DNA of 64,000 nucleotides from a virus. Positions 1-64,000 of this stretch are shown here, one piece after another (positions within the stretch are counted from its first letter, which is position 1; each line of letters starts with the position of its first letter). Made by a program: the position numbers and the translations under genes. The stretch lies in IMG/VR virus record IMGVR_UViG_3300022752_000024, positions 64,001 to 128,000 of that record; one strand, written 5' to 3'. The notes under the pieces were generated by a model. That model was not told where the DNA came from and did no database searches. It saw only the letters and a list, made by a program, of their open reading frames with translations.

Positions 1-2370
1 GATGTTGGTTACATCGGTGTTAGCAGTATTAAATGCAGCTTGAGCTAACACATTGGCAGTATTGGCTTTATCGAATGCTGCTTGTGCAAGTGTTGTACTG
101 ATAGCAGTATTTACTACAGACAATATTCTACCGTTAGCAGCAACAGTAATTACAGGAACGTAACTAGTATTTCCATAAGTACCAGCAGTTGTACTAATAG
201 TGGTTACATCGGTGTTAGCAGTATTAAATGCAGCTTGAGCTAACACATTGGCAGTATTAGCTTGATTAAATGCTGATTGAGTATAGGTATTTTGGGTTGC
301 ATTAATACCTACCTGAAGCGTAACACTATTTGCTACATTATTTGTCGCAGTATTAGCTTGGTCAAATGCTGCTTGAGCAAGTATACCAGCATTATTAGCT
401 GTATTATATGCACCTTGAGCTGTTGCTCCTGATATAAATGTGTTTACTACAGACACCACTCTACCATTAGCAGAAACAGTAATTACAGGAATAATAGTGG
501 AATTTCCATAAGTACCAGCAGTTGTACTAATATTGGTTACATCAGTATTAGCAGTATTAAATGCAGCTTGAGCTAAAACGTTAGCACTATTAGCTTTATC
601 GAATGCTGCTTGAGCAACTACGTTAGCAGTATTGGCTTGGTTAAATGCAGCTTGAGCTAACACATTGGCAGTATTGGCTTTATCGAATGCTGCTTGAGCT
701 AACACATTGGCACTATTAGCTTGATTAAATGCTGATTGAGTAAATATATTTAAAAGATTTGCTGCTTTAGAACTTGCAACTGTCGAAGAACTGGTTGATA
801 CTATAGAATCGCTAATTAAATTTGCGGTTAATATCTTAGAGAAACTAGTTGAGTTATCAACATCTCGTATTGCAAAATACTTATTTGACTCATCCCAGCG
901 AATTGTTGCATTTGCGCCAGATGTTCCTCTATTGACAGAGAAATCACTATTTTGTCCAATAGAGGAACCCGCATTAATTGTAAATGTGGGTGTGTTGTAT
1001 ACCGTTGTTCCATTAAGAACAAAATTTCCATCTACTGTTAATTGTCCAAACGCTCTAATATTATTAAATTTTGCCTGTGTGACGTTATTTGCATCAAATG
1101 TTGTATTTGCAAATATATTTTCTGCAAAAATAGTAGATGTATTGATTGTAGCAGTATTAACAGAAGTATTTGCTTGTAGTCTATTGGTAAAGGTATTTCC
1201 TGTTACACTCAAGATAGCGGTATTAACAGAAGTATTTGCTTGTAATCTATCAGTAAAAGTATTTCCAGTAACATATACTGTGACAGTAGCTTGTAAAGTG
1301 TTGGTAAATAATGTACCAGTAACATTTAAGTTACCTGTAGTAATATATGTGTTTGCTTGTAACTTATCAGTAAAAGTATTTCCAGTAACACTTAACGTAG
1401 CAGTATTAACAGAAGTATTTGCCTGTAAAGTATTGGTAAATGTGGTACCAGTAACACTCAAGGTAGCAGTATTTACATTTGTATTTGCCTGTAAAGTATT
1501 GGTAAATGTGGTACCAGTAACACTCAAGGTAGCAGTATTTACATTTGTATTTGCCTGTAAAGTATTGGTAAATGTGGTACCAGTAACACTCAAGGTAGCA
1601 GTATTTACATTTGTATTAGCTTGAAGTGCATTAGTAAATGTAGTACCTGTTACACTTAATGTTGATGTATTAACAGAGGTGTTTGCCTGTAAAGTATTTG
1701 TGAATGTAATACCAGTAACACTTAACGTAGCAGTATTTACATTTGTATTTGCTTGTAAAGTATTGGTAAATGTGGTACCAGTAACACTCAAGGTAGCAGT
1801 ATTTACAGAAGTATTTGCTTGTAATCTATTGGTAAAGCTATTACCAGTAACACTCAAGGTAGCAGTATTAACAGAAGTATTTGCCTGAAGGGTATCAGTA
1901 AAAGTATTTCCAGTAACACTTAACGTAGCAGTATTAACAGAAGTATTAGCTTGGATAGTATCAGTTATAGTTCTTAATGCAATAGTTGCATTTCCAGAAA
2001 CAACTGCTGATCCATTAACCAAAATGTTATTGGCAACATATAAACCAACATTAGCTCCATTAGCATATATGCCACCTGAAGCAATTAGAGCGGATCTTGT
2101 ATTTTGCAAATATACAAATCCATATTTAACTGCAAGATTATTATCTATGCTAACAGATGAACCAATACCTTCAACTGATAATTGTCCAGCAACGATAGCA
2201 TTATTGCCAACTTGTAGACTAAGAGGTGTAGAGTTTAGATAAAGAGTTCCTAAAGATTTAGTATAATTTCCTATAGCTAAATCATTATTTTCGTTGACGA
2301 GTTTGTTTGTTGTGACTACCCAATCACCAAATGTATTAGCATATTCTAGACGTATAACTGTATTAGCCAT
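1..2370 (-). CDS. Tail fibre-like protein, 3' end beyond window edge (not in ORF track)
   Basis: ATG at 2370 reads MANTVIRLEYANTFGDWVVTTNKLVNENN. Contains 22-aa repeats (LQANTNVNTATLSVTGTTFTNT) and AQAAFDKANTANVL-type coiled-coil repeats. Lies downstream of the baseplate genes. Confidence 0.8.
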   Translation of the reverse strand, partial: MANTVIRLEYANTFGDWVVTTNKLVNENNDLAIGNYTKSLGTLYLNSTPLSLQVGNNAIVAGQLSVEGIGSSVSIDNNLAVKYGFVYLQNTRSALIASGGIYANGANVGLYVANNILVNGSAVVSGNATIALRTITDTIQANTSVNTATLSVTGNTFTDTLQANTSVNTATLSVTGNSFTNRLQANTSVNTATLSVTGTTFTNTLQANTNVNTATLSVTGITFTNTLQANTSVNTSTLSVTGTTFTNALQANTNVNTATLSVTGTTFTNTLQANTNVNTATLSVTGTTFTNTLQANTNVNTATLSVTGTTFTNTLQANTSVNTATLSVTGNTFTDKLQANTYITTGNLNVTGTLFTNTLQATVTVYVTGNTFTDRLQANTSVNTAILSVTGNTFTNRLQANTSVNTATINTSTIFAENIFANTTFDANNVTQAKFNNIRAFGQLTVDGNFVLNGTTVYNTPTFTINAGSSIGQNSDFSVNRGTSGANATIRWDESNKYFAIRDVDNSTSFSKILTANLISDSIVSTSSSTVASSKAANLLNIFTQSAFNQANSANVLAQAAFDKANTANVLAQAAFNQANTANVVAQAAFDKANSANVLAQAAFNTANTDVTNISTTAGTYGNSTIIPVITVSANGRVVSVVNTFISGATAQGAYNTANNAGILAQAAFDQANTATNNVANSVTLQVGINATQNTYTQSAFNQANTANVLAQAAFNTANTDVTTISTTAGTYGNTSYVPVITVAANGRILSVVNTAISTTLAQAAFDKANTANVLAQAAFNTANTDVTNI
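1150..1960 (-). repeat. 66-bp tandem coding repeats (22 aa, about 12 copies) in the tail fibre
   Basis: Unit gcctgtaaagtattggtaaatgtggtaccagtaacactcaaggtagcagtatttacatttgtattt recurs at 1421, 1487 and 1553, with degenerate copies on both sides. Confidence 0.9.
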
Positions 2371-2593
2371 TGTAACCTTTATCCAGTAGTTTTAGCATTA
2401 ACTGTTTAATTTCATACATATCATCTTTGATACTAGAAATCTCAGCCTTTACTGTATTTATTTCATCTTCCTGCGTCTTTAACATTCTAACTTTAGAATA
2501 GTATTCATTTCTTGCTGTTTCATCTATGTTCATAAGTGCCATATTATTAGTATCTCTAACAAAAGAGGTACCAGTTACTTTTACTAGAGCCAT
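2363..2593 (-). CDS. Small hypothetical protein (coiled-coil C-terminus)
   Basis: ORF track; likely start MALVKVTGT at 2593; stop overlaps the next start. Confidence 0.7.
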   Translation of the reverse strand: MALVKVTGTSFVRDTNNMALMNIDETARNEYYSKVRMLKTQEDEINTVKAEISSIKDDMYEIKQLMLKLLDKGYNG

Positions 2594-2594
2594 A

Positions 2595-5500
2595 TTAGAA
2601 TCCTGTTCCAGTTGGTAGTGCCAACGCACGCATGTCTGCTAAGAATGGTACAGCAGTCTTATCATTAGTTGTCATAACTATCTTAATTGCAAATTGATTA
2701 AATGTGGTATATGTTGTTTCATTTGTGCTAGTATATGCTACTTGATTGTTAGCAACATTTCCAACTCCAGGAGCAGCTTCAAATTCTAAAATATTTGTTC
2801 TAGAACTTGAGAACATGTTTCCAGTATTATTTAAGTATGTCATAAGTTGCCAAGAACCGTTTTCAAATGCTTGGTCATCATTTTGATTTTGTATGCGATA
2901 GAACACATAGATATTCGTTCCTGCTGGACGATAAGCAGAAAAGAACACTCTTAAATCTCCAGAATCATTTGTTGCCAATGTAGTTTTCTTAGTTACATAT
3001 GCTGACAAAGCGTTACCACCAGAAGAAGAATACTCAGATATTCCTGTAGCGGATGCTCCTGTTCCTGGTGTAGTATTTGCATCAATAATGCTATATGTTG
3101 GTGTGCTTAAATATCCACTACCAGAAGACGTTAAGTAAACAGACTGAACAACTCCTCCACTAATATTTGCTGCTGCATACGCTTGAGTTCCTCCTGATAC
3201 ATCTGGTGAAGAAATCGTAACGCTAGTAGTGTTTGCATTATATCCACTACCACCATTTACTAGCACGATATTATTATTAGATAACTCCAAATTATTAATA
3301 TTCCATTTTATATTAAATAGTGTTAATCCATCATCAGACAACACTGGACTAATATTAGTTGAACTTGAAGATAGTGTTGCATATAAGAAAAATGAGTTTG
3401 AATTATTAGCTTGAAGAACTCTTGGACCGTAGCCATCATTTAAATATATGTTATCAAAAGTAGGACATCCAAATTTTCCAGGGATAGCAGTCTTTTCTTG
3501 ACCTAATGTCAATGTTGATTTTATTGTTGGAATATAGCTATATGAAATATTAGTGCCTGTTGTTATAAGATCAGTTGTGCTGATGTTGAATGCATGACTT
3601 TCAACATCTTGTTTCGTATATACTCCTTGTACATTATCAGATAAGTCAGCAGAATAATATCCTTGAATACCTTTAATCGCAGTTTTTCTATTTGGTAAAT
3701 TTTTAGGAACAGAAAACTTAATTTTTGGTGTTTTGGTGATATCAAAGACACATCGACTGACAACAAACATCATAGCTTTTGTTTGATCTGCTGTCCAAGT
3801 AATGGCATTTTGAGACTCAAATAACGCACCAACATACGGCTCACTACCAATTTTAGTGACAGTAGTTGGAGTTACGTCTGTAGGTTTAACTTTGGCTGTT
3901 GACGGAAGTGCTATAGCATTTTTTGACGCAACATATACAGAGTAATCTTGCGATGCACTTTGCAAAACAAATGCATACAAGTTATTAGGTTGAATATAAA
4001 TTGGAGCTTCAAACGTAAATTCTGTCCAAGTTGTAGAATCCAAATAGTGAGGTGTGCTGGATACATTAACTTTATTTGGATGTAAAGTAACAATGGAGTG
4101 ATCTAATGTTTGACCGTTAGGATAACCATTTTGTGTTCCAACAACAGATAAGGTTATTGGAATGTCTGTTGTTGTTGGTTTGTTTTGGAAGAAAAGTTTC
4201 ACGGAGTTAATGAATACGCCGTTAGGATAGTCTACACCATTAATATTAAACGCTTGAGCAACAGGATCTAAAGTATTTAAAACTGTTGACTCGGTAGTAA
4301 TTTGAGTTTGAGTAACTGAATTTTGTTGTGCGTTTGTCTGTTTGAAAGTTTGTGATGCTGCATAAACTGAAGATGCAAAATTTCTTGATAAAGATTTTGA
4401 TGATAACCCAGTAGCATAGAACGTTGCTTCTGCCCAAGTGGTTGCACTATTTGCCGTATCATCCGCAGTTCTGTTATCTATACGGAAAACTCTTTCTCCA
4501 GTTTTGAATATTCCTTCAGGTACGTCAAATATTCCAACAAAGGCGCCTTTTTCGTCAGTAGATAACTTAGCAGTTCCGCCTTCAGATAACGTGAGTTTAT
4601 AGCTATCTTTTGTACCAGCTATCGAATACGATGAAGTTATTGAACCACCTACGAGGGTATTGTCTCCAATACTAACATTGATTGGTGTACTTAATGTGGC
4701 AACTTTAGTCGATCCATCGTATGCCGTGATTGTTGCAGTATACGTGTTAGTTACTTGAGATTTAAGGTACGTAGGAACTGCCCCAACATAAGCATTATAA
4801 TTATAATAGGTACTGCTTAATTTATTGTCAGTAGATCGAGTACCAAAATTATAGAGTGTTTCAGCATTTATGTATGTTGAAGTGACACTTATTTTACATC
4901 CTACATAAAAATCGTTGTTAGCTGATGCAACAGTACTTAATACTATTTGAGTTGCACCTGTGTAATATAATCCACCACCAACCATAGAAGCTGCTGTTCC
5001 TGAATTCAATGGAGCTGCCGTTTCTGTGTACTGGCTAGTATTGTATATCATATTTCCTGCGCTATCGGTGATAGTCATAGCCGCACATGAAGGATTTTTT
5101 GCTTGGGTTCCTCCTTTATTATTATTAGCAGTCAGACGAACCGTATGATTTCCTGCTGTTAATATTTTTGTCTGAGTATATTGTGTTTTATATGCTGTTC
5201 CATTAACTACTTGAGTACCATCCACATATATTTTTCCAATGTTATCAAACATACCATTAAATGTATATGTTCCTGCCGTTGGAAAATTAACTGTAAAGGA
5301 TACATCAAAAGGATTTGTTGAGGTAGAATTAGACCAAACCCCATATTTATTCATAAAGTCTGTCCAAGCTGGACTATTCACTCTATAGAGAATAAGAGAT
5401 TGTGTATTTGCATCTGTAAATGTTCCACCAACTGCACTAATTTTTCCGGAAAGATTTACTGTAATTGGATGATTTTCTCCGGCCGTTCCATATGCGGTGC

Positions 5501-8500
5501 TAGATACATAGGCACCATTTTGATCAAATATCGCATTGTATATTGTAGGTGTGTAATCTCTGAATCCCGAAAACGTCTGCGAGCAAACGTATAAGCGAAC
5601 ATTACTTGTACCAGCATATGCTTGTACAGAAGCAACTATTGCAATAGGATAAAAATTTCCACTTGAATCTTTATATCCAACTATGTCGTCTTCATTAAAT
5701 GTTCCTGTGACGTTGGTTAATTCAATAATATCAGGATTAGTAATATAATTATCTACACTAATTCCATCAAAGAATGTTTTAATTGGTGTATTAACTTTTA
5801 GTGATTTGGCTCTAATCAATAAAGACTGTTTACGAATATATGGTTGAATACTAGCATCTTTAATATAACCATTTATGTTTTCGTATGAAGTTCCCAAGTT
5901 AGTATACGCACCTTGAGTTGCTTGCTGTAATTGTGTTGGGGTTGTACCTGATGTTTTTGCTACCTGACTGGCAGTAGGAACTAATGTTGACGGAATAGAT
6001 TGCCAATTATTTACATTTATAGTGTTTAGTGAATCTGATGTCTGAGAAACTTTAGTAGTATTATCAACAAGTATTGCATTAGGTTCTCTTGTATCATCAA
6101 CCCAGTTATCCATAGGAGGATTTACGCTACAAACTCCTTGATAAACTGGTGTAGTAAATTGATTTGCAAATACTGTAGTACTAGCTAATTTTTGTTCAAC
6201 AAGTCCAGCAGTAGAATATGGTAAAGTAAAAATATTAGTTGATTTTCCAATAGTATGAACTTTATAACCCAATGTACTAGGACTTGTAGAAATTTGTCCT
6301 AATGCGCTTACAGAATCGACTGGTTGTAAAGGATAACTAGTTACACTTTGAGAAGAAGTCATCTGTTGTGTTACACGGTCGATAGCCGCATTAAAATCTG
6401 GACTTCCAGTATCAGAAACAACAGTTGAACTGAAGTTGTCAACGACAATACCATTTTTAAATCTATTTAATCCTCTAGAGTCTGCAACTTGTAATCTGTT
6501 GGCATTTTGTTCCAGTAAATTTAATGTAGTATAATATTCAATATTATTAACTTGATTTTGTAGAGTAGTAATATCATTCATCGTCCAACGACGGTGACGA
6601 ACTTTTTCTATCGATAAGTTTGGCGAAGTTCCTTGAGGTGCCTCACTAGGTAAATATACGGTATATGGATCATGAGTTAAATTTGCAATCTCCAATGCAC
6701 CATCCGGTTTAGTTGGAAATATTGGATTAGTTGCAGGATTACCTTGAATAATTTGAAAATTCTTATCTTTACTCAGAACGAGTTTATCTTTTCTTCCATA
6801 ATAGAAAGAATAATTACTAATAAAATTTGTCAAATCTTGAGGAATATATGTACCTGCGTCAGATGATGCCGGATCTGCACTCGTTTCCAAACCATAAGTT
6901 GCTGTTGCATTCTTGCGAGAAGGTCTAAAATCTAAACAGTCACGAAGATTATAGCTATTCCCATTAGTTGCAGTATATGTAGGTATTTCTCCATAAGATT
7001 CGCTGGTATATAATTGACCAGAAAAATATCCATCTGCGGCAGAATGACTATAAAAATCGAATATTACTAAAATGTTTCCTTTTGGTTTAGGTGCATTTGG
7101 TCTTAGTGTTAAGAATGCATGATCATAGAATGTATCTTTTTGACCATTATTAAATGCAAAAGATTTTGTAATATCATACGATGCTCCTGTTAACATACTG
7201 GTTGTAGGTACAGTACCTGGTGCACCGGTATCAATAATTTTTTTGATTTTCTTTACGTCAGTAACATATAAACTTTGTGTTTGTCCATAACCAACTAATC
7301 CAGCATTTTTAATATAAACTTGACCATTAGTTAAATCGACATATGTATTACTGTTAATAACACCACTAGGACCAGCATAACTTACTATTGATGTGTTTCC
7401 TGTTACTAGTGTTTTTCTTCTTTGAATAGCAGTAGTATCATCAGCATTAGTGATGTTAATATTTGAGATAACAGTAACAGATAATGGAGTTTTATATTTT
7501 GTTGATGAGAAAGTTACTGTGTTTTTATCAGAAGAAACCGTTACCGTGTTTCCTGATGTACAAAAGTCCATAATCGAACCTACGGTACCATTATTTGCAG
7601 TATCAGTCGTACTTGTGACGATAACGGTATAGTTTCTCTTTATTGCATCTGTACTTAATGTTCCAGTACCACCAGCAAAATCAACTAAACTTTGAATACC
7701 TACTGGTAGTGTAAGTGCCAAACTAACCGTGCCCGAACCGCTAAATGATTTATTTCTAAATGTTTTTGTCGATGAGTAAGAACTATCGCTTATTGTTGCA
7801 ATATATGGATTTCCTATTGGATAAATTAGTTCAGGCGACTGTGGATTATTTAAAATAGTAGATCCTGTAGCTACTCCTCCAACCTTTCCTGTAGTCACAT
7901 TAATATTTGAATTTGCAACAAGAGTATATGTTCCTGGCGTAGTGCTTACAACGGTCTCTACGTCTTTTGTAGTAAATCGTAAAGAGAATTTAGATGTAGT
8001 ATCTGGAGTGATAGGAAATATTGGATTAATAGTAGCTGTTTTTGTTGATCCAGTATATGAGGTGATTGTTCCTGTATATCCTGCACCAGTTCCAGAATCA
8101 ATAGTTAGAATAACTCCAAAGTATGCGTTTGTTGTTGCAGAAAATTGTCCTGTAGTATCATAAAAAACAATATTAGTAGCTGATGCAGAGGAAACGTTAC
8201 TACTTAACGTGTTTGCCGTAATGCTATAAACGTAAGACCTATAGACATATGAAGCTGTGTTTGCATCAGTTAAATTACGATCATATACTAGATTTCTGAT
8301 ATAACCTTTTCCAACTAACGTGGAATTATATGTTGTTGTATTAGTTGAGACAATATTGGTAACAGGAACAAGATGTAAATCAACAGCTTGTCCTACAGTT
8401 CCATCAAAAACGCCTTTAACGGTATCAACATAAAAATATGAACCGTAATCAGTATATACAGAATTATTATTGACACTTTCTGTTGCTCTGGAACGATCAT

Positions 8501-9581
8501 TATTTAAAACTATATCCGATTGATTTTCAATTCTATATCCACGAACATATGCAACACCTTTTCCAATTTTAATATTATATTTTGCACTATTGGTGTTATC
8601 TGCTGTAGTTCCTAAAGCAAAATCATTAACAATAAAATCACCATTTGTGTCAAATGTTCTCTTTGCAATATAATCATCAATAGTTGAATATACGGTACTA
8701 TCTACCTGCTTCACAATACTACCAGAATTAATGCGAACTAATTCAATAAATCCGTCATCGTTTCCTAGTTCAAGTGGTAATGTGGTCAATGTTAATATGA
8801 TAGTGTATCTATCAGCACCAGGTGCCTGATAGTTCGATGCGCCAATTGCAGGATCTAATAGAGAAGGATCATCAATATAGTCTGAAACGGTTTCGGTAAT
8901 ATTCAATCCAATACGATATGATGGTGTACTGGTGTATTTGTTTAAAATAATTGTTTGTGGTTGTACTGCAACAAAGTTACCAATGGTATACTTACTATAG
9001 CTACCATCATCATTTTGTGTTTTAGATGTATAATATCCATGTCTTACGTAAAAAACACCATCTGAAATAGATGCAACAGATGAAAGACCGGTACAAGTTG
9101 TCCCACCAGCAGTACCAGAAGTTAGCGCAGTATAGTTGGATCCATCTACTGGAAATATTTGAGTGGCATCACCAAACTGTCCACCAGAGAAGTAAGATAT
9201 AATGAGCGTTGGTGGATCACCGGCACCACCAGAAGAACCTGTTGCTTCGGCAGTTGCAATGACTTTAGCTAAAACTGTTCCTGTTGCGTTTGTAATGATT
9301 CTGTTTTTAAAATCACTTGCAACAACATCTACGCCATTATATTGACTAGTAAGTTTTAAATAATAACATTTCAAATTTACTGTGACTTTACCTCCACTTA
9401 CTGGAGTATTTCCAGCAAAAATATTATCAGCAAAACTAGAAATTTGTCTCTGTAATGAAGTCTGAAGCTGTGTTAGTTCACGAGACTGTACAGCGTATCC
9501 TGGTTTAAATAGAATGCGATGATAATTCTTTGATGGATCAAAATCATCAAAGTATGGTGCACCAGTAAAAGATATAGCCAT
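2595..9581 (-). CDS. Large virion structural protein, DUF4815/VrlC-like
   Basis: 2328 aa. N-terminus APYFDDFDPSKNYHRILFKPGYAVQSRELTQLQ, APGADRY, RFKNGIVVDNF and DPVAQAF are typical of this family. Follows gp8. Confidence 0.85.
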   Translation of the reverse strand: MAISFTGAPYFDDFDPSKNYHRILFKPGYAVQSRELTQLQTSLQRQISSFADNIFAGNTPVSGGKVTVNLKCYYLKLTSQYNGVDVVASDFKNRIITNATGTVLAKVIATAEATGSSGGAGDPPTLIISYFSGGQFGDATQIFPVDGSNYTALTSGTAGGTTCTGLSSVASISDGVFYVRHGYYTSKTQNDDGSYSKYTIGNFVAVQPQTIILNKYTSTPSYRIGLNITETVSDYIDDPSLLDPAIGASNYQAPGADRYTIILTLTTLPLELGNDDGFIELVRINSGSIVKQVDSTVYSTIDDYIAKRTFDTNGDFIVNDFALGTTADNTNSAKYNIKIGKGVAYVRGYRIENQSDIVLNNDRSRATESVNNNSVYTDYGSYFYVDTVKGVFDGTVGQAVDLHLVPVTNIVSTNTTTYNSTLVGKGYIRNLVYDRNLTDANTASYVYRSYVYSITANTLSSNVSSASATNIVFYDTTGQFSATTNAYFGVILTIDSGTGAGYTGTITSYTGSTKTATINPIFPITPDTTSKFSLRFTTKDVETVVSTTPGTYTLVANSNINVTTGKVGGVATGSTILNNPQSPELIYPIGNPYIATISDSSYSSTKTFRNKSFSGSGTVSLALTLPVGIQSLVDFAGGTGTLSTDAIKRNYTVIVTSTTDTANNGTVGSIMDFCTSGNTVTVSSDKNTVTFSSTKYKTPLSVTVISNINITNADDTTAIQRRKTLVTGNTSIVSYAGPSGVINSNTYVDLTNGQVYIKNAGLVGYGQTQSLYVTDVKKIKKIIDTGAPGTVPTTSMLTGASYDITKSFAFNNGQKDTFYDHAFLTLRPNAPKPKGNILVIFDFYSHSAADGYFSGQLYTSESYGEIPTYTATNGNSYNLRDCLDFRPSRKNATATYGLETSADPASSDAGTYIPQDLTNFISNYSFYYGRKDKLVLSKDKNFQIIQGNPATNPIFPTKPDGALEIANLTHDPYTVYLPSEAPQGTSPNLSIEKVRHRRWTMNDITTLQNQVNNIEYYTTLNLLEQNANRLQVADSRGLNRFKNGIVVDNFSSTVVSDTGSPDFNAAIDRVTQQMTSSQSVTSYPLQPVDSVSALGQISTSPSTLGYKVHTIGKSTNIFTLPYSTAGLVEQKLASTTVFANQFTTPVYQGVCSVNPPMDNWVDDTREPNAILVDNTTKVSQTSDSLNTINVNNWQSIPSTLVPTASQVAKTSGTTPTQLQQATQGAYTNLGTSYENINGYIKDASIQPYIRKQSLLIRAKSLKVNTPIKTFFDGISVDNYITNPDIIELTNVTGTFNEDDIVGYKDSSGNFYPIAIVASVQAYAGTSNVRLYVCSQTFSGFRDYTPTIYNAIFDQNGAYVSSTAYGTAGENHPITVNLSGKISAVGGTFTDANTQSLILYRVNSPAWTDFMNKYGVWSNSTSTNPFDVSFTVNFPTAGTYTFNGMFDNIGKIYVDGTQVVNGTAYKTQYTQTKILTAGNHTVRLTANNNKGGTQAKNPSCAAMTITDSAGNMIYNTSQYTETAAPLNSGTAASMVGGGLYYTGATQIVLSTVASANNDFYVGCKISVTSTYINAETLYNFGTRSTDNKLSSTYYNYNAYVGAVPTYLKSQVTNTYTATITAYDGSTKVATLSTPINVSIGDNTLVGGSITSSYSIAGTKDSYKLTLSEGGTAKLSTDEKGAFVGIFDVPEGIFKTGERVFRIDNRTADDTANSATTWAEATFYATGLSSKSLSRNFASSVYAASQTFKQTNAQQNSVTQTQITTESTVLNTLDPVAQAFNINGVDYPNGVFINSVKLFFQNKPTTTDIPITLSVVGTQNGYPNGQTLDHSIVTLHPNKVNVSSTPHYLDSTTWTEFTFEAPIYIQPNNLYAFVLQSASQDYSVYVASKNAIALPSTAKVKPTDVTPTTVTKIGSEPYVGALFESQNAITWTADQTKAMMFVVSRCVFDITKTPKIKFSVPKNLPNRKTAIKGIQGYYSADLSDNVQGVYTKQDVESHAFNISTTDLITTGTNISYSYIPTIKSTLTLGQEKTAIPGKFGCPTFDNIYLNDGYGPRVLQANNSNSFFLYATLSSSSTNISPVLSDDGLTLFNIKWNINNLELSNNNIVLVNGGSGYNANTTSVTISSPDVSGGTQAYAAANISGGVVQSVYLTSSGSGYLSTPTYSIIDANTTPGTGASATGISEYSSSGGNALSAYVTKKTTLATNDSGDLRVFFSAYRPAGTNIYVFYRIQNQNDDQAFENGSWQLMTYLNNTGNMFSSSRTNILEFEAAPGVGNVANNQVAYTSTNETTYTTFNQFAIKIVMTTNDKTAVPFLADMRALALPTGTGF

Positions 9582-9590
9582 TTTTTTTCC

Positions 9591-11003
9591 TTAATAACCT
9601 ATTACTAATTTAAATTGTTCTATGCCGTCAATACTTCTTTGAATTTCTGCTCTGTTGTCTAAGTATATAATGTTTCCAGATAAAGTTGAGAAGTCTGGAG
9701 TATTATATGATAGAAGTGTTCTTGCTGTTTGAGATGAAGCACCATAAACAGACTTATTATTTACTGGAACACCTTTAGTATTTATCACCTTAATTACATT
9801 GCCCGCAGCATCAAAATTAACTACTACTCCAGTAAATGTTGCTGTTTCCAATGATGTACCTTGATATACCACTTCATCTTGCACATAAACACCAAATCCG
9901 GAAGTAGCAATTAAATTTGTTGTTGTTGAGTATATGGCTCCATTAGCAATTAGTGATTTATCTGAATATGGAGGATTAAAAGATATTGCAGTAGGATTAA
10001 TCATTAATCCAATTTGATGATAGTTTATGTCTGTTGATATTACGTCATTTTCAGAACCATCAAACTCTACAGAATACATTACTGTTTGAACACCAAGATC
10101 GTTTGCAAGTTGTTGACCGTGACCACCAATAGGAGACACAGGAGCAACAGCAGTAGCATTAGCACCAAATGATGAAGTGATAGTTACATTGGCATAAGTA
10201 TAATTTTTTCCTGAATTTGTAACAACAATATCAGTTAATACTCCACCACCTGACACGACAGCATAAGCTAAAGCAGATGTTCCTGTTACACCATTTGCAG
10301 CAGTACCATCACCTACAATTTTAATAGTTGGAAGACTATTTGAGCGATATCCTGAACCACCATTGGTAACATTAATAACATCAATATTCCCTACACCAAT
10401 AGTGGAGTTTTTAATATATGGATTTGGAGCTGTTGTACTAATGGGAACAGGAATCCAATTTGAGTCCATAAATTTAATCTTTGAGCCTTGATCGATGGTG
10501 TACAAATATTTCCATTTGTATCCATCTGCATTTTGATATATGTTATTGGTATAGAATACGCCAGGTTCAAAAAATGGTTCATACGTAGAAGGTGCACCAT
10601 TATTGTTCCATAAGCACTTAAATACTTGATCGTAACGATTTCTTACATAGAAGTTATATACTGGATATTGATTAGCATCTTTTGCTAGAATATCAACATC
10701 ATCTCTATAATATGCATAGACTACTCCATTAGTCCAGTCAATTCTACGAGCAACAAGCGAAATATCATTGGATGTGACTTTCTTTACAGCAAAAATACTT
10801 TTCATCACATATTTCAAATATTTTTGATCTTGTGTTGGTTGCGGCGGATTGTCATTATCTGTCCAAGGATCAACTTTAGCTAAAAAAGCATAAATTGATT
10901 CGAGTGGTTGAGCCGCATTTATAAGATACGAGTTTGGAGCAAAGTAGTTTAACTGTGCAGTAATCGTCTTAGCGTAAGTCGTGAGTATATTTTTATTTGC
11001 CAT
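9591..11003 (-). CDS. gp8: Baseplate wedge subunit
   Basis: VFKCLWNN, ADGYKWKYLYTI, PIGGHG and C-terminal EQFKLVIGY motifs; synteny. Confidence 0.85.
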   Translation of the reverse strand: MANKNILTTYAKTITAQLNYFAPNSYLINAAQPLESIYAFLAKVDPWTDNDNPPQPTQDQKYLKYVMKSIFAVKKVTSNDISLVARRIDWTNGVVYAYYRDDVDILAKDANQYPVYNFYVRNRYDQVFKCLWNNNGAPSTYEPFFEPGVFYTNNIYQNADGYKWKYLYTIDQGSKIKFMDSNWIPVPISTTAPNPYIKNSTIGVGNIDVINVTNGGSGYRSNSLPTIKIVGDGTAANGVTGTSALAYAVVSGGGVLTDIVVTNSGKNYTYANVTITSSFGANATAVAPVSPIGGHGQQLANDLGVQTVMYSVEFDGSENDVISTDINYHQIGLMINPTAISFNPPYSDKSLIANGAIYSTTTNLIATSGFGVYVQDEVVYQGTSLETATFTGVVVNFDAAGNVIKVINTKGVPVNNKSVYGASSQTARTLLSYNTPDFSTLSGNIIYLDNRAEIQRSIDGIEQFKLVIGY

Positions 11004-11013
11004 GTTTTATTTA

Positions 11014-12738
11014 TTACTGGTAAATTACAGATACATATGTATTTGCTTGGTCACCACCAATACTAAAATATCTTAGGTATGCTGAATGTAAAGAATTTAA
11101 TGCAAAGAATGTTGCACCAATTGTTGAGTTATTAGCTAAACATCCGTGCGTGATATTATGATTTGAACCAGCACCAGTATCAGTATTTGTCACCCAAACT
11201 TCAACAATTTTACCCGTTTTGAAACCGCTTAGACTAATTGTTGTAGTTGCATTGGTTTTGAAATAATATAATGAATTATTTGCAATATCTATGTTCAGCG
11301 TTGTTGTGATTGCTGATAACACATTGGGAGTTAATACTAATCCTTTTTGTGGATTAACTTCACCAGTGAAAACTACAGAGGTACCGTTAAACTGTGCAAT
11401 ATTAGTTAATGTGTTTGAACCTATTGGTGTGTTCCACATTTCAAGTCTTGTACCACGAGCAGTATCGGTAAAATCTTCAGTTGCAACAATATCTAAACGA
11501 CCAGAACCAAATGGCGCATAACCTGTTGCACCAAAACCGTTTCCGGAGAATCTAGTTAATATATCACCAGCCTTAACACCAGAAGGATTTGCTACGTTAC
11601 CTCTTGCTGAACGACCGGCATATACAACATAGGTATTTGCACCATAAGAATCACCAACAATACGAGATACAACGTTTTGTTTGCCAGAAATATGAATCAT
11701 GTAACCATCGTTTGATGGTACTGCAACTGTAGGTGATGCGGAGATTGTTAGTGCTGATTCTGTGGGCAAGAAGTTTGTATTTTGTAGAACAACTTGTGCA
11801 TTTCCTGTGATGATGCCTGTTACTTTTAGTGTACCTGCAATGTTTGCAGTTCCATTCATTGATGTAGTACCATTAACAATCAGATTACCTGTGGTGATTG
11901 TACCAGTAGTTGATTGAACCCCTGAGGCAATAACATTACCAGTAAAAGTTAAATCACCAGCAAATGTTCCTGTAGTGTTTGCTAGAGCATTATTAGCTTT
12001 ATTAAATGCTGCTTGAGTATTGGTATTTTGTGTTGCATTAATACCTACTTGCAACGCCACATTGGATGATAAATTGGTTGCTACAGTATTTGCTGCATCA
12101 AAAGCAGCTTGAGTATATCCTGATGACGCTGCTGCTGTATTCTGAGAGGTGCCATCATCAAAGAAGATTTTTTTACCATTTACGAATTTCAATCCATCAG
12201 AGGTAATTTTATAGACTATGTTTGCTAAATTAGGTCCACCCACAATAAATTTGACTTCCGTATTTGCTGTAGTAGTACCGACAGTTAAGTTACCGCCAGG
12301 ACCACCAGGTGTACCAATTGCACCACCTTGAACATACAGATAACCATCAAGTGGATAAATTGATGTTCCTAAGTTATTAAATTCAGCTCCGGGTTGAAAA
12401 TCTTTATTAGCAAGACCTAAATCAACAAAATATGTTGAATCTGTTCCTGTATTTGCAGTAACTACAATATCAGCACTACCACCATTGTTCAAATTAACCA
12501 AATTAGTTTGAATATACGATTCGCCAGCTAACGAAAATTGTGCAATAGTATTAGGTAAGCTAACAATATTATTACCAACATTCAATATGTTCTTCGAATA
12601 TAGTTGTTGTGCTAAAGTTGTTGCTGTAAGCTTACCGGTTACTCCTGTAGGTAAATCAACACCTAGAAATAAAGTATTTGATGTATTTGCTGCAATTGAA
12701 GGTAATCCAGGTAATTGTGAAATCTTTACTGTTGACAT
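11014..12738 (-). CDS. Tail fibre / baseplate-associated structural protein
   Basis: 574 aa, N-terminal VKISQLP, QAAFNKAN coiled-coil repeats shared with the fibre at 1-2370. Confidence 0.65.
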   Translation of the reverse strand: MSTVKISQLPGLPSIAANTSNTLFLGVDLPTGVTGKLTATTLAQQLYSKNILNVGNNIVSLPNTIAQFSLAGESYIQTNLVNLNNGGSADIVVTANTGTDSTYFVDLGLANKDFQPGAEFNNLGTSIYPLDGYLYVQGGAIGTPGGPGGNLTVGTTTANTEVKFIVGGPNLANIVYKITSDGLKFVNGKKIFFDDGTSQNTAAASSGYTQAAFDAANTVATNLSSNVALQVGINATQNTNTQAAFNKANNALANTTGTFAGDLTFTGNVIASGVQSTTGTITTGNLIVNGTTSMNGTANIAGTLKVTGIITGNAQVVLQNTNFLPTESALTISASPTVAVPSNDGYMIHISGKQNVVSRIVGDSYGANTYVVYAGRSARGNVANPSGVKAGDILTRFSGNGFGATGYAPFGSGRLDIVATEDFTDTARGTRLEMWNTPIGSNTLTNIAQFNGTSVVFTGEVNPQKGLVLTPNVLSAITTTLNIDIANNSLYYFKTNATTTISLSGFKTGKIVEVWVTNTDTGAGSNHNITHGCLANNSTIGATFFALNSLHSAYLRYFSIGGDQANTYVSVIYQ

Positions 12739-12741
12739 TTT

Positions 12742-15561
12742 TTATCCTAATAGAATGATGACGCCATCTTCTGTTGTTATTGTATCACCAGATTCTGTTG
12801 TTAACTCTGGGAAGTATTGTAATCCAATTGGTCCAAAAATCTTAATTTGATTTGCATTATATATTGTCCCACCAGCAAAGAATGTTCTATTGACTGCCAT
12901 TAGTGAGTTTGCATTTGCCGATAGATTTGCTGTCAGCGTAATTATACCTTTTATATAGTCAACGCTTTTTACAGTTTTTGCTGTGTTATTTGCAACAAGA
13001 ACTTGGTCTCCTGCATATACAATATCCATTAGAGGATTTGCAGTATTGCTGTAGATACCATTGTTGATAACATCATATGCACCGGTCAATGATCTTATAT
13101 TTATTGTGTTTGAACCAGTATTTCCTCTTACATAGGCAACATTAGCAAAAGTTAACCATGTGTTTGTTGCTAATGTTACTGTATTCGCTGCTGCATCAAT
13201 AGACACTATAGAAGAAAAAACTTCTTGTCCAGTACTGCCGTTAGTAGGTGTCAATCCAATTGAACTATTTGCAAAAATGAACTGTGCAATATTAACACCA
13301 GAACCTAACTCATTAAATTTGACAATGTTCGTACTCTTAGTGGTAAAATCTGTGGTCATTGTCACATTCGATGCAGCACGACCAGTATAATAATATAAAG
13401 TTTGTCCTTTATTGGTAGAGTTAACAGAGAAAGTATTCGCCAAAGCTTCTGATTTCAATGCAACCCTACCAATTATTTTTGTTCCGGCTGGATGTAACAA
13501 CTTCAATAAGGTGTCTCTATATTTTGCAATTTCTTTTTCTACTGTAACCTGATAGGTGAAGTTATTGTATTTTTCACTCTCTAGTTTTGCATATGAGCTT
13601 GGGTGACCTTGTGTTTTTATCCACTGACCTTGACTAAAACTTAATCCATTTAAGAACGATGCGGTTCCTTTGGCATTACCGTCACCATATACTCTTATTC
13701 CATTATCATTGTATCTTGGATCAGGATTATCAGGTGGATATGGAGCATTGTACATTTTATATGCTACACCAACAGTATCAGATTTTAATGGTAACGCAGT
13801 ATTTGGAGTTGAGTTATAATTAAAAACACGAAGTCTATAATATGGTTCTGCTAAGACAGAAACAGAGTCTACTGTTGCAACATAGGTGGCTACATTTAAA
13901 TTTGCACCTTGATATATGGTATCTAATCTATTTACAGTTGTTGACGACGAAACATTTGATACTACAATGTCTTCGATCTTAAATGATACATTAGGTTTTC
14001 CTATATAGTCTTCACCATAATTAGTAATATTGATTGTAGTAATCGAACCTGCTCTGTCAACAACGACCGAGAATGTTGCTCCATCACCAAGAATTCCAGG
14101 AACATAAACAATAGCATTTGCTGCTTGAGTATTCGCTGAGTTAACCGTGAGTGAAGGTAGACCATCTCTAGTATATCCTAATCCACCTAATGGGTATTTA
14201 AGTAATCCTGGCACATACGAAACTGATGTGATAGCACCTGTTCCAGAAACTGTAATGACATTCGCATAAGCACCATATCCTCTACCGCCAGAAAATACAA
14301 TCTGGTCGTTTGCTTGATATCCTGTACCGCCATTTGTAATTTGAATTGGTGCTAGTATTCCAAGATTTCTTAAATTTCCATACACATTAGGAACATTTGT
14401 TGGATATACTGAGTCTGCGGTTACGACAGGTACTTTGGTAATTCCTCCACCACCATTATCTACAACAACTGATGATATTGGGAAAGTAGAAAATGCTGCA
14501 AAACCAAATGCATTAATTAAGGATGTATTGGCGTTTGCTGATATATTATTTGAAAGAAAACTATAACTGGTGTTTCCAATTGTCGTATATCGTGATAATG
14601 TAATATCATCGGTTATGATAAGATTGGTGTTTGCAATACCATTAGGATCAAAAGAAGCTGCGTGAGCTACAGCATCTGGAGCATTTGTAATAGACAATAT
14701 AGTGTTTGGAATTTCTCTGTATCCATATCCACCATTAACAACATTAATACGTTGAATAGAACCGGAGGTTGTACTTCCAACCTCTGCTTCTGCACCAATA
14801 GGATTTTCAACCTCAGGACTCAGACCACCATAGACAATAACAGGATTGCCTGGTTCATATAAAAGACCTCTATTATTTGGATCAATATTAATTTGATTAA
14901 TTTGACCAACAATTTTTGCTCGTAATGGATTTCCATTAAATAAAATAGGTTGATTGCTATTATCAACGACTCTTACGAATTCTCCTGATTGAAATAGTCG
15001 TTCAATATTAGAAATAAAAACTTCAGTTTTTCCATTAACTTGTAATGTGTTTTCTATTGTCGCAATTGATTGTGATGTTTCTCCGAATAGTCTATAGTTT
15101 GCAGTATTCGCAAAATTTGAATCTAAAGAAGCTAATCTAAGACTTTTTGCGACAAACCATTCACTAGAAGATGCTTTAAATACTGCTTCTTTTGTGTTAA
15201 AAAAATCAAAGTCTGAATTATAAAGAACTCTAAACAAAAATTGATATGAAGCTGGTGTTCCTTTGGTTTCATATAATTGTTTAGCTGCTTTGATTAATTT
15301 TCTTTTATCTGCAAGAGCATCTTCTGGAAAGTTTGGAAGAAAATCGTTGACATAATATTGTATGAATTCGTCACTAGTTTTATCAACGTCTTTATAATTT
15401 AAAAGATTTTTAGTTCTTTCAGTTACTTTTCCATTTTGTTCCATCCACTCATAATATGCTTGAAGAAATTGAACAAATTTAGAGTAATCAGGATTATCCC
15501 GAATGAATTCAGGAAGCTGCGATGGAACTAATAACGATGTTTTGTGATTATTTTCGATCAT
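12742..15561 (-). CDS. gp7: Baseplate wedge initiator (gp7-like)
   Basis: QLPEFIRD..FVQFLQAYYEWME, LYETKGTPASYQFLFRVLY and LLHPAGTK motifs; sits between gp6 and gp8. Confidence 0.75.
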   Translation of the reverse strand: MIENNHKTSLLVPSQLPEFIRDNPDYSKFVQFLQAYYEWMEQNGKVTERTKNLLNYKDVDKTSDEFIQYYVNDFLPNFPEDALADKRKLIKAAKQLYETKGTPASYQFLFRVLYNSDFDFFNTKEAVFKASSSEWFVAKSLRLASLDSNFANTANYRLFGETSQSIATIENTLQVNGKTEVFISNIERLFQSGEFVRVVDNSNQPILFNGNPLRAKIVGQINQINIDPNNRGLLYEPGNPVIVYGGLSPEVENPIGAEAEVGSTTSGSIQRINVVNGGYGYREIPNTILSITNAPDAVAHAASFDPNGIANTNLIITDDITLSRYTTIGNTSYSFLSNNISANANTSLINAFGFAAFSTFPISSVVVDNGGGGITKVPVVTADSVYPTNVPNVYGNLRNLGILAPIQITNGGTGYQANDQIVFSGGRGYGAYANVITVSGTGAITSVSYVPGLLKYPLGGLGYTRDGLPSLTVNSANTQAANAIVYVPGILGDGATFSVVVDRAGSITTINITNYGEDYIGKPNVSFKIEDIVVSNVSSSTTVNRLDTIYQGANLNVATYVATVDSVSVLAEPYYRLRVFNYNSTPNTALPLKSDTVGVAYKMYNAPYPPDNPDPRYNDNGIRVYGDGNAKGTASFLNGLSFSQGQWIKTQGHPSSYAKLESEKYNNFTYQVTVEKEIAKYRDTLLKLLHPAGTKIIGRVALKSEALANTFSVNSTNKGQTLYYYTGRAASNVTMTTDFTTKSTNIVKFNELGSGVNIAQFIFANSSIGLTPTNGSTGQEVFSSIVSIDAAANTVTLATNTWLTFANVAYVRGNTGSNTINIRSLTGAYDVINNGIYSNTANPLMDIVYAGDQVLVANNTAKTVKSVDYIKGIITLTANLSANANSLMAVNRTFFAGGTIYNANQIKIFGPIGLQYFPELTTESGDTITTEDGVIILLG

Positions 15562-17636
15562 GTCTTAGGCGTAACTTTTACCAAAATAGAATTTGGATCG
15601 TAAGGATCAACTGTAATTATTCTATTTAATGATGAAGAAATAATAGTTGTTGTTGGTTTAGCTGAAACTGTAAATTGTCCTAATTCGTTATTTACCGCAA
15701 GAGGATTGAATCCGAGTAGAGTAATCACTCCTTCTTGGTAGTCAATTGTACCCGCATTAGGATTTAAAATTGTTTTTATTTGATTATTATTATAATAATA
15801 TGTTCTTAGTTTTCCATATCTACCTTGCAGAGTTACTATAGCACCAGCACCTTGACCTGTGGTGTCATTAGATTTTGCTGTTACTGTAGCTACTGCTGAT
15901 GTATAGTTATTTCCAGAATTTGTTACAGTAATTGACGCTAGAGTTCCGTTTGGATTAATTTTTGATGTTGCGGTAGCTCCTGAACCATCACCCAAAATTG
16001 TAATTGTTGGAGCAAATTGATATTTGAATCCTGGGTTTATGACCGATACGGATTCAACACCTCCGGTTGATACTGGAACTTCTTCAATATAAACTAAGTC
16101 GATAGTGCTAGTTAAATTAGCAGGATCTCTAAATTTTAAACTCGGAGAACTATTTACTCCACTTAATAGAACTCCTCTCTGTAGAGGTGTTCCATAATAT
16201 AATTTATAATCGCTAGGTGTAAATAAGTCTGGATAAAACTTTTTCTGTACTTGAATATTGATTTCATTTGCGATAATTGATCTATCAACTGCTTGAATTT
16301 TATTAGATAAGTCAGTAGCAGAAAATGTTGAGTTGAAAGAGTTTAGTGTTGTCGCAGAAAAACTTGATATAGCTGATTTTACATACAATTCTATTTGTGA
16401 AGCAGTTGATGTTGTTTTCTTTGGATCATACAAAACATTAGCGTTGATTTGTATATAGGCGTAATCTGGATCAACAATCGCAGGAGCAACCGTAAGAACA
16501 GAAATTGGTTTTAATACTTCATTAGTGATTCTTTGTTTTTGAACATCAGTTAAAGTGTATGCTCCAGCTGGCTTTAATGAAATGAATACTTGTCCATACA
16601 CCGGAGGATCATTTTCTTGTCCTCCCCAAACATTAATAGCATCAAAAGAAATACCTAATTTGTTTTGTTGAATTAGTGTAATATAATCTTCTTTAGATAC
16701 TGCCCGATTTTGTGCAGCATACGATTTTGGTGCTTGAAATTTAATTGAATCTATTGATTCTTTGGCTGCTCCAGTTGTTGCAGGAGATACTGAGTTGATT
16801 GTGGTGTTTGCAAAACCAGAAACTGGATCAAGTAAAACAAAACTATTTGCACTTGATGCCGAAGAACCTTCAGTAGAAATATAGGATACTCTAACAATAT
16901 TACCATCAAATAATGCCTTTCCTAATACTCCATCACCAAAATAGATTTCATAGTTACTATTCAGTCCTTCTTGTAAAAAATAGACTAAACTTGATGAATT
17001 TAGTGCTAAAAAATCTGTAGCGTTATTATAAATCTGTGTAGAAGTATTTGTTCCAGATTGTTGCACCGATACTGTCAATGTTGTGGTATCAATATTCTGA
17101 TCTGGAATTTCAAAAGTTGAACTAGGATTAGATAAAGTATCTACAGTAAAAGAATAATTTAATGGTGTTCCTTGTTTGATCGTAATATTATTAAATGTTG
17201 CTGTGTTATTGATTACATTTACTGTCGTAGAATCTGAAGTAACGAAGTTATAGTTGATTCCATTAATAGCTTCTGACACAAAACTAGTACCTTTAGGTAA
17301 TGTTAGTGCTGAGTCAGTAACTTGATTAACTATTAAATTTATCTTTGCACTTGGCGCAATAGCCGATCTTGGAATATAATTTAATGTTTTTGCTTGAGAT
17401 ACAACAGAACTTCTTTGAAGTGCAGTATCTAAAAACATTTCATTACCAACCATGTTCAAATAGTATGCATTATATTGAGTATTATATGCAAGAACATCAA
17501 GAAGAATAGACATGCCAGAACCGGAAAAATTATAGTCCTTAAATGTGTTCTGACTTCTTAGATAGTTAATTAGACTAGTTTTAACGTCTGCAAAATCTAA
17601 GTCTGCAAACTGAAATTGAGAATTGGCTCCAGCCAT
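15558..17636 (-). CDS. gp6: Baseplate wedge subunit
   Basis: LDFADVKTSLINYL, FKDYNFSGSGMSILLDVLAYNT, FGDGVLG, QNRAVSKEDY. Confidence 0.93.
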   Translation of the reverse strand: MAGANSQFQFADLDFADVKTSLINYLRSQNTFKDYNFSGSGMSILLDVLAYNTQYNAYYLNMVGNEMFLDTALQRSSVVSQAKTLNYIPRSAIAPSAKINLIVNQVTDSALTLPKGTSFVSEAINGINYNFVTSDSTTVNVINNTATFNNITIKQGTPLNYSFTVDTLSNPSSTFEIPDQNIDTTTLTVSVQQSGTNTSTQIYNNATDFLALNSSSLVYFLQEGLNSNYEIYFGDGVLGKALFDGNIVRVSYISTEGSSASSANSFVLLDPVSGFANTTINSVSPATTGAAKESIDSIKFQAPKSYAAQNRAVSKEDYITLIQQNKLGISFDAINVWGGQENDPPVYGQVFISLKPAGAYTLTDVQKQRITNEVLKPISVLTVAPAIVDPDYAYIQINANVLYDPKKTTSTASQIELYVKSAISSFSATTLNSFNSTFSATDLSNKIQAVDRSIIANEINIQVQKKFYPDLFTPSDYKLYYGTPLQRGVLLSGVNSSPSLKFRDPANLTSTIDLVYIEEVPVSTGGVESVSVINPGFKYQFAPTITILGDGSGATATSKINPNGTLASITVTNSGNNYTSAVATVTAKSNDTTGQGAGAIVTLQGRYGKLRTYYYNNNQIKTILNPNAGTIDYQEGVITLLGFNPLAVNNELGQFTVSAKPTTTIISSSLNRIITVDPYDPNSILVKVTPKT

Positions 17637-18028
17637 TATCTTGACCTCTCAAGAATTAGGTTAATTGATGTTGGTTCTGTGCTATTGCCGACAAAAAACT
17701 GCAACTCAACATAAAATGCATTTTGATCTTCTATTGACAAAACTTTTACTGAAATTAAATTGACTCTGGGTTCATAGTTTTTTATGACATTTCGTATTTC
17801 TGTCTCTAATGATGATGCAGTAATAGCAGTAGACGGTTCAAAGAGATATCCTTCTACGTTTGAACCTAGCCCTGGTTGAAACAGTCTCTCATAGAAGTTT
17901 GTCAACAACAGATTTCTCATTGATCGAATAACTGCCTGTTCATCATAACTAATAGAAACATCACCTGTAACTGGATTACGGGTAAATGTTAAATCTAAAT
18001 CTGAATAAATTTTTTGTAGTGTAGGCAT
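17636..18028 (-). CDS. gp25: Baseplate wedge protein / sheath initiator
   Basis: YSDLDLTF, RNLLLTNFYERLFQP, IKNYEPRV. Confidence 0.92.
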   Translation of the reverse strand: MPTLQKIYSDLDLTFTRNPVTGDVSISYDEQAVIRSMRNLLLTNFYERLFQPGLGSNVEGYLFEPSTAITASSLETEIRNVIKNYEPRVNLISVKVLSIEDQNAFYVELQFFVGNSTEPTSINLILERSR

Positions 18029-18044
18029 CTCTTATTTATGACTG

Positions 18045-19016
18045 TTATTGTGGAGCACCTGTACTTCCACCTTGTGCATCCGGGTGTGTATGATTATCTA
18101 AGCTGATTCCGCCAGAAACTACATCTCCAGTAGCGGTTATTTTTCCGTTAACGCTCACATCACCAGTTACATTTACGTCACCAGTTAAGTTGAAAGAACT
18201 GGCAACTGCGGTAACTTTGCTTGCTTTTAAATTAACGTTGCCTGATACTGTAATGCTACACGTACCTTGAATATCTATAAAATCGTCACCTACAATAATC
18301 TCGTAATTCTTACCTAAAACTTTAGTAACTTTGCTACCATCTGGACGCATTTCAATATAAGTACCTGTTCTGTGTGCAAGATTTACTCGTTCCGAATCAG
18401 GAGTATCGTCAAACTCGATTACATGACCCGACTCCGTTTCTTTTACATCATTATATGGAGGTACTGCATTATATGGTGAAGCGGGTTCGCTCCAAGATAC
18501 TCCATCAGCAGTTGGAACATCTTTTGTTAATGATGCATTTCTACGACCAATAATGGTAGAACCAATGCCTTCATTTCTATATAATCTACTTGTTGTAGGT
18601 TCTCCGACATACCTAGGATATCGAGTTGCCAAACCGCCAAATGGTTTAGGAGCTGCTGTTAATTCTGCACTTGATCTTGGATCAGAGAAACCTTTTTGTG
18701 GATTATTTACGTATGGAGTAGGTATCCCAGGTAAAACACCAAAATATATAGGTACTTGACCTGAAGTACCATCGTAAAAGAAACCAATAACCCAATCACC
18801 TTCGACTGGTGTTGTGAATGTTTTTGAATTGTTGACAGGCAATACTGGTTGCGCCCACGGTAAATCAGCAGTAGGAATTAATGTTTTATTTTCTGTGTGC
18901 CAACCAAATATTCGTATTTGACACCGACCTACATTTAACGGATCTTTTCTGTTTTCAACGACACCCGTCCACCAGATGAATCCATTTAATCCTGCAAATA
19001 TGGTATTCTCATTCAT
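18045..19016 (-). CDS. gp5: Baseplate central spike (gp5 OB-fold plus beta-helix, no lysozyme domain)
   Basis: WWTGVVENRKDPLNVGRCQIRIFGWH, LPWA, ETESGHVIEFDDTP; ends in HTHPD. Confidence 0.88.
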   Translation of the reverse strand: MNENTIFAGLNGFIWWTGVVENRKDPLNVGRCQIRIFGWHTENKTLIPTADLPWAQPVLPVNNSKTFTTPVEGDWVIGFFYDGTSGQVPIYFGVLPGIPTPYVNNPQKGFSDPRSSAELTAAPKPFGGLATRYPRYVGEPTTSRLYRNEGIGSTIIGRRNASLTKDVPTADGVSWSEPASPYNAVPPYNDVKETESGHVIEFDDTPDSERVNLAHRTGTYIEMRPDGSKVTKVLGKNYEIIVGDDFIDIQGTCSITVSGNVNLKASKVTAVASSFNLTGDVNVTGDVSVNGKITATGDVVSGGISLDNHTHPDAQGGSTGAPQ

Positions 19017-20452
19017 TATTTCTTCACTCCTGATACCGTAGCTTTATATATTGGCTTAGAGTTGTCCACATTAGAATAATTATTTGGTAAGCTATCTTTA
19101 ACTACTTCAACGACAGTATTATACGCACCAGTTTGAATGATATGACGAACCGCAGTAATTAAATATTTTCCAGAATAATATTTATCGGTTGTTTTTGGAT
19201 CTTTCTCTGAAGCAGGATCCTGTGATAACATTTTAAAATCTATTGTCATTCCAATAGTTAAGTTAGGATCTCCAGCAACATATAATTTCATTCGAGTATA
19301 GTTCGTTAATGCTAATTGAGATTTTCTTTGAGAAAATGTTGTCTCGACAAAAGAATCTTTAGTTACAGAATCTGGTTTATTTTTAATATAGTCAACTTTC
19401 GATTGATTTTTATTTGTTGATGTTAATTTAAAACAACCTTCAGGAGTCTCGTATAGAGTTTTCCCAAATCGATTCTGTAGATTGTTAACAACAGGATTTG
19501 AATTTAATGTTTTTGCTTTGAGGTGGTAATCCATATAATTAAAATCTGTTACTTCGTATCTATGAAGCAATGGATCAATAGTCAGCAAACGATTTGCAAA
19601 CATACCAGAAGATATACCATCTAATATATTAAATGAATCAATTAATTCGTATGCTAAAACATTAAAAACTTCTGTAGAACCTAAGTCACCATAATCCTCA
19701 GATTTTATATTTTTAGGACGATAATGATACGTCTGATATGGAGTTCTTTTGAATAATGTTTGTAATGAAGAAAAATTGTATCCTTCAGCATTTTCGAAAA
19801 ACAACATATCTGCACCAACATTTCCTTGTATTCCAGACTGAGAATAAAGTGTTAACCAATTTATTGCTTCGAATGGTTTAAAGTTTGGAACAATTATACT
19901 GTAGATTCCTTTAGTTTGTTCTATATTTCTCTGATTGTATTTGTGTTCTGGTGCTTTTATATAAACATTTAATATATCTTTAATGATATCTGAAATTTGT
20001 TTATTTGGATAAGATTTACTGATTCGATATTGTTCAGAGAGAACGAGTTCGTCAGAACAAAAATATATTGCATAAGATTCAGAATCAAATCCAGATGACT
20101 TTTGTCTTGGGGATATTTTATATACTCTGAATAGTTTATCTATTCTAATATTAGGATTATTATCTTTACCAAAAGCCAATCTTATATATTCATTTCCATG
20201 TAAACCAAGCTTCTCGATATAACCTTGTGCATCAGAAATCATTACTTGACCAGATACTGAATTATTATAAATGTCCTCAAAGTAAGATAATTCTACCATG
20301 CTAGGTTTTAAGTCTAGTGTGATAAATTGACCGGATAGAAGATTAATCGATATAAGGTTATAGTCTTTAGAGTAAACAATACCTTTTGTTTTATCTCCTA
20401 CGGTAGGATTACTTGTCTGTGCTTGTGTTGGACTAACTAAATTAATTGCCAT
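19016..20452 (-). CDS. Baseplate hub protein (gp27-like / late control D-like)
   Basis: Lies between gp53 and gp5; FEDIYNNSVSG, FFEN and YSGKYLITAVRH motifs. Confidence 0.6.
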   Translation of the reverse strand: MAINLVSPTQAQTSNPTVGDKTKGIVYSKDYNLISINLLSGQFITLDLKPSMVELSYFEDIYNNSVSGQVMISDAQGYIEKLGLHGNEYIRLAFGKDNNPNIRIDKLFRVYKISPRQKSSGFDSESYAIYFCSDELVLSEQYRISKSYPNKQISDIIKDILNVYIKAPEHKYNQRNIEQTKGIYSIIVPNFKPFEAINWLTLYSQSGIQGNVGADMLFFENAEGYNFSSLQTLFKRTPYQTYHYRPKNIKSEDYGDLGSTEVFNVLAYELIDSFNILDGISSGMFANRLLTIDPLLHRYEVTDFNYMDYHLKAKTLNSNPVVNNLQNRFGKTLYETPEGCFKLTSTNKNQSKVDYIKNKPDSVTKDSFVETTFSQRKSQLALTNYTRMKLYVAGDPNLTIGMTIDFKMLSQDPASEKDPKTTDKYYSGKYLITAVRHIIQTGAYNTVVEVVKDSLPNNYSNVDNSKPIYKATVSGVKK

Positions 20453-20453
20453 A

Positions 20454-21089
20454 TTATGTCATTAATAGTGATTTCAATTTATCTTCCATGTCATCAGCAT
20501 AGTTTTCATTGATAATTTTTGTCTCTCTTTTCATTTCATTGGTTTCTAATTCATAATCATATATGGTTTTTGTTTGACGAGATTGAGTAACTCTAGTATA
20601 GCTGCCTGAAGGAAAATATTTTGTGGTTATTAAATTTACAGGTAAGTTTGCATAGGTTTCTTGATCTACAATAAAAACATTTGTTGTGGTAATATTGGAT
20701 TGAGAATCATATGTCAATACAAGTTTTTCATATAGTTTTATTGTGGATTGAGTATATGCAATAACAGTTTGACTGTTGGCGTTTGCCGCTGCTTTATATT
20801 TGTCGTTAAGAAACGATTGAAAATTTCTTTGAGATAAAGGTAAATCCCATTGCGGATCAATAATATTGTTTCCATATAAAAATATCCAATAACGATATGG
20901 GTTATTGTAATATTTTGTTGCTATGATCTCTGGCGTGTCTCCATCTTGCACGGCATAGGTATAATATAATGAAGGATTGTTCACTAAATTTGGAACAATA
21001 TTAACTCTAGCCAATAAATTAGTTGCTAAAGTTGCTGTGCCTAAACCATCTGAATTAATTAATTTCGGAAAATTAGAAAAATATTTCAT
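20454..21089 (-). CDS. gp53: Baseplate wedge subunit
   Basis: MKYFSNFP; LysM-like GDTPEIIATKYY..YWI..N.IIDPQWDLP; YDYELETNE. Confidence 0.9.
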   Translation of the reverse strand: MKYFSNFPKLINSDGLGTATLATNLLARVNIVPNLVNNPSLYYTYAVQDGDTPEIIATKYYNNPYRYWIFLYGNNIIDPQWDLPLSQRNFQSFLNDKYKAAANANSQTVIAYTQSTIKLYEKLVLTYDSQSNITTTNVFIVDQETYANLPVNLITTKYFPSGSYTRVTQSRQTKTIYDYELETNEMKRETKIINENYADDMEDKLKSLLMT

Positions 21090-22291
21090 TATCTAACCTC
21101 TCCTTTTTCCATTCGTGTTCTGTCGAGAATTTCGATTTCTTTAAATGACAAGTTTAATCTAGTTTGTACAGGTGCGCCACCAGAATATGCTGCCCAACCA
21201 TTTGGAGCATAATCAACAGAAACATCTTCTAAAACACAATCTCCTACCTTATATAGTCTATCATTTTCATTTCCAGTTGATACTCCACCATTACCAGTAA
21301 TTGCGTTTCCCAAAGGAACATTAGGAATAATACTATTGCCTGCTTTCTGTAGCATATTTGTTAGTCCAGAAATTCCTCCAGACTTTGCCATTAAAAAATT
21401 CATATTAAAAATAGAAGGAGGAGTAAAATACATACCACCTTTACCTTGAACTCTAGGAGAAGATGCGTATATGAACGTATTGACTATTGCAGAAACTTGA
21501 TCTGATTCTTCTTTTGATTTTGGAGTAAACAGAAACTCCATGGTAAAAGTTCTAAACCCTACACCTTTATATATTAGTTGCAACTGAGGATTAATCGCCT
21601 TACCTAAAGCTTTTAATCCTAAATCTGTAAGGTTGGTATTAAACTGTCTGTCTGCTAGTCTCAATGCTGCTTCTGGTCCATATTCTTCTAAATTCTTAAT
21701 GACTGCGTTTTTGATATCAGCTCCACTTCCTCCACCAGCATTTAAATCTTCGATTATCGATCCTATCGCTCCAGCCGCTCTATTCATGCCATTAGTTGCC
21801 TCTATTAGAGTCAAGTCACTATATTCTGCATGATAATTCATAGCTAAAGTATCTGGCATATACAACGAAACAACAGTCTTTGTTTCTTTTTTGTTTGGTT
21901 TCAAATGAGCATTTAAGTTTGTCGCTAAGTCTGCGGCTTTTACTGTAGCTGATTTTAACTGGCTCGCACCTTTAGCTATTTGTGCTTTTGCGGCTTCTCT
22001 TGCTTTCTCGTCTAATGATACAAAATTCGCAGCACCAGCAGCAGCATTGTAAGTACCTGAAACAGAATCACTTACCGCATCATATAATTTTGTTTCTTCG
22101 AATTGTGTTGGAAGAATTTCAGAAATAGTGAATTGCACAATATGCATTTTTGAAGGATCATTACCTAAATCTGATGGATATTGGTACTTGTTTAGACCTG
22201 TTTTTGTCCCAAATAGCTTATCTAATGGTCCTTTAATGACTCCAGTCAAACTGCCTGTAGAGATCCCGCCTATTTGATTGATAATAGCCAT
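21089..22291 (-). CDS. gp48: Baseplate tail-tube cap
   Basis: YQYPSDL, LYMPDTL, INPQLQLIYKGVGFRTF, CVLEDVSVDYAPNG, LSFKEIE. Confidence 0.85.
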   Translation of the reverse strand: MAIINQIGGISTGSLTGVIKGPLDKLFGTKTGLNKYQYPSDLGNDPSKMHIVQFTISEILPTQFEETKLYDAVSDSVSGTYNAAAGAANFVSLDEKAREAAKAQIAKGASQLKSATVKAADLATNLNAHLKPNKKETKTVVSLYMPDTLAMNYHAEYSDLTLIEATNGMNRAAGAIGSIIEDLNAGGGSGADIKNAVIKNLEEYGPEAALRLADRQFNTNLTDLGLKALGKAINPQLQLIYKGVGFRTFTMEFLFTPKSKEESDQVSAIVNTFIYASSPRVQGKGGMYFTPPSIFNMNFLMAKSGGISGLTNMLQKAGNSIIPNVPLGNAITGNGGVSTGNENDRLYKVGDCVLEDVSVDYAPNGWAAYSGGAPVQTRLNLSFKEIEILDRTRMEKGEVR

Positions 22292-22327
22292 GAGTTGAAT
22301 ATATAATACAATTAACGTTAATGATTA

Positions 22328-22335
22328 TATTTATA
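22328..22335 (-). promoter_or_regulatory. T4-type late promoter TATAAATA for the gp48 baseplate operon
   Basis: Exact TATAAATA on the minus strand, 36 nt upstream of the gp48 start. Confidence 0.7.
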
Positions 22336-22754
22336 TGGCATACTCTGGACGATTTAAACCTTCAAACCCACAAAAGTATATAGGTGACTATAATAATGTC
22401 ATTTACCGGTCATCATGGGAATGTAGAGTGATGAATTGGCTTGACAAAAATCCTGAAATATTACAATGGAGTTCTGAGGAACTTGTCATTCCATACAAGT
22501 CACCAGTTGACGGAAAATTTCATAGGTACTTTCCAGACTTTACAGTAAAGACAAAAAACAAAACACTGGTTATTGAAATTAAACCAGAAAGAGAAAAAAA
22601 AGAACCTAAACCTCGTAGTAGAATTACAAAACAATACATTCAAGAAGTTGCTACCTATGGAATCAATCAAGCAAAATGGAAAGCAGCAACGGAATATTGT
22701 CTTGATAGAGGTTGGGAGTTCAAAGTTTTAACAGAAAAAGACCTAGGAATATGA
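22335..22754 (+). CDS. gp4: Head completion nuclease
   Basis: AYSGRFKPSNPQKY, YRSSWE, HRYFPDF, EIKP, NQAKWKAA. Confidence 0.93.
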   Translation: MAYSGRFKPSNPQKYIGDYNNVIYRSSWECRVMNWLDKNPEILQWSSEELVIPYKSPVDGKFHRYFPDFTVKTKNKTLVIEIKPEREKKEPKPRSRITKQYIQEVATYGINQAKWKAATEYCLDRGWEFKVLTEKDLGI

Positions 22755-22766
22755 GATAAATAGTAT

Positions 22767-23363
22767 ATGGCCTCTCAATTAACTAAAATCGCACAACAAA
22801 AATCCAATCTCGATCACGAAATATTATCGAGAGAGAGTATCAATTGGCTAAAACAAAAAATTAATACTATTCGTAACCCAATAGCAGTCGCAAGAGAAAT
22901 TACAAGAGAACAGCAAAGAAAACAAAGAACTGTACTAAGAGGTCATTTGTATTTCTATGCTTATGATCCAAAATATGCGGAGATTTTACCATATTACGAT
23001 ATCTTTCCTCTTACTCTGGTATTGGAAAAATATGGCGATGGATTTCTTGGATTAAATCTGCATTATTTACCAATACCATACCGTGCCGCATTTTTGGATA
23101 GATTGCTCGACTTTGCCAAATACGATGAAAATGAGGGTATAGAGAGGCTCAGAGTAACATATGACATTCTGAGAGCAACTAAGAATTTAAAGGCGTTTGA
23201 GCCCTGTCTGAAGCGTTATTTGTACGGTCAAATGAAAACTCCTCCACTAAAAGTAGAAAACCATGAGTGGGAGACAGCTTTATTTTTGCCAGTGGAAAGA
23301 TTTCAAAAAGCTAAAAAGTCTACGGTACATAAAGAATCGATAGAACAAATAAAGGAAATATAA
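22767..23363 (+). CDS. gp2: DNA end protector protein
   Basis: YDPKY..LPYYDIFPL, GFLGLNLHYLP, PCLKRYL. Confidence 0.92.
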   Translation: MASQLTKIAQQKSNLDHEILSRESINWLKQKINTIRNPIAVAREITREQQRKQRTVLRGHLYFYAYDPKYAEILPYYDIFPLTLVLEKYGDGFLGLNLHYLPIPYRAAFLDRLLDFAKYDENEGIERLRVTYDILRATKNLKAFEPCLKRYLYGQMKTPPLKVENHEWETALFLPVERFQKAKKSTVHKESIEQIKEI

Positions 23364-24059
23364 ATGCCATCGTTAAACGAGTTCAAAGCCAGTTTTAAAA
23401 CTGATTTTGCCAGACCAGCTAGGTTTAATGTGGAAATTCCACTTCCACTAAAACTTGTGGCATATTTAAATACAGCAAGATTACTAACATTAAGATGCGA
23501 AAATGCTGAACTTCCAGGTAAAACTGTAGCCACAACAGATAGAAAAATTTATGGTCCTATCGAAAAGCAACCGTATCTAACTACTTTTAATGACTCTACA
23601 TTCACCTTCATTGTGAGTGACGACATGAAAGAGAAAAAGCTTTTTGATGCATGGATGGATTTAATTAATCCAAAAACCACATTTGACCTAAATTACAAAG
23701 GTGACTACATTACACCAATTACTGTGAATCAGTATGATGTAACAAATAAATTATCTTACTCAGTTACAATGATTGATGCATTTCCTGTTTCAGTAAACCA
23801 ATTGGACTTAGATTGGAGTAATGATAACACTCATCATAAACTATCGGTAACCTTTGCATATTATACTTGGGAAAATAATTCAATTCAAAGCTTTGCACAG
23901 GACCTCGTCAATGCTGGAATCTCAACTGGAGTTGATATTGCAACAGAAGCACTTTCGAAATTTAATTTTAAATCACCATTCAGTCCACTTACTTCTGACA
24001 CCGGAGGCGCCGTTTATGATATGAAAACTATCGCTAAAGGTTTTGAAGGAAAAAATTAA
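23364..24059 (+). CDS. gp54: Baseplate tail-tube initiator (gp54 / gp19-like)
   Basis: ARPARFNV, CENAELPG, DAFPVSVNQLDLDW. Confidence 0.75.
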   Translation: MPSLNEFKASFKTDFARPARFNVEIPLPLKLVAYLNTARLLTLRCENAELPGKTVATTDRKIYGPIEKQPYLTTFNDSTFTFIVSDDMKEKKLFDAWMDLINPKTTFDLNYKGDYITPITVNQYDVTNKLSYSVTMIDAFPVSVNQLDLDWSNDNTHHKLSVTFAYYTWENNSIQSFAQDLVNAGISTGVDIATEALSKFNFKSPFSPLTSDTGGAVYDMKTIAKGFEGKN

Positions 24060-24076
24060 TATTATAGGAGATCATC

Positions 24077-24802
24077 ATGGGTTTGCCAAAAATAGATACA
24101 CCAATTTACGAACTTGATTTGCCGTTGTCTAAAAAACATATTCGTTTCAGACCTTTTCTAGTAAAAGAACAAAGAAACTTATTGATGGCTCTTGAAGCAG
24201 AAGATAATGACAGTATAGAGCAAAACATTAAACAAGTTTTGCATAATTGTACTTTGACTGAAGATATTGATATCGAAAAACTTCCTGTTACAGATGTTGA
24301 ATATTATTTTCTAAATCTTCGTGCCCGGTCAGTCGGAGAAGTTGCAGAAAACAAATATAGATGCAACAATGAGGTAGACGGAAAAGAATGCGGTAGCATA
24401 ATGGAAGTGAATGTGAATTTGCTGGACATCAAAGTAGATATGCCAGAAAATATTACAGATACCATTAAGTTGTCAAATAATATGACAGTTAAACTAAAGT
24501 ATCCTGAGTTTTCTATAGTTAAAGAAGCAAAAGATACTACGGATATTGGAGAGTTTGCAATTAAAATGATTGCAAGTAGTATTGAATATATTCACGATGG
24601 AGAACAATTCTATTATGCATCTGAAGTGGATCAGAATGAACTTGTTGAATTTATAGATTCTCTCAATCAACAACAGTTTGTAAAACTAGAAGAATTCTTC
24701 AACAATCTACCTAAGTTGCAAAAGACTGTAGATTTTACTTGTGGTAAATGCGAGTTCAATCACAAACTAGAACTTGAAGGACTCAACAATTTTTTCGTCT
24801 AA
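24077..24802 (+). CDS. gp26: Baseplate hub assembly protein / chaperone
   Basis: LPKIDTPIYELDLP, RPFLVKE, LRARSVGE, C-terminal CxxC..LEGLNNFF. Confidence 0.9.
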   Translation: MGLPKIDTPIYELDLPLSKKHIRFRPFLVKEQRNLLMALEAEDNDSIEQNIKQVLHNCTLTEDIDIEKLPVTDVEYYFLNLRARSVGEVAENKYRCNNEVDGKECGSIMEVNVNLLDIKVDMPENITDTIKLSNNMTVKLKYPEFSIVKEAKDTTDIGEFAIKMIASSIEYIHDGEQFYYASEVDQNELVEFIDSLNQQQFVKLEEFFNNLPKLQKTVDFTCGKCEFNHKLELEGLNNFFV

Positions 24803-24993
24803 CCTTTCGTCATGATTCATTGCAGAATTATTATAGAACAAATTTTGCATTGATGCAGCATCACAAATATAGTCTTGCGGAACTTGAGAATATGCTACCG
24901 TGGGAGAGAGATATTTACGTGAATCTCTTAATTCAACACATTGAAGAAGAAAATGAAAAAATAAAACAAAGAAACGCAGAAAGAAGAAAGTAG
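24790..24993 (+). CDS. gp51: gp51-like hub assembly protein, open in the -1 frame of gp26 (not in ORF track)
   Basis: Frame reads FFRLTFRHDSLQNYYRTNFALMQHHKYSLAELENMLPWERDIYVNLL to TAG at 24991-24993. First ATG is only at 24853. Confidence 0.85.
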   Translation, partial: FFRLTFRHDSLQNYYRTNFALMQHHKYSLAELENMLPWERDIYVNLLIQHIEEENEKIKQRNAERRK

Positions 24994-26688
24994 ATGATAC
25001 CATTACTAGGTAATAAATCTAGACCAGAACCATCAGAAGAATTAACAAACAATGCAGGCGGATTGATGAGTAAATTCAATCCGTCTAATTTGGTTCGAGG
25101 TTTGGTTGGAGGTAAACGATCAGGTTCTTCTATGGGTGATATGATTGGAACAGATAGACAGAAATTAAAATCTGCCGTAAGTCCAAAAAACAAAGATCCA
25201 GAACTAACAACGGTTGGAGCATCCGATATCTCTCCTGTTCGTAAAGGTGATTCTGTTGCAAACGTGGCTGCAAAAGTATATAACCTAATTAACGGAAAAT
25301 ATGATGAAAGAAAAAAAGAAATTAAACTCGAAAATAAGCTGACACAAGAGTTAGCAATAAAAAAAGAAAAAAGACATACGGAACTTTTGAGAGCATTGAG
25401 CGAGAGACCTAAGCAAAAAGTAACTGAGGTAAAGGTACCCAAAAAAGAAGAACCCAAACCAACTCCTCAAGCAGCACCTAAACCTAGTGCTCCTCAAGCG
25501 GCTGCTCCTAAGCCAACAACACCACAAGCTGCTGCTCCTAAACCAGCATCACAGGCAGCAGCCCCAAAACCTGGTGCTCCTCAAGCGGCTGCTCCAAAAC
25601 CTACTACACCACAAGCACCTCAGGCAGCAGCACCTAAACCAACAACACCACAAGCGGCCGCTCCTAAACCAACAACACCACAAGCACCACAAGCGGCTGC
25701 TCCAAAACCTGCGGCACCTACGGCTGCACCTGCTGCTCCAGCAGTTCCTTCGGCTGCTCCTATTACACAGGCAGCACCTGCGGTATCTACCGCAACTCAA
25801 GTAGCCGTAGGTACAGCATTAGTAGCAGCATCGTCATATTCTTTTGCGGCAGGACCTCTTGCTGAAAATATTGTTGCTCATGAAAGTAAAGTTTCTTCTC
25901 CATTGCGTAGAGATGGAAAAAAAATTACAACTAAATGGAAAAATGATAGCGAATATAATGCATATAATAAAGGAACTAAAATTGCTGCCGATTTTGATGA
26001 AAAAGGAGAATCTGTAATTGATTTCTCTAAGATGACAATAGAAGAATATTTGCAGAGAGGTTCTATTAAAGATCCTAAAAATCCTAAAAAGATATTTGCT
26101 ATGGGTAGATATCAAATCATTCCAGACACAATGAAATTTTTGGTTAAGAATTTAAATATAGATCCAAAAACAACATATCTGACAAAAGAAACTCAAGATT
26201 ATCTTTTCATGGCTGGAATCATAGGAACAAAAAGAAAAAAAGTAAAAGCGTATATTGATGGAGATGCAAAAGTAACTAGAGATGAAGCCATATTGGAATT
26301 ATCACAAGAATTTGCCTCAATTGGTGTACCATATGATACGAAATATAAAGGAAAAGTAATAAAAAAAGGACAATCGTATTATGGTCAAAACACAAAATCT
26401 GGTTTTGCTTTAAATCCTCCAGAAGAAGTTGGTAAAGCTTTAGATGCCGAAAGAGAAAGACAAACGAAACTAAAACAAAAATCAACACCATCGAATGTGC
26501 CAGGTCAAGGAAAAAAATTAGGTGAAGCATCAACAGAAAATGCAGATTTAAAGAAAACAGCATCATCAGGACAATCCACAATAATCATGAATAATAACAC
26601 TACAGTAGCAGCAATGTCACCAACAAATCAAACTATGGTAGCACCAAAATCTGATGCATCGAAATTCGTACAAGGAGTTGGAGCATAA
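24994..26688 (+). CDS. Tail-associated protein with Pro/Ala linker and lysozyme-like domain
   Basis: QAAAPKP repeats; IVAHES..YNAYN..AMGRYQIIPDT..TQDYL resembles phage muramidase-fold domains. Confidence 0.7.
   Translation: MIPLLGNKSRPEPSEELTNNAGGLMSKFNPSNLVRGLVGGKRSGSSMGDMIGTDRQKLKSAVSPKNKDPELTTVGASDISPVRKGDSVANVAAKVYNLINGKYDERKKEIKLENKLTQELAIKKEKRHTELLRALSERPKQKVTEVKVPKKEEPKPTPQAAPKPSAPQAAAPKPTTPQAAAPKPASQAAAPKPGAPQAAAPKPTTPQAPQAAAPKPTTPQAAAPKPTTPQAPQAAAPKPAAPTAAPAAPAVPSAAPITQAAPAVSTATQVAVGTALVAASSYSFAAGPLAENIVAHESKVSSPLRRDGKKITTKWKNDSEYNAYNKGTKIAADFDEKGESVIDFSKMTIEEYLQRGSIKDPKNPKKIFAMGRYQIIPDTMKFLVKNLNIDPKTTYLTKETQDYLFMAGIIGTKRKKVKAYIDGDAKVTRDEAILELSQEFASIGVPYDTKYKGKVIKKGQSYYGQNTKSGFALNPPEEVGKALDAERERQTKLKQKSTPSNVPGQGKKLGEASTENADLKKTASSGQSTIIMNNNTTVAAMSPTNQTMVAPKSDASKFVQGVGA
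25460..25760 (+). repeat. Pro/Ala/Lys coding repeats (QAAAPKPxxP, about 8 copies)
   Basis: Visible in the translation and as degenerate ~30-bp repeats. Confidence 0.85.
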
Positions 26689-28220
26689 TGGAAAAGGCAT
26701 ATCAATATCAACAAGCAAGAAGAATTGGAAAAATATCCATTTCAGACCTTATTGCTAAAAATATTATTGAAGGTGAAAGTATTCCTGGTGCTATAGGAAA
26801 ATCAATCTCACAAAAATTCAGGGCAAGAGCAACTAGATTTAAAGAGAAATTTGATCTTTTAAACATTGCAAGTATGCTTGTGGGTAGAAGCAGATTAGGT
26901 ACTGCTATTCTTGGTAAATTGATGGGTCGTAGTGGTGAAGATATTGCATACTTTGCTAAAAAAGGAAGCAGAGCTGGTGGCGCAAAAAATCCATTTTATA
27001 CAAGAATTGGTGCTGGTTCAAGAGAGCCAGTAAAACGAAACGATAATGTAGCGGATGTATTTGCTAAAGTATACAACTTGATGGAGCGAACGTATGAGCA
27101 AGAAAAACGTTTAAAGGAAATACAAAGTAATTTTAAAGAAGAACAAGACATAGAAGATGAAAGACGCCATGAAGAATTACTAGAAGCAATCACTGGTAAA
27201 AAATCTACTAAGCCTAAGGCGACAAAAATAAAAGAAAAGAAAGAAGAAGGCGGTGGTATTTTTGATACGATCAAGAAGATGTTTGCTGATCTAGTATCAT
27301 CTTTGAGTCCATTCATTAATTTAGCTAAAACAATTATGACTGCTTTTGGTAATGGATTTTTGAGTGTGATTGCAAGACTTGGAGCATTCTTATTAAGTCC
27401 TGTTGGTATTGCCATACTAGGACTATTGACTGTTGCTGCACTAGGAAAATATATTTTCGATCTTTGGTTACAAAGAGATGAAGCTCAAACACAAAAAGCT
27501 TTAGCTAGTGGATATGGAGGTGAAGCAGAATATGAATCAATGAAAGAAAGTCAAGAAAAAGAAGCAGAAAGAGCAAAGATAATTAAAAAATTCAATAAGG
27601 ATAAGAAAGGTGATATCACCAATGCTACCTTACCTGAACTGAATGCCTTGCGTGATGATATTCTGCAATATGGTAATCCTAGATTTCTATTAAAGAGTAA
27701 TCCTACACCATTAATCAAGGAGACGTCAAAAAAACTTGATTCTATTGAAGCAGAAATTAAAAAGAGAAAAGAAAGTCAGTCAACTACTACACCTATACCT
27801 TCAGTAGCATCACCTGCTGCAATGAGTGAGAAGACTGCTGCACCTATACCTTCAGTAGCAACTCCTGCTGCTATGAGTAACCAAACTACTATGTCATCAA
27901 GTGCAGAGCCACAATCTAAACCATTACCTGCAGGTGTCAATCTTCAAGATAATGAAAGCAGACCATCTAAACCTATTCCTGTTTCAACTGTGCCTTCTAT
28001 TCCACCAGTAGAAAATATAATGAAGCAGAATTTTGAATTAAATCTTCAAGAGAATACTGGCGGTATGGCTGGTGCACCTATAGTTATCAATAAAAATAAT
28101 GTTGGTGGTTTAAATGTTGGAAATGGTGATACCGGAACTATAACTGGTGCTGCATCTGTTCGTGATTCTCCATTAGGTGACTTGATTGGTAGATTGCAGA
28201 AAAGAGCCTCTGTAATGTAA
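26688..28220 (+). CDS. Tape-measure / gp29-like tail protein
   Basis: Helical and charged with a central hydrophobic segment; ends the late operon after gp26/gp51. Confidence 0.5.
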   Translation: MEKAYQYQQARRIGKISISDLIAKNIIEGESIPGAIGKSISQKFRARATRFKEKFDLLNIASMLVGRSRLGTAILGKLMGRSGEDIAYFAKKGSRAGGAKNPFYTRIGAGSREPVKRNDNVADVFAKVYNLMERTYEQEKRLKEIQSNFKEEQDIEDERRHEELLEAITGKKSTKPKATKIKEKKEEGGGIFDTIKKMFADLVSSLSPFINLAKTIMTAFGNGFLSVIARLGAFLLSPVGIAILGLLTVAALGKYIFDLWLQRDEAQTQKALASGYGGEAEYESMKESQEKEAERAKIIKKFNKDKKGDITNATLPELNALRDDILQYGNPRFLLKSNPTPLIKETSKKLDSIEAEIKKRKESQSTTTPIPSVASPAAMSEKTAAPIPSVATPAAMSNQTTMSSSAEPQSKPLPAGVNLQDNESRPSKPIPVSTVPSIPPVENIMKQNFELNLQENTGGMAGAPIVINKNNVGGLNVGNGDTGTITGAASVRDSPLGDLIGRLQKRASVM

Positions 28221-28241
28221 AAACCCCGCACAAGGCGGGGC
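28219..28241 (-). terminator. Rho-independent terminator after gp32 (convergent junction)
   Basis: CCCCGC-cttgt-GCGGGG followed by TTTTT on the minus strand. Confidence 0.8.
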
Positions 28242-28264
28242 TAAACAAGACCGTCTAGTCTGTT

Positions 28265-29152
28265 TTAATCTTCTGCTGCAAGTTTGGCAAAGTAATCCAT
28301 GTCATCATCTTCTGACTCCTCTAAGCTAGGTGCTGCTTTAGGTGCCACTTTCTTGATAACTGGTTCTGCATCTTCAACAGTTGTTTGTGGGAAAGAACTA
28401 CCACCGTCTAGACCTAGAACTTTATCTAAACGTGCTTTCACTTGTTCATATGATTTGAACTTACTTGGGTCAATGATCTCTTTAAGAGAGTATTCAGACT
28501 TCCATACTTTCTCAAGTGTATCATCATCGTCAAGTAAAGCGGCAGGTGAATCAAATTCACATTTGTCGTAGTTTTGATAACCATCGACTTTACGAATCTT
28601 CAGTTTGAAGTTTGCACCTTTCCACAAATCAAAAGGATTCATAGGCTTCTCATCTTCAAATTCTGGATTCATAGCACCATTGATTTTATCAAAAATGATT
28701 TTACCATATTTGAACAAAAAGACTTTACCATTGTTCTCTGGACGCTTAGGGTCTTCAACAACATAGATATTTGAAATATACGATAACTTACGCTTCTGAT
28801 CACGGGCAATCTTTTTGTTTGCTTCTATGCCTGAGTTCCATAGGTTTGTGTTGTGTTCACAAACTGGACACTTGTCATTGTTTGTAGTACGACAATCATC
28901 GATCAGCCAACCACCAGGACCTTGAAAGCCATGACGGAATACTTTGACCCAAGGTAAACCTTCATCGCCATCGGCAGGTGGCTCAGGTAGAAAACGAATA
29001 ACAGCATAACCATTACCAGACTTATCTAGTTCTGGTTTCCAGTAATTGTCATCGGATGAATTTGATTCAGAATTTTGATTGAGTGATTCAATCGCTTTGG
29101 AAAGTTTGTCTAGGTTAGACGAACTCTTTTTCAATTTAGAAAAATCTGCCAT
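28265..29152 (-). CDS. gp32: Single-stranded DNA-binding protein
   Basis: WKPELDKSGNGYAVIRFLP, HGFQGPGGW, CPVC, GANFKLKIRKVDGYQNYD, acidic tail; RBS AAGGAG before ATG at 29152. Confidence 0.96.
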   Translation of the reverse strand: MADFSKLKKSSSNLDKLSKAIESLNQNSESNSSDDNYWKPELDKSGNGYAVIRFLPEPPADGDEGLPWVKVFRHGFQGPGGWLIDDCRTTNNDKCPVCEHNTNLWNSGIEANKKIARDQKRKLSYISNIYVVEDPKRPENNGKVFLFKYGKIIFDKINGAMNPEFEDEKPMNPFDLWKGANFKLKIRKVDGYQNYDKCEFDSPAALLDDDDTLEKVWKSEYSLKEIIDPSKFKSYEQVKARLDKVLGLDGGSSFPQTTVEDAEPVIKKVAPKAAPSLEESEDDDMDYFAKLAAED

Positions 29153-29270
29153 AGTAATCTCCTTATTAAACGGCGTATAAACGGAATATAATCGACTTGT
29201 CCACAATGTATCTCATAATATTAAACTATTTAGTCTCAAATTGCAAGCACTATTTTACATATTTTTACTG

Positions 29271-29885
29271 CTAGGTAATGTATGCCGAACTAGCATACAA
29301 TTCTTTTAATTTTGCTTTGTACTTCATTTTATCATAAACAAGAAATGGAGTATACTTTTCTATCTTTTTTTGCCAAGTAGGCCAGATAATATCATCGTCA
29401 ATCTTTTTTTTCCACATTGGTAAGAAGTTCATAATATCATTGAGTATTACCATAGTCTCTATGCATATTTTACTTGATGCCAATTCAGAAAGCAATATTG
29501 GAAACATACCTTGTCTTGGTTTAATAAGTTCTTCAGGATTATAATTATCCAACAAATAGGATACTTGATTTTCAAAAAGATAGAACAATGACTGGTTACG
29601 TTTTTGCCATGTGCGGTATATTTCTTCTGCTTCTTCAGTAAGTAATTCTCCTACCCACTTAGAATCATTTACTAAAAAGTTTGCAACAAAAAAACTTCTA
29701 CATTCTTCTAAGGAATATTTTCTAGATAATTTGTAGAATGAGTATTTGTTTTTATTGGTAAGAAAAGATTCTTTGGAAGTATTAGTCTTACCGTTGTACT
29801 TAAAGTAATCATAGCTGTTGCTAATAAAATGCAACCTCAATGATTGATACATCATATAAACGGCTAGTCCTCCATTTTCACTCAT
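29271..29885 (-). CDS. gp59: Helicase loader
   Basis: LRLHF..YDYFKYNGK, FYKLSRKY, KYTPFL; adjacent to gp32. Confidence 0.88.
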   Translation of the reverse strand: MSENGGLAVYMMYQSLRLHFISNSYDYFKYNGKTNTSKESFLTNKNKYSFYKLSRKYSLEECRSFFVANFLVNDSKWVGELLTEEAEEIYRTWQKRNQSLFYLFENQVSYLLDNYNPEELIKPRQGMFPILLSELASSKICIETMVILNDIMNFLPMWKKKIDDDIIWPTWQKKIEKYTPFLVYDKMKYKAKLKELYASSAYIT

Positions 29886-30103
29886 AGGGGTAGTCTGCAA
29901 GTTTTCTTTATTTGATTATTGCTTTCTGCTTGTTCACGAATCTTTGATTTTAAGTTGGGTGAGATTAAAGTTGAAGCGACTTCGATTTCTAAACCTGTTT
30001 GTGAACAATGGTGCAGAATAGCATCGATATAATCAGAACTTAGCCGACTTGATAGTTCCTCAATCAACAGACTGAAATCTTTTATTTCCTCTTTCGTTGC
30101 CAT
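29882..30103 (-). CDS. gp33: Late transcription coactivator
   Basis: YIDAILHHC..GLEIE..LIS..LKSKI..A; synteny with gp59. Confidence 0.85.
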   Translation of the reverse strand: MATKEEIKDFSLLIEELSSRLSSDYIDAILHHCSQTGLEIEVASTLISPNLKSKIREQAESNNQIKKTCRLPL

Positions 30104-30251
30104 ATTCTTTTAGTGTCCTTATTAATTCATCAATATCTTCATCATGCATAAAAATGGTAGAAGAAAATCTAAGACCATCTTCTCTTTCATCATCAATCTT
30201 AGTTAACAAAAACTGTTTACTGCCATATGGTGATATTTTAAATCTTATCAT
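30060..30251 (-). CDS. Hypothetical protein
   Basis: ORF track; tightly packed in the operon. Confidence 0.55.
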   Translation of the reverse strand: MIRFKISPYGSKQFLLTKIDDEREDGLRFSSTIFMHDEDIDELIRTLKEYGNERGNKRFQSVD

Positions 30252-30778
30252 GTGTTTGTATAAAATATGTGATTACCAATTTGCATTACAACATGCTTTT
30301 TATTCCAACCAGGACTAACATACTTTGCATGGTAAAACATTGCTTGAGTTCTAGCTAGTTTAACATGAGCGATAGGTTGTGTCAATGCTTTCATTGCAAT
30401 ATATTTGGATTCTTCCCAAAGATAGGCATTCTTTGCCGCAGGAACAGTCGTACATGTCCAACTAAACTGACAGACACTTTTGCCATTATAATTAGTTTTT
30501 TGATATACCACACCACATATGTTTACTGGATATTTACCTGAATTAGTTCGATTGATTGTCACCTGTGCTACTGCAAGCTTTCCTTCAAAAGATTCAGATC
30601 CTGCTTCATAGTAAATATTCTTAGCTAAACATTCCATTTCTTTGCTCATGTGTACTTGAATATCAGTATTGATATCTTGTCTCACTTGATATGGAAACGA
30701 ATAGATAAGAATTACAGTAAAAAATAATATAGTAGCTATAAGCAGGTTGACACTTGTGAATATTTTATTTTTAAGCAT
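30248..30778 (-). CDS. Cell wall hydrolase (SleB / Hydrolase_2 family)
   Basis: CLAKNIYYEA, AVAQVTINR, CQFSW, FYHA, IGNHIFY; N-terminal hydrophobic anchor. Confidence 0.9.
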   Translation of the reverse strand: MLKNKIFTSVNLLIATILFFTVILIYSFPYQVRQDINTDIQVHMSKEMECLAKNIYYEAGSESFEGKLAVAQVTINRTNSGKYPVNICGVVYQKTNYNGKSVCQFSWTCTTVPAAKNAYLWEESKYIAMKALTQPIAHVKLARTQAMFYHAKYVSPGWNKKHVVMQIGNHIFYTNT

Positions 30779-30799
30779 TACTTCTCCTTAATAGTTAGG

Positions 30800-30817
30800 G
30801 AGAGACCGAAGTCTCTC
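30800..30817 (-). other. cUUCGg tetraloop hairpin in the hydrolase leader
   Basis: GAGAGAC-TTCG-GTCTCTC on the minus strand, just upstream of the AAGGAG RBS. Confidence 0.7.
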
Positions 30818-30957
30818 TTGTCCCAATCAGGTAGACTTTTTGCTAGTAGTCTTTTCTGGTATGATATTTGAAACGAATCCGTTTAAGGATTGTGTTGTGT
30901 GTAAAAAGTGTGGTAGTGAGTTTATTTCTCAGGTACTCACTCGACCTGTGATATTAT

Positions 30958-31032
30958 TTAGCGATTTGCAATATACATGGAAATTTCAAAACCAAAACGC
31001 ATATCTTGTGCTGAAGGTGTAGTCCATTTCAT
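30958..31032 (-). CDS. pqqA: Pyrroloquinoline quinone precursor peptide PqqA (24 aa, not in ORF track)
   Basis: Hand translation MKWTTPSAQDMRFGFEISMYIANR* matches the PqqA pattern W-x-x-P-x4-(L/M)R-x-GFE-x-x-MY, with the ExxxY core. Strong RBS AAGGAGA upstream. Confidence 0.92.
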   Translation of the reverse strand: MKWTTPSAQDMRFGFEISMYIANR

Positions 31033-31119
31033 ATCATTCTCCTTGATTTGTCATAGCAAAATACTACGACTATAATTATATATGCATAGTGTAACACGAA
31101 TGTAATAATTAAAACCATT

Positions 31120-31156
31120 AAAATGCAAGGTGATTGGGTAATAAGGACACCTTGCG
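31120..31156 (-). terminator. Terminator / 3' hairpin of tmRNA
   Basis: GCAAGGTG...CACCTTGC followed by ATTTT on the minus strand. Confidence 0.65.
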
Positions 31157-31430
31157 AAACCCCAAGAGAATTAAGCCGCTAGGCGTTCATCTCCAAAATA
31201 TGCATCGTTTGCATTTACTTGTTTTGCTCGGATTACGTCCGTCGCCTTTCGTGTTGCCTTCTCTATTATCTCACCCTGTCGAAACCAGGTCATCCCCATC
31301 AGAAGTACACAATCCCCGCTAGAGCCCTAAGAGGTTTCTTTCATCTAGGACAACTATGCACTTCTGGTGGAGATGGAGGGAATCGAACCCTCGTCCAGAA
31401 TGCCTTCACTTTGAAGGAATTACAACAATT
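31124..31430 (-). ncRNA. ssrA: Circularly permuted (two-piece) tmRNA; outer ends approximate
   Basis: Minus strand order: T-arm GAGGGTTCGATTCCCTC plus CATCTCCACCA (CCA ends 31365); a 67-nt self-pairing intervening segment; 5' acceptor strand GGGGATG..TTCGAC from 31297; tag ANDAYFGDERLAA* (31212-31171). G3:U70 alanine determinant present. Confidence 0.93.
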
Positions 31431-31531
31431 CTAATTCTTGTATTTTATTTATTCATTGTAGCTATACAATAACCAAATACAAATGGATATCAAACAACCA
31501 ATAGCTAACCCGATACAGAATCCAGTTATGT

Positions 31532-31560
31532 ATTGTATCATTCTTTATTGATTATGTCAA
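31532..31560 (-). promoter_or_regulatory. Sigma70-type promoter upstream of tmRNA
   Basis: TTGACA-17 nt-TACAAT. Confidence 0.7.
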
Positions 31561-31563
31561 TGC

Positions 31564-32229
31564 TTATTTCGGTGTATTTTGGCGATAATACGTAATTACA
31601 TCAATTAAACCATCAATATGATCTTTGACTTTTTCTTTGAAGATTATTGGAGCAGAATCTTTTACTGCCATAATGATAACCAGATTATCAATTGGAGTAC
31701 CAATTAATTCTTCATACATCGAAGCATAAGCAGTAGTTTGCCAAAAATAGTCTAAAACATCTTCTTTTCTTTTTACTTTACTAGATGTTTTAAAGTCTAT
31801 TACAGAAAGTTCACCTTCATACTCTGCTATACAGTCAACACGACCTGCCATACCTAAAGTCTTAGACCACAATGCTTGTTCTTGATAATGAATGTTATCT
31901 ATGTTGTCTAAGAAAGGTTTAATAGAGAGAAAATACTCAACAGCATCAGGCATGATGCCTCTCATATAATATGGTTCATTGTTGAGATAATTCTCACAGA
32001 TAGTATGAACATTGGTACCTCTAGATGTAGCTTGTTTGGAGATTTTATTGGCTTCTTCTTCGCCAACTCTTGCTCTCCACTCCATGATAGCTTTTTTCTT
32101 TTTGGCTCCTACTACAGTGGTTACTGATGGCAACTTAGTACCATCAGGTAACTTGTAATATCTTTTCCCATCAGGAAAAGTTTCTGATTTTAAATCTTCT
32201 AGTTGTTTTGGTGGGCAATATGTAAACAT
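31564..32229 (-). CDS. PD-(D/E)XK exonuclease
   Basis: LPSVTTV, RGTNVH, AGRVDCIAEYEGELSVIDFKTS, QTTAYA. Confidence 0.88.
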   Translation of the reverse strand: MFTYCPPKQLEDLKSETFPDGKRYYKLPDGTKLPSVTTVVGAKKKKAIMEWRARVGEEEANKISKQATSRGTNVHTICENYLNNEPYYMRGIMPDAVEYFLSIKPFLDNIDNIHYQEQALWSKTLGMAGRVDCIAEYEGELSVIDFKTSSKVKRKEDVLDYFWQTTAYASMYEELIGTPIDNLVIIMAVKDSAPIIFKEKVKDHIDGLIDVITYYRQNTPK

Positions 32230-32248
32230 AATATAATAGATTTTTTAG

Positions 32249-32656
32249 TTAATTACTAGCTCGTAATACTCTAAGTTCAGCCGCTGTATTGCAGGTTTCA
32301 ACAAGTTTAGTAATATCTCGCAATCTTTGTTTTTCAGCTACAATTGCGGATGTGTCTGCATTTGTCTCTAATGCACGTTGAAATAATATATCTTGAGCAG
32401 CTAAAAGAGGTTGCCTTTCATTACGCAAACGATCTATAGTGATTGCTTTAGCTTTAGTAATATTTACCGACACGACACCATTATTTAATTCCCACGCACC
32501 AAAGAAATCATCATCAGCGTTAGGCAATGTGTTAGCATCAACAATAATAGAATGTTCTGGTGTATGTTTGGCTTTAACATCCTCAATGTTCATTTCGTTT
32601 GTTGGAACACACACTGATACGTTGCCATCTTCATTCGTGTATATAATTACGTTCAT
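32249..32656 (-). CDS. Tail fibre assembly chaperone-like protein
   Basis: LRNERQPLLAAQD..EKQRLRDIT pattern; follows a late-promoter-driven small structural gene. Confidence 0.55.
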   Translation of the reverse strand: MNVIIYTNEDGNVSVCVPTNEMNIEDVKAKHTPEHSIIVDANTLPNADDDFFGAWELNNGVVSVNITKAKAITIDRLRNERQPLLAAQDILFQRALETNADTSAIVAEKQRLRDITKLVETCNTAAELRVLRASN

Positions 32657-32665
32657 TTTGACTCC

Positions 32666-33046
32666 TTAAACTGTTTTCATAATAGCCACACTAGTGAAGG
32701 CACCAGAATTAACTCGGGCGTCGCTGGCGTTACTAAATTGGACTTGTACAGATGTAGAGGTTTGTGATAACACATGAGCAAACATTTCGCCATCTGGATT
32801 AGTGCTATACCCAATTGCAGAAACGGCATAAGCATCAGTACCAAGATCAGGAAAAGACACGGTATATTTACCTGCTGCACCATTATAGGTTACCCCACTT
32901 ACATTATCAGACCCGTTTATCGTTGGCGTGGTTGACCCGTTAAAACTAACCCACGCTACAATTGATGATGTAACTGGTTTAGGAGCAGTATTTTGTGTAG
33001 TATTATCGTTGAATATTAAATGTGTTCCATTTGCAGAAATTGTCAT
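32666..33046 (-). CDS. Small fibre-like structural protein
   Basis: IFNDNTTQNTA and AWVSFNG..NVSGVT..GKYTVSF resemble fibre-tip modules; TATAAATA upstream. Confidence 0.55.
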   Translation of the reverse strand: MTISANGTHLIFNDNTTQNTAPKPVTSSIVAWVSFNGSTTPTINGSDNVSGVTYNGAAGKYTVSFPDLGTDAYAVSAIGYSTNPDGEMFAHVLSQTSTSVQVQFSNASDARVNSGAFTSVAIMKTV

Positions 33047-33073
33047 TTTTATACCTCGTTATTTCGAATCATA

Positions 33074-33081
33074 TATTTATA
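33074..33081 (-). promoter_or_regulatory. T4-type late promoter TATAAATA
   Basis: Exact match 27 nt upstream of the 33046 start. Confidence 0.7.
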
Positions 33082-33793
33082 AACCTAATTTTTCTTTTTG
33101 TGTAATATATTCTTTCACAAAACCGCTTCGAACAATGTCATCAGTACAAAACTTAATGTGTCCTACATTTTTAATATTTTCTAGAATTCTCACCGCATCA
33201 TGCAATCCAGACTTCTCTTTCTTACTATTTAGATCGTTTTGATTATAATCTCCACATAATATGAACCTACAATTCTCACCTACACGAGTTAATACCGTAT
33301 CGATTTCGTGGAAAGTAGCTGACTGAAATTCATCAAACACAATAATACAGTTTCTAAATGTCAATCCACGAAGAAAGCTAGTAGTTTGAAACTCTATGAT
33401 TTCCTTATTTACTAAGAAATGCCAAGCATCGCCTCGACCAATTAGTTCATTAACGATATTCATGTAAGGTTCTTGATATATCTTAGCCTTTTCTTCAAGT
33501 GTTCCTGGTACAAAACCTAAATCTCTAGAAGGTACTGCCGAACGGATAATAATTATTCTATTATAATAAGAACTTTCATCAAGGAGTTCACTCAATCCTA
33601 AATACATCGCAAGAAACGATTTACCTGATCCTGCTGATCCAGATAATACAAGATTGTTACCTTCATCATATGCTAAAAAAGCTTTTTCTTGGTTCTCTGT
33701 TAGCGGTTTAATTTTCTTCAGAGTGAAATGTTGTGATTTGGCTTCTGCTGAGGCTGTTCTTTTTTTTGTTGCCAATTGTTTCTCCTTTACCAT
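33077..33793 (-). CDS. phoH: PhoH-like ATPase
   Basis: GSAGSGKS, RSAVP, FLRGLTF, DEFQ, TRVGEN, GDYNQND, DIVRS. Confidence 0.93.
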   Translation of the reverse strand: MVKEKQLATKKRTASAEAKSQHFTLKKIKPLTENQEKAFLAYDEGNNLVLSGSAGSGKSFLAMYLGLSELLDESSYYNRIIIIRSAVPSRDLGFVPGTLEEKAKIYQEPYMNIVNELIGRGDAWHFLVNKEIIEFQTTSFLRGLTFRNCIIVFDEFQSATFHEIDTVLTRVGENCRFILCGDYNQNDLNSKKEKSGLHDAVRILENIKNVGHIKFCTDDIVRSGFVKEYITQKEKLGL

Positions 33794-34062
33794 TCACGAG
33801 GCATTTTAGTTTTGTGTCCTGCTTTTACAGTATTACCAGGTACTCTTTCTTTAATTCTACCAATAACTTCTCTTTCAAACCGTGCATCGGGTTGTCCTAT
33901 ACCAGGAACAGACATACGCATACCATCACCTAATATAGGTGCTTCGTCTATGTATCTTTCTAAATGGGAATTATTGGACTTAAAATCATCATACTGAGAG
34001 ATTCTCATTGTATGTTCTTCAAGTGTATTCGTTTCTTTATTTAAGAATGCGTAAGTTGGCAT
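33787..34062 (-). CDS. Conserved phage protein (FmdB-like N-terminus)
   Basis: MPTYAF start; typical neighbour of phoH. Confidence 0.65.
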   Translation of the reverse strand: MPTYAFLNKETNTLEEHTMRISQYDDFKSNNSHLERYIDEAPILGDGMRMSVPGIGQPDARFEREVIGRIKERVPGNTVKAGHKTKMPREW

Positions 34063-34113
34063 ATAATCAAATCATTAGGTTTATTATTAATCATTACAGT
34101 ATACTGTATTTAT

Positions 34114-34290
34114 CTAAACTTTAGGTGGCTTGCAACTTGCCTCTATTTTAAAGTTCTTAAACTTCAGCCAATATGTCATGGATGATTTAGCACGTTCGCA
34201 TGACTGCTGATCAGGAAATTCAAGTGTTACTTTCCCAGGCTGATCATTTGGGTCGTTTAGATGAACTGCTATCAATATCATCAACCACAT
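34114..34290 (-). CDS. Small exported protein (58 aa, not in ORF track)
   Basis: MWLMILIAVHLNDPNDQPGKV..SC..SCKPPKV*; AGAGGAG RBS. Confidence 0.65.
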   Translation of the reverse strand: MWLMILIAVHLNDPNDQPGKVTLEFPDQQSCERAKSSMTYWLKFKNFKIEASCKPPKV

Positions 34291-35050
34291 CGTTGTTCTC
34301 CTCTTGTGTCCAAGTTATTATCTCCCATCGACCATCATGATGTTCAACTAACGCAGTACAAGATTCAACCCAATCACCATCATTCATGTATGTTACACTA
34401 TCAATTTCTTTTATTTCTGCTTTATGTATGTGACCACATATCACACCATCATATCCTTTTTTCTTACAGTATCCAGCAAGATTCTTTTCAAACTGAAACA
34501 TAAAGTCTACTGCTTTTTTAACTTTTTGTTTTAGAAATAGAGATAAACTCCAATAACCAAAACCAAACTTATGACGAAACCAATTGAATTGAGAATTTAG
34601 AGCAAGGACAAAATCGTATGCTTTGTCTCCTAACATCGATAGCCATGGTGCTAGTCTTGTGATACCATCAAACAAGTCACCGTGAGTAACTAGATAATGT
34701 TTACCATCTACGCCAACATGCTCACATTGATTTGCAATCTCTAACATACCAAATCCTAGACCATAGTGCAGATATGGTCTAAGAAACTCATCATGATTTC
34801 CTAAAATATAAACAACTTTAGTGCCACGTTTAGCATGACCAAGAATTCTACGAACCACATTTGTATGTGATTGCTTCCATTTCCATTTATTTTGTTTTAT
34901 TTTCCATGCATCGATTATGTCACCAACAAGGTATAGTGTTTCACAGGTGTTATGCTTGAGGAAATTATTGAGTAGTTCAGCCTTGCAGTCTTTAGTGCCA
35001 AGGTGAACATCTGAAATAAAAATGCTTCGGTATGTTTTATCCGTTTTCAT
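34244..35050 (-). CDS. UDP-2,3-diacylglucosamine hydrolase-like (LpxH family) metallophosphoesterase
   Basis: FISDVHLG, LVGDIID, GNHD, HGD, CGHIH, NDGDWVES. Confidence 0.85.
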   Translation of the reverse strand: MKTDKTYRSIFISDVHLGTKDCKAELLNNFLKHNTCETLYLVGDIIDAWKIKQNKWKWKQSHTNVVRRILGHAKRGTKVVYILGNHDEFLRPYLHYGLGFGMLEIANQCEHVGVDGKHYLVTHGDLFDGITRLAPWLSMLGDKAYDFVLALNSQFNWFRHKFGFGYWSLSLFLKQKVKKAVDFMFQFEKNLAGYCKKKGYDGVICGHIHKAEIKEIDSVTYMNDGDWVESCTALVEHHDGRWEIITWTQEENNDVVDDIDSSSSKRPK

Positions 35051-35595
35051 AGTTGAATATTTGCTGAGTACCATAGTGGTACCGCACGTTTTTTCCAGTT
35101 TGCTAAGTGTGTTTTATTTTTAGTGTAATAGTTTCTGTATGATGCAATAGAATCACCAGTAACTTTTACGTCATCAGGCATTGCTGGTGTCGGTTCAGTA
35201 AAAGGCTTTTGTGGTATATTATTAGGTAATCTAGCAAGATGCATTTCTAATTTTGAACATGCATGAACTTTACCGTAACGGTATGTATATTCATTCATCA
35301 ATGCTTGAAACAAACTGAATAACCAATCGTAGTTCTTATCAGACTGTCTTACCCAAACCGCGGAAGGGTGATTAACGTGTGTAGCAGAATAAAGAACATC
35401 ATCCCGGGAATCCATAAGTCGGTATACAGTTTTCTTGCGGCCAGATGCACTAACACCAGCAGTAAGAACACCGTCAAGAATACGGTGAGCAGTAGAAAGT
35501 AATTGAGCATATTCAAGGATCATTTTTATGGTATGTTTATCGTTATGCATTTCTGCACAAAGTTCGGGATCGTTGTGTAGATAGAAAATATTCAT
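35047..35595 (-). CDS. Pyrimidine dimer DNA glycosylase / DenV-like family protein
   Basis: MNIFYL..DKH..KMILEYAQLLSTAH, HVNHPSAVW, EYTYRYGKVH, YRNYY. Confidence 0.75.
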   Translation of the reverse strand: MNIFYLHNDPELCAEMHNDKHTIKMILEYAQLLSTAHRILDGVLTAGVSASGRKKTVYRLMDSRDDVLYSATHVNHPSAVWVRQSDKNYDWLFSLFQALMNEYTYRYGKVHACSKLEMHLARLPNNIPQKPFTEPTPAMPDDVKVTGDSIASYRNYYTKNKTHLANWKKRAVPLWYSANIQL

Positions 35596-35599
35596 ATAG

Positions 35600-35749
35600 T
35601 CACCAATGATGTATAATACCAACAATAATAAAAAGGTTTGTCACAACATATATTAACACAATACCGGCACGAATGCAAGCGATTTTGTTAGCTTCGCTGT
35701 CATTTGTACCAGATTTTTCACCTAATGCTTTTGCAATAAGTCGCCACAT
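35600..35749 (-). CDS. Small membrane protein (49 aa, not in ORF track)
   Basis: MWRLIAKALGEKSG..IACIRAGIVLIYVVTNLFIIVGIIHHW*. Confidence 0.65.
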   Translation of the reverse strand: MWRLIAKALGEKSGTNDSEANKIACIRAGIVLIYVVTNLFIIVGIIHHW

Positions 35750-35791
35750 TGTAGTTTAAAAATCTCCACTTTTCTGCTTAAAATTTGCCAA

Positions 35792-37102
35792 TCAGTATTC
35801 CCAGCCTTTGCAATATCCAAATCGCTGCAATTTACCTAAAGCTTTCTCGCACCTCTCACCTATATCTGTTCTGTATTGTGGATCATTACCGAGTCTAATT
35901 TTCTTTACCTGCTCATACGCCTTATCTTTAGCTTCGGTAATGCTATCTCCTGTACCTGTGCAAACAAGAATGTATGACCCTGCTGTACCCCACTCAGGCA
36001 CATTCTCAACAAGATTACCTTCAATCATTTTAACGGTGCTACTAAGTTTTACCTCGCATGGATGAATGTGGTCGATATCTGTATCCTCAGTAAGAATTGG
36101 AAAATCCAAATAGTCTTCCTCATCTCTTTGATTGAATGGAAAGTCTGCATTTGCCATAACTACACCTACACAGGTTTTTTCTTCTACCTCTAGAGTATTT
36201 TTACCTTGTACACAATCTAACATCCATTGTGCAGGATCACCTTTGTGGAGTGGTTGTTGAATATTCCACATAGGATATCCTGGTCTGGCAGTCCATTCCA
36301 TTGGCCATGGCGTGCCATCTTTTTCGTCAATAATACAATTCATATCCAACATACCAACGTATCCAATAGAATGTAAAGTCTTTTGCATAGGTTTCATTAG
36401 TACATCGGCTAATTTTGATTTGCTTGTGTAGCGAATAACTGTTCCCATCTCTCCAGTATTCACACCTAGGTCACCATTCATTTGTTTTTTAAATTCAAAA
36501 CCTTCAGCAAAATATGGTTGCCAACCACCAGGACCAAAGATACCTGTTACGGCAACTTCAATACCTTTTTTGAATTCTTGCAGAATGAATGGGGAAGAAG
36601 GTTTACCTTTTTCTTTGCGTTTGCTTAGAAACCCGATGAGGTCGGCTTCGTCTTTTGCGACATATGACAAAGTTTTATCTTCTTCTTCGCCACAAGGTTT
36701 ACAGACATATCGTTTTGGATTTTCTTTGATGAAAGATATGGCAGCATCGTAATTTTTGAATTCGAATGAAGGAATGATTTTACCGCCAAATTGTTTGACT
36801 ACATTTTGACCATACATTCGATCAAGTTCGAGTTTTGCTGCTCTTTTTCCTGGTCCGAATATTGGATAACCTGCTTTGATATATTTGTCTATCTCATCCA
36901 TATATTCTAGATTATCTGCCAAGAATATAAGATCAGCAATACCCATATATTTGCGCCAATTGTCTACTTTATCGACTAGGCCTTCACCTATATGAGCCGC
37001 TCTTGAACCTTTAGTATAGAGTTTGACTGTGTGTCCGGCTGCTACACAACGCAGACACCAGTCTAATGTTAACCCGCTTGGGTCAATTACAAGGATGAGC
37101 AT
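35792..37102 (-). CDS. PurD (GAR synthetase)-like ATP-grasp ligase, divergent
   Basis: FGPGKRAAKLE, YVCKP, ILQEF..GIE, GDLGVNTGEMG, PMEWTARPGYP, YRTDIG. Confidence 0.75.
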   Translation of the reverse strand: MLILVIDPSGLTLDWCLRCVAAGHTVKLYTKGSRAAHIGEGLVDKVDNWRKYMGIADLIFLADNLEYMDEIDKYIKAGYPIFGPGKRAAKLELDRMYGQNVVKQFGGKIIPSFEFKNYDAAISFIKENPKRYVCKPCGEEEDKTLSYVAKDEADLIGFLSKRKEKGKPSSPFILQEFKKGIEVAVTGIFGPGGWQPYFAEGFEFKKQMNGDLGVNTGEMGTVIRYTSKSKLADVLMKPMQKTLHSIGYVGMLDMNCIIDEKDGTPWPMEWTARPGYPMWNIQQPLHKGDPAQWMLDCVQGKNTLEVEEKTCVGVVMANADFPFNQRDEEDYLDFPILTEDTDIDHIHPCEVKLSSTVKMIEGNLVENVPEWGTAGSYILVCTGTGDSITEAKDKAYEQVKKIRLGNDPQYRTDIGERCEKALGKLQRFGYCKGWEY

Positions 37103-37135
37103 TTTATATCCTAAGGTTAGTTTAAACTATCCTTA

Positions 37136-37447
37136 TTATTTATTACTTCCACTATCATTATATTTTGCCGACTCAACCTTGTTTGACCAAAATTCTTTTT
37201 CGGCTTCAAAGAAATCTAGATCACCTTTAGTCTGCTGAGGTCCCAGTGGTCGTTGCTTCTGCAATAATACATCAGGATATGTTACCTGAATATCTGCAAA
37301 TTTGTAACCTACACCTCGAAGAAACTTTTCAAAATGCACCATTACTTCATCTAGATTACAGGCAGAAAAACTTGTTGAGGTCGAACAATCGACTTCTTCC
37401 AAATCTTCAGTATGTGAAGAAAAATTAAAACGAATCAATTCATTCAT
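37136..37447 (-). CDS. Hypothetical protein
   Basis: ORF track; FEKFLRGVGY motif common in T4-like phages. Confidence 0.65.
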   Translation of the reverse strand: MNELIRFNFSSHTEDLEEVDCSTSTSFSACNLDEVMVHFEKFLRGVGYKFADIQVTYPDVLLQKQRPLGPQQTKGDLDFFEAEKEFWSNKVESAKYNDSGSNK

Positions 37448-37710
37448 AGCTTAGGAATCTCCACTTTATCAGATTTTTTAGGAAAACGTTTTGCAATATC
37501 ATCAGCACTAACAGTCTGCAATGCAAATTGTTTAAACTGTTCGTAAGAGTCCTTTACGTTATAAGCACTTTTACCGTTAACAGCGGCAGTATCTGCAAAG
37601 AATAATACACAACCACCAGCAGCCAGAGGAGCAATCTCAATAACACTATCAAGATTAATGATGGTTTTACAATCTTTTTCTACTGAATCAACTTCAACAA
37701 AAATGGCCAT
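37444..37710 (-). CDS. Hypothetical protein
   Basis: ORF track; GGAGG RBS. Confidence 0.7.
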   Translation of the reverse strand: MAIFVEVDSVEKDCKTIINLDSVIEIAPLAAGGCVLFFADTAAVNGKSAYNVKDSYEQFKQFALQTVSADDIAKRFPKKSDKVEIPKL

Positions 37711-37883
37711 TATGCCTCCAAGTCAGGTTTAGAATTATTTTTGATTTTAGCATTTTTTGATCTTAATTCAGCAAGTTCTGCTTCAATCATAAATTGTTTA
37801 GTTTCATGTAGTCGTTCTGGTGCGGTGACCATCAGCAACCGTTTTGTTTCTTTACTCATTTTATATCCAGATGCAAGCTTCAT
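37710..37883 (-). CDS. Hypothetical protein (57 aa, not in ORF track)
   Basis: MKLASGYKMSKETKRLL..; fills the gap with overlapping start and stop. Confidence 0.6.
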   Translation of the reverse strand: MKLASGYKMSKETKRLLMVTAPERLHETKQFMIEAELAELRSKNAKIKNNSKPDLEA

Positions 37884-38131
37884 TTTTTATCACAGTCCTT
37901 TGTACGAATTAAATAATTAGTATGTTCATTATAAGGTCTTACAAAAAAACATTCTCCACTTACTGACCATAGCAAATGATTTTGGATTCCTTGAGACGGA
38001 ATCAGTTCAGGAGGGTTCTTCAGTTCTTCATATTTTGTTCTTGCTGCAAGAAAAAATACAATACTAAACAACACTATGACCGTGTTTGTTCCAATAGCGT
38101 ATGCGTTTTTACGAATAAACTCAATCATCAA
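37880..38131 (-). CDS. Hypothetical membrane protein
   Basis: ORF track; N-terminal hydrophobic segment. Confidence 0.65.
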   Translation of the reverse strand: MMIEFIRKNAYAIGTNTVIVLFSIVFFLAARTKYEELKNPPELIPSQGIQNHLLWSVSGECFFVRPYNEHTNYLIRTKDCDKK

Positions 38132-38388
38132 ATTACTCCAAAGTCATGAAGTAGTACATATAGAGACAACAATAATAACATAATTGATGTTAATTGTATA
38201 GAGGTAAGTAATAAGTCTACCATTTGCTCTTTATAATATTCCAATTCATGTTGGGTCATTTCACGTTGAGCCAATAGCATAGGTGGACACTCCGTTTCTC
38301 CGCCCATCATATGAACTGTTTTATTTTGTTCTTCTAATCTACGCTTAGTAGATAACCAATGCACAATACTAATCATTTTATCTCCCAA
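38128..38388 (-). CDS. Hypothetical membrane protein
   Basis: ORF track; C-terminal hydrophobic segment. Confidence 0.6.
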   Translation of the reverse strand: MGDKMISIVHWLSTKRRLEEQNKTVHMMGGETECPPMLLAQREMTQHELEYYKEQMVDLLLTSIQLTSIMLLLLSLYVLLHDFGVI

Positions 38389-39036
38389 TTAATCCCACAG
38401 GCTTCTGTAGTAGCGACCAAAAAGTCTAAATCCATTCTGCATACGTTCTTCTACCTTTCGAATACCTTCATAGTCACATTTATAGGTATGGTTAGGTCCT
38501 TCTTGAAATTCATATAGCATCGGATCACCATTGTCATCCCATTCAACTGGTACACTTTTCATGTCATTTACACCAGAACTAAATGCTGCTTCCCAAGTAT
38601 CATCTACGGTATTCTCAAAAGCAAAAATCATTTCACCCATCACCCAATCCCAACGTTTGAAATGGTTATCGTCAACATCCCATTCATTTTCTGTTGGTGG
38701 TGCCGATGACTTTTTTAATTCTTCGGGTACGTCATCATCATCAACACCAGGAGCACCATGCTTATTGGCATTTAATTGTTTTAACATAGGCAGAATAATA
38801 CCAGCCAATGTATGATCCATCGACCATGTATCCCAACGATCAATCTTCACATAATTAATTTGCGGATGCACGAAGTCTAAAAATTTCTGTCGTGCTATGG
38901 AAAATGGACTTAATATCTTTGCGAGTTTTTCAATAATTGGTTCATCGTAATTGATCTCACGCCAAAAGAAAACTTTCTCAAGAATATCATAAGGAGAAAG
39001 CCAATGATGTCGATAGTTGGAAATATATACTTTCAT
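38389..39036 (-). CDS. Conserved hypothetical phage protein
   Basis: IDRWDTWSMDHTLA..WDWVMGEMIFAF..GFRLFGRYYRSLWD. Confidence 0.8.
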   Translation of the reverse strand: MKVYISNYRHHWLSPYDILEKVFFWREINYDEPIIEKLAKILSPFSIARQKFLDFVHPQINYVKIDRWDTWSMDHTLAGIILPMLKQLNANKHGAPGVDDDDVPEELKKSSAPPTENEWDVDDNHFKRWDWVMGEMIFAFENTVDDTWEAAFSSGVNDMKSVPVEWDDNGDPMLYEFQEGPNHTYKCDYEGIRKVEERMQNGFRLFGRYYRSLWD

Positions 39037-39038
39037 GA

Positions 39039-39251
39039 TTATTTCTCATTCACAATATTAGAAATTTGTTGAGCAGGAATACCAATATCATATGCCATGC
39101 AATGGTATGATAATAGTTGAATAATCCTAGCAGCCTTATTTATGAGTATACCACGCTCATGCTCACCGAATTGATTTTGTATAGCGGCATACTCATTTAA
39201 TTTTTCAATGAATTTATCAACAGCCAAAGAGTCTTTAATTATTTCACTCAT
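39039..39251 (-). CDS. Hypothetical protein
   Basis: ORF track; operon packing. Confidence 0.6.
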   Translation of the reverse strand: MSEIIKDSLAVDKFIEKLNEYAAIQNQFGEHERGILINKAARIIQLLSYHCMAYDIGIPAQQISNIVNEK

Positions 39252-40066
39252 TAGACCTCCACATATTTAAGTTTAAAGCTATCAGCACGATCCTCATACC
39301 CATCGTAGCCTCTAGGATTGCAAACTACTCTAGTTGTGCCGATCATATAATCAAATTCTTCATGAGTATGGCCATGCGTCCACAGTTTAATATTTCTGTT
39401 ATCTAATATAAATTCTACTAGGTCACTACTATACGCACCATTAATATGTGTTTCGTGCTTATATTTAGGATGGGTACTCTCTTTACATGGTGCGTGATGA
39501 CCAACTACCACAAATTTAGCATCAGGATTTAATACTAGACAAGTTTTTAGTTTATTTAAAAACGTATTATGATCCTCAACAGCATCCATTGGAAGAAAAC
39601 GACAGCCTTCACCAACTTTTTTATTGGTGATGACTCTAAAATCACTCATATAGTTTTGGATTTTATTGATTGAGATAGGATCACTTTTGTTCATATCTGT
39701 CCACAATGTACCACCAAAGAATATAACATCATTAACACGGACGCTCTGCTTATCTAAAATAAGAAAATTATCAAACTTCAGGTGTTTATATAGAGTATCA
39801 AAAGTTTCACTAAAGTCACCATGATAGTGTTCGTGATTACCTGCAACAAATAGAACCATCTTGAATTCTTTACAGCAATTGGCGATGAATTCGTAATATT
39901 CTTTTGCAACCTTTTGGCGAATACTAAATTCATTATTGAGGTCTGTTAGGTCTTCGGCTACTAAAATATCACCACCAAGAATGAGAACGTCCGCATTCTC
40001 GGTATTCTTGATTACAAGAGAACCAAATTCTAAATGTAAGTCAGAACAAACAGCAATTTTCATCAC
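39251..40066 (-). CDS. Calcineurin-like metallophosphoesterase
   Basis: SDLHLE, GGDI, GNHE, GHHAP, HGHTH, CNPRGY. Confidence 0.9.
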   Translation of the reverse strand: MMKIAVCSDLHLEFGSLVIKNTENADVLILGGDILVAEDLTDLNNEFSIRQKVAKEYYEFIANCCKEFKMVLFVAGNHEHYHGDFSETFDTLYKHLKFDNFLILDKQSVRVNDVIFFGGTLWTDMNKSDPISINKIQNYMSDFRVITNKKVGEGCRFLPMDAVEDHNTFLNKLKTCLVLNPDAKFVVVGHHAPCKESTHPKYKHETHINGAYSSDLVEFILDNRNIKLWTHGHTHEEFDYMIGTTRVVCNPRGYDGYEDRADSFKLKYVEV

Positions 40067-40305
40067 AGGTACCTATAGAGTTCAAAACGTGCATCACGGA
40101 GAGAAGTAAATTTTTTATCTTTTATATAGATTGTTTTAGATGACATAACACGGCATTCACCAATTTTAGTGTCAAAGGTATAGTATGTAGTCTTACCATT
40201 AACCACTTTTGTTTTGCAATGGTAATCATTTACTAGACCAGCAAACATTAGCAATTCGCGGAATTCATCGGATACAATTTTACGAAGGTATGCATTATTT
40301 ACCAC
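40063..40305 (-). CDS. Hypothetical protein
   Basis: ORF track. Confidence 0.6.
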   Translation of the reverse strand: MVNNAYLRKIVSDEFRELLMFAGLVNDYHCKTKVVNGKTTYYTFDTKIGECRVMSSKTIYIKDKKFTSLRDARFELYRYL

Positions 40306-40477
40306 TATAGTTCTCCAGTTTAATGCAACGATAATTTTTTTCAGGCAGATTTAATTCTTTAGCAGCAGCCTTGCACATTTCTTGACCACGAAAGGATGCT
40401 AGTGGTCGCCAATCATAGTATGTACGATAATGATCCGCTGAAACTACTGTCCATAGAATTAGTGCATAGACTGCCAT
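40295..40477 (-). CDS. Small exported hypothetical protein
   Basis: ORF track; hydrophobic N-terminus, two Cys. Confidence 0.6.
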   Translation of the reverse strand: MAVYALILWTVVSADHYRTYYDWRPLASFRGQEMCKAAAKELNLPEKNYRCIKLENYSGK

Positions 40478-40683
40478 TATTTTTTTCCTTTTGGTTTAGG
40501 AAACTTGCTACACCACAGACACTTGATTGATGGTGTATCTTTGAAGTAAAGATTCATGTCAAAGTATTCCTTACTGCATGATACACAGGTAAACTTCTTC
40601 ATTTCAATATCTTCAGGTTCAGCAACCTTTTTTGTTCTAGGTGTCTTTGGTTTTTCTTCTTCCATAAAATCTAATATGCTCAT
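40477..40683 (-). CDS. Small zinc-finger-like protein
   Basis: CVSC..CLWC. Confidence 0.6.
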   Translation of the reverse strand: MSILDFMEEEKPKTPRTKKVAEPEDIEMKKFTCVSCSKEYFDMNLYFKDTPSIKCLWCSKFPKPKGKK

Positions 40684-40865
40684 CTTTGTAAATGATCCAT
40701 TATATAATTTTGGACTGTTTCAACATCTACTTTGTACACCTCTGCTGGTGTTTTCATATCAAAGGCACGATTGGGAGAATCCCACCACATATCAACAAGC
40801 TGCATATCACCAAGTAAGGCAAATAACAGCTTGTTGATTCTAGGAGAAAAATTGTTTTTCATCAA
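40680..40865 (-). CDS. Hypothetical protein (MbcA/ParS/Xre antitoxin C-domain-like)
   Basis: WWDSPNRAFDMKTP resembles the W..PN..L.G..P pattern. Confidence 0.5.
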   Translation of the reverse strand: MMKNNFSPRINKLLFALLGDMQLVDMWWDSPNRAFDMKTPAEVYKVDVETVQNYIMDHLQR

Positions 40866-41185
40866 ACAGCGGTAACTTCTTCTTTTATTTCAAGAGATTT
40901 AGTTGGTTGTGTACTGCCAACATAACAACCGTTGCTGTCAAAATCTTTGAAGTTTACAAGTTGGTATGCGGTCACTTTACGACCATCTTTGACTACCTTT
41001 ACAACACCATTATCATACTTGCGAATGTCATAGATGAAGGTAGAAAGGCGATACATCAAGGCAGTCATCTTTGCATCGGCTGCAAATGACGCTTTAATAT
41101 CTTCCACGTTTACTACTTTGCCACTCAAAAGAATTTGAGCAATTTTATTGTGAGGACGAATTTTAGGTGTGTTAGTTTTTGCCAT
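40862..41185 (-). CDS. Hypothetical protein
   Basis: ORF track; likely start MAKTNT behind a sigma70 promoter. Confidence 0.65.
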   Translation of the reverse strand: MAKTNTPKIRPHNKIAQILLSGKVVNVEDIKASFAADAKMTALMYRLSTFIYDIRKYDNGVVKVVKDGRKVTAYQLVNFKDFDSNGCYVGSTQPTKSLEIKEEVTAV

Positions 41186-41218
41186 AGTATAATATTCCAA
41201 TCAGGTTAATAGAACTAT

Positions 41219-41247
41219 ATTGTAACATATTCTGGATGATATGTCAA
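41219..41247 (-). promoter_or_regulatory. Sigma70-type early promoter
   Basis: TTGACA-17 nt-TACAAT. Confidence 0.75.
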
Positions 41248-41250
41248 GAG

Positions 41251-42417
41251 TTAAAATGGAATTTCGCCAGTTGGTGGTGCTACTGGTGCTACTGGTACCA
41301 CTTCAGGCTCATTCGCTTTTATATCAATCTTAGTGTATAAATCTAAGAATGACGTTTTGGTTTCTGCATCAAAGCGGGCAACACATAGTTCAATCGCTTT
41401 CATACGATCACCAAAAATCTTATATGCTTTCGCAATATGGACAAGACGGCGAGTAGAGATAATTTCATCTACGGCATTCTCATCAAATGATTTACGAATA
41501 ACATCTGCCCACTGGACGAGCAGTTCAACGAATTCTTTATCTTCAATAAGAGGAGTAAGAATTTTCTTTTCTGTTTTTGTATCGGGAAATTCTTGTTCTA
41601 CTGTAATTGGAAATCTTTCTAAAAAAGCAGAATCTAGAATTTGAGCCAAATATTTTCCTTCGTCACTTCCTTGACCTTTGGTATTTGCAGTAGCAATCAC
41701 ATTGAAGCCAGGTGCAGGATACACCATCTCGCCATTCTTCTTATTAAAGTATGGCTTACCTTCTAGAATACCTTGCAAACACATTAGCTTGTTAGAGCCA
41801 CGGTCTACCTCATCAATCAGTAAAATCGCACCTCGCTTCATTGCAAGAATAACAGGACCGTCACGGTTAACCACGTTACCATCAACAAGTGTAGGACCGC
41901 CAAGTAAGTCGTTTTCATCGGTCTCAATAGAAATATTGACACGGATACATTCACGTTTTAGCGTGGCGCATACTTGCTCAACCATCAAGGTCTTACCGTT
42001 ACCTGATAGACCAGTAACGAACACAGGATAGAATTCTTTTGAAGAAATGATATTAGTCAAATCTTTGAAAAATCCAAACGGTACATAATCAGGATATTTC
42101 ACAGGAACAGAAGGTTCCGACTCATCAATCAGTTTAGGTTGTTTGAAAGCCAAGACCTGTGCAGCCATTTCAACGGTCTCGGTTTCTCTTACCTCGATAG
42201 GTGCGGAAGTTTTTACTTGCGGTTTAGCAGAACCAGCTACCTCAGGTAATTGATATTGACCACGACCTGCACGATATTCCTTGCGTGATACAAACCAAAA
42301 TGGATAAGGTACATCCTTTTCTGTTACCACACGGTCAACCTGGTCACGGTTTAGAATCGCACCTTCGCCATATAATTCAGCCGCGGCTTCTACAAAAGCA
42401 ATAGCATTTTTATTCAT
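41251..42417 (-). CDS. cobS: CobS/MoxR-like AAA+ ATPase
   Basis: GLSGNGKT, LLIDEVD, ATANTKGQG, AFLERF, ISTRRLVHI. Confidence 0.85.
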   Translation of the reverse strand: MNKNAIAFVEAAAELYGEGAILNRDQVDRVVTEKDVPYPFWFVSRKEYRAGRGQYQLPEVAGSAKPQVKTSAPIEVRETETVEMAAQVLAFKQPKLIDESEPSVPVKYPDYVPFGFFKDLTNIISSKEFYPVFVTGLSGNGKTLMVEQVCATLKRECIRVNISIETDENDLLGGPTLVDGNVVNRDGPVILAMKRGAILLIDEVDRGSNKLMCLQGILEGKPYFNKKNGEMVYPAPGFNVIATANTKGQGSDEGKYLAQILDSAFLERFPITVEQEFPDTKTEKKILTPLIEDKEFVELLVQWADVIRKSFDENAVDEIISTRRLVHIAKAYKIFGDRMKAIELCVARFDAETKTSFLDLYTKIDIKANEPEVVPVAPVAPPTGEIPF

Positions 42418-42427
42418 TGTTACCTCA

Positions 42428-42610
42428 TTAAAGATTTTCATTTTGTTTATACAAAGTATAAAATTCAGAATCATCCACGTAATTCATTAATTTCATTATA
42501 GCAATTACCTCATCAACTGACATACCCATGATGGTCGCCACCTGTTCTGGTGTTTTACCGTCACCAAGCATTTCAACAATTGTAATACATTGTTCCTTCA
42601 TTTTACCCAT
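42428..42610 (-). CDS. Small HTH-like protein
   Basis: MLGDGKTPEQVATIMGMSVDEV. Confidence 0.6.
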   Translation of the reverse strand: MGKMKEQCITIVEMLGDGKTPEQVATIMGMSVDEVIAIMKLMNYVDDSEFYTLYKQNENL

Positions 42611-42729
42611 AATCTTATCCTATTAAAATCTTACCTAAAAAGTAGCCACACAACAAGAATCCAAGGATTATTATCAGACCAACAAGCTCTGCTAGAAAAA
42701 TTGTAATTATTTTAATAAATTTCATTTTA

Positions 42730-42960
42730 TTAATTTTCTAAAAACACTTGGGTTGTGGCTTTGCGAAGGATAGCCATGGTTTCATCATAATCCTTTTTTG
42801 AGAGTTTTTCAGCAAGGATTCCTGCTAAGGTTGTTTCATAGTATCCTGTGGCATACGCATATCCACCACGTTTTTGATACGTCACGGCAGAGAATCCACG
42901 CAGGACAGCATCAGCCTCGGCTCGGCGTTGCGATTTAACAACAAGATTTGTCTTTTTCAT
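42730..42960 (-). CDS. Hypothetical early protein
   Basis: ORF directly behind the promoter at 42990-43018. Confidence 0.7.
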   Translation of the reverse strand: MKKTNLVVKSQRRAEADAVLRGFSAVTYQKRGGYAYATGYYETTLAGILAEKLSKKDYDETMAILRKATTQVFLEN

Positions 42961-43149
42961 AATCAGCCTTTCTCTATCAGTATGGCTCTATTATGAGGCA
43001 TTCCTGCCCAATTGTCAAGGGTTATTTTTGTTGCTTTTTTGCAACATATCTGCCGGAGCCTTGAAAACCTAGCATCCACGCGGGACGTATACAGGCTAGG
43101 AAGGGTTGTAGGAGGTTTTCTGGTAGTGGTCCACATGGAGATATTAGCC

Positions 43150-43179
43150 AAAAAAAGAGCCTCTTATACGGAGGCTCTG
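43150..43179 (-). terminator. Rho-independent terminator
   Basis: AGAGCCTC..GAGGCTCT followed by a T run on the minus strand. Confidence 0.8.
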
Positions 43180-43209
43180 GAAATTATCATTTTGACAATT
43201 ATTGGATGG

Positions 43210-43455
43210 TTAATTAAAAAATTCCTGATTCATTTCATGGGTCTTAATTTCCTTTTCCGTATATTCTACGGAATGCCATTCTCCGTCAGGAGTTTGGGCA
43301 CGTACAATATCAAAGGAATATATGGATCCCATTTCAGTAAAAAAGCCCTCGACCTCTGCAAAACGGGTTACAGTCTTTTTATTGTCTAGCATGGTACCAA
43401 ACCATCCATTACGGAGTTGGATACGCATTCCTTTTTTAATTTCAGCGGTTTTCAT
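43210..43455 (-). CDS. Hypothetical early protein
   Basis: ORF track; AGGAGA RBS. Confidence 0.75.
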   Translation of the reverse strand: MKTAEIKKGMRIQLRNGWFGTMLDNKKTVTRFAEVEGFFTEMGSIYSFDIVRAQTPDGEWHSVEYTEKEIKTHEMNQEFFN

Positions 43456-43489
43456 TTTTTCTCCTAGTTCAATGTAAGTACATTATAAA

Positions 43490-44323
43490 TTAGCCGCATA
43501 GTGCAAATTCCGCTAATTGTTTCCAATTGTCATTAGGGTTCGCTTTACGAATTTTGGTGCATTGTATAAGTGAACGAAGGGACAGTTCACGAACATAGTC
43601 CTTAACATTATCAATAAGGTTAAGGGCATCGAGTTTCATAGCACGAGGAAACTCAGGCATAAACTCTGGTGCATCAACAAGGAAACGCATCCGGTCAACT
43701 TTTTGTTGGGTAGTCATTGATAGGTCAACAACCATAGAACGGCTAAGGATCGCTTGGTCAATCTGGCTTGATGATAGGTTACTGATAAAGATAACACGAC
43801 CTTTGAATTCAAAAGATTGAGGAAGGTCCTCATCACGGATATCCGCACGGTAAGTGATAATACGGCGAGAATAAGAATCCAACGCAGCCTTCAATAAATT
43901 CAATGATACAGGATCCCGCAGGATAGAATCTGTATCATCAAAAACTAGGACGCCATCTTTGTTTTCGTATAATGTACGGTACAGGCCTTTGGCAGTCGAA
44001 TAGCCTTTTACAACCACATAATTCTTTTTGCCTACAGGTGCACCGATTTCAGCAAGGGACATATCCTTCATGCCTGCTTGCCGCAAGGATTGAGTAACAG
44101 TAAAGGACTTGCCAAGACCGCCAGGACCTGTAACGATAACGGAAGCCTGATCGCCTTTGGCTAGCATGGTCACCATATCTGATACAAAACCAAAACGCTC
44201 ATTAATTGAAAAACGTGATTCTACAACAGGAGCAGGTTCTGTATTGAATTTGGTAACAGTAACAGGACCATTTTGTTGGTTCTTGGTCTTACGAAAACCT
44301 GCACGTGGAACGCCTCTTGGCAT
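43490..44323 (-). CDS. P-loop / AAA-type ATPase
   Basis: GPGGLGKS Walker A, LVFDD Walker B, IFISN, AILSRS. Confidence 0.8.
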   Translation of the reverse strand: MPRGVPRAGFRKTKNQQNGPVTVTKFNTEPAPVVESRFSINERFGFVSDMVTMLAKGDQASVIVTGPGGLGKSFTVTQSLRQAGMKDMSLAEIGAPVGKKNYVVVKGYSTAKGLYRTLYENKDGVLVFDDTDSILRDPVSLNLLKAALDSYSRRIITYRADIRDEDLPQSFEFKGRVIFISNLSSSQIDQAILSRSMVVDLSMTTQQKVDRMRFLVDAPEFMPEFPRAMKLDALNLIDNVKDYVRELSLRSLIQCTKIRKANPNDNWKQLAEFALCG

Positions 44324-44476
44324 ATTATGCTCCTTTGAGTTAATTAATCAGTATGGATACAGTATAGGGTATCCATGCCGAATTGTCAAGGGTTTTATCC
44401 TCTTATTCCTATTAAAAATAAGAGAGTTGTTGCAATAATTGCAATTATTCCTGTTATTATCACAATTGCAAGATCC

Positions 44477-44677
44477 TCACGCATAGTGCCTCTCTATAAT
44501 CTCAGGACGATAAGAACCCACAAAGGCAATCAATTCCTTTGGTGATAGTGAATCCAGTTTTTCTTGGATAGCGTTATAAGCAAAATCTTCCAATTGTTCG
44601 GGTGTCATGCTAATAACCCTCTGCCACGCATATTCCGTCTGTATGCGGTCCCTACGGTCGTTAGTGAGTCTTAACAT
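44477..44677 (-). CDS. Hypothetical protein
   Basis: ORF track; GGAGG RBS. Confidence 0.65.
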   Translation of the reverse strand: MLRLTNDRRDRIQTEYAWQRVISMTPEQLEDFAYNAIQEKLDSLSPKELIAFVGSYRPEIIERHYA

Positions 44678-45141
44678 TACATTTCCTCCGTTTTTTCATC
44701 AAGTGCCAATTCACTCACTACGTCAGAGAATTCGGTATCATCATAGGAAGCAAAAGTCCACTGGTTGTTTTGAAACAGGTAACAATACTCTGCTCCACGG
44801 TTATAGTATTCCTCAAGAAAATCAGCTTCGGACTTAAAAATTCGTGCGGTTGCATCGAATTCACCACGGTCACGACCATAAAAGGTTGACCAATCTTTTG
44901 CATTGGCTTCCTCATACGCCTCACGCTCACCCTCAAAAGGTGAGAAAGGACGTTTTTGACCAATCACTTTTCCTAGTGACGAAATATCACCCAAAACCAA
45001 CAGGTCAAGGATATTCTCTTCCGTGTTATAACTTTCAACTAGGGTCTGACCAACACCTTGCAGATAACCATCCCAATGACAATAAACTGCCATAATAACA
45101 GTATCAGCCAATTTGATACCAATAGCGGAACGAGTAGCCAT
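44677..45141 (-). CDS. Conserved hypothetical phage protein
   Basis: MATRSAIG..YCHWDGY..GDISSL..FYGRDRGE..EYCYLF. Confidence 0.8.
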   Translation of the reverse strand: MATRSAIGIKLADTVIMAVYCHWDGYLQGVGQTLVESYNTEENILDLLVLGDISSLGKVIGQKRPFSPFEGEREAYEEANAKDWSTFYGRDRGEFDATARIFKSEADFLEEYYNRGAEYCYLFQNNQWTFASYDDTEFSDVVSELALDEKTEEM

Positions 45142-45273
45142 TATTTTTTCTCCATAATATAATCAATCACAATTTTTGATTCTGAATAATCAGAATATTC
45201 CAAGGCAGCCTCAATCATTTGCTCATGCAGGTCATAAAGGTCTTCCAGCATGGCTTCAATAATTTGACGTTTC

Positions 45274-45603
45274 CTATACATACGTTTTTTCCTTCATCAG
45301 GTCGGAATACTCAATAGCCGTTTCAGGGTATAGAATTTCGCCATCAAAATCCAACTGGCTTTGCTCAAACCAGGACAGATAGGTATCAGGTTCAATGGTA
45401 AAATATTCCACGTATTCCTGGGACATATCGCTATTATGGCAAAGGATTTTTTCAACGTGGTCAACGATAGGCTGATAGGATGCCTTATCATTGTAAATAG
45501 GCACGTTTAGAATCTTATGGGATGACCCACCTTTCATTTTCCAATAAGGTTCGTCAGGTGAGCCATAATTCTCGGTGTACTGCGTGTGGATGACTAGCAT
45601 CAT
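45274..45603 (-). CDS. Conserved hypothetical phage protein
   Basis: TQYTENYG..YWKMKGG; behind a cassette promoter. Confidence 0.75.
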   Translation of the reverse strand: MMLVIHTQYTENYGSPDEPYWKMKGGSSHKILNVPIYNDKASYQPIVDHVEKILCHNSDMSQEYVEYFTIEPDTYLSWFEQSQLDFDGEILYPETAIEYSDLMKEKTYV

Positions 45604-45808
45604 AAAAGTCTCCTATCAATCAATTTATATGACTATTATAAGGCATCCATGCCGAATTGTCAAGGGTTTTACCAACCTTCCATCCACATTTCAATCTTGT
45701 CATAATAGTATTCCGCAAGGTCTGCTATAAATGACAACTGTTTCAATAATAGCAACGGAAACAGGATTGTCAATCGGATAAGCCATGTTAGGGTCCAATT
45801 ATACAATT

Positions 45809-46492
45809 TTAGACTCCTAAAAAATTCGTAGGTAAGTCGGCAAAGGTTGCATTGGTACCATAAAGGTTTGCCCGCTGCCAAGACCACAGGTCGGCTATTT
45901 TATTATAGGTAGGACCAAACACGTATCCCGTAGCCTCTACACAGGACTGCCAGCCACCTGGCACGTTTTTACAGACAATTTTCATAATTTATACCTCATC
46001 ACAAAAGTCAACAATTTCGGTAAGTTTAATTGCAGGGTGTGCAAAATCATACCACATTTCATTTACCAAGTCGGTTACATCGGCATCCTCAGATACCCAA
46101 ACACGCACCACAACCTCGATGGATTTTAGTTTATCCTTGTCCAGTTTATCCTTGTCCATTAGTATACCTCTCTTTCGCGGATGTCATAGGTAAAGTAATG
46201 ATTTCCATCATCCTTTTCCATCTCTTTAATATAATTAATGGCATCATCATACTTGGCAAATACTCTCAAAACGGTATCTCCCTCATATTCATATATTTCC
46301 ACTACAATAAATACTTTTTGCATTTTCTTACCTCATTGTTGCTAATCTTACCCATGCACCATCCACAGGTAATCTCAAGGTTTCGGACTCATCCAAAGAA
46401 AAGGTGTCAAAATTATCATCATCCACCCATCCGTCGGTGTTACTCCAGAGAAAATCTGGATCAATTGTGTTTTGAATAACAAAGCGGTTCAT
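45809..46492 (-). other. Run of four short CDSs (54-58 aa) missed by the ORF track
   Basis: 46492-46328 MNRFVIQ..; 46323-46159 MQKVFIV..; 46159-45989 MDKDKLDKDKL..; 45985-45809 MKIVCKN..; each has a GAGG or AGGAG RBS. Confidence 0.65.
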
Positions 46493-46588
46493 AATTAAAA
46501 CTCCTATATTTCATCATCAATCAATATGGATACAGTATAAGGCATCCATGCCGAATTGTCAAGGGTTATTCCACTGGTTAGTGACCAC

Positions 46589-46798
46589 TTAGATTACAAA
46601 GTCTACCACGTAGGTATCCATTTCAATTTTGCTAATCTTGCACTTAAAATCAAATGCCTGCATCAAATTGGAAAAGACCTTGCGGGATACGGACATCGGA
46701 GCGGTGTAGAATAATGATCCATTGTACACTTCAAAGTCCGTTACCTTCAGTCCTGCATTGGTACACACCTCGGACACTACCTGATTAAAATTATCCAT
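46589..46798 (-). CDS. Hypothetical protein, paralog of 48143-48355
   Basis: YNGSLFYTAPMSVSRKVFSNLM. Confidence 0.75.
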   Translation of the reverse strand: MDNFNQVVSEVCTNAGLKVTDFEVYNGSLFYTAPMSVSRKVFSNLMQAFDFKCKISKIEMDTYVVDFVI

Positions 46799-46799
46799 G

Positions 46800-46997
46800 T
46801 TATTCAGTCTCCCCAAATAGGTACGATATATCACGTTGGTCCAATTCCATCATTAATTCCTCATCAGCCATCGCACGATAACCTTTGAAGCCTGATTCTA
46901 GAATTGACCTCAATAATTCCACGCCATAGTCGGAATTCATAACGGTATCAAAATCATTATCCACTAGGGTTTCAATAGCTTTTTCACGGTCGAACAT
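46800..46997 (-). CDS. Hypothetical protein, paralog of 48693-48902
   Basis: REKAIETL..ILESGFKGY..EL..EL. Confidence 0.75.
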   Translation of the reverse strand: MFDREKAIETLVDNDFDTVMNSDYGVELLRSILESGFKGYRAMADEELMMELDQRDISYLFGETE

Positions 46998-47046
46998 TTT
47001 TTACCTCTTATAGTTAAGAATTAATTAAGTAGCCTTTAAGCAGCCT

Positions 47047-47796
47047 TTACGCTGCCGCCAACATAATTGTAGGATATTTCACAAAACCAGTGGTGTCTTT
47101 TTTCGCTTTACCTTTTGCATATAAGCCAACTACCACACCTTTAGGATCAAGGAATCGCAGGTCAGAATCATCACCATTAAAGACAGGACGACCTAGATAC
47201 GATTCTGGCATGGGTTCAGTCTTTTTGATACCAAAGACCACTGCCACATTGTAACCTTGCTCAATAGCCTTAATAACATCAGAATCATTACCATCGGCGG
47301 CTGAAAAGGTCAAGTGGTAGTTAGGAATATGCTTAATCTTACGACCAAGGATTTTGGTATAGTCATAAAATTGTACCTCAGGGAATGCAAAGAAAATGTT
47401 AGGATACGTCACACCATTACGGACTACCTCATACTTTTCCCATGCGATATCACTAGTACCATTAGGACGATAAACAGGAATCAAACCTAAACGGATAGAT
47501 TGTTTAAGACCTAATTCGATATCTGCAACCATTAAACGCATGAATTCCTCACGGTTTTCAAAGAATAAACGGGTCTTGCGTTTCCGTGCTTCCTGTATGA
47601 CGTTAGTGGTCTCGCCACGTTTCATCATACCGCCACGACCAGCCATATTGAGGCAGGCTAGTGTACAGCCTTCAGTCCGCATGGCGCAGGTTTCATAACC
47701 AGAAAGGTTAGCAGGAGCAAGGTGTAGAATGTAGGTATTGAAACCTTGCTTAGTGCCTTTGAGGACTTTGGGATTACCCGTAGATAATAATTTCAT
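47047..47796 (-). CDS. Conserved Cys-motif phage protein (GP88-like)
   Basis: LAPA..C-x6-C-x3-CL..AGRG, RPNGTSD, QFYDYTK, NYHLTFS, GDDSDLRFLD. Confidence 0.65.
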   Translation of the reverse strand: MKLLSTGNPKVLKGTKQGFNTYILHLAPANLSGYETCAMRTEGCTLACLNMAGRGGMMKRGETTNVIQEARKRKTRLFFENREEFMRLMVADIELGLKQSIRLGLIPVYRPNGTSDIAWEKYEVVRNGVTYPNIFFAFPEVQFYDYTKILGRKIKHIPNYHLTFSAADGNDSDVIKAIEQGYNVAVVFGIKKTEPMPESYLGRPVFNGDDSDLRFLDPKGVVVGLYAKGKAKKDTTGFVKYPTIMLAAA

Positions 47797-47858
47797 AATT
47801 TGTTTGCTTTCGTCAATTAATCACTATGGATACATTCTACAGGTAATCCTGCCAATTG

Positions 47859-48125
47859 TCAAGCGTTTTTGGCAAAATCTTTTCGAATGCCAGTCACCGT
47901 TTTCCGTGGCATGGAAACGGTAATATTATAATAACCTTTAGACTCCATGACCCTCCGAATATTGCCTGAAATAGTCCACCGCTGAAGGTGTTGCTCATCT
48001 GTCAAGTCCTCCAATATTCCACAGAGGTGTTCTAATTTGGGTTCCAATGTAAAAGGGATAACGTCAAGGACCTTGCCGTCACGGACAATTGTTTTCTTTT
48101 TAGCAACCACAATTTCGTTTTTCAT
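47859..48125 (-). CDS. Hypothetical protein
   Basis: ORF track; stop overlaps the next -35 box. Confidence 0.65.
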   Translation of the reverse strand: MKNEIVVAKKKTIVRDGKVLDVIPFTLEPKLEHLCGILEDLTDEQHLQRWTISGNIRRVMESKGYYNITVSMPRKTVTGIRKDFAKNA

Positions 48126-48142
48126 TTTACTATCCTTTACAG

Positions 48143-48355
48143 TTAAGCAACAAAATCCACGGCATAGTAATCCATTTCAATTCTGCTAATTTTGCAGCGG
48201 CCATTAAACTCCTTCATTAGGTTGGAGAATATCTTACGGGACACTGATAACGGAGCCGTATAGAATAAGGTTCCGTTGTATATTTCATAATCAGCAGGAG
48301 CCAGGTACTCGCCACATGTTTTATTGACAACGGTTTCAAAAAATGAATTTTTCAT
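48143..48355 (-). CDS. Hypothetical protein, paralog of 46589-46798
   Basis: YNGTLFYTAPLSVSRKIFSNLM. Confidence 0.75.
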   Translation of the reverse strand: MKNSFFETVVNKTCGEYLAPADYEIYNGTLFYTAPLSVSRKIFSNLMKEFNGRCKISRIEMDYYAVDFVA

Positions 48356-48378
48356 GTTAATGTGTACTCACTTAAAAA

Positions 48379-48615
48379 TTAATCTTCAGACAATTCCACG
48401 TCCTCATCGGTATAGCCTTCCACGTAGAAATTGCCATCATCAGCCGCAGAATTAACAAAATTCAAAAAATCCTCACGGTATGCAATAGGATCCATTTCCT
48501 TCAGTATAGCAGATGGTGCGAATTCAAGATAGCCCATGCGGAACGGCTCATTGCATTCGTCCAACAATTCGTCAAACATTTCCATGGCTTCGGATTCAGT
48601 GTAGATGGTAGTCAT
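48379..48615 (-). CDS. Acidic hypothetical protein
   Basis: FDELLDE..ILKEMDPIAYR; behind a cassette promoter. Confidence 0.75.
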   Translation of the reverse strand: MTTIYTESEAMEMFDELLDECNEPFRMGYLEFAPSAILKEMDPIAYREDFLNFVNSAADDGNFYVEGYTDEDVELSED

Positions 48616-48692
48616 ATAATCTCCTATCAATTAATCAGTGTATGGATACAGTATAACGGCAAAGGTGCCAATTGTCAAGGGCTTTGCCAAGA

Positions 48693-48902
48693 TTATCCTT
48701 CATACAATTCGAGTTTAAAACTATCATCAAACCGTTCTGCCAATTCTGTTATCAATTCAGAATTGGTATAATTCTGATAACCACGGAACCCTGTTCTAAG
48801 AATATCCTCAAGGTACCAGGTGTCGTTATTGGAAAGAAAATCTGTTACGGTATTAACATCATCCCGAATCAGGGTCTCAATGGCTTTTTCACGGTTAATC
48901 AT
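48693..48902 (-). CDS. Hypothetical protein, paralog of 46800-46997
   Basis: REKAIETL..ILRTGFRGY..EL..EL. Confidence 0.75.
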   Translation of the reverse strand: MINREKAIETLIRDDVNTVTDFLSNNDTWYLEDILRTGFRGYQNYTNSELITELAERFDDSFKLELYEG

Positions 48903-48969
48903 ATAATCTCCTATCAATTAATCACTATGGATACAGTATAGCGGAATGGCAGTGAATTGTCAAGGGTTA

Positions 48970-49332
48970 TCCAAGGAAAAAATGAAAATAAACCGTAGGA
49001 AATACTGTTATCCAAAAGATAACCGCAGGATATTCTATTGGTTTTGGGTTCCTGATAGTTTTTGGCTATCGGGCGCATAGGGTCTCGCGGATCCTCTTGG
49101 TAGATAGGTCTTAATTACATCCACCGAGCAAACCTTTCAGAATACTGCCAGGAACCTTCAGAAAGGTCTCAGAGGGTCCCTAAGGGTATGCGGAATGGCT
49201 AGCATAGTATACCGAAAAAGCCTCGGAGAAACCCGTTTAAACGGCAAAGTTTACTCTGGGACAACTAATTATCGGAATGATAACATCATGCCCAGGAGTG
49301 GATTAGGATACCAGATTTGCTGCATCACCATA
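48970..49332 (-). ncRNA. Candidate structured non-coding RNA / cis-acting DNA element
   Basis: About 360 nt with no ORF of 60 aa or more, directly behind a consensus promoter (49338-49366), with at least 7 hairpins. Confidence 0.4.
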
Positions 49333-49384
49333 GAATCATTATAGGGTATTTCAAAGGAATTGTCAAGGGTTTTGCGAGGAAATA

Positions 49385-49417
49385 AAAAAAATCCTCTAGT
49401 TTTTCCACTAGAGGATT
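49385..49417 (-). terminator. Rho-independent terminator
   Basis: AATCCTCTAGT-ggaaaa-ACTAGAGGATT followed by a T run on the minus strand. Confidence 0.85.
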
Positions 49418-49436
49418 CTTATCAAGTTACTAAGGC

Positions 49437-49736
49437 TTATGCGGTTGCAAACTTAGTAACAACGGCTTTCGAAGGTTTCTTGGCAGCCTTGATGGCTTTG
49501 GTGCCAACTTTTGGTGCTTTCATGGCTGCCAGCTTGGCTTCCAGCTGGGCGATTCGAGCAGCCTTTTTGGCTTCACGGTCTTGGGCTTTCAAGGTCTTTT
49601 GGATAGCCTTGGTGGCTTTTTGAGTAGCCTTGAATTCCTTTTCATCGGCTTGGGCGGACTTCAATTGAACCTTCAAGGATTTGAGGGTTGCGGTAGCGGC
49701 AGCGATATCTGCCTTAAGGAGTTGGATCTTAGTCAT
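49437..49736 (-). CDS. Lys/Ala-rich basic coiled-coil protein
   Basis: 99 aa, highly K/A-rich; has its own promoter and terminator. Confidence 0.75.
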   Translation of the reverse strand: MTKIQLLKADIAAATATLKSLKVQLKSAQADEKEFKATQKATKAIQKTLKAQDREAKKAARIAQLEAKLAAMKAPKVGTKAIKAAKKPSKAVVTKFATA

Positions 49737-49928
49737 ATGTTACCTTTCGAAAAAATTAATCAATTTGTTTACTCAATGGATACAGTATAGCGGTTTTGCT
49801 GCCAATTGTCAAGGGTTATTTCAATTAATCCTTGCGGTCAAATAGTGCGTCCAGGATAATGTATACACTACCTGCAATAGTTGCAATAATAAAAACGATC
49901 TCTAGAGTTTCCATACCTTACCTCTTAA

Positions 49929-50060
49929 TTAAATGCAAAGGTTAATCAGATTACAAGTTACCTCAACGATCCCACTACCTACAATTGTCGAAATAGCAAG
50001 GACTGCCTTCGAGAATACTGCCCCGGTGATCAGGCTTGCGAGAATGATAAGGATTTGCAT
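49929..50060 (-). CDS. Small hydrophobic protein
   Basis: MQILIILASLITGAVF.. behind the promoter at 50098-50126. Confidence 0.5.
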   Translation of the reverse strand: MQILIILASLITGAVFSKAVLAISTIVGSGIVEVTCNLINLCI

Positions 50061-50993
50061 AGTGTGGTTTTTCTTTCGTTTTTTCAGCGTATACACTATT
50101 ATAGCGGATTCGGTGCCAATTGTCAAGGGTTATCGAGGGTTATTGGTGTTGTAGGAAAACAACGCTGGTGGGATATACTCTGAGGATTCTTTGTGACTCT
50201 GCGGTCAGGTTTTGGTGGGCTTAGTGAAATTAAAAAAAAGTTAATATTCTCAAACCCCTAGACCCGTAACTGAAAAACTCCTAGCAAAACCCGTGGATTC
50301 CAAAATTTTTTTCGGAGCAGAATCCACGGTAAATCCAAAATAAAACCAAACTTATGAGGTACCAAGAGGGGTTGAGTTAATTTACTCAGTCTAACTTAAA
50401 ATGCTTAAATGGTGCATCGAGAATATTGGAGAATTCCTAGAAGATACCGCAGATACTACACTACACATACACATCTACTCTATTTGCACTCACAACCATC
50501 TCACGTTGTTTCTTTTGATATTCTTCAAGTTTCTCTTTCTTTAAGAGACTCTCAAGACGATCCATTTGTTTTCTATAATCTTCAATACTCACTTCTTTAC
50601 GGAGTAATTGTAGACTGTGATTGCCATTAACGATTTTCATAGGAGTAGTAGGAATAGATTAGAACCAGTGCAGGCTTCTCTTATAGTTGAATTCATTGAT
50701 GATTCTGTCAATGTCAGCAGGAGACTTAGGATTACGTGAGGAGATATATTGATCAATTTCGTTCATTTGTTTATTAGCGAACCATTGAATAATCTTTGTT
50801 AACATTTTACGACCTTTCTGTATTTGTTTGTATACAGTTATATAGAAAGAAAATGTTGCAATTGCACATATACGTTTTATTTTATTTCATGATAACAGTT
50901 ATTTTAACTTCTCTATCAGCTTTTCAGAATGAATTAATCGTGCTTCTAGATATTCGATATACTCTTTCATTAGTTGAATTTGTTCTTGGTCGT

Positions 50994-51185
50994 TCATTCT
51001 TCAACTCCAAAGTGTTTCAAAATGCATTCATATGGGTCGTGTTCTTCTCTAAGTGCAATAGACGCACATTCTTGAACAATCAACTGGGCGAACTTTTGAC
51101 ATTCGGGCATATCCCAATGTCCGATACCAAACATATCTTTTTCGTACCCAGCCTCGATAGCAAGTTCTTTAATTCGTTCGTTCAT
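50994..51185 (-). CDS. Hypothetical protein, paralog of 51669-51935
   Basis: MNERIKELAIEAG..KFAQLIVQEC. Confidence 0.75.
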   Translation of the reverse strand: MNERIKELAIEAGYEKDMFGIGHWDMPECQKFAQLIVQECASIALREEHDPYECILKHFGVEE

Positions 51186-51188
51186 TTT

Positions 51189-51440
51189 CTATCCTTCAAT
51201 CAGAGTACGACTTTGTACATCCCAATAGTGTACTACGGCAGCCATAGCGGAAGTCAAGTCAATATATTGTCCTAGATGCTTTTCGTCATCAACAGTAAAG
51301 GTGTATTGTCCAGTATACACTAAAGCGATCCAGATATCCACGATAGCTTGTTTATTTGCTTTACCTAGGATTTTACCTGTCTGTACATCATAGTAGTAAA
51401 ATGCATTAGATCGTTCTTGCCATTCAAAGTTGTTTTTCAT
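51189..51440 (-). CDS. Hypothetical protein
   Basis: ORF track; likely start MKNNFEW at 51440. Confidence 0.65.
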   Translation of the reverse strand: MKNNFEWQERSNAFYYYDVQTGKILGKANKQAIVDIWIALVYTGQYTFTVDDEKHLGQYIDLTSAMAAVVHYWDVQSRTLIEG

Positions 51441-51668
51441 AGCGGTTTTGCGTAACCTTTCTTGTGTAGTGTTCCTGTAATATAATCGACATAACACCAC
51501 GATTGAGTCTTTGCCCATGCAACTACTGAAGTTATTGCCATTATTTCTCTCCGAACTTGGTACACTTGTATTGTTCTGCACTTGTTTTGTACATAACATA
51601 TTCATGCAGGTTATCCCATACATCTGGTTCACCATAAAATAGGAATACTAGAAGTAATATGGCAAATA

Positions 51669-51935
51669 TCATTCTGACCCCTCTGTGATTGGAAGGGGCG
51701 TAAGGGGCGTTGAATCTTTGAAATTGAAATGATCTCTTATTTCTTCTTCGACAAAAACAATACCATCATAAGAAGAATCCAATCCACACTTTCTCAAAGT
51801 AAACTCTCTGGCTACTTTAGCGCATTCCTCGACAAGCAATTCAGCAAACTTGTCAAATAAAGGTATATTACCTCCAGTGCAGTTTACGGGGTTGAATCCT
51901 GCTTCAATAGCCATTTGTATAATTCGGTCGTTCAT
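51669..51935 (-). CDS. Hypothetical protein, paralog of 50994-51185
   Basis: MNDRIIQMAIEAG..KFAELLVEEC. Confidence 0.75.
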   Translation of the reverse strand: MNDRIIQMAIEAGFNPVNCTGGNIPLFDKFAELLVEECAKVAREFTLRKCGLDSSYDGIVFVEEEIRDHFNFKDSTPLTPLPITEGSE

Positions 51936-52133
51936 TTACTTGCCTTCTGTTAAAAAAAGTGGAGAAGAACCTTCGTGTACAAAATTTTCTGCTAATTCTT
52001 CTGCGTCATTAATTCTTACTTTACTAAGTCTCTGTAAGTGTTTACCATCAACATAAAAATCTACCATGTAAGTATCTGAGAATCTAGATACTGTTGCTTT
52101 TCTGTTATCGATCTGGTATTCAGATAGTAGCAT
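51936..52133 (-). CDS. Hypothetical protein
   Basis: ORF track; AAGGAGA RBS. Confidence 0.7.
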   Translation of the reverse strand: MLLSEYQIDNRKATVSRFSDTYMVDFYVDGKHLQRLSKVRINDAEELAENFVHEGSSPLFLTEGK

Positions 52134-52163
52134 TTGGTTGTCTCCTTTATATTAATACTTTCT

Positions 52164-54272
52164 TTATGTAATCATTCCAATAAACTTGTTAAGTACAACA
52201 CGGTTAATAACTTTGTTTGTATTGTACTTGGTAAACGCTGTAACAAGACTGCGGGTCGTATTCGATTTTACTTGAAAGTCACCATCATCGTCAACATCAG
52301 TTTCGGCACGAATAATATAATACTCGTCATAACCAGATGAAGTACATGTTACGCTTTTCTCTTTCATGAATTTATCACGAATGTCATCTAGGTTTGCAGT
52401 CTTAGGAAACAGTCGGCGACTTTCTTGTTTAAATTCACGGCTATTCACAAGATAGAAACCAATAACATTTGTATTAGTAACTTGTTTTAAAATGCTTAAA
52501 GCAGCAGCAGTATATGATTCATTGCCAGGTTCTTTTACTTTTTCAATAATACCACTAGACTTGTGACGCATGACTGCCGATCGTTTAGCGGTAGTGGTAA
52601 AACTGTAATCATCTCCACCTTGTCTTGAATACAACAAATGACCTTCACCATCAGTAAGAAAAACAGTATTCACAACTTGTAGTTTATTCTCTTTTTGAAA
52701 CTTAGGAACAATCTTTATTGCAGAAAATATTGTTTCGTTGAGAGGTGTGTACTGCATCTTCATCCAGTCTGGGAAGCCACGCATTCTACTATGAGTAACA
52801 AGTTGAGAACCATGCAATAACACGGAAGCCATAAAAGAAAGTTCGTTTGCTGTCATCTTATTTGAAAGGATATTCATCAAATGAAAACGTTTCATAATAA
52901 TTTCATTCTGTTTGTATGTTACAGGTTCTTTGCCTCGTTCTGGATGATCGCCTTGATAATAAAAGTGATTGCTAAAAGCATATACCTCAAAAGGAATATT
53001 TACTTTTTTGCAGAACAATACAAGATTCAATAGCTGTTTAATTGTTGCATTCAAATGAGGAACCATCGATCCAGACCAATCAAGGAACATAACAAGTCCA
53101 TGTGATTTGCCACCAGGTACAACAGTCAGTCGTTTAAAAATATCATCATTAAATTTGTATGAATAAATTTTACTCATATTCAAATCGCCAGTCTTTGCAA
53201 TACTAGCACGTTTCATTTGATCTGCATTTTTACGCAGTTCAAATTCTTTTACTAGGTAAGAAACTACCTTTGAAGATTTTTTCTTAAATACGTTGAATTC
53301 TTCATTTGTAGTTATAGTGTTGAAGTATTGTTCGTTTTTATATCGGCTGATGATATGCTTATATGGAACAATAACACGATTGAGATCAATATCTTCTGGA
53401 ATGTCACCATATTCGTAATCCGTAGGATCAGCACTTACAAGTTCTTTTTCACGTTTTCGAAATGCATCATCGGTGTAAGATTCAATTTCATCATCTGTAT
53501 TATTGAATTCATCACCATCAGAATTTTTTCCTTCAGCAGAATCTTCATCTTCTGATTGGTCGTCAGGAGATTCTGGTGTATCAGATAATGAATCGTTTTC
53601 TTCATCAACTTCATCACCGTCATCAAAATCTTCGGAAGAATAATCAGTATCATCACTCCACTCATCAGTTGGTTCGGCAGGTTCATCTCCATTCTTCTGT
53701 TTGCGTTTTTCTTTTTCTTGGCGATAAAGTGCCATGATTTTCTTAGACACTTCAATAACATCATCAAAAGTTTCTAACTTTTCCATTTCTTCGACAAGAA
53801 AAAGTTCTTCATTATCGAATTTGATACCTAGAGATGCACCAATTTTGAAATGTAAATTCAGTCGATCTAGAATATTCATTCCATTCAAGTCAACACCGTT
53901 AGTAGCAAAAAAATCACGGGAAAGAAGTTCTCTGTAGGCTTTTGAGAATGGCGCACGGAGACCAGGATATTTTCGTTTGATTAGTTTTTCAATTCTAGCA
54001 TCTTCGACAACATTAAGAATTGCTTTAGGAATCTTCAAATCAACAACAGAATCATGCCAACCATGTTCTGGTGTATTCAATGCATGACTAATTTCGTGAC
54101 CAACGAACAGATCGTACAATTCAGGAGTAAGACCATCTTTAAGAATAGGAACTACGAGCTTTCTTTCTTTAAGATTAAAATATGCGGTAGGAACCTTTTT
54201 GTATTCAACAGTCAGATTTTCTGTTGCCATAAGTTTGGCAAGCTGCGATTTGGATTCTTGTGTGATTTGCAT
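52164..54272 (-). CDS. CobT-like metallopeptidase-VWA protein (partner of CobS/MoxR ATPase)
   Basis: HEISH zincin motif, NVVEDARIE, acidic linker, MIDAS DWSGS, TPLNE, FLTDGE. Confidence 0.85.
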   Translation of the reverse strand: MQITQESKSQLAKLMATENLTVEYKKVPTAYFNLKERKLVVPILKDGLTPELYDLFVGHEISHALNTPEHGWHDSVVDLKIPKAILNVVEDARIEKLIKRKYPGLRAPFSKAYRELLSRDFFATNGVDLNGMNILDRLNLHFKIGASLGIKFDNEELFLVEEMEKLETFDDVIEVSKKIMALYRQEKEKRKQKNGDEPAEPTDEWSDDTDYSSEDFDDGDEVDEENDSLSDTPESPDDQSEDEDSAEGKNSDGDEFNNTDDEIESYTDDAFRKREKELVSADPTDYEYGDIPEDIDLNRVIVPYKHIISRYKNEQYFNTITTNEEFNVFKKKSSKVVSYLVKEFELRKNADQMKRASIAKTGDLNMSKIYSYKFNDDIFKRLTVVPGGKSHGLVMFLDWSGSMVPHLNATIKQLLNLVLFCKKVNIPFEVYAFSNHFYYQGDHPERGKEPVTYKQNEIIMKRFHLMNILSNKMTANELSFMASVLLHGSQLVTHSRMRGFPDWMKMQYTPLNETIFSAIKIVPKFQKENKLQVVNTVFLTDGEGHLLYSRQGGDDYSFTTTAKRSAVMRHKSSGIIEKVKEPGNESYTAAALSILKQVTNTNVIGFYLVNSREFKQESRRLFPKTANLDDIRDKFMKEKSVTCTSSGYDEYYIIRAETDVDDDGDFQVKSNTTRSLVTAFTKYNTNKVINRVVLNKFIGMIT

Positions 54273-54300
54273 TTTAATGTCTCTCTAGTGAAGATGATAC

Positions 54301-54329
54301 ATTATCTCATGGATCCAACAATTTGTCAA
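54301..54329 (-). promoter_or_regulatory. Sigma70-type promoter
   Basis: TTGACA-17 nt-GATAAT, with an adjacent TGTTGC-N6-ACAACA palindrome at 54343-54360. Confidence 0.7.
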
Positions 54330-54350
54330 CAGAAAACCTGAGTGTTGCAT

Positions 54351-54524
54351 TTATACAACAGGTGATATCACAATGACATTACCGGCTGGATCCACTTTCA
54401 GATCCAAGTTTAGTTCTGTACCTTCTTCCCAACCAAGTTCGTCAAGGAGTTCTGGTGGAAATGTCATAATGGCATCGCCAGATCCATCTTCAGCATCTTC
54501 AACTACTAATTTATATTTTGTCAT
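54351..54524 (-). CDS. AbrB/MazE/SpoVT-like DNA-binding protein (57 aa, not in ORF track)
   Basis: DGSGDAIMTFPPELLDELGWEEGTELNL..VIVISP. Confidence 0.7.
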   Translation of the reverse strand: MTKYKLVVEDAEDGSGDAIMTFPPELLDELGWEEGTELNLDLKVDPAGNVIVISPVV

Positions 54525-54691
54525 AATTAAAAATAAGAAAATTGTTTACGGAGTTGTTCGTATTCTTCTAAATCTTTTTGCCATCTTGTTTTAATTGCCC
54601 AGCCTTTTACGATTTCATCCAGTTTTTTCCAAGGATCATCAACACCAACTACTTCACCGTTGTAAATTTTTTCGTTTTCCATAATATCCTA

Positions 54692-54886
54692 TTAATGATA
54701 ATAATCACTCTGATCGATAACAAAAGACTTGTTTTGTTTCTTTAAATTTCCTAGAGACTTTGCCATCACAACAAATTCATCTATTTCTTCCTCTGTCATT
54801 TCTTCTAGCATTTCTCCCATTTCTTCAATTAAGCAAATTTCTTCCTCACTAAAAAAATCAAGTTCATTCGAATTTGAGTCCGACAT
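54692..54886 (-). CDS. Acidic hypothetical protein
   Basis: ORF track; AAGGAG RBS before MSDSNS. Confidence 0.6.
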   Translation of the reverse strand: MSDSNSNELDFFSEEEICLIEEMGEMLEEMTEEEIDEFVVMAKSLGNLKKQNKSFVIDQSDYYH

Positions 54887-55562
54887 ACAAATTACTCCTT
54901 TCATCATAAGCTGTTGATAAACGATTTACTGCGAGATCATAAACATCAGTAACAATCTCTGCTCCAGCCCAATTTCTATGTGCGTGGATACAGGCTTCTG
55001 CGGTACTACCTGATCCCATGAATGGATCAAATATCATTTCTCCTGGATTTGTATAAACATCAATAAATTGACTAAGGAGTCCAGTTGGAAAGTTATCAAC
55101 ATATGCTTTATATGCTTTAACTTCTGTTTCTATCACATCCGGAATGGACATATCACTAAAACCAGGCCTGGAGAACTGTTTTCCGGGCTTCTTAAAGGTT
55201 AAAATGAAGGAGTAGTTAAAACGATACAGATTAGCTAGTTTTGAGCGTACCCATATTTTTTGACTTTTGTGGATCCAATGCAATTCTTCCATCGTATCTA
55301 TGATGAAATTGTGTTTTTTTATCACTTTTCCGCCAGATTTACGGTCACGGAGGATAATTGTGACTACATTATTGATTGGATTCAGTTTGGAGAAGGTATC
55401 ATACATCAATCTTTCCCATTTTGCTCTAGATTCATCAGGATTTTCCCCAATCTCGTCAAAATCAGGAGGTGATGTAATGACATAATGATACTGGAGACCT
55501 CGATCCAGAGTATCTAAGCAGTCTTCATTGTATAGAACACAATTATCCGTGGGCATATACAT
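54864..55562 (-). CDS. DNA methyltransferase (N4-C/N6-A, beta class)
   Basis: ITSPPD motif IV precedes the FDPFMGSGST SAM-binding motif. Confidence 0.85.
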   Translation of the reverse strand: MYMPTDNCVLYNEDCLDTLDRGLQYHYVITSPPDFDEIGENPDESRAKWERLMYDTFSKLNPINNVVTIILRDRKSGGKVIKKHNFIIDTMEELHWIHKSQKIWVRSKLANLYRFNYSFILTFKKPGKQFSRPGFSDMSIPDVIETEVKAYKAYVDNFPTGLLSQFIDVYTNPGEMIFDPFMGSGSTAEACIHAHRNWAGAEIVTDVYDLAVNRLSTAYDERSNLYVGLKFE

Positions 55563-55678
55563 TGATTTTCTCCTTATGTTTTACTTTACGGGTATATTGC
55601 ACATCAATTTTATGTTTTTGTGGTGCTGGAATAGGTGTCCGACAGACAGGTTTAGGTATTTTAACAATTATCTTCATT

Positions 55679-56035
55679 TTATCGTCTCATCTTAGCTATA
55701 TCTTTTGCCTCATCACTATTGAATATAGGAACAGCATTGGATTTATGCAAAGTACCAATACCTATCATTTTTGTTCCTGTATATTTTTTCTGATTATCGA
55801 TTGGCTTTGTAGCTGCTCCAGTGTCAGCAGAGTTTAAACTTGGTATGTGTCGAGTAGATCGTTCGGCAGGAACAACAAGCTTAGGCATTTTACTATTTGA
55901 CTTAAAAATCTTCTTATTCTGTTTTTTAACACCAGACATAGAATTAATTTTTTTAAGCCATTCGTCATATTCTGCCTGTGCAGCTTTTGTTAGTTTTTTT
56001 GGCTTTGATTTTCGAATGTATCCGTAAACTATCAT
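55679..56035 (-). CDS. Conserved hypothetical phage protein
   Basis: YTGTKMIGIGTLHKSNAVP..AKMRR. Confidence 0.75.
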   Translation of the reverse strand: MIVYGYIRKSKPKKLTKAAQAEYDEWLKKINSMSGVKKQNKKIFKSNSKMPKLVVPAERSTRHIPSLNSADTGAATKPIDNQKKYTGTKMIGIGTLHKSNAVPIFNSDEAKDIAKMRR

Positions 56036-56061
56036 GATAGTCCCTCACTAAAAGAGACTTA

Positions 56062-56090
56062 ATTATAATACAAAATCAAGAGTTTGTCAA
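56062..56090 (-). promoter_or_regulatory. Consensus sigma70 promoter
   Basis: TTGACA-17 nt-TATAAT; palindrome at 56097-56114. Confidence 0.8.
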
Positions 56091-56124
56091 CTACTATGTT
56101 GCAAATATACAACAGTCTTCGATT

Positions 56125-56301
56125 TCAGTAGTAGCGATCTTCTTCATCATCATAGCGATTTTTGTATTCCCATTCTTTTAATTTCTTCTTTATTTCAGAA
56201 TGTTCTTTTACTTTTCTTTTCACATTGAGCTTTTGATTACTTCGATCATAATCATCAGCATAGTCATCATTTTTACGAAATTTACCAGAAAACTTACTCA
56301 T
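56125..56301 (-). CDS. Small charged hypothetical protein (58 aa, not in ORF track)
   Basis: MSKFSGKFRKNDDYADD..; AAGGAG RBS. Confidence 0.6.
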   Translation of the reverse strand: MSKFSGKFRKNDDYADDYDRSNQKLNVKRKVKEHSEIKKKLKEWEYKNRYDDEEDRYY

Positions 56302-56319
56302 ATGAAAATAGTACTCCTT

Positions 56320-56697
56320 TTATTTCAATGTTAAAAACTTAATACCTTTTATCTTACTCTCAGGTAGTGTTTCTTTGTCACTATTTTTGGTTACAAAAAA
56401 TATTTCCGAATTTGGATATACTATTTGAACTATTCTTAATAGCTGACATGCCGTACCATCAATATCATCATATGAAAATACTTCATCAACACATTTTAAT
56501 TCTGTAACTAACCTTCTACGGGATTCGTAATTTTTATTTAAACTTTTTTCGTATTTTTTTAAATAGTTGTCAGAATGGACTCCAACAATTAACCAATCGC
56601 CTTTTAATTTAGCTTTTTTAAAAAATGCAATATCTTCAGATTCTATAGGATCAAACTCACCAATCGTAACAATTATTTTGTCTCTTTTTATTTTCAT
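56320..56697 (-). CDS. Cytidyltransferase-like protein with degenerate HxGH motif
   Basis: GEFDPIESEDI..AKLKGDWLIVGVHSD..LKCVDEV. Confidence 0.7.
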   Translation of the reverse strand: MKIKRDKIIVTIGEFDPIESEDIAFFKKAKLKGDWLIVGVHSDNYLKKYEKSLNKNYESRRRLVTELKCVDEVFSYDDIDGTACQLLRIVQIVYPNSEIFFVTKNSDKETLPESKIKGIKFLTLK

Positions 56698-57116
56698 GGT
56701 AGCATGTTGGGAAAACACTCCTTAACAAATCCGTAAGTTAGTCCTTTTACTCCTAAGTCTTTTGACATAATTCCAATTACAACTTCAGCTTCTCTAAATT
56801 CAAGAGACTCTAAAAATTGAAGGAGTAGTTCGTTTCTTTTTTCTTCAGTCAAAGCTTCTGCGGATGGATGACCATCTTGAAACAAATACAATCTACGTAA
56901 TTCGGTACTCAACTGTGCATATGATACGCCAGGAAGAGTGTCTGGAATCTTATAGTTGTCTGGTATTTCTTTTATCTTCCATCTATAATTTGGACTAAAA
57001 GTATATTCTAGAACCTTGACTAAAGTAGGAGATAAATTCTTTTCTATTACTGCTTTTCTTTCTGCTTTTGTTTTTGCTTCTTCAAACTCATCAAATATTT
57101 CATAAATGTTTTTCAT
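56694..57116 (-). CDS. Conserved T4-like phage hypothetical protein
   Basis: ELRRLYLF..QFLESL..EAEV; usual neighbour of rnh. Confidence 0.75.
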   Translation of the reverse strand: MKNIYEIFDEFEEAKTKAERKAVIEKNLSPTLVKVLEYTFSPNYRWKIKEIPDNYKIPDTLPGVSYAQLSTELRRLYLFQDGHPSAEALTEEKRNELLLQFLESLEFREAEVVIGIMSKDLGVKGLTYGFVKECFPNMLP

Positions 57117-57973
57117 TAAAATTCCTCAATAACATCCATCAGATTTTTTAATCGGTACTCAATAAAGTAATTTAATAATTTACTTCTTGGTGCTGGTTTA
57201 GTTTCATCATATGTATTTATGATTTTTTCCTTTATATCACCTGGTATAAGAGATAAGTCGATCAGTAGTTGATTTCGTGTAAATCCAGTATTTGCAATAG
57301 ATTCATAGTTGCTATAATGTTCAGCAAGAAACTTATCTAGTTTTCCTTTTGTGATAGGAGTCTGACGCTTCTCTAAAACAAAACAATCTGACGGAGAAAG
57401 TATGTTAGGAATACCATCACCTTTATCGCCTTTAATAATCTTCTCTTTTAAGTCCTGTATAGGATTTTGAGATACAACAAATTTCTTCAAAGCAGGATTG
57501 TACTGCTTCACGTTAAATTTGCTTTTATTATTATATGCTTGAAGTTGTAGAAAGTCGCCATCGCTCGAAAGAATCAAAATATTCTCATGCATAATGTGAC
57601 GAGGTACGAGTGTACCAATAATGTCGTCGGCTTCGGCACCTTCAACATCAATTACTTTATATGGAAAATTTTCTTTGAGTTCTGTTTTGAGTTTGGCAAG
57701 AATATCAAAAATTAAATGCCAATCAAGATCAGATTTTTCACGGGCTTTTTTACGACCGGCTTTATAGAAAGGAAATATTGATTTGCGCCAGTAGTTGCGG
57801 TTATCACAACACAGAACTACTTCGCCATATTCTTTAAATTTATTAGTATTGGTACGAATAACATTCAGCACCATGTGGCGAACCAATCCTTCTTCTAGCT
57901 TAACATTTTTTTGTGATGCGAGTTGTGCCATAATGCCAGACAGCAGAACTTGGTTTAAGTCAATTAGTATCAT
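57116..57973 (-). CDS. rnh: T4-type RNase H (5'-3' exonuclease)
   Basis: ILIDLNQ, YWRK..FPFYKAGR, EADDII, SSDGDFLQL, GDKGDGIPN. Confidence 0.93.
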   Translation of the reverse strand: MILIDLNQVLLSGIMAQLASQKNVKLEEGLVRHMVLNVIRTNTNKFKEYGEVVLCCDNRNYWRKSIFPFYKAGRKKAREKSDLDWHLIFDILAKLKTELKENFPYKVIDVEGAEADDIIGTLVPRHIMHENILILSSDGDFLQLQAYNNKSKFNVKQYNPALKKFVVSQNPIQDLKEKIIKGDKGDGIPNILSPSDCFVLEKRQTPITKGKLDKFLAEHYSNYESIANTGFTRNQLLIDLSLIPGDIKEKIINTYDETKPAPRSKLLNYFIEYRLKNLMDVIEEF

Positions 57974-58003
57974 GATAATATCTCAAAGTTATGAGACTAT
58001 AGT

Positions 58004-58348
58004 TTACTCTATATCTTTCAATTTGTCAAATGTATTTTGAATAAATTCGGTTGATGTTGTTGTTTTTTTAGCAACTACTCCATAAAAATCACATGTTATC
58101 AATCTAGAAATATATTCCAAAGGTTCTACTAGAATAGCTTCAAACAAATCAGGTTCTATAGGGGCTCCATCTTCGTCTTGTTTAAACAACATAATATGAT
58201 ACATATCACCCATTTCACTACCTTCTATAGTTTCTCCTGGTATTTTATATTTTGCACCTTCAATATTTACTGTATCTTCTTCGGAACCTGGTACAAAAAA
58301 GAAAGCATCGAAATTTTCATTCTTCGCTTCTTTGAGAGACTCTAACAT
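58004..58348 (-). CDS. Hypothetical protein
   Basis: ORF track. Confidence 0.65.
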   Translation of the reverse strand: MLESLKEAKNENFDAFFFVPGSEEDTVNIEGAKYKIPGETIEGSEMGDMYHIMLFKQDEDGAPIEPDLFEAILVEPLEYISRLITCDFYGVVAKKTTTSTEFIQNTFDKLKDIE

Positions 58349-58754
58349 TATAATCCTTAATATGTGATTTTCTAACTCTTACCATTATCCATGTATTGTA
58401 ATAGTCATCACATTCTATCACTCCACGGACAAATTGCTCTTTAGCTTCTAGATAACCACATTCACCTTTTGATTTGCAAAGATGCAATATCTCACGAGAA
58501 AAGTTATCCTCTCCGTGTAGTATAACATCATTTACTAATTCTGTGTTAGATCCGTAGTAAGTTTGCCAATTACTAGAAACTTTCACTTTTTTCTTTTTAC
58601 CTTTGACTTGTTTGGTTCTAGAAGAATAAAAAAATTTCTTGCCTATGTATTTTTTTCCATTCGTCAGATTGGTAATCTGGTAAACAAAACCATAATTATC
58701 ACCAATCAAGTCTTCTGTAAAATCTGTATTATTGTATGTCCAGTTTAATCCCAT
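58317..58754 (-). CDS. GIY-YIG family nuclease-like protein
   Basis: GFVYQITNLTNGKKYIGKK..YYGS..REIL..E..YYN. Confidence 0.8.
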   Translation of the reverse strand: MGLNWTYNNTDFTEDLIGDNYGFVYQITNLTNGKKYIGKKFFYSSRTKQVKGKKKKVKVSSNWQTYYGSNTELVNDVILHGEDNFSREILHLCKSKGECGYLEAKEQFVRGVIECDDYYNTWIMVRVRKSHIKDYNVRVSQRSEE

Positions 58755-58930
58755 TCATCGCCATCTTCAGAGTCGTCATCATCTATATATTCCTCTTGAA
58801 TTTCATCGATGACTTCTCCGCAGAATGGACAATGTTCTGGATACTCCTGAGAAACAAATTCATCCACGTATGCAACTTGGTAACTAGATTCGCAGCTAGA
58901 ACATTCTGCTGTTATTGTTTTATCGTTCAT
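58745..58930 (-). CDS. Small zinc-ribbon protein
   Basis: CSSC..CPFCG with an acidic tail. Confidence 0.7.
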   Translation of the reverse strand: MNDKTITAECSSCESSYQVAYVDEFVSQEYPEHCPFCGEVIDEIQEEYIDDDDSEDGDEWD

Positions 58931-58940
58931 TTATTTTCCT

Positions 58941-59930
58941 TTAGTGTGCCCAGACATCACCCCAATCTCCAGATAAAGCACCTTTTGCATAATCAGTTGC
59001 TCTATTCTCAAAGAAATTAGTATGTGTTGGTGCATTAATCATTTCTTCAACCCATGGTAGTGGATTACGTTTTACTTTATTGATACCTTTAAGACCAAGG
59101 CTAATGAGCCTACGATCAGCAATATAGCGGATATACTGTTTAACGTCAGCAGAATCAAGTCCTTCCATTTGTCCCATGCTAAACGCAAGGTCAATAAATT
59201 TATCTTCAAGTTCTACCATTCTTTCTGCAATAGTATAAATTTTTGATTTTAATTCATCATTCCAAATTTCTTTATTTTCTTCTATATATGTCCTGAATAA
59301 TTTAATCATAGATTCAGCATGTTGAGTTTCATCTACAATCGACCAAGTAACGATCTGTCCCATACCTTTCATTTTACCTTGGCGTGGAAAATTAAGTAAC
59401 ATGATAAAAGAACTGAATAGTTGCATTCCTTCGGTGAAAGCAGAGAATACTGCAATGTGAGTAGCAGTAGAAGTCTTATCTTCATCCTGTGTGCTAATAT
59501 CAAGAACATAGTTATGCTTTTCTCGCATAGCCTCATATTCTAAAAATTCATTGTACGTAGTTTCGGGTAAACCTAAAGTTTCAATGAGATGTGAATATGC
59601 TGCAATGTGTAATGCTTCTCTTGCAGCAAAACCCATCAACATCATTCTAATTTCAGGTTGAGGAAAATACGGTAGATAATTCTTTACGTATCCACCAGCA
59701 ACATCAATATCTCCTTGTGTGAAGAAACGAAAGATGTGTGTTAAAAAATTCTTTTCGGAATCAGTAAGTTTTTTCTTCCAATCTTTAACGTCTTCGAGCA
59801 TTGGAACTTCAGTATGAAGCCAATGTGATTGTTCATGTTTTAGCCACGAATCATATGCCCATGGATAGTTGAATGGTTTAAAATATTCTCTTCCTTCATT
59901 TAACTTCTGTTGCGGTATTTTTTTTATCAT
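58941..59930 (-). CDS. nrdB: Ribonucleotide reductase class Ia beta subunit
   Basis: FFTQGD, EALHIAAY, EGMQLFSSF, DETQH, NFFE. Confidence 0.96.
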   Translation of the reverse strand: MIKKIPQQKLNEGREYFKPFNYPWAYDSWLKHEQSHWLHTEVPMLEDVKDWKKKLTDSEKNFLTHIFRFFTQGDIDVAGGYVKNYLPYFPQPEIRMMLMGFAAREALHIAAYSHLIETLGLPETTYNEFLEYEAMREKHNYVLDISTQDEDKTSTATHIAVFSAFTEGMQLFSSFIMLLNFPRQGKMKGMGQIVTWSIVDETQHAESMIKLFRTYIEENKEIWNDELKSKIYTIAERMVELEDKFIDLAFSMGQMEGLDSADVKQYIRYIADRRLISLGLKGINKVKRNPLPWVEEMINAPTHTNFFENRATDYAKGALSGDWGDVWAH

Positions 59931-60060
59931 TCTCGTCTTCTTTCGTTTGTTGTTTTTTTCTTTCGATTGGCGGTGGAAAATATGGTTCTATTACATAATG
60001 ATTAGCACCCCACCATCCGAATGCACTAAAAAATCCATACAATAATAACTCCAATACCAT
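59896..60060 (-). CDS. Small membrane protein (54 aa, not in ORF track)
   Basis: MVLELLLYGFFSAFGWWGANHYVIEPYFPPP..; GGAG RBS. Confidence 0.55.
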   Translation of the reverse strand: MVLELLLYGFFSAFGWWGANHYVIEPYFPPPIERKKQQTKEDENDKKNTATEVK

Positions 60061-60061
60061 T

Positions 60062-60706
60062 TTATTTCTCCATCAATCTATCAACGAATTCAAGCAATAA
60101 TCTATGATGCCTTCCGTCATGATATTTACCTTTCATCCAACTATATGATTCGAACCAATGAGGTTCACTTTCTAAATGGCAGGCAATTAATCCTATATTG
60201 TTTTGTATGATAGCCATTGGGTCACCATTCGCATATCTTGCTACTGTTTCAAAGTGTTCTTCACTTCCTGCAACTGCAAATCCATCATAAAAGTAGATTC
60301 TTTCCTGTTGATTGTTCCACTCAACTTCCATGTGTTTTGCGTGAGGTCGTCTTGTGTCTGTGTTTGGTCGTTTGATGTACTGGGTAATGGTAACATCATC
60401 AGATAGAATCCCAAGATAATAGTCAGAGGCCCAATAACCGCCCATACAGATTCCGAGATACTTACCACCGTCTTGTACAAATCTACGTATTCTATCGCCA
60501 TTATGGGCAAAACACATATCAAACTTACTAGCATCACCAATGCCACCTGGGATGCATACCATATCAACGTTATCAAAAAAATCTTCTTCGAGTTCATGTT
60601 TTGTAAAAATTTTAAATCTATAATTTGGAGTTAGAGCATTGAGTATACCATTTCCAGATTGCACGGAGCAATAAGGTTGGTGCATAAACATTGCAATCGT
60701 TTTCAT
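60062..60706 (-). CDS. BPL-N / class I glutamine amidotransferase-like protein
   Basis: CIPGG, GGKYLGICMGGY nucleophile elbow, CHLE. Confidence 0.8.
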   Translation of the reverse strand: MKTIAMFMHQPYCSVQSGNGILNALTPNYRFKIFTKHELEEDFFDNVDMVCIPGGIGDASKFDMCFAHNGDRIRRFVQDGGKYLGICMGGYWASDYYLGILSDDVTITQYIKRPNTDTRRPHAKHMEVEWNNQQERIYFYDGFAVAGSEEHFETVARYANGDPMAIIQNNIGLIACHLESEPHWFESYSWMKGKYHDGRHHRLLLEFVDRLMEK

Positions 60707-60707
60707 A

Positions 60708-62510
60708 TCACCCTTCACATGCTATACAATCATTACCTTGTGCGATTTGTGTCATATCTAATTCTTTAATTACTTGTCTTTCAATACGTTTTGATACTTT
60801 ATCTGCTTTACCAATTTTCTCTGAACGGCAGTAATATAATGTCTTTAATCCTTTTTTCCATGCCATGAAATGAATAGCATGGATGTACTTAATGTGTACA
60901 TCCGGTCTAAAAAATAAATTTAACGATTGTGCTTGGTCAATGTATTGCTGTCTATCTGCTGCTAAATCGATGACCCATCGTTGGTCAATTTCCATACTTG
61001 TTTTGAATACTGCCTTTTCATTTTCATCTAAAATATTTAAGTGTTGTACTGAACCATCGTTAGCAATAATGCTTGACCAAACATCATTATAATCTTCTGT
61101 AGCAATCGCACCAGATTCATCAGCTAATTTACTTTCAATCAGTTTATTCAACCATTTGTTTTTGTTTAGGTGTGATCCCGAGAGCGTATCTTGTCTATAA
61201 GCATTAGCACGATAAGGCTCAACGCTAGGAGAAGTGTTACCCATAATAATACTGGATGATGCGTTTGGTGCAATAGCCATAAGGTGGCTGAAACGGCGGC
61301 CATATCCCACAGCATCGGGTGCTTCACCACGTTCTTTACCAAGTTCCAAATTCGCTTCATCTAATCCCTCTCTAATATGTTTGAAGATTCTGTTATTGGC
61401 AACTTTTGCCATGACACCTTCAAAAGCAATACCATTGCGTTGTAAGTAAGCGTGAAAACCGAGAGCACCAACACCAATACTACGCTCACGGGATGCAGAA
61501 TATTTTGCACGGCTGATTGTGTCAGGAGCGTTATCAATAAAATACTGTAACACATTATCAAGCATCTCAGCAACGTCTTTGAGGAATAATTTATCATTTT
61601 TCCATTCATCATAAGTCTCCAAATTCAATGACGATAAACAACATACGGCGGTTCGTTCTTCGTTTGTGGGTAATATAATTTCACTGCAAAGATTTGATTG
61701 ATGTACTTTCAAACCTTTATCTTTTAGCCATTCGGGAAGCATTCTATTACTTGTATCAATAAAATGAATATATGGTTCACCAGTATGCATACGCAATTCT
61801 AAAATCATCTGCCACAACATTCTTGCAGACACTACTTCTCTCACTTCTCCGGAATGTGGGTCTTTTAATTCCCACTCATCACTTGCACTTGGATCCAACA
61901 TACAGTTTTCAATGATACTCATGAAGTCATCTGTAATGTTAATACCGTGATGTAAATTCAGGCAACGCACATTTTGGTCACCTGTCGGTTTTCTCATCTC
62001 AAGGAAGGAAATAACATCAGGATGACTAATATCAAGATAGGCAGCATAAGAACCACGACGAGTGCGACCTTGACGATATGCCAAACTAGACGAATCGTAA
62101 ATCTTGAGGTGAGGCATAACGCCAGTAGATTTGTCATCCGCCGAACGAATACCAAAACCAATCCCAACACCGCCACCAAGCATACTAAGCCAATTAGTTT
62201 CACTAAGATTATCAACTAGTCCCTCCGCTGTGTCTTCAATATAATTAAGGAAGCAACTAATAGGCATACCTCTCTTACTACGACCAAAAGAAAGAATAGG
62301 GGTAGAATAAGAAAGCCAATGCTTAGAGCTATATTCGTAAAGACGCTGTGAATGCTCGATATTACTTCCAAATGCTTTAGATACAAATGCAAATCGTTGT
62401 TGAGGCGATTCTTCATCCTCTCGCATATATGACTCTTTTAGCCGTTTGATTCCAAGCTCATCAAATAATTTATCTCTTTCTAAGTCTATCTTAATTCCTA
62501 AATATTCCAT
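60708..62510 (-). CDS. nrdA: Ribonucleotide reductase class Ia alpha subunit
   Basis: PISCF, QGRTRRG, SNLCSEI, AIAPNASSS, LKTLYY, C-terminal CIACEG. Confidence 0.96.
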   Translation of the reverse strand: MEYLGIKIDLERDKLFDELGIKRLKESYMREDEESPQQRFAFVSKAFGSNIEHSQRLYEYSSKHWLSYSTPILSFGRSKRGMPISCFLNYIEDTAEGLVDNLSETNWLSMLGGGVGIGFGIRSADDKSTGVMPHLKIYDSSSLAYRQGRTRRGSYAAYLDISHPDVISFLEMRKPTGDQNVRCLNLHHGINITDDFMSIIENCMLDPSASDEWELKDPHSGEVREVVSARMLWQMILELRMHTGEPYIHFIDTSNRMLPEWLKDKGLKVHQSNLCSEIILPTNEERTAVCCLSSLNLETYDEWKNDKLFLKDVAEMLDNVLQYFIDNAPDTISRAKYSASRERSIGVGALGFHAYLQRNGIAFEGVMAKVANNRIFKHIREGLDEANLELGKERGEAPDAVGYGRRFSHLMAIAPNASSSIIMGNTSPSVEPYRANAYRQDTLSGSHLNKNKWLNKLIESKLADESGAIATEDYNDVWSSIIANDGSVQHLNILDENEKAVFKTSMEIDQRWVIDLAADRQQYIDQAQSLNLFFRPDVHIKYIHAIHFMAWKKGLKTLYYCRSEKIGKADKVSKRIERQVIKELDMTQIAQGNDCIACEG

Positions 62511-62526
62511 ATTTACCTTATTGTTA

Positions 62527-63174
62527 TTATATTGTCCATACAAATTCTTCTATCATAGGGAAGATAGGTCTAATTGCTTCTGCACATGCTAAAGCTATTT
62601 CTTGATGTTCCTTCTGTGTACCATTTGCACTCCTGAGTTGTATATAGTGAACCCAAGAACGCAAATTTCCGTTCATATACAGGCGAGAAGGGGTCATACC
62701 CTCAGGTAATACTACTCTTGCTTGTTCTTTAGCAACCCCGTTTTTTATTGCCCAGTCATAGGCTTGCTGCACTTTAAATGCTACTGCTTCTTGTTGTTCT
62801 TTCCATCTTTGTTTGATATACTCATCACCAGTTTCAATACTGTTTTGACGATTCTTATTGTCCTGCAATCTTGCTTCACGGTATTCAAATTCATTTTCCA
62901 CTACCGCATATCGTTGGCTAAATTCTTGAAAAGAAAAAGACCTATGACGCAATATTTGCCTTGCTATATCTCTTGTTGTATTAATTTCTAAACACACATT
63001 CACCATTTCTAAAGGTGACCAATGTTGATGTTTAACTAGATAACGAACCAGTTTTTCTGCTGTTTCATTATTATTTTGATTTGCCGGATTAGACACTCTA
63101 GCGGCATATGCTACCTGTTCTAGTAAGTTTTTTCCGTCTGTTGTCTGAGAATAATTAATTAATTCAACTTTCAT
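62527..63174 (-). CDS. thyX: Flavin-dependent thymidylate synthase
   Basis: HWSPLE, RHRSFSFQEFSQRY, ARVVLP, NLRSWVHYIQLR. Confidence 0.95.
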   Translation of the reverse strand: MKVELINYSQTTDGKNLLEQVAYAARVSNPANQNNNETAEKLVRYLVKHQHWSPLEMVNVCLEINTTRDIARQILRHRSFSFQEFSQRYAVVENEFEYREARLQDNKNRQNSIETGDEYIKQRWKEQQEAVAFKVQQAYDWAIKNGVAKEQARVVLPEGMTPSRLYMNGNLRSWVHYIQLRSANGTQKEHQEIALACAEAIRPIFPMIEEFVWTI

Positions 63175-63637
63175 TACCATAGCTCCATATTTCCTTTTTA
63201 TATTCATCTGACCAATGATCATAATATGATGAGTTTTTTAATGCATTTCTAGCATTAATTAATTTATCTTTAGGCTGTGCAATGATAACTGGATACTGTT
63301 CATTACCGGTACGAATACCATTAATGTAACCAGGATCGTCAGGATGATCCTTGAGAAAGATAATATTGTTAAAATTTTTATTCAAGTTATTAATTATAAC
63401 AACACAATCATCATTTGTCAAATTACCAATACTATTTAAAAATAATACTACTTCATAGTCACCAACAAAGCTTTCCATGTAGCGTGATATGAAGTCTTCT
63501 GGTTCATAAGAAATATATGATATGAAGATTTTATTATCAAGTAAAGCTTTTTTTGCATATGGACATATAGCAAAACCATCAAGCTCACTTCTTTTTTTGG
63601 ATATATGGTTAATCCAATTAATTATATTTTCTTCCAT
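63164..63637 (-). CDS. Conserved hypothetical protein
   Basis: ICPYAKKA, KDHPDDP, YYDHW. Confidence 0.7.
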   Translation of the reverse strand: MEENIINWINHISKKRSELDGFAICPYAKKALLDNKIFISYISYEPEDFISRYMESFVGDYEVVLFLNSIGNLTNDDCVVIINNLNKNFNNIIFLKDHPDDPGYINGIRTGNEQYPVIIAQPKDKLINARNALKNSSYYDHWSDEYKKEIWSYGNES

Positions 63638-64000
63638 GATGTAAACTCAAGGTTCGCTCTTAAATTACAGAAAGTAAATTTATCTATAAGATCCAATATT
63701 TCATCAGGTGAAATTCCTGCTAAAATCATCTCATTTATATCTTTTTGCTTGATGTTTTCCGGCAGTAATGTTACATTATATCCAGAAGTGATTGCTTTAC
63801 CAATTTGTTTTACAATATCTTTATTTCTTGGTTCATTATCATACACTAAAACAAAATCAGTTAGTTCTAACTTCGCTGCTCTTGTAAGATCAGAATCGGC
63901 AGTCGCAATTGCATTTGGTAAAAACAACGAATCGATTGGACCTTCAACTACATAAACTTTTTTATTTTTGTCAACTCTATTTAATCCATAAAACTTTGGT
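63622..64000 (-). CDS. gp61: DNA primase, C-terminal part (start beyond window)
   Basis: TOPRIM VYVVEGPIDSLFL..VYDNEPRN..KDINEM. Confidence 0.9.
   Translation of the reverse strand, partial: PKFYGLNRVDKNKKVYVVEGPIDSLFLPNAIATADSDLTRAAKLELTDFVLVYDNEPRNKDIVKQIGKAITSGYNVTLLPENIKQKDINEMILAGISPDEILDLIDKFTFCNLRANLEFTSWKKI

Follow-up and report, generated by a model that had tools for sequence, protein, structure and literature searches.

PqqA is the peptide precursor of the cofactor PQQ. PqqE, together with PqqD, cross-links a glutamate and a tyrosine of PqqA, and every PQQ made uses up one PqqA peptide (references in PMC7678222 and PMC9851590). Methylophilaceae chromosomes carry 3-12 copies of pqqA but have only one pqqBCDE set (PMC4109929). 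Among the five pqqA genes of a PQQ-overproducing strain, the highest expression was that of pqqA1, located in the pqqABCDE operon, and of pqqA3, located separately, and the expression peak of these two genes coincided with the steepest rise in the rate of PQQ synthesis (PMC9851590). Viral PqqA has been described as an auxiliary metabolic gene in T4-like phages of Lake Baikal, which have a GC content of 35% and predicted Methylophilaceae hosts (Coutinho et al. 2020, Microbiome 8:163, PMC7678222), and was proposed to support PQQ-dependent methanol oxidation in these hosts (PMC7678222). Furthermore, in a study from 2026, the phosphate-solubilising auxiliary metabolic genes include pqqA, pqqD, and pqqE encoded by viruses (PMC13188868).

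The chromosomal copies follow the same multi-copy pattern in the genomes that we inspected. Ca. Methylopumilus universalis carries pqqA at about 416, 457, and 1186 kb and pqqE at 578 kb; all three pqqA genes are more than 100 kb away from pqqE, so that every pqqA in this genome is an orphan. Another Methylophilaceae genome holds four pqqA copies. Here, we describe a stand-alone pqqA gene in an uncultured T4-like phage and compare it with these systems.

The phage pqqA gene and its product

The window, meaning the whole stretch of DNA that was analysed (64,000 nucleotides), comprises bases 64001-128000 of a 142,881-bp IMG/VR virus record, which CheckV rates as 86% complete. A preceding sequence-only reading had placed a 24-codon PqqA ORF with an AAGGAGA ribosome-binding site at 30958-31032, giving no strand. 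Both the ORF with its peptide and the ribosome-binding site are present, and the gene consists of 24 codons and a TAA stop on the minus strand. A plus-strand reading of this interval was rejected, as it contains no ORF. The gene comprises the following features:

30958-31032, minus strand: pqqA, with the ATG at 31032-31030 and the TAA at 30960-30958
30985-30987, minus strand: codon GAA for Glu16 of pqqA, from the translation
30973-30975, minus strand: codon TAT for Tyr20 of pqqA, from the translation
31038-31044, minus strand: Shine-Dalgarno motif AAGGAGA of pqqA, 5 nt 5' of the ATG, from the sequence

The ribosome-binding site is nearly identical to that of the following phage gene with its start at 30778 (ATTAAGGAGAA and ATCAAGGAGAA, respectively; repeat D2). 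The proposed assignment to PqqA, for which a profile search had been named as a check, is borne out by two curated models. The peptide scores 31.9 bits against Pfam PqqA PF08042 (E=1.3e-7, cut-off 21.1) and 31.8 bits against the NCBIfam equivalog TIGR02107 (E=9.2e-8, cut-off 20). As both models are exceeded, the ORF is genuine and not a chance match. Scanned in all six frames, the complete 142,881-bp record yields a single PqqA site above cut-off (29.5 bits, E=1.8e-7).

The peptide follows the architecture of the family. Its segment E16-I-S-M-Y20 has the E-x3-Y spacing of PqqA, and a K-W-T-T-P leader, corresponding to the W-x-x-P region by which PqqD recognises PqqA, aligns with the family as well. 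The peptide carries D10, I17, S18, and the C-terminal IANR. Ser18, located between the glutamate and the tyrosine, is replaced by threonine in all 240 other sequences retrieved. A sequence search of the PDB with the peptide gave no match.

Location in a T4-like phage genome

The GC content is about 35% and even across the window, matching the 35% of the whole record. T4-like genes lie on both sides of pqqA and encode baseplate and tail proteins, gp32, gp59, the late-transcription coactivator, and PhoH. On the minus strand, the order is PhoH, PD-(D/E)XK exonuclease, tmRNA, pqqA, cell-wall hydrolase, late-transcription coactivator, gp59 helicase loader, and gp32. The window pqqA is therefore situated in a bona fide phage genome rather than in a bacterial contaminant. 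The protein-coding neighbours on either side of the tmRNA-pqqA pair are:

31564-32229, minus strand: PD-(D/E)XK exonuclease, upstream neighbour (phrog_298, 251 bits; PF12705), syntenic in the related contig L068
30248-30778, minus strand: cell-wall hydrolase, downstream neighbour (Pfam Hydrolase_2 PF07486, 79.5 bits), with an N-terminal hydrophobic segment

The SleB-type hydrolase at 30248-30778 is unusually placed among early and replication genes, and is possibly an endolysin of the signal-anchor-release type.

Megablast of 29000-34000 against GenBank phages gave no match, and the baseplate wedge shares less than 30% identity with those of the best-matching cultured phages. Judged by these comparisons, the nearest cultured relatives of the window phage are distant T4-like phages.

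The absence of pqqB-E, claimed before for the window, extends to the entire record: neither pqqB, pqqC, pqqD, pqqE nor radical-SAM genes were detected in the 142,881 bp (86% complete). Likewise, no PQQ-dependent dehydrogenases of the methanol/ethanol, PQQ_2, or GSDH families were found in these 142,881 bp. The phage pqqA is consequently stand-alone, and both the making and the use of PQQ would rely on host enzymes. Linkage to pqqBCDE is thus missing from the record; as unlinked pqqA genes are normal in Methylophilaceae, this does not exclude membership in the family.

The upstream tmRNA and expression signals

The position directly downstream of a tmRNA, which had been noted from the sequence, was confirmed by ARAGORN and Rfam. 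A two-piece tmRNA lies just upstream of pqqA on the same strand, and the gap between the two genes is 47-64 nt, with pqqA downstream. The tmRNA scores 148 bits with RF01850 (gathering score 84) and 153 bits with RF04321. Its tag, ANDAYFGDERLAA, is unusual. No glutamine riboswitch was found in the tmRNA region at Rfam gathering scores. Around the tmRNA and pqqA, the following elements were located:

31532-31560, minus strand: sigma-70-like promoter TTGACA-17-TACAAT with an upstream TG, ahead of the tmRNA (11/12 matches)
31080-31478, minus strand: circularly permuted two-piece tmRNA with tag ANDAYFGDERLAA (ARAGORN 31080-31457; Rfam beta_tmRNA 31097-31478)
31125-31155, minus strand: hairpin closing the 3' end of the tmRNA coding piece, GCAAGGUG ... 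CACCUUGC, followed by the U-rich tail AUUUUAAU, from the sequence, its loop exceeding the length covered by the scan
31075-31080, minus strand: perfect TATAAT -10-like hexamer without a good -35, 43 nt before the pqqA ATG and below the promoter-scan threshold
30912-30946, minus strand: weak terminator-like hairpin 3' of the pqqA stop codon, with CACACUUUUUAC (CUUUUU) behind it (fold -10 kcal/mol, z = -1.7)

Transcription of pqqA could occur by read-through from the tmRNA promoter or from a promoter of its own, two candidates that we leave unranked. The hairpin at 31125-31155 may stop part of the transcription ahead of pqqA. The TATAAT hexamer at 31075-31080 could conceivably act as the gene's own promoter, and a promoter-like TTGAAC-18-TATAAT is found between the tmRNA and pqqA in the related contig L074. 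Downstream of pqqA, classic GC-rich hairpins with U tracts occupy the same position as the weak hairpin of the window in four further contigs (L050, L011, L058, and L035).

The arrangement admits a speculative and rather unlikely proposal. In one lineage of T4-like phages, comprising this record, L074, and L068, the tmRNA, pqqA, and hydrolase genes would form a conserved early host-maintenance unit, in which ribosome rescue and precursor supply are switched on together from one sigma-70-type promoter; or else the divergent peptide, with its D10, S18, and IANR, would act on the host PQQ machinery otherwise than as a plain substrate.

Conservation of pqqA among viral contigs

Viral relatives were retrieved from IMG/VR with a degenerate DNA pattern for MRFGFE[VI][ST]MY, which at least 120 contigs match. 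Among the matches listed, all 120 contain an intact PqqA ORF of 22-29 amino acids with a W-x-x-P leader and a stop 3-4 codons past the tyrosine, and an SD-like motif precedes pqqA in 120 of 121 viral copies. With the Acinetobacter operon (L008) as the source of queries, tblastn found no match for PqqB, PqqC, PqqD, or PqqE in 1.02 Mb of sequence flanking the IMG/VR matches listed.

The degree of relatedness around the gene differs between contigs. In L050, L011, and L058, BLASTN similarity to the window is confined to the ORF and its SD motif (30954-31048), while L074 and L068 add short, weaker matches in the tmRNA and the neighbouring genes. In these two contigs, the order of tmRNA, pqqA, hydrolase, coactivator, and gp59, in part with the preceding exonuclease, is kept. 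Their syntenic proteins are 38-51% identical to those of the window, with the hydrolase at 47% for L074 and 38% for L068, and their pqqA DNA is 86-88% identical. The closest pqqA among the matches listed has a DNA identity of 94% and is located at an array of 24-28 tRNA genes (L050, L011, L035).

As a separate observation, pqqA tends to be situated where large phages carry their small-RNA (tRNA/tmRNA) cargo. In L050, a 166-kb contig that is 48% complete and classified as a jumbo phage by CheckV, pqqA is convergent to the end of the tRNA array, and the same holds for L011 and L035.

Pairwise dN/dS values of pqqA range from 0.04 to 0.21 and are biased downward, because 10 of the 22 compared codons are fixed by the retrieval pattern. 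Across the 121 viral copies, third codon positions are about three times more variable than first and second positions. By sequence comparison, the gene is a conserved, stand-alone member of the PqqA family under purifying selection.

Could pqqA nonetheless be a functionless passenger, i.e. a recently captured fragment of a host chromosome that sits, still undecayed, in the variable tRNA/tmRNA region? The gene does lie in a cargo-rich small-RNA region, beside tRNA arrays in L011, L050, and L035 and beside tRNA-Leu in the cultured phage Melnitz. We regard a passenger as quite unlikely, given the intact ORFs in 120 of 120 listed copies with their nearly universal SD-like motifs, the low dN/dS (even if biased downward), and a synteny that persists though the neighbouring proteins are only 38-47% identical. 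Moreover, the resemblance in DNA to 120 sampled bacterial pqqA loci covers just 22-38 nt of the core (89-100% identity) and does not extend into the flanks. Such a short, core-only match argues against a recent capture and against a role as an att site.

Homologs in cultured phages

A tblastn search of GenBank phages recovered the peptide in Melnitz (4 records), P19250A, Venkman, MEP301, MEP401/402, and one uncultured podovirus. The peptides of the cultured phages are 59-71% identical to that of the window, with Melnitz at 71%. All homologs in GenBank phages consist of a complete ORF with its own SD motif and the core MRFGFE-V-T-MY, and the glutamate, the tyrosine, and the reading frame, whose retention was to be checked, are kept in every phage homolog examined. 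The lone pqqA thus described spans cultured Methylophilales phages of several genome types. Two matches labelled 'Acinetobacter phage MD-2021a' (CAKLQF020000010.1 105204-111275, L008) were rejected as a phage example, since they represent a chromosomal ppk-pqqABCDE locus; the record carrying the phage label resembles bacterial DNA, or else a misbinned contig of very large size.

In each record inspected (Melnitz EXVC044M, P19250A, Venkman, MEP301, and MEP402), pqqA is either unannotated or covered by a CDS on the wrong strand. In the Melnitz record MZ577097.1, the hypothetical CDS MelnitzEXVC044M_152 is called opposite pqqA at 76134-76205, and in MW202481.1, the CDS UOF77531.1 is called opposite pqqA at 2122-2187. 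The publications on Melnitz (PMC9004378), MEP301, and MEP401/402 that we searched do not mention a phage pqqA.

These annotations bear on the question of whether the conserved element is the sense ORF at all. It could instead be an antisense ORF, an RNA element within the tmRNA transcript, or a host-gene copy serving as attP. Of the 121 viral copies, 113 have one antisense frame open, which shares its wobble positions with the sense frame, so that the codon-position periodicity is not decisive for the strand; GenBank places antisense CDSs over pqqA in Melnitz and ctXG6705, and the adjacent small host RNA genes are classic integration targets. The sense frame, however, is the only one that is open in 121 of 121 copies, its start and stop codons lying at constant distances. 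It is also the sole frame to match a curated family (E about 1e-7), and the SD motifs lie on its strand. No Rfam family covers pqqA, no repeat joins the tail of pqqA to the tail of the tmRNA, and the DNA of this T4-like phage is identical to no sampled bacterial copy. Taken with these points, an element other than the sense ORF is extremely unlikely, and the open antisense frame probably explains the antisense miscalls in GenBank.

Host of the phage

The earlier suggestion of a PQQ-making, probably betaproteobacterial host agrees with the tmRNA, which is of the betaproteobacterial type (Rfam beta_tmRNA), and with the bacterial distribution of the PqqA subtype. Among bacteria, this PqqA motif occurs chiefly in Methylophilaceae and further Burkholderiales, and also in Methylophaga, and pqqE was above cut-off in all five candidate-type genomes checked. 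The nearest counterparts of the window subtype, with its D10 and C-terminal IANR, occur in Rhodoferax, Limnobacter, and further Burkholderiales with a GC content of 49-67%. The phage GC content of 35%, in turn, is close to the 34% of the Methylopumilus locus and fits Methylopumilus- or OM43-like hosts. The peptide of Melnitz, a proven OM43 phage, also departs from the common Methylophilaceae peptide.

Two routes to a more precise host were dropped. A search of the tmRNA against 301 Burkholderiales genomes gave weak, partial matches of mixed GC content (at most 78% over 96 nt, or 89-94% over 33-45 nt), and the peptide subtype, pointing to high-GC Burkholderiales, conflicts with the 35% GC of the phage. 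As peptide subtype and GC content disagree, we assign no family; the host is probably a betaproteobacterium of the order Burkholderiales.

Proposed role of the phage-encoded precursor

We consider it likely that pqqA is kept by selection in this lytic T4-like phage and supplies the consumed precursor to a PqqBCDE set presumed to be present in the host, with expression, processing, and benefit to the phage being steps that we infer. After infection, the 24-residue peptide would be translated from its strong ribosome-binding site. Its W-T-T-P leader would be recognised by host PqqD and PqqE, which would join Glu16 and Tyr20 by a cross-link, whereupon host PqqB, PqqC, and a peptidase would turn the cross-linked peptide into PQQ. 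Host transcription is likely curtailed during infection, at a time when the phage pqqA would be active. Since one PqqA is destroyed for each PQQ, the phage copy would then maintain or increase the amount of precursor available for periplasmic PQQ-dependent dehydrogenases, such as methanol or alcohol dehydrogenase, and the sustained PQQ-dependent oxidation would yield energy for phage production. By analogy with Methylophilaceae, which combine many pqqA genes with one pqqBCDE set, the phage copy is best read as one more precursor gene.

A different use of the same peptide would be that of a decoy or a repurposed peptide, which binds host PqqD/PqqE or another partner and blocks or redirects PQQ synthesis, or which yields a product other than PQQ. 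Consistent with this idea, the window subtype differs from the common Methylophilaceae peptide, with a Ser18 seen in 0 of 240 other sequences, and the phage encodes no detected PQQ-dependent enzyme. For a decoy, loss of the reactive pair or divergence of the core would be expected; the peptide instead keeps all family-conserved residues, including Glu16 and Tyr20, and many viral copies are amino-acid-identical to host PqqA. We therefore judge a decoy to be very unlikely and favour the supply of precursor.

As a supplier of precursor, a 75-bp gene that gives only the consumed substrate would be remarkably minimal for an auxiliary metabolic gene. It points to PQQ-dependent oxidation in the periplasm, by methanol or alcohol dehydrogenase, as the energy source of these phages. 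The gene is routinely missed or put on the wrong strand by gene callers and in GenBank annotation, and offers an inexpensive marker for phages that infect PQQ-making Betaproteobacteria. Melnitz, which grows on OM43 strain H5P1, provides a culturable system with a pqqA homolog.

Comparison with known systems

A lone phage pqqA has been on record since 2020, and such genes are common among phages that infect methanol-eating bacteria; the window pqqA therefore represents a further example and not a discovery, and this instance adds little beyond the link between pqqA and the tmRNA.

Compared to the pqqA of canonical pqqABCDE(F) operons, the window gene likewise passes both family models and features the E-x3-Y pair and the N-terminal W-x-x-P leader. 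In contrast to the operon gene, it is virus-borne and not followed by pqqB-E. The orphan pqqA genes of Methylophilaceae belong to the same family, have the same size, and are equally unlinked to pqqBCDE, but are chromosomal and mostly of the ...EMRFGFEVTMYVMNK type, whereas the window peptide carries D10, I17, S18, and IANR.

The cultured Methylophilales phages (Melnitz, Venkman, P19250A, MEP301, and MEP401/402) share with the window phage a lone pqqA of 22-24 codons with its own SD motif and the core MRFGFE-x-T/S-MY. Melnitz is likewise a T4-like myophage, of about 141 kb, whose two-piece tmRNA precedes the late-transcription coactivator (PMC9004378), a gene located at 29882-30103 in the window. 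Unlike in the window, the pqqA of Melnitz adjoins tRNA-Leu and the baseplate hub, away from the tmRNA.

The Baikal VP_266 phages share with the window a PqqA gene in an uncultured T4-like phage with a GC content of 35%. By their published description, the Baikal phages are set apart by a methanol dehydrogenase gene and, in VP_139, by radical-SAM genes, neither of which was detected in the 142,881-bp record. Set against the same description, the window pqqA is distinguished by its location directly behind a two-piece tmRNA. As a whole, only Ser18 and this conserved position behind the tmRNA are particular to the window pqqA.

Follow-up and report, generated by a model that had tools for sequence, protein, structure and literature searches.

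The DNA analysed here, from an uncultured phage, carries an ssrA gene of circularly permuted layout (31430-31124, minus strand), called by ARAGORN and by two Rfam models. It is probably a working phage gene that would add ribosome rescue, together with host SmpB, during infection. The window, by which we mean the whole 64,000-nt stretch analysed, comprises bases 64001-128000 of an IMG/VR record of a T4-like phage (142,881 bp, 35% G+C, estimated 86% complete). T4-type genes lie nearby (gp32, gp59, a PD-(D/E)XK nuclease, PhoH and a baseplate protein), and the record is clearly viral.

To the sequence reading on which the original prediction rested we added the ARAGORN and Rfam searches that it had proposed. 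ARAGORN called one RNA gene in the whole window, a permuted tmRNA at 31457-31080 (minus strand) with the tag ANDAYFGDERLAA*. The Rfam model tmRNA_permuted (RF04321) matched 31427-31171 over model positions 1-213 of 213 with 153.4 bits (E = 1.7e-30; gathering score 47), and beta_tmRNA (RF01850) matched 31478-31097 with 148 bits (E = 2.1e-45; gathering score 84). Beta was the best of the three subtype models, with alpha at 56.3 and cyano at 45.2 bits (gathering scores 50 and 70). The predicted precursor fold had a z-score of -3.5. Judged by the E-values, the fold z-score and the pairing relative to slid controls (below), the match to a permuted tmRNA is far beyond chance. The parts of the gene, and the site upstream of it, are as follows.

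31365-31430, minus strand: acceptor piece, 66 nt (Rfam match, strand reading, covariation in relatives)
31427-31423, 31417-31413 and 31402-31396, minus strand: 5' strands of the long-range helices, in the acceptor piece
31392-31376, minus strand: T arm, GAGGG-TTCGATT-CCCTC
31375-31369, minus strand: 3' acceptor strand, CATCTCC
31368-31365, minus strand: encoded ACCA, with the CCA end at 31365
31298-31364, minus strand: intervening spacer, 67 nt, closed by a stem
31124-31297, minus strand: coding piece, about 175 nt, 3' end approximate (Rfam match, strand reading, covariation)
31297-31291, minus strand: 5' acceptor strand, GGGGATG, starting at G 31297
Within the coding piece, minus strand: TLD element CCUGGUUUCGACAGGG and pseudoknot-1 region
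31171-31212, minus strand: tag frame ANDAYFGDERLAA with stop; resume codon GCA at 31212-31210, stop TAA at 31173-31171
31125-31155, minus strand: 3' hairpin with an 8-bp stem and a conserved loop with CCUUAUUACCCAA; matches the hairpin of the beta_tmRNA model and covaries
31532-31560, minus strand: promoter-like site of sigma-70 type, TTGACA-17-TACAAT plus a TG extension, about 100 nt ahead of the gene (11/12 matches)

The gene order is permuted, with the T arm, the 3' acceptor strand and CCA preceding the 5' acceptor strand and the tag frame. G3 (31295) stands opposite U 31371, giving the G3.U70 pair of a tRNA-Ala-like acceptor stem. On the strand reading, the ends of the spacer pair over 12 bp, 2 of them G.U, and the first two of these pairs draw on C and A from the terminal CCA. 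The loop of the 3' hairpin probably pairs with UUGGGG at 31165-31160 as a pseudoknot. Most of what the original prediction had claimed was borne out by these results and by the comparison with relatives: a phage-borne, circularly permuted two-piece tmRNA; an acceptor piece (T arm plus acceptor strand) ahead of GGGGATG, with the CCA end at 31365 and G1 at 31297; a 67-nt segment with pairing ends between them, exactly as described (31364-31298); a 13-residue tag ending in LAA, translated as stated from 31212-31171; and a hairpin after the tag. Its limits, 31124-31430, coincide exactly with the block conserved in relatives.

Selection on the RNA structure was assessed in ten distinct related phage sequences, with the structure taken from the Rfam alignment. 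Here 98.9% of cells pair, compared with 42-53% when the partners are slid as a control. Sixteen base pairs have changes on both sides, in the T stem, the acceptor stem, the closing stem of the spacer and the 3' hairpin, with compensatory changes in two pairs of the T stem, three of the acceptor stem and five of the eight in the 3' hairpin. The G3.U70 pair (U-G) is invariant in all ten sequences, while three neighbouring pairs change on both sides. The three long-range helices are invariant across the ten, so that covariation neither supports nor contradicts them.

The tag frame differs from those of 13-codon relatives (tags ANDAFYGEERLAA and ANDAFYGEDRLAA) by synonymous codon changes that equal or exceed replacements in number, and the replacements among relatives are conservative (Y/F, D/E). 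The 13-codon tags and the 10-codon tags of other relatives are exactly 9 nt apart in length. Together, the synonymous changes, the conservative swaps and the 9-nt difference point to a tag under coding constraint. At 13 residues it is indeed longer than usual, as had been proposed; close relatives and the Rhodocyclales have 10-residue tags.

An exact-pattern scan of IMG/VR for relatives returned 17 contigs, 14 of them of low G+C (35-40%). The local gene order in the window (PhoH ... PD-(D/E)XK nuclease, tmRNA, cell-wall hydrolase, gp59, gp32) is unchanged in 13 of these 14, those in which ARAGORN calls the gene; the fourteenth, L109, ends within the tmRNA gene. Proteins of the contigs that share this slot are 33-63% identical to those of the window, with the exception of L107 (48-98%), whose tmRNA gene is 99% identical to the window's. 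The gene is thus shown to be vertically retained in a fixed genomic slot within the phage clade. Deposited phages yielded no close copy among the records visible to the searches, from which those very near the window may have been masked: megablast with the 3-kb surroundings gave no match, and sensitive blastn with the gene gave T-arm-sized matches and Mosig only.

The search for smpB, also proposed with the original prediction, found no SmpB (PF01668) in the 142,881-bp, 86%-complete record, nor in five relatives, one of them a complete 172-kb genome. Given its absence from the record and from the complete relative, host SmpB must be used, and we assume that the RNA is compatible with it. This absence is no argument against membership of the tmRNA family, as all published phage tmRNAs take this partner from the host.

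The sigma-70 promoter predicted upstream was upheld as a site, TTGACA-17-TACAAT at 31560-31532, but not as a conserved feature: upstream of AATTGTTGTA the sequence is unrelated even in the 99%-identical L107, and in other relatives an ORF abuts the tmRNA gene. Sites of this promoter class occur 34 times as strong matches in the genome, 30 of them on the minus strand and many in the early region, which makes early transcription of the tmRNA plausible; the 31560-31532 site is likely to be the early promoter of the precursor. A family of closely similar early-type promoters, AACCCTTGACAATT-N-TATA(A/C)T-GTATCCATA, has about twelve copies on this strand, at 41247-50126 and elsewhere. A leader ORF of 30 codons (31449-31541, minus strand; MIQYITGFCIGLAIGCLISICIWLLYSYNE) is hydrophobic, overlaps the -10 element and has no Pfam match; in L107 this position is taken by an unrelated ORF of 42 codons whose tail is hydrophobic.

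In Caulobacter, a single precursor is cut to an acceptor and a coding piece that are held together by base pairing, and function depends on SmpB. From the gene described here we infer a comparable course. One precursor would be transcribed early in infection, probably from the 31560-31532 site, and its acceptor stem and T arm would fold into a tRNA-like top. The host's RNase P would then cleave on the 5' side of G 31297, and 3' trimming by the host would stop the acceptor piece at the encoded CCA (31365), releasing the 67-nt spacer hairpin and leaving the 66-nt acceptor piece paired with the coding piece (about 175 nt). The RNA would be charged by host AlaRS via G3.U70 and carried by host SmpB and EF-Tu to ribosomes that have stalled on broken mRNAs, where translation would restart at GCA 31212 and append ANDAYFGDERLAA, the LAA end of which would mark the product for ClpXP-type proteolysis. 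The likely benefit would be more ribosome rescue and amino-acid recycling in a small, streamlined host cell as the phage destroys host mRNA.

A gene for a PqqA precursor peptide (24 codons, 30958-31032, minus strand; Pfam PF08042, 31.9 bits) follows the tmRNA hairpin after 90 nt and is found among the relatives in the near-identical L107 only. Lone phage pqqA genes are known from Lake Baikal T4-like phages assigned to Methylophilaceae, a family of methylotrophs (PMC7678222). The pqqA gene, the 35% G+C and the T4-like type of the present phage match these Lake Baikal phages, and pqqA hints at such a host. Methanol dehydrogenase was considered as a further host clue and set aside, as none is present in the phage. 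If the host is a Methylophilaceae methylotroph, its own tmRNA is probably one-piece, because 36 of the 41 genomes sampled in the order have the one-piece form.

Two-piece tmRNAs of phages are already published, from Caulobacter phages, cyanophages, pelagimyophages and Melnitz, and are common; the window's gene is an ordinary further case. Buchholz et al. 2022 (PMC9004378) described those of Methylophilales phage Melnitz (MZ577097) and Pelagibacter phage Mosig (MT647606), counted 53 ARAGORN-permuted tmRNAs among 18,146 phage genomes, and proposed early transcription for the Melnitz tmRNA. Melnitz and Mosig resemble the phage studied here in being T4-like, Kyanoviridae-like phages of about 141 kb, in the slot after the PD-(D/E)XK nuclease and before gp59 and gp32, and in having the permuted layout, no smpB and an early-type promoter upstream; Mosig in addition has the spacer loop motif GTCCTAGATGAAGGAAA. 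They differ in subtype, with Melnitz scoring 106.7 with the alpha and 25 with the beta model, and Mosig 67.6 and 50.7, unlike the beta-type window. One slot therefore holds differing Rfam subtypes across related phages. The tags also differ (ANDNYVPVDYALAA in Melnitz and GEDNFALAA in Mosig versus ANDAYFGDERLAA), as do the spacers (142 nt and 44 nt versus 67 nt). In Melnitz the gene is followed by a glutamine riboswitch (RF01739) that scores 52.8 bits; the same tool gave no match in the window at E up to 10 within 30700-31700. In the 142-nt Melnitz spacer (L003, 6078-6219), an ATG follows GGAG and its frame continues into the coding piece.

The cellular counterpart is the beta-type two-piece tmRNA (Sharkady and Williams 2004, as cited in PMC9004378). 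Rhodocyclales genes that match RF01850 (Thauera, Azoarcus, Azonexus, Accumulibacter) have the same helices, TLD, pseudoknot-1 region and 3' hairpin loop as the window's gene and are 80-85% identical to it in two conserved blocks. Their tag, ANDERFALAA, is close to the ANDERYALAA of close phage relatives, while the window's has 13 residues. They score 235-313 bits with the beta model, as against 148 for the window, have about 60% G+C, as against a phage background of 35%, and have spacers of 5-47 nt that vary, as against 67 nt and conserved. Two-piece tmRNA is also known from Caulobacter crescentus (Keiler, Shapiro and Williams 2000, as cited in PMC9004378), and permuted tmRNAs occur in phiCbK-like Caulobacter phages and several Synechococcus myophages (Table S1 of PMC9004378). 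Those of Caulobacter, its phages and the cyanophages are of alpha or cyanobacterial types, unlike the window's beta. Among these, processing and tagging are proven by experiment in Caulobacter only. Mycobacteriophages of the Bxz1 group and Bacillus phage G likewise have ssrA and lack smpB, but their tmRNAs are one-piece and non-permuted, in unrelated phages and hosts (PMC4131195).

The closing stem of the spacer covaries, and the core inside it (about 31357-31312) hardly varies among 23 distinct phage sequences. Mosig and the window have a 17-nt spacer motif in common, and a scan of IMG/VR for this motif plus a CCA end returned 40 contigs; none of the 185,579 genomes of bacteria and archaea that were scanned had it, also when the spacing was left free. 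The spacer comes in two forms, one of 67 nt in genes of beta type and one of 46 nt in those of alpha type. The long form is exactly 67 nt in all copies. In its 23 sequences, the part of the spacer outside the search pattern has 95% mean pairwise identity, with 20 of 23 columns invariant, compared with 53-82% identity in the mature segments, although the set was chosen by a motif inside the spacer and module swapping could inflate this contrast. Across the same set, acceptor stems, T loops, pseudoknot regions and tags all vary. The spacer is thus better conserved than the mature RNA, and part of the selection may act on something beyond rescue. Close relatives in the window's own clade nevertheless carry unrelated spacers in which the closing stem alone is kept, so that the core is an exchangeable module, dispensable for the tmRNA.

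Several further observations concern the spacer. It was observed, in one form or the other, in the window (31298-31364, minus strand) and in L120-L156, L107, L111, L112 and L002, and the 46-nt form in alpha-type phage tmRNAs has the same loop motif, GTCCTAGATGAA(A/G)GAAA. Very long tags, of 29-31 residues, are predicted for some phage relatives that share the spacer (L133, 924-1348; L140, 4991-5422; L134, 5184-5551), and one copy lies inside an array of 23 tRNA genes. GAAACC in the spacer loop (31338-31333) is perfectly complementary to GGUUUC in the TLD (31286-31281), and in phage genes of alpha type UCCUAG in the spacer matches CUAGGA in this way at the same place; either match could be due to chance, with a probability of about 0.05 for each. 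A repeated mobile element was rejected, as the genome has no second copy and chance 11-mers only. So was a coding role: ATG AAA GAA ACC TCT TAG gives five codons with no ribosome-binding site, and the frame is inconsistent, a T/G polymorphism in relatives removing the stop.

These data bear on what the gene is for. One alternative to a working rescue RNA is that it interferes with the host, titrating SmpB or competing with host tmRNA and substituting the phage tag, so that host proteolysis, or a defence that senses trans-translation, is redirected or blunted. The phage supplies no SmpB of its own, the tags of related phages range from 10 to 31 residues, and a TLD-only RNA of mycobacteriophage DS6A inhibits tmRNA (PMC4131195), all of which would suit interference. 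However, the gene has a full mRNA-like part, a resume codon and a canonical ...LAA end under coding constraint, which fit tagging better, and the tags of most relatives hardly differ from those usual in Betaproteobacteria (ANDERYALAA, for instance); we regard interference as unlikely. Slightly less probable again is that the spacer is at least partly the selected product, its tRNA-like flanks serving as a processing cassette that frees a 67-nt hairpin RNA, for example for protein binding or for pairing with the tmRNA's own GGUUUC element. The near-invariance and fixed length of the spacer against more variable mature segments, its absence from the bacterial genomes searched, where beta-type spacers are short and variable, and, weakly, the complementarity of its loop to the TLD favour such a product. 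The unrelated spacers of close relatives speak against it, as does the motif-based choice of sequences, with which recombinational module swapping could mimic constraint.

The original prediction further suggested that the RNA may back up a host tmRNA cleaved by defence nucleases, an idea that these data neither favour nor oppose. A third alternative, that host DNA has left the gene behind as an inert remnant (a duplicated attachment site, for example, or a recent capture in decay), would be in keeping with the frequent use of ssrA as an integration site and with the ssrA fragments common in prophages (PMC9004378). It is refuted in practice, and we give it almost no weight: the gene is complete and lies in a lytic T4-like genome, has 41-47% G+C as opposed to about 60% in bacterial look-alikes, and belongs to a clade of its own (100% support) with compensatory changes, coding constraint and a fixed slot. 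A working, permuted phage ssrA that adds to ribosome rescue through host SmpB remains the reading that we favour.

To place the phage genes relative to cellular ones, bacterial genomes matching the same exact pattern were collected; almost all were Rhodocyclales. Within a sample of the same bacterial order, a one-piece tmRNA was found in 36 of 41 genomes and a strong permuted one in 4 of 151 (genome G030 is included in these tallies, and its locus L294 is excluded from all alignments and trees). A first tree placed the low-G+C phage sequences in a clade of their own, with 100% support, on a long branch. Wider maximum-likelihood trees were built from the acceptor piece joined to nucleotides 1-136 of the coding piece, with the spacer excluded (about 200 columns), for phages, Rhodocyclales, Alphaproteobacteria including Pelagibacteraceae, and 29 one-piece tmRNAs from the same order as the Rhodocyclales, circularly re-ordered and used as root; loci L016-L095 were those set against the phage loci. 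All permuted genes grouped together. The Rhodocyclales clade lay at the tip of the phage ladder, beside the window's clade (supports 92/95, 94/94, 97/90 and 100/98), in trees whose bacterial sets were gathered by exact patterns and for which mosaic phage genes can yield ladders. The acceptor piece alone and the coding piece alone gave the same nesting of the Rhodocyclales. The phage genes did not descend from within the cellular Rhodocyclales lineage in these trees: the phage clade was separate, and the bacteria stood beside or inside the phage sequences. Comparison of the flanks of two-piece and one-piece ssrA loci gave two weak synteny matches only.

These trees and the phage-only spacer suggest, tentatively, that the phage tmRNAs are one family bridging the alpha and beta types and that the Rhodocyclales gene is derived from a phage close to the window's clade, having replaced a native one-piece ssrA. 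AU tests rejected neither a single clade of all phage beta-like sequences (p = 0.26) nor one uniting Rhodocyclales two-piece with one-piece Burkholderiales genes (p = 0.29), and we therefore propose the phage origin as a possibility, at present one less likely than not. Permuted tmRNAs also occur on contigs binned as WWE3, Hydrogenedentota, Pseudomonas, Bacteroidaceae and Saccharibacteria (L067, L079, L044, L212, L193, L225 and L227); these loci are of proteobacterial or phage type, the contigs are probably mis-binned, and L067 (36% G+C, 3.7 kb) resembles phage DNA.

The beta-type RNA in a slot that holds an alpha-type one in Melnitz and Mosig makes subtype a poor guide to host history, which bears on the host-transition argument made for those phages (PMC9004378). 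If the Rhodocyclales gene did come from phage, the 'third lineage' represented by this group would not be a gene permutation of its own, and one of three supposedly independent tmRNA permutations would instead reflect the replacement, by a phage gene, of an essential bacterial gene for translation quality control. In dozens of phages no part of the gene is better conserved than the spacer, which is not found in bacteria; this points to an unrecognised function in an RNA that has been assumed to be waste.
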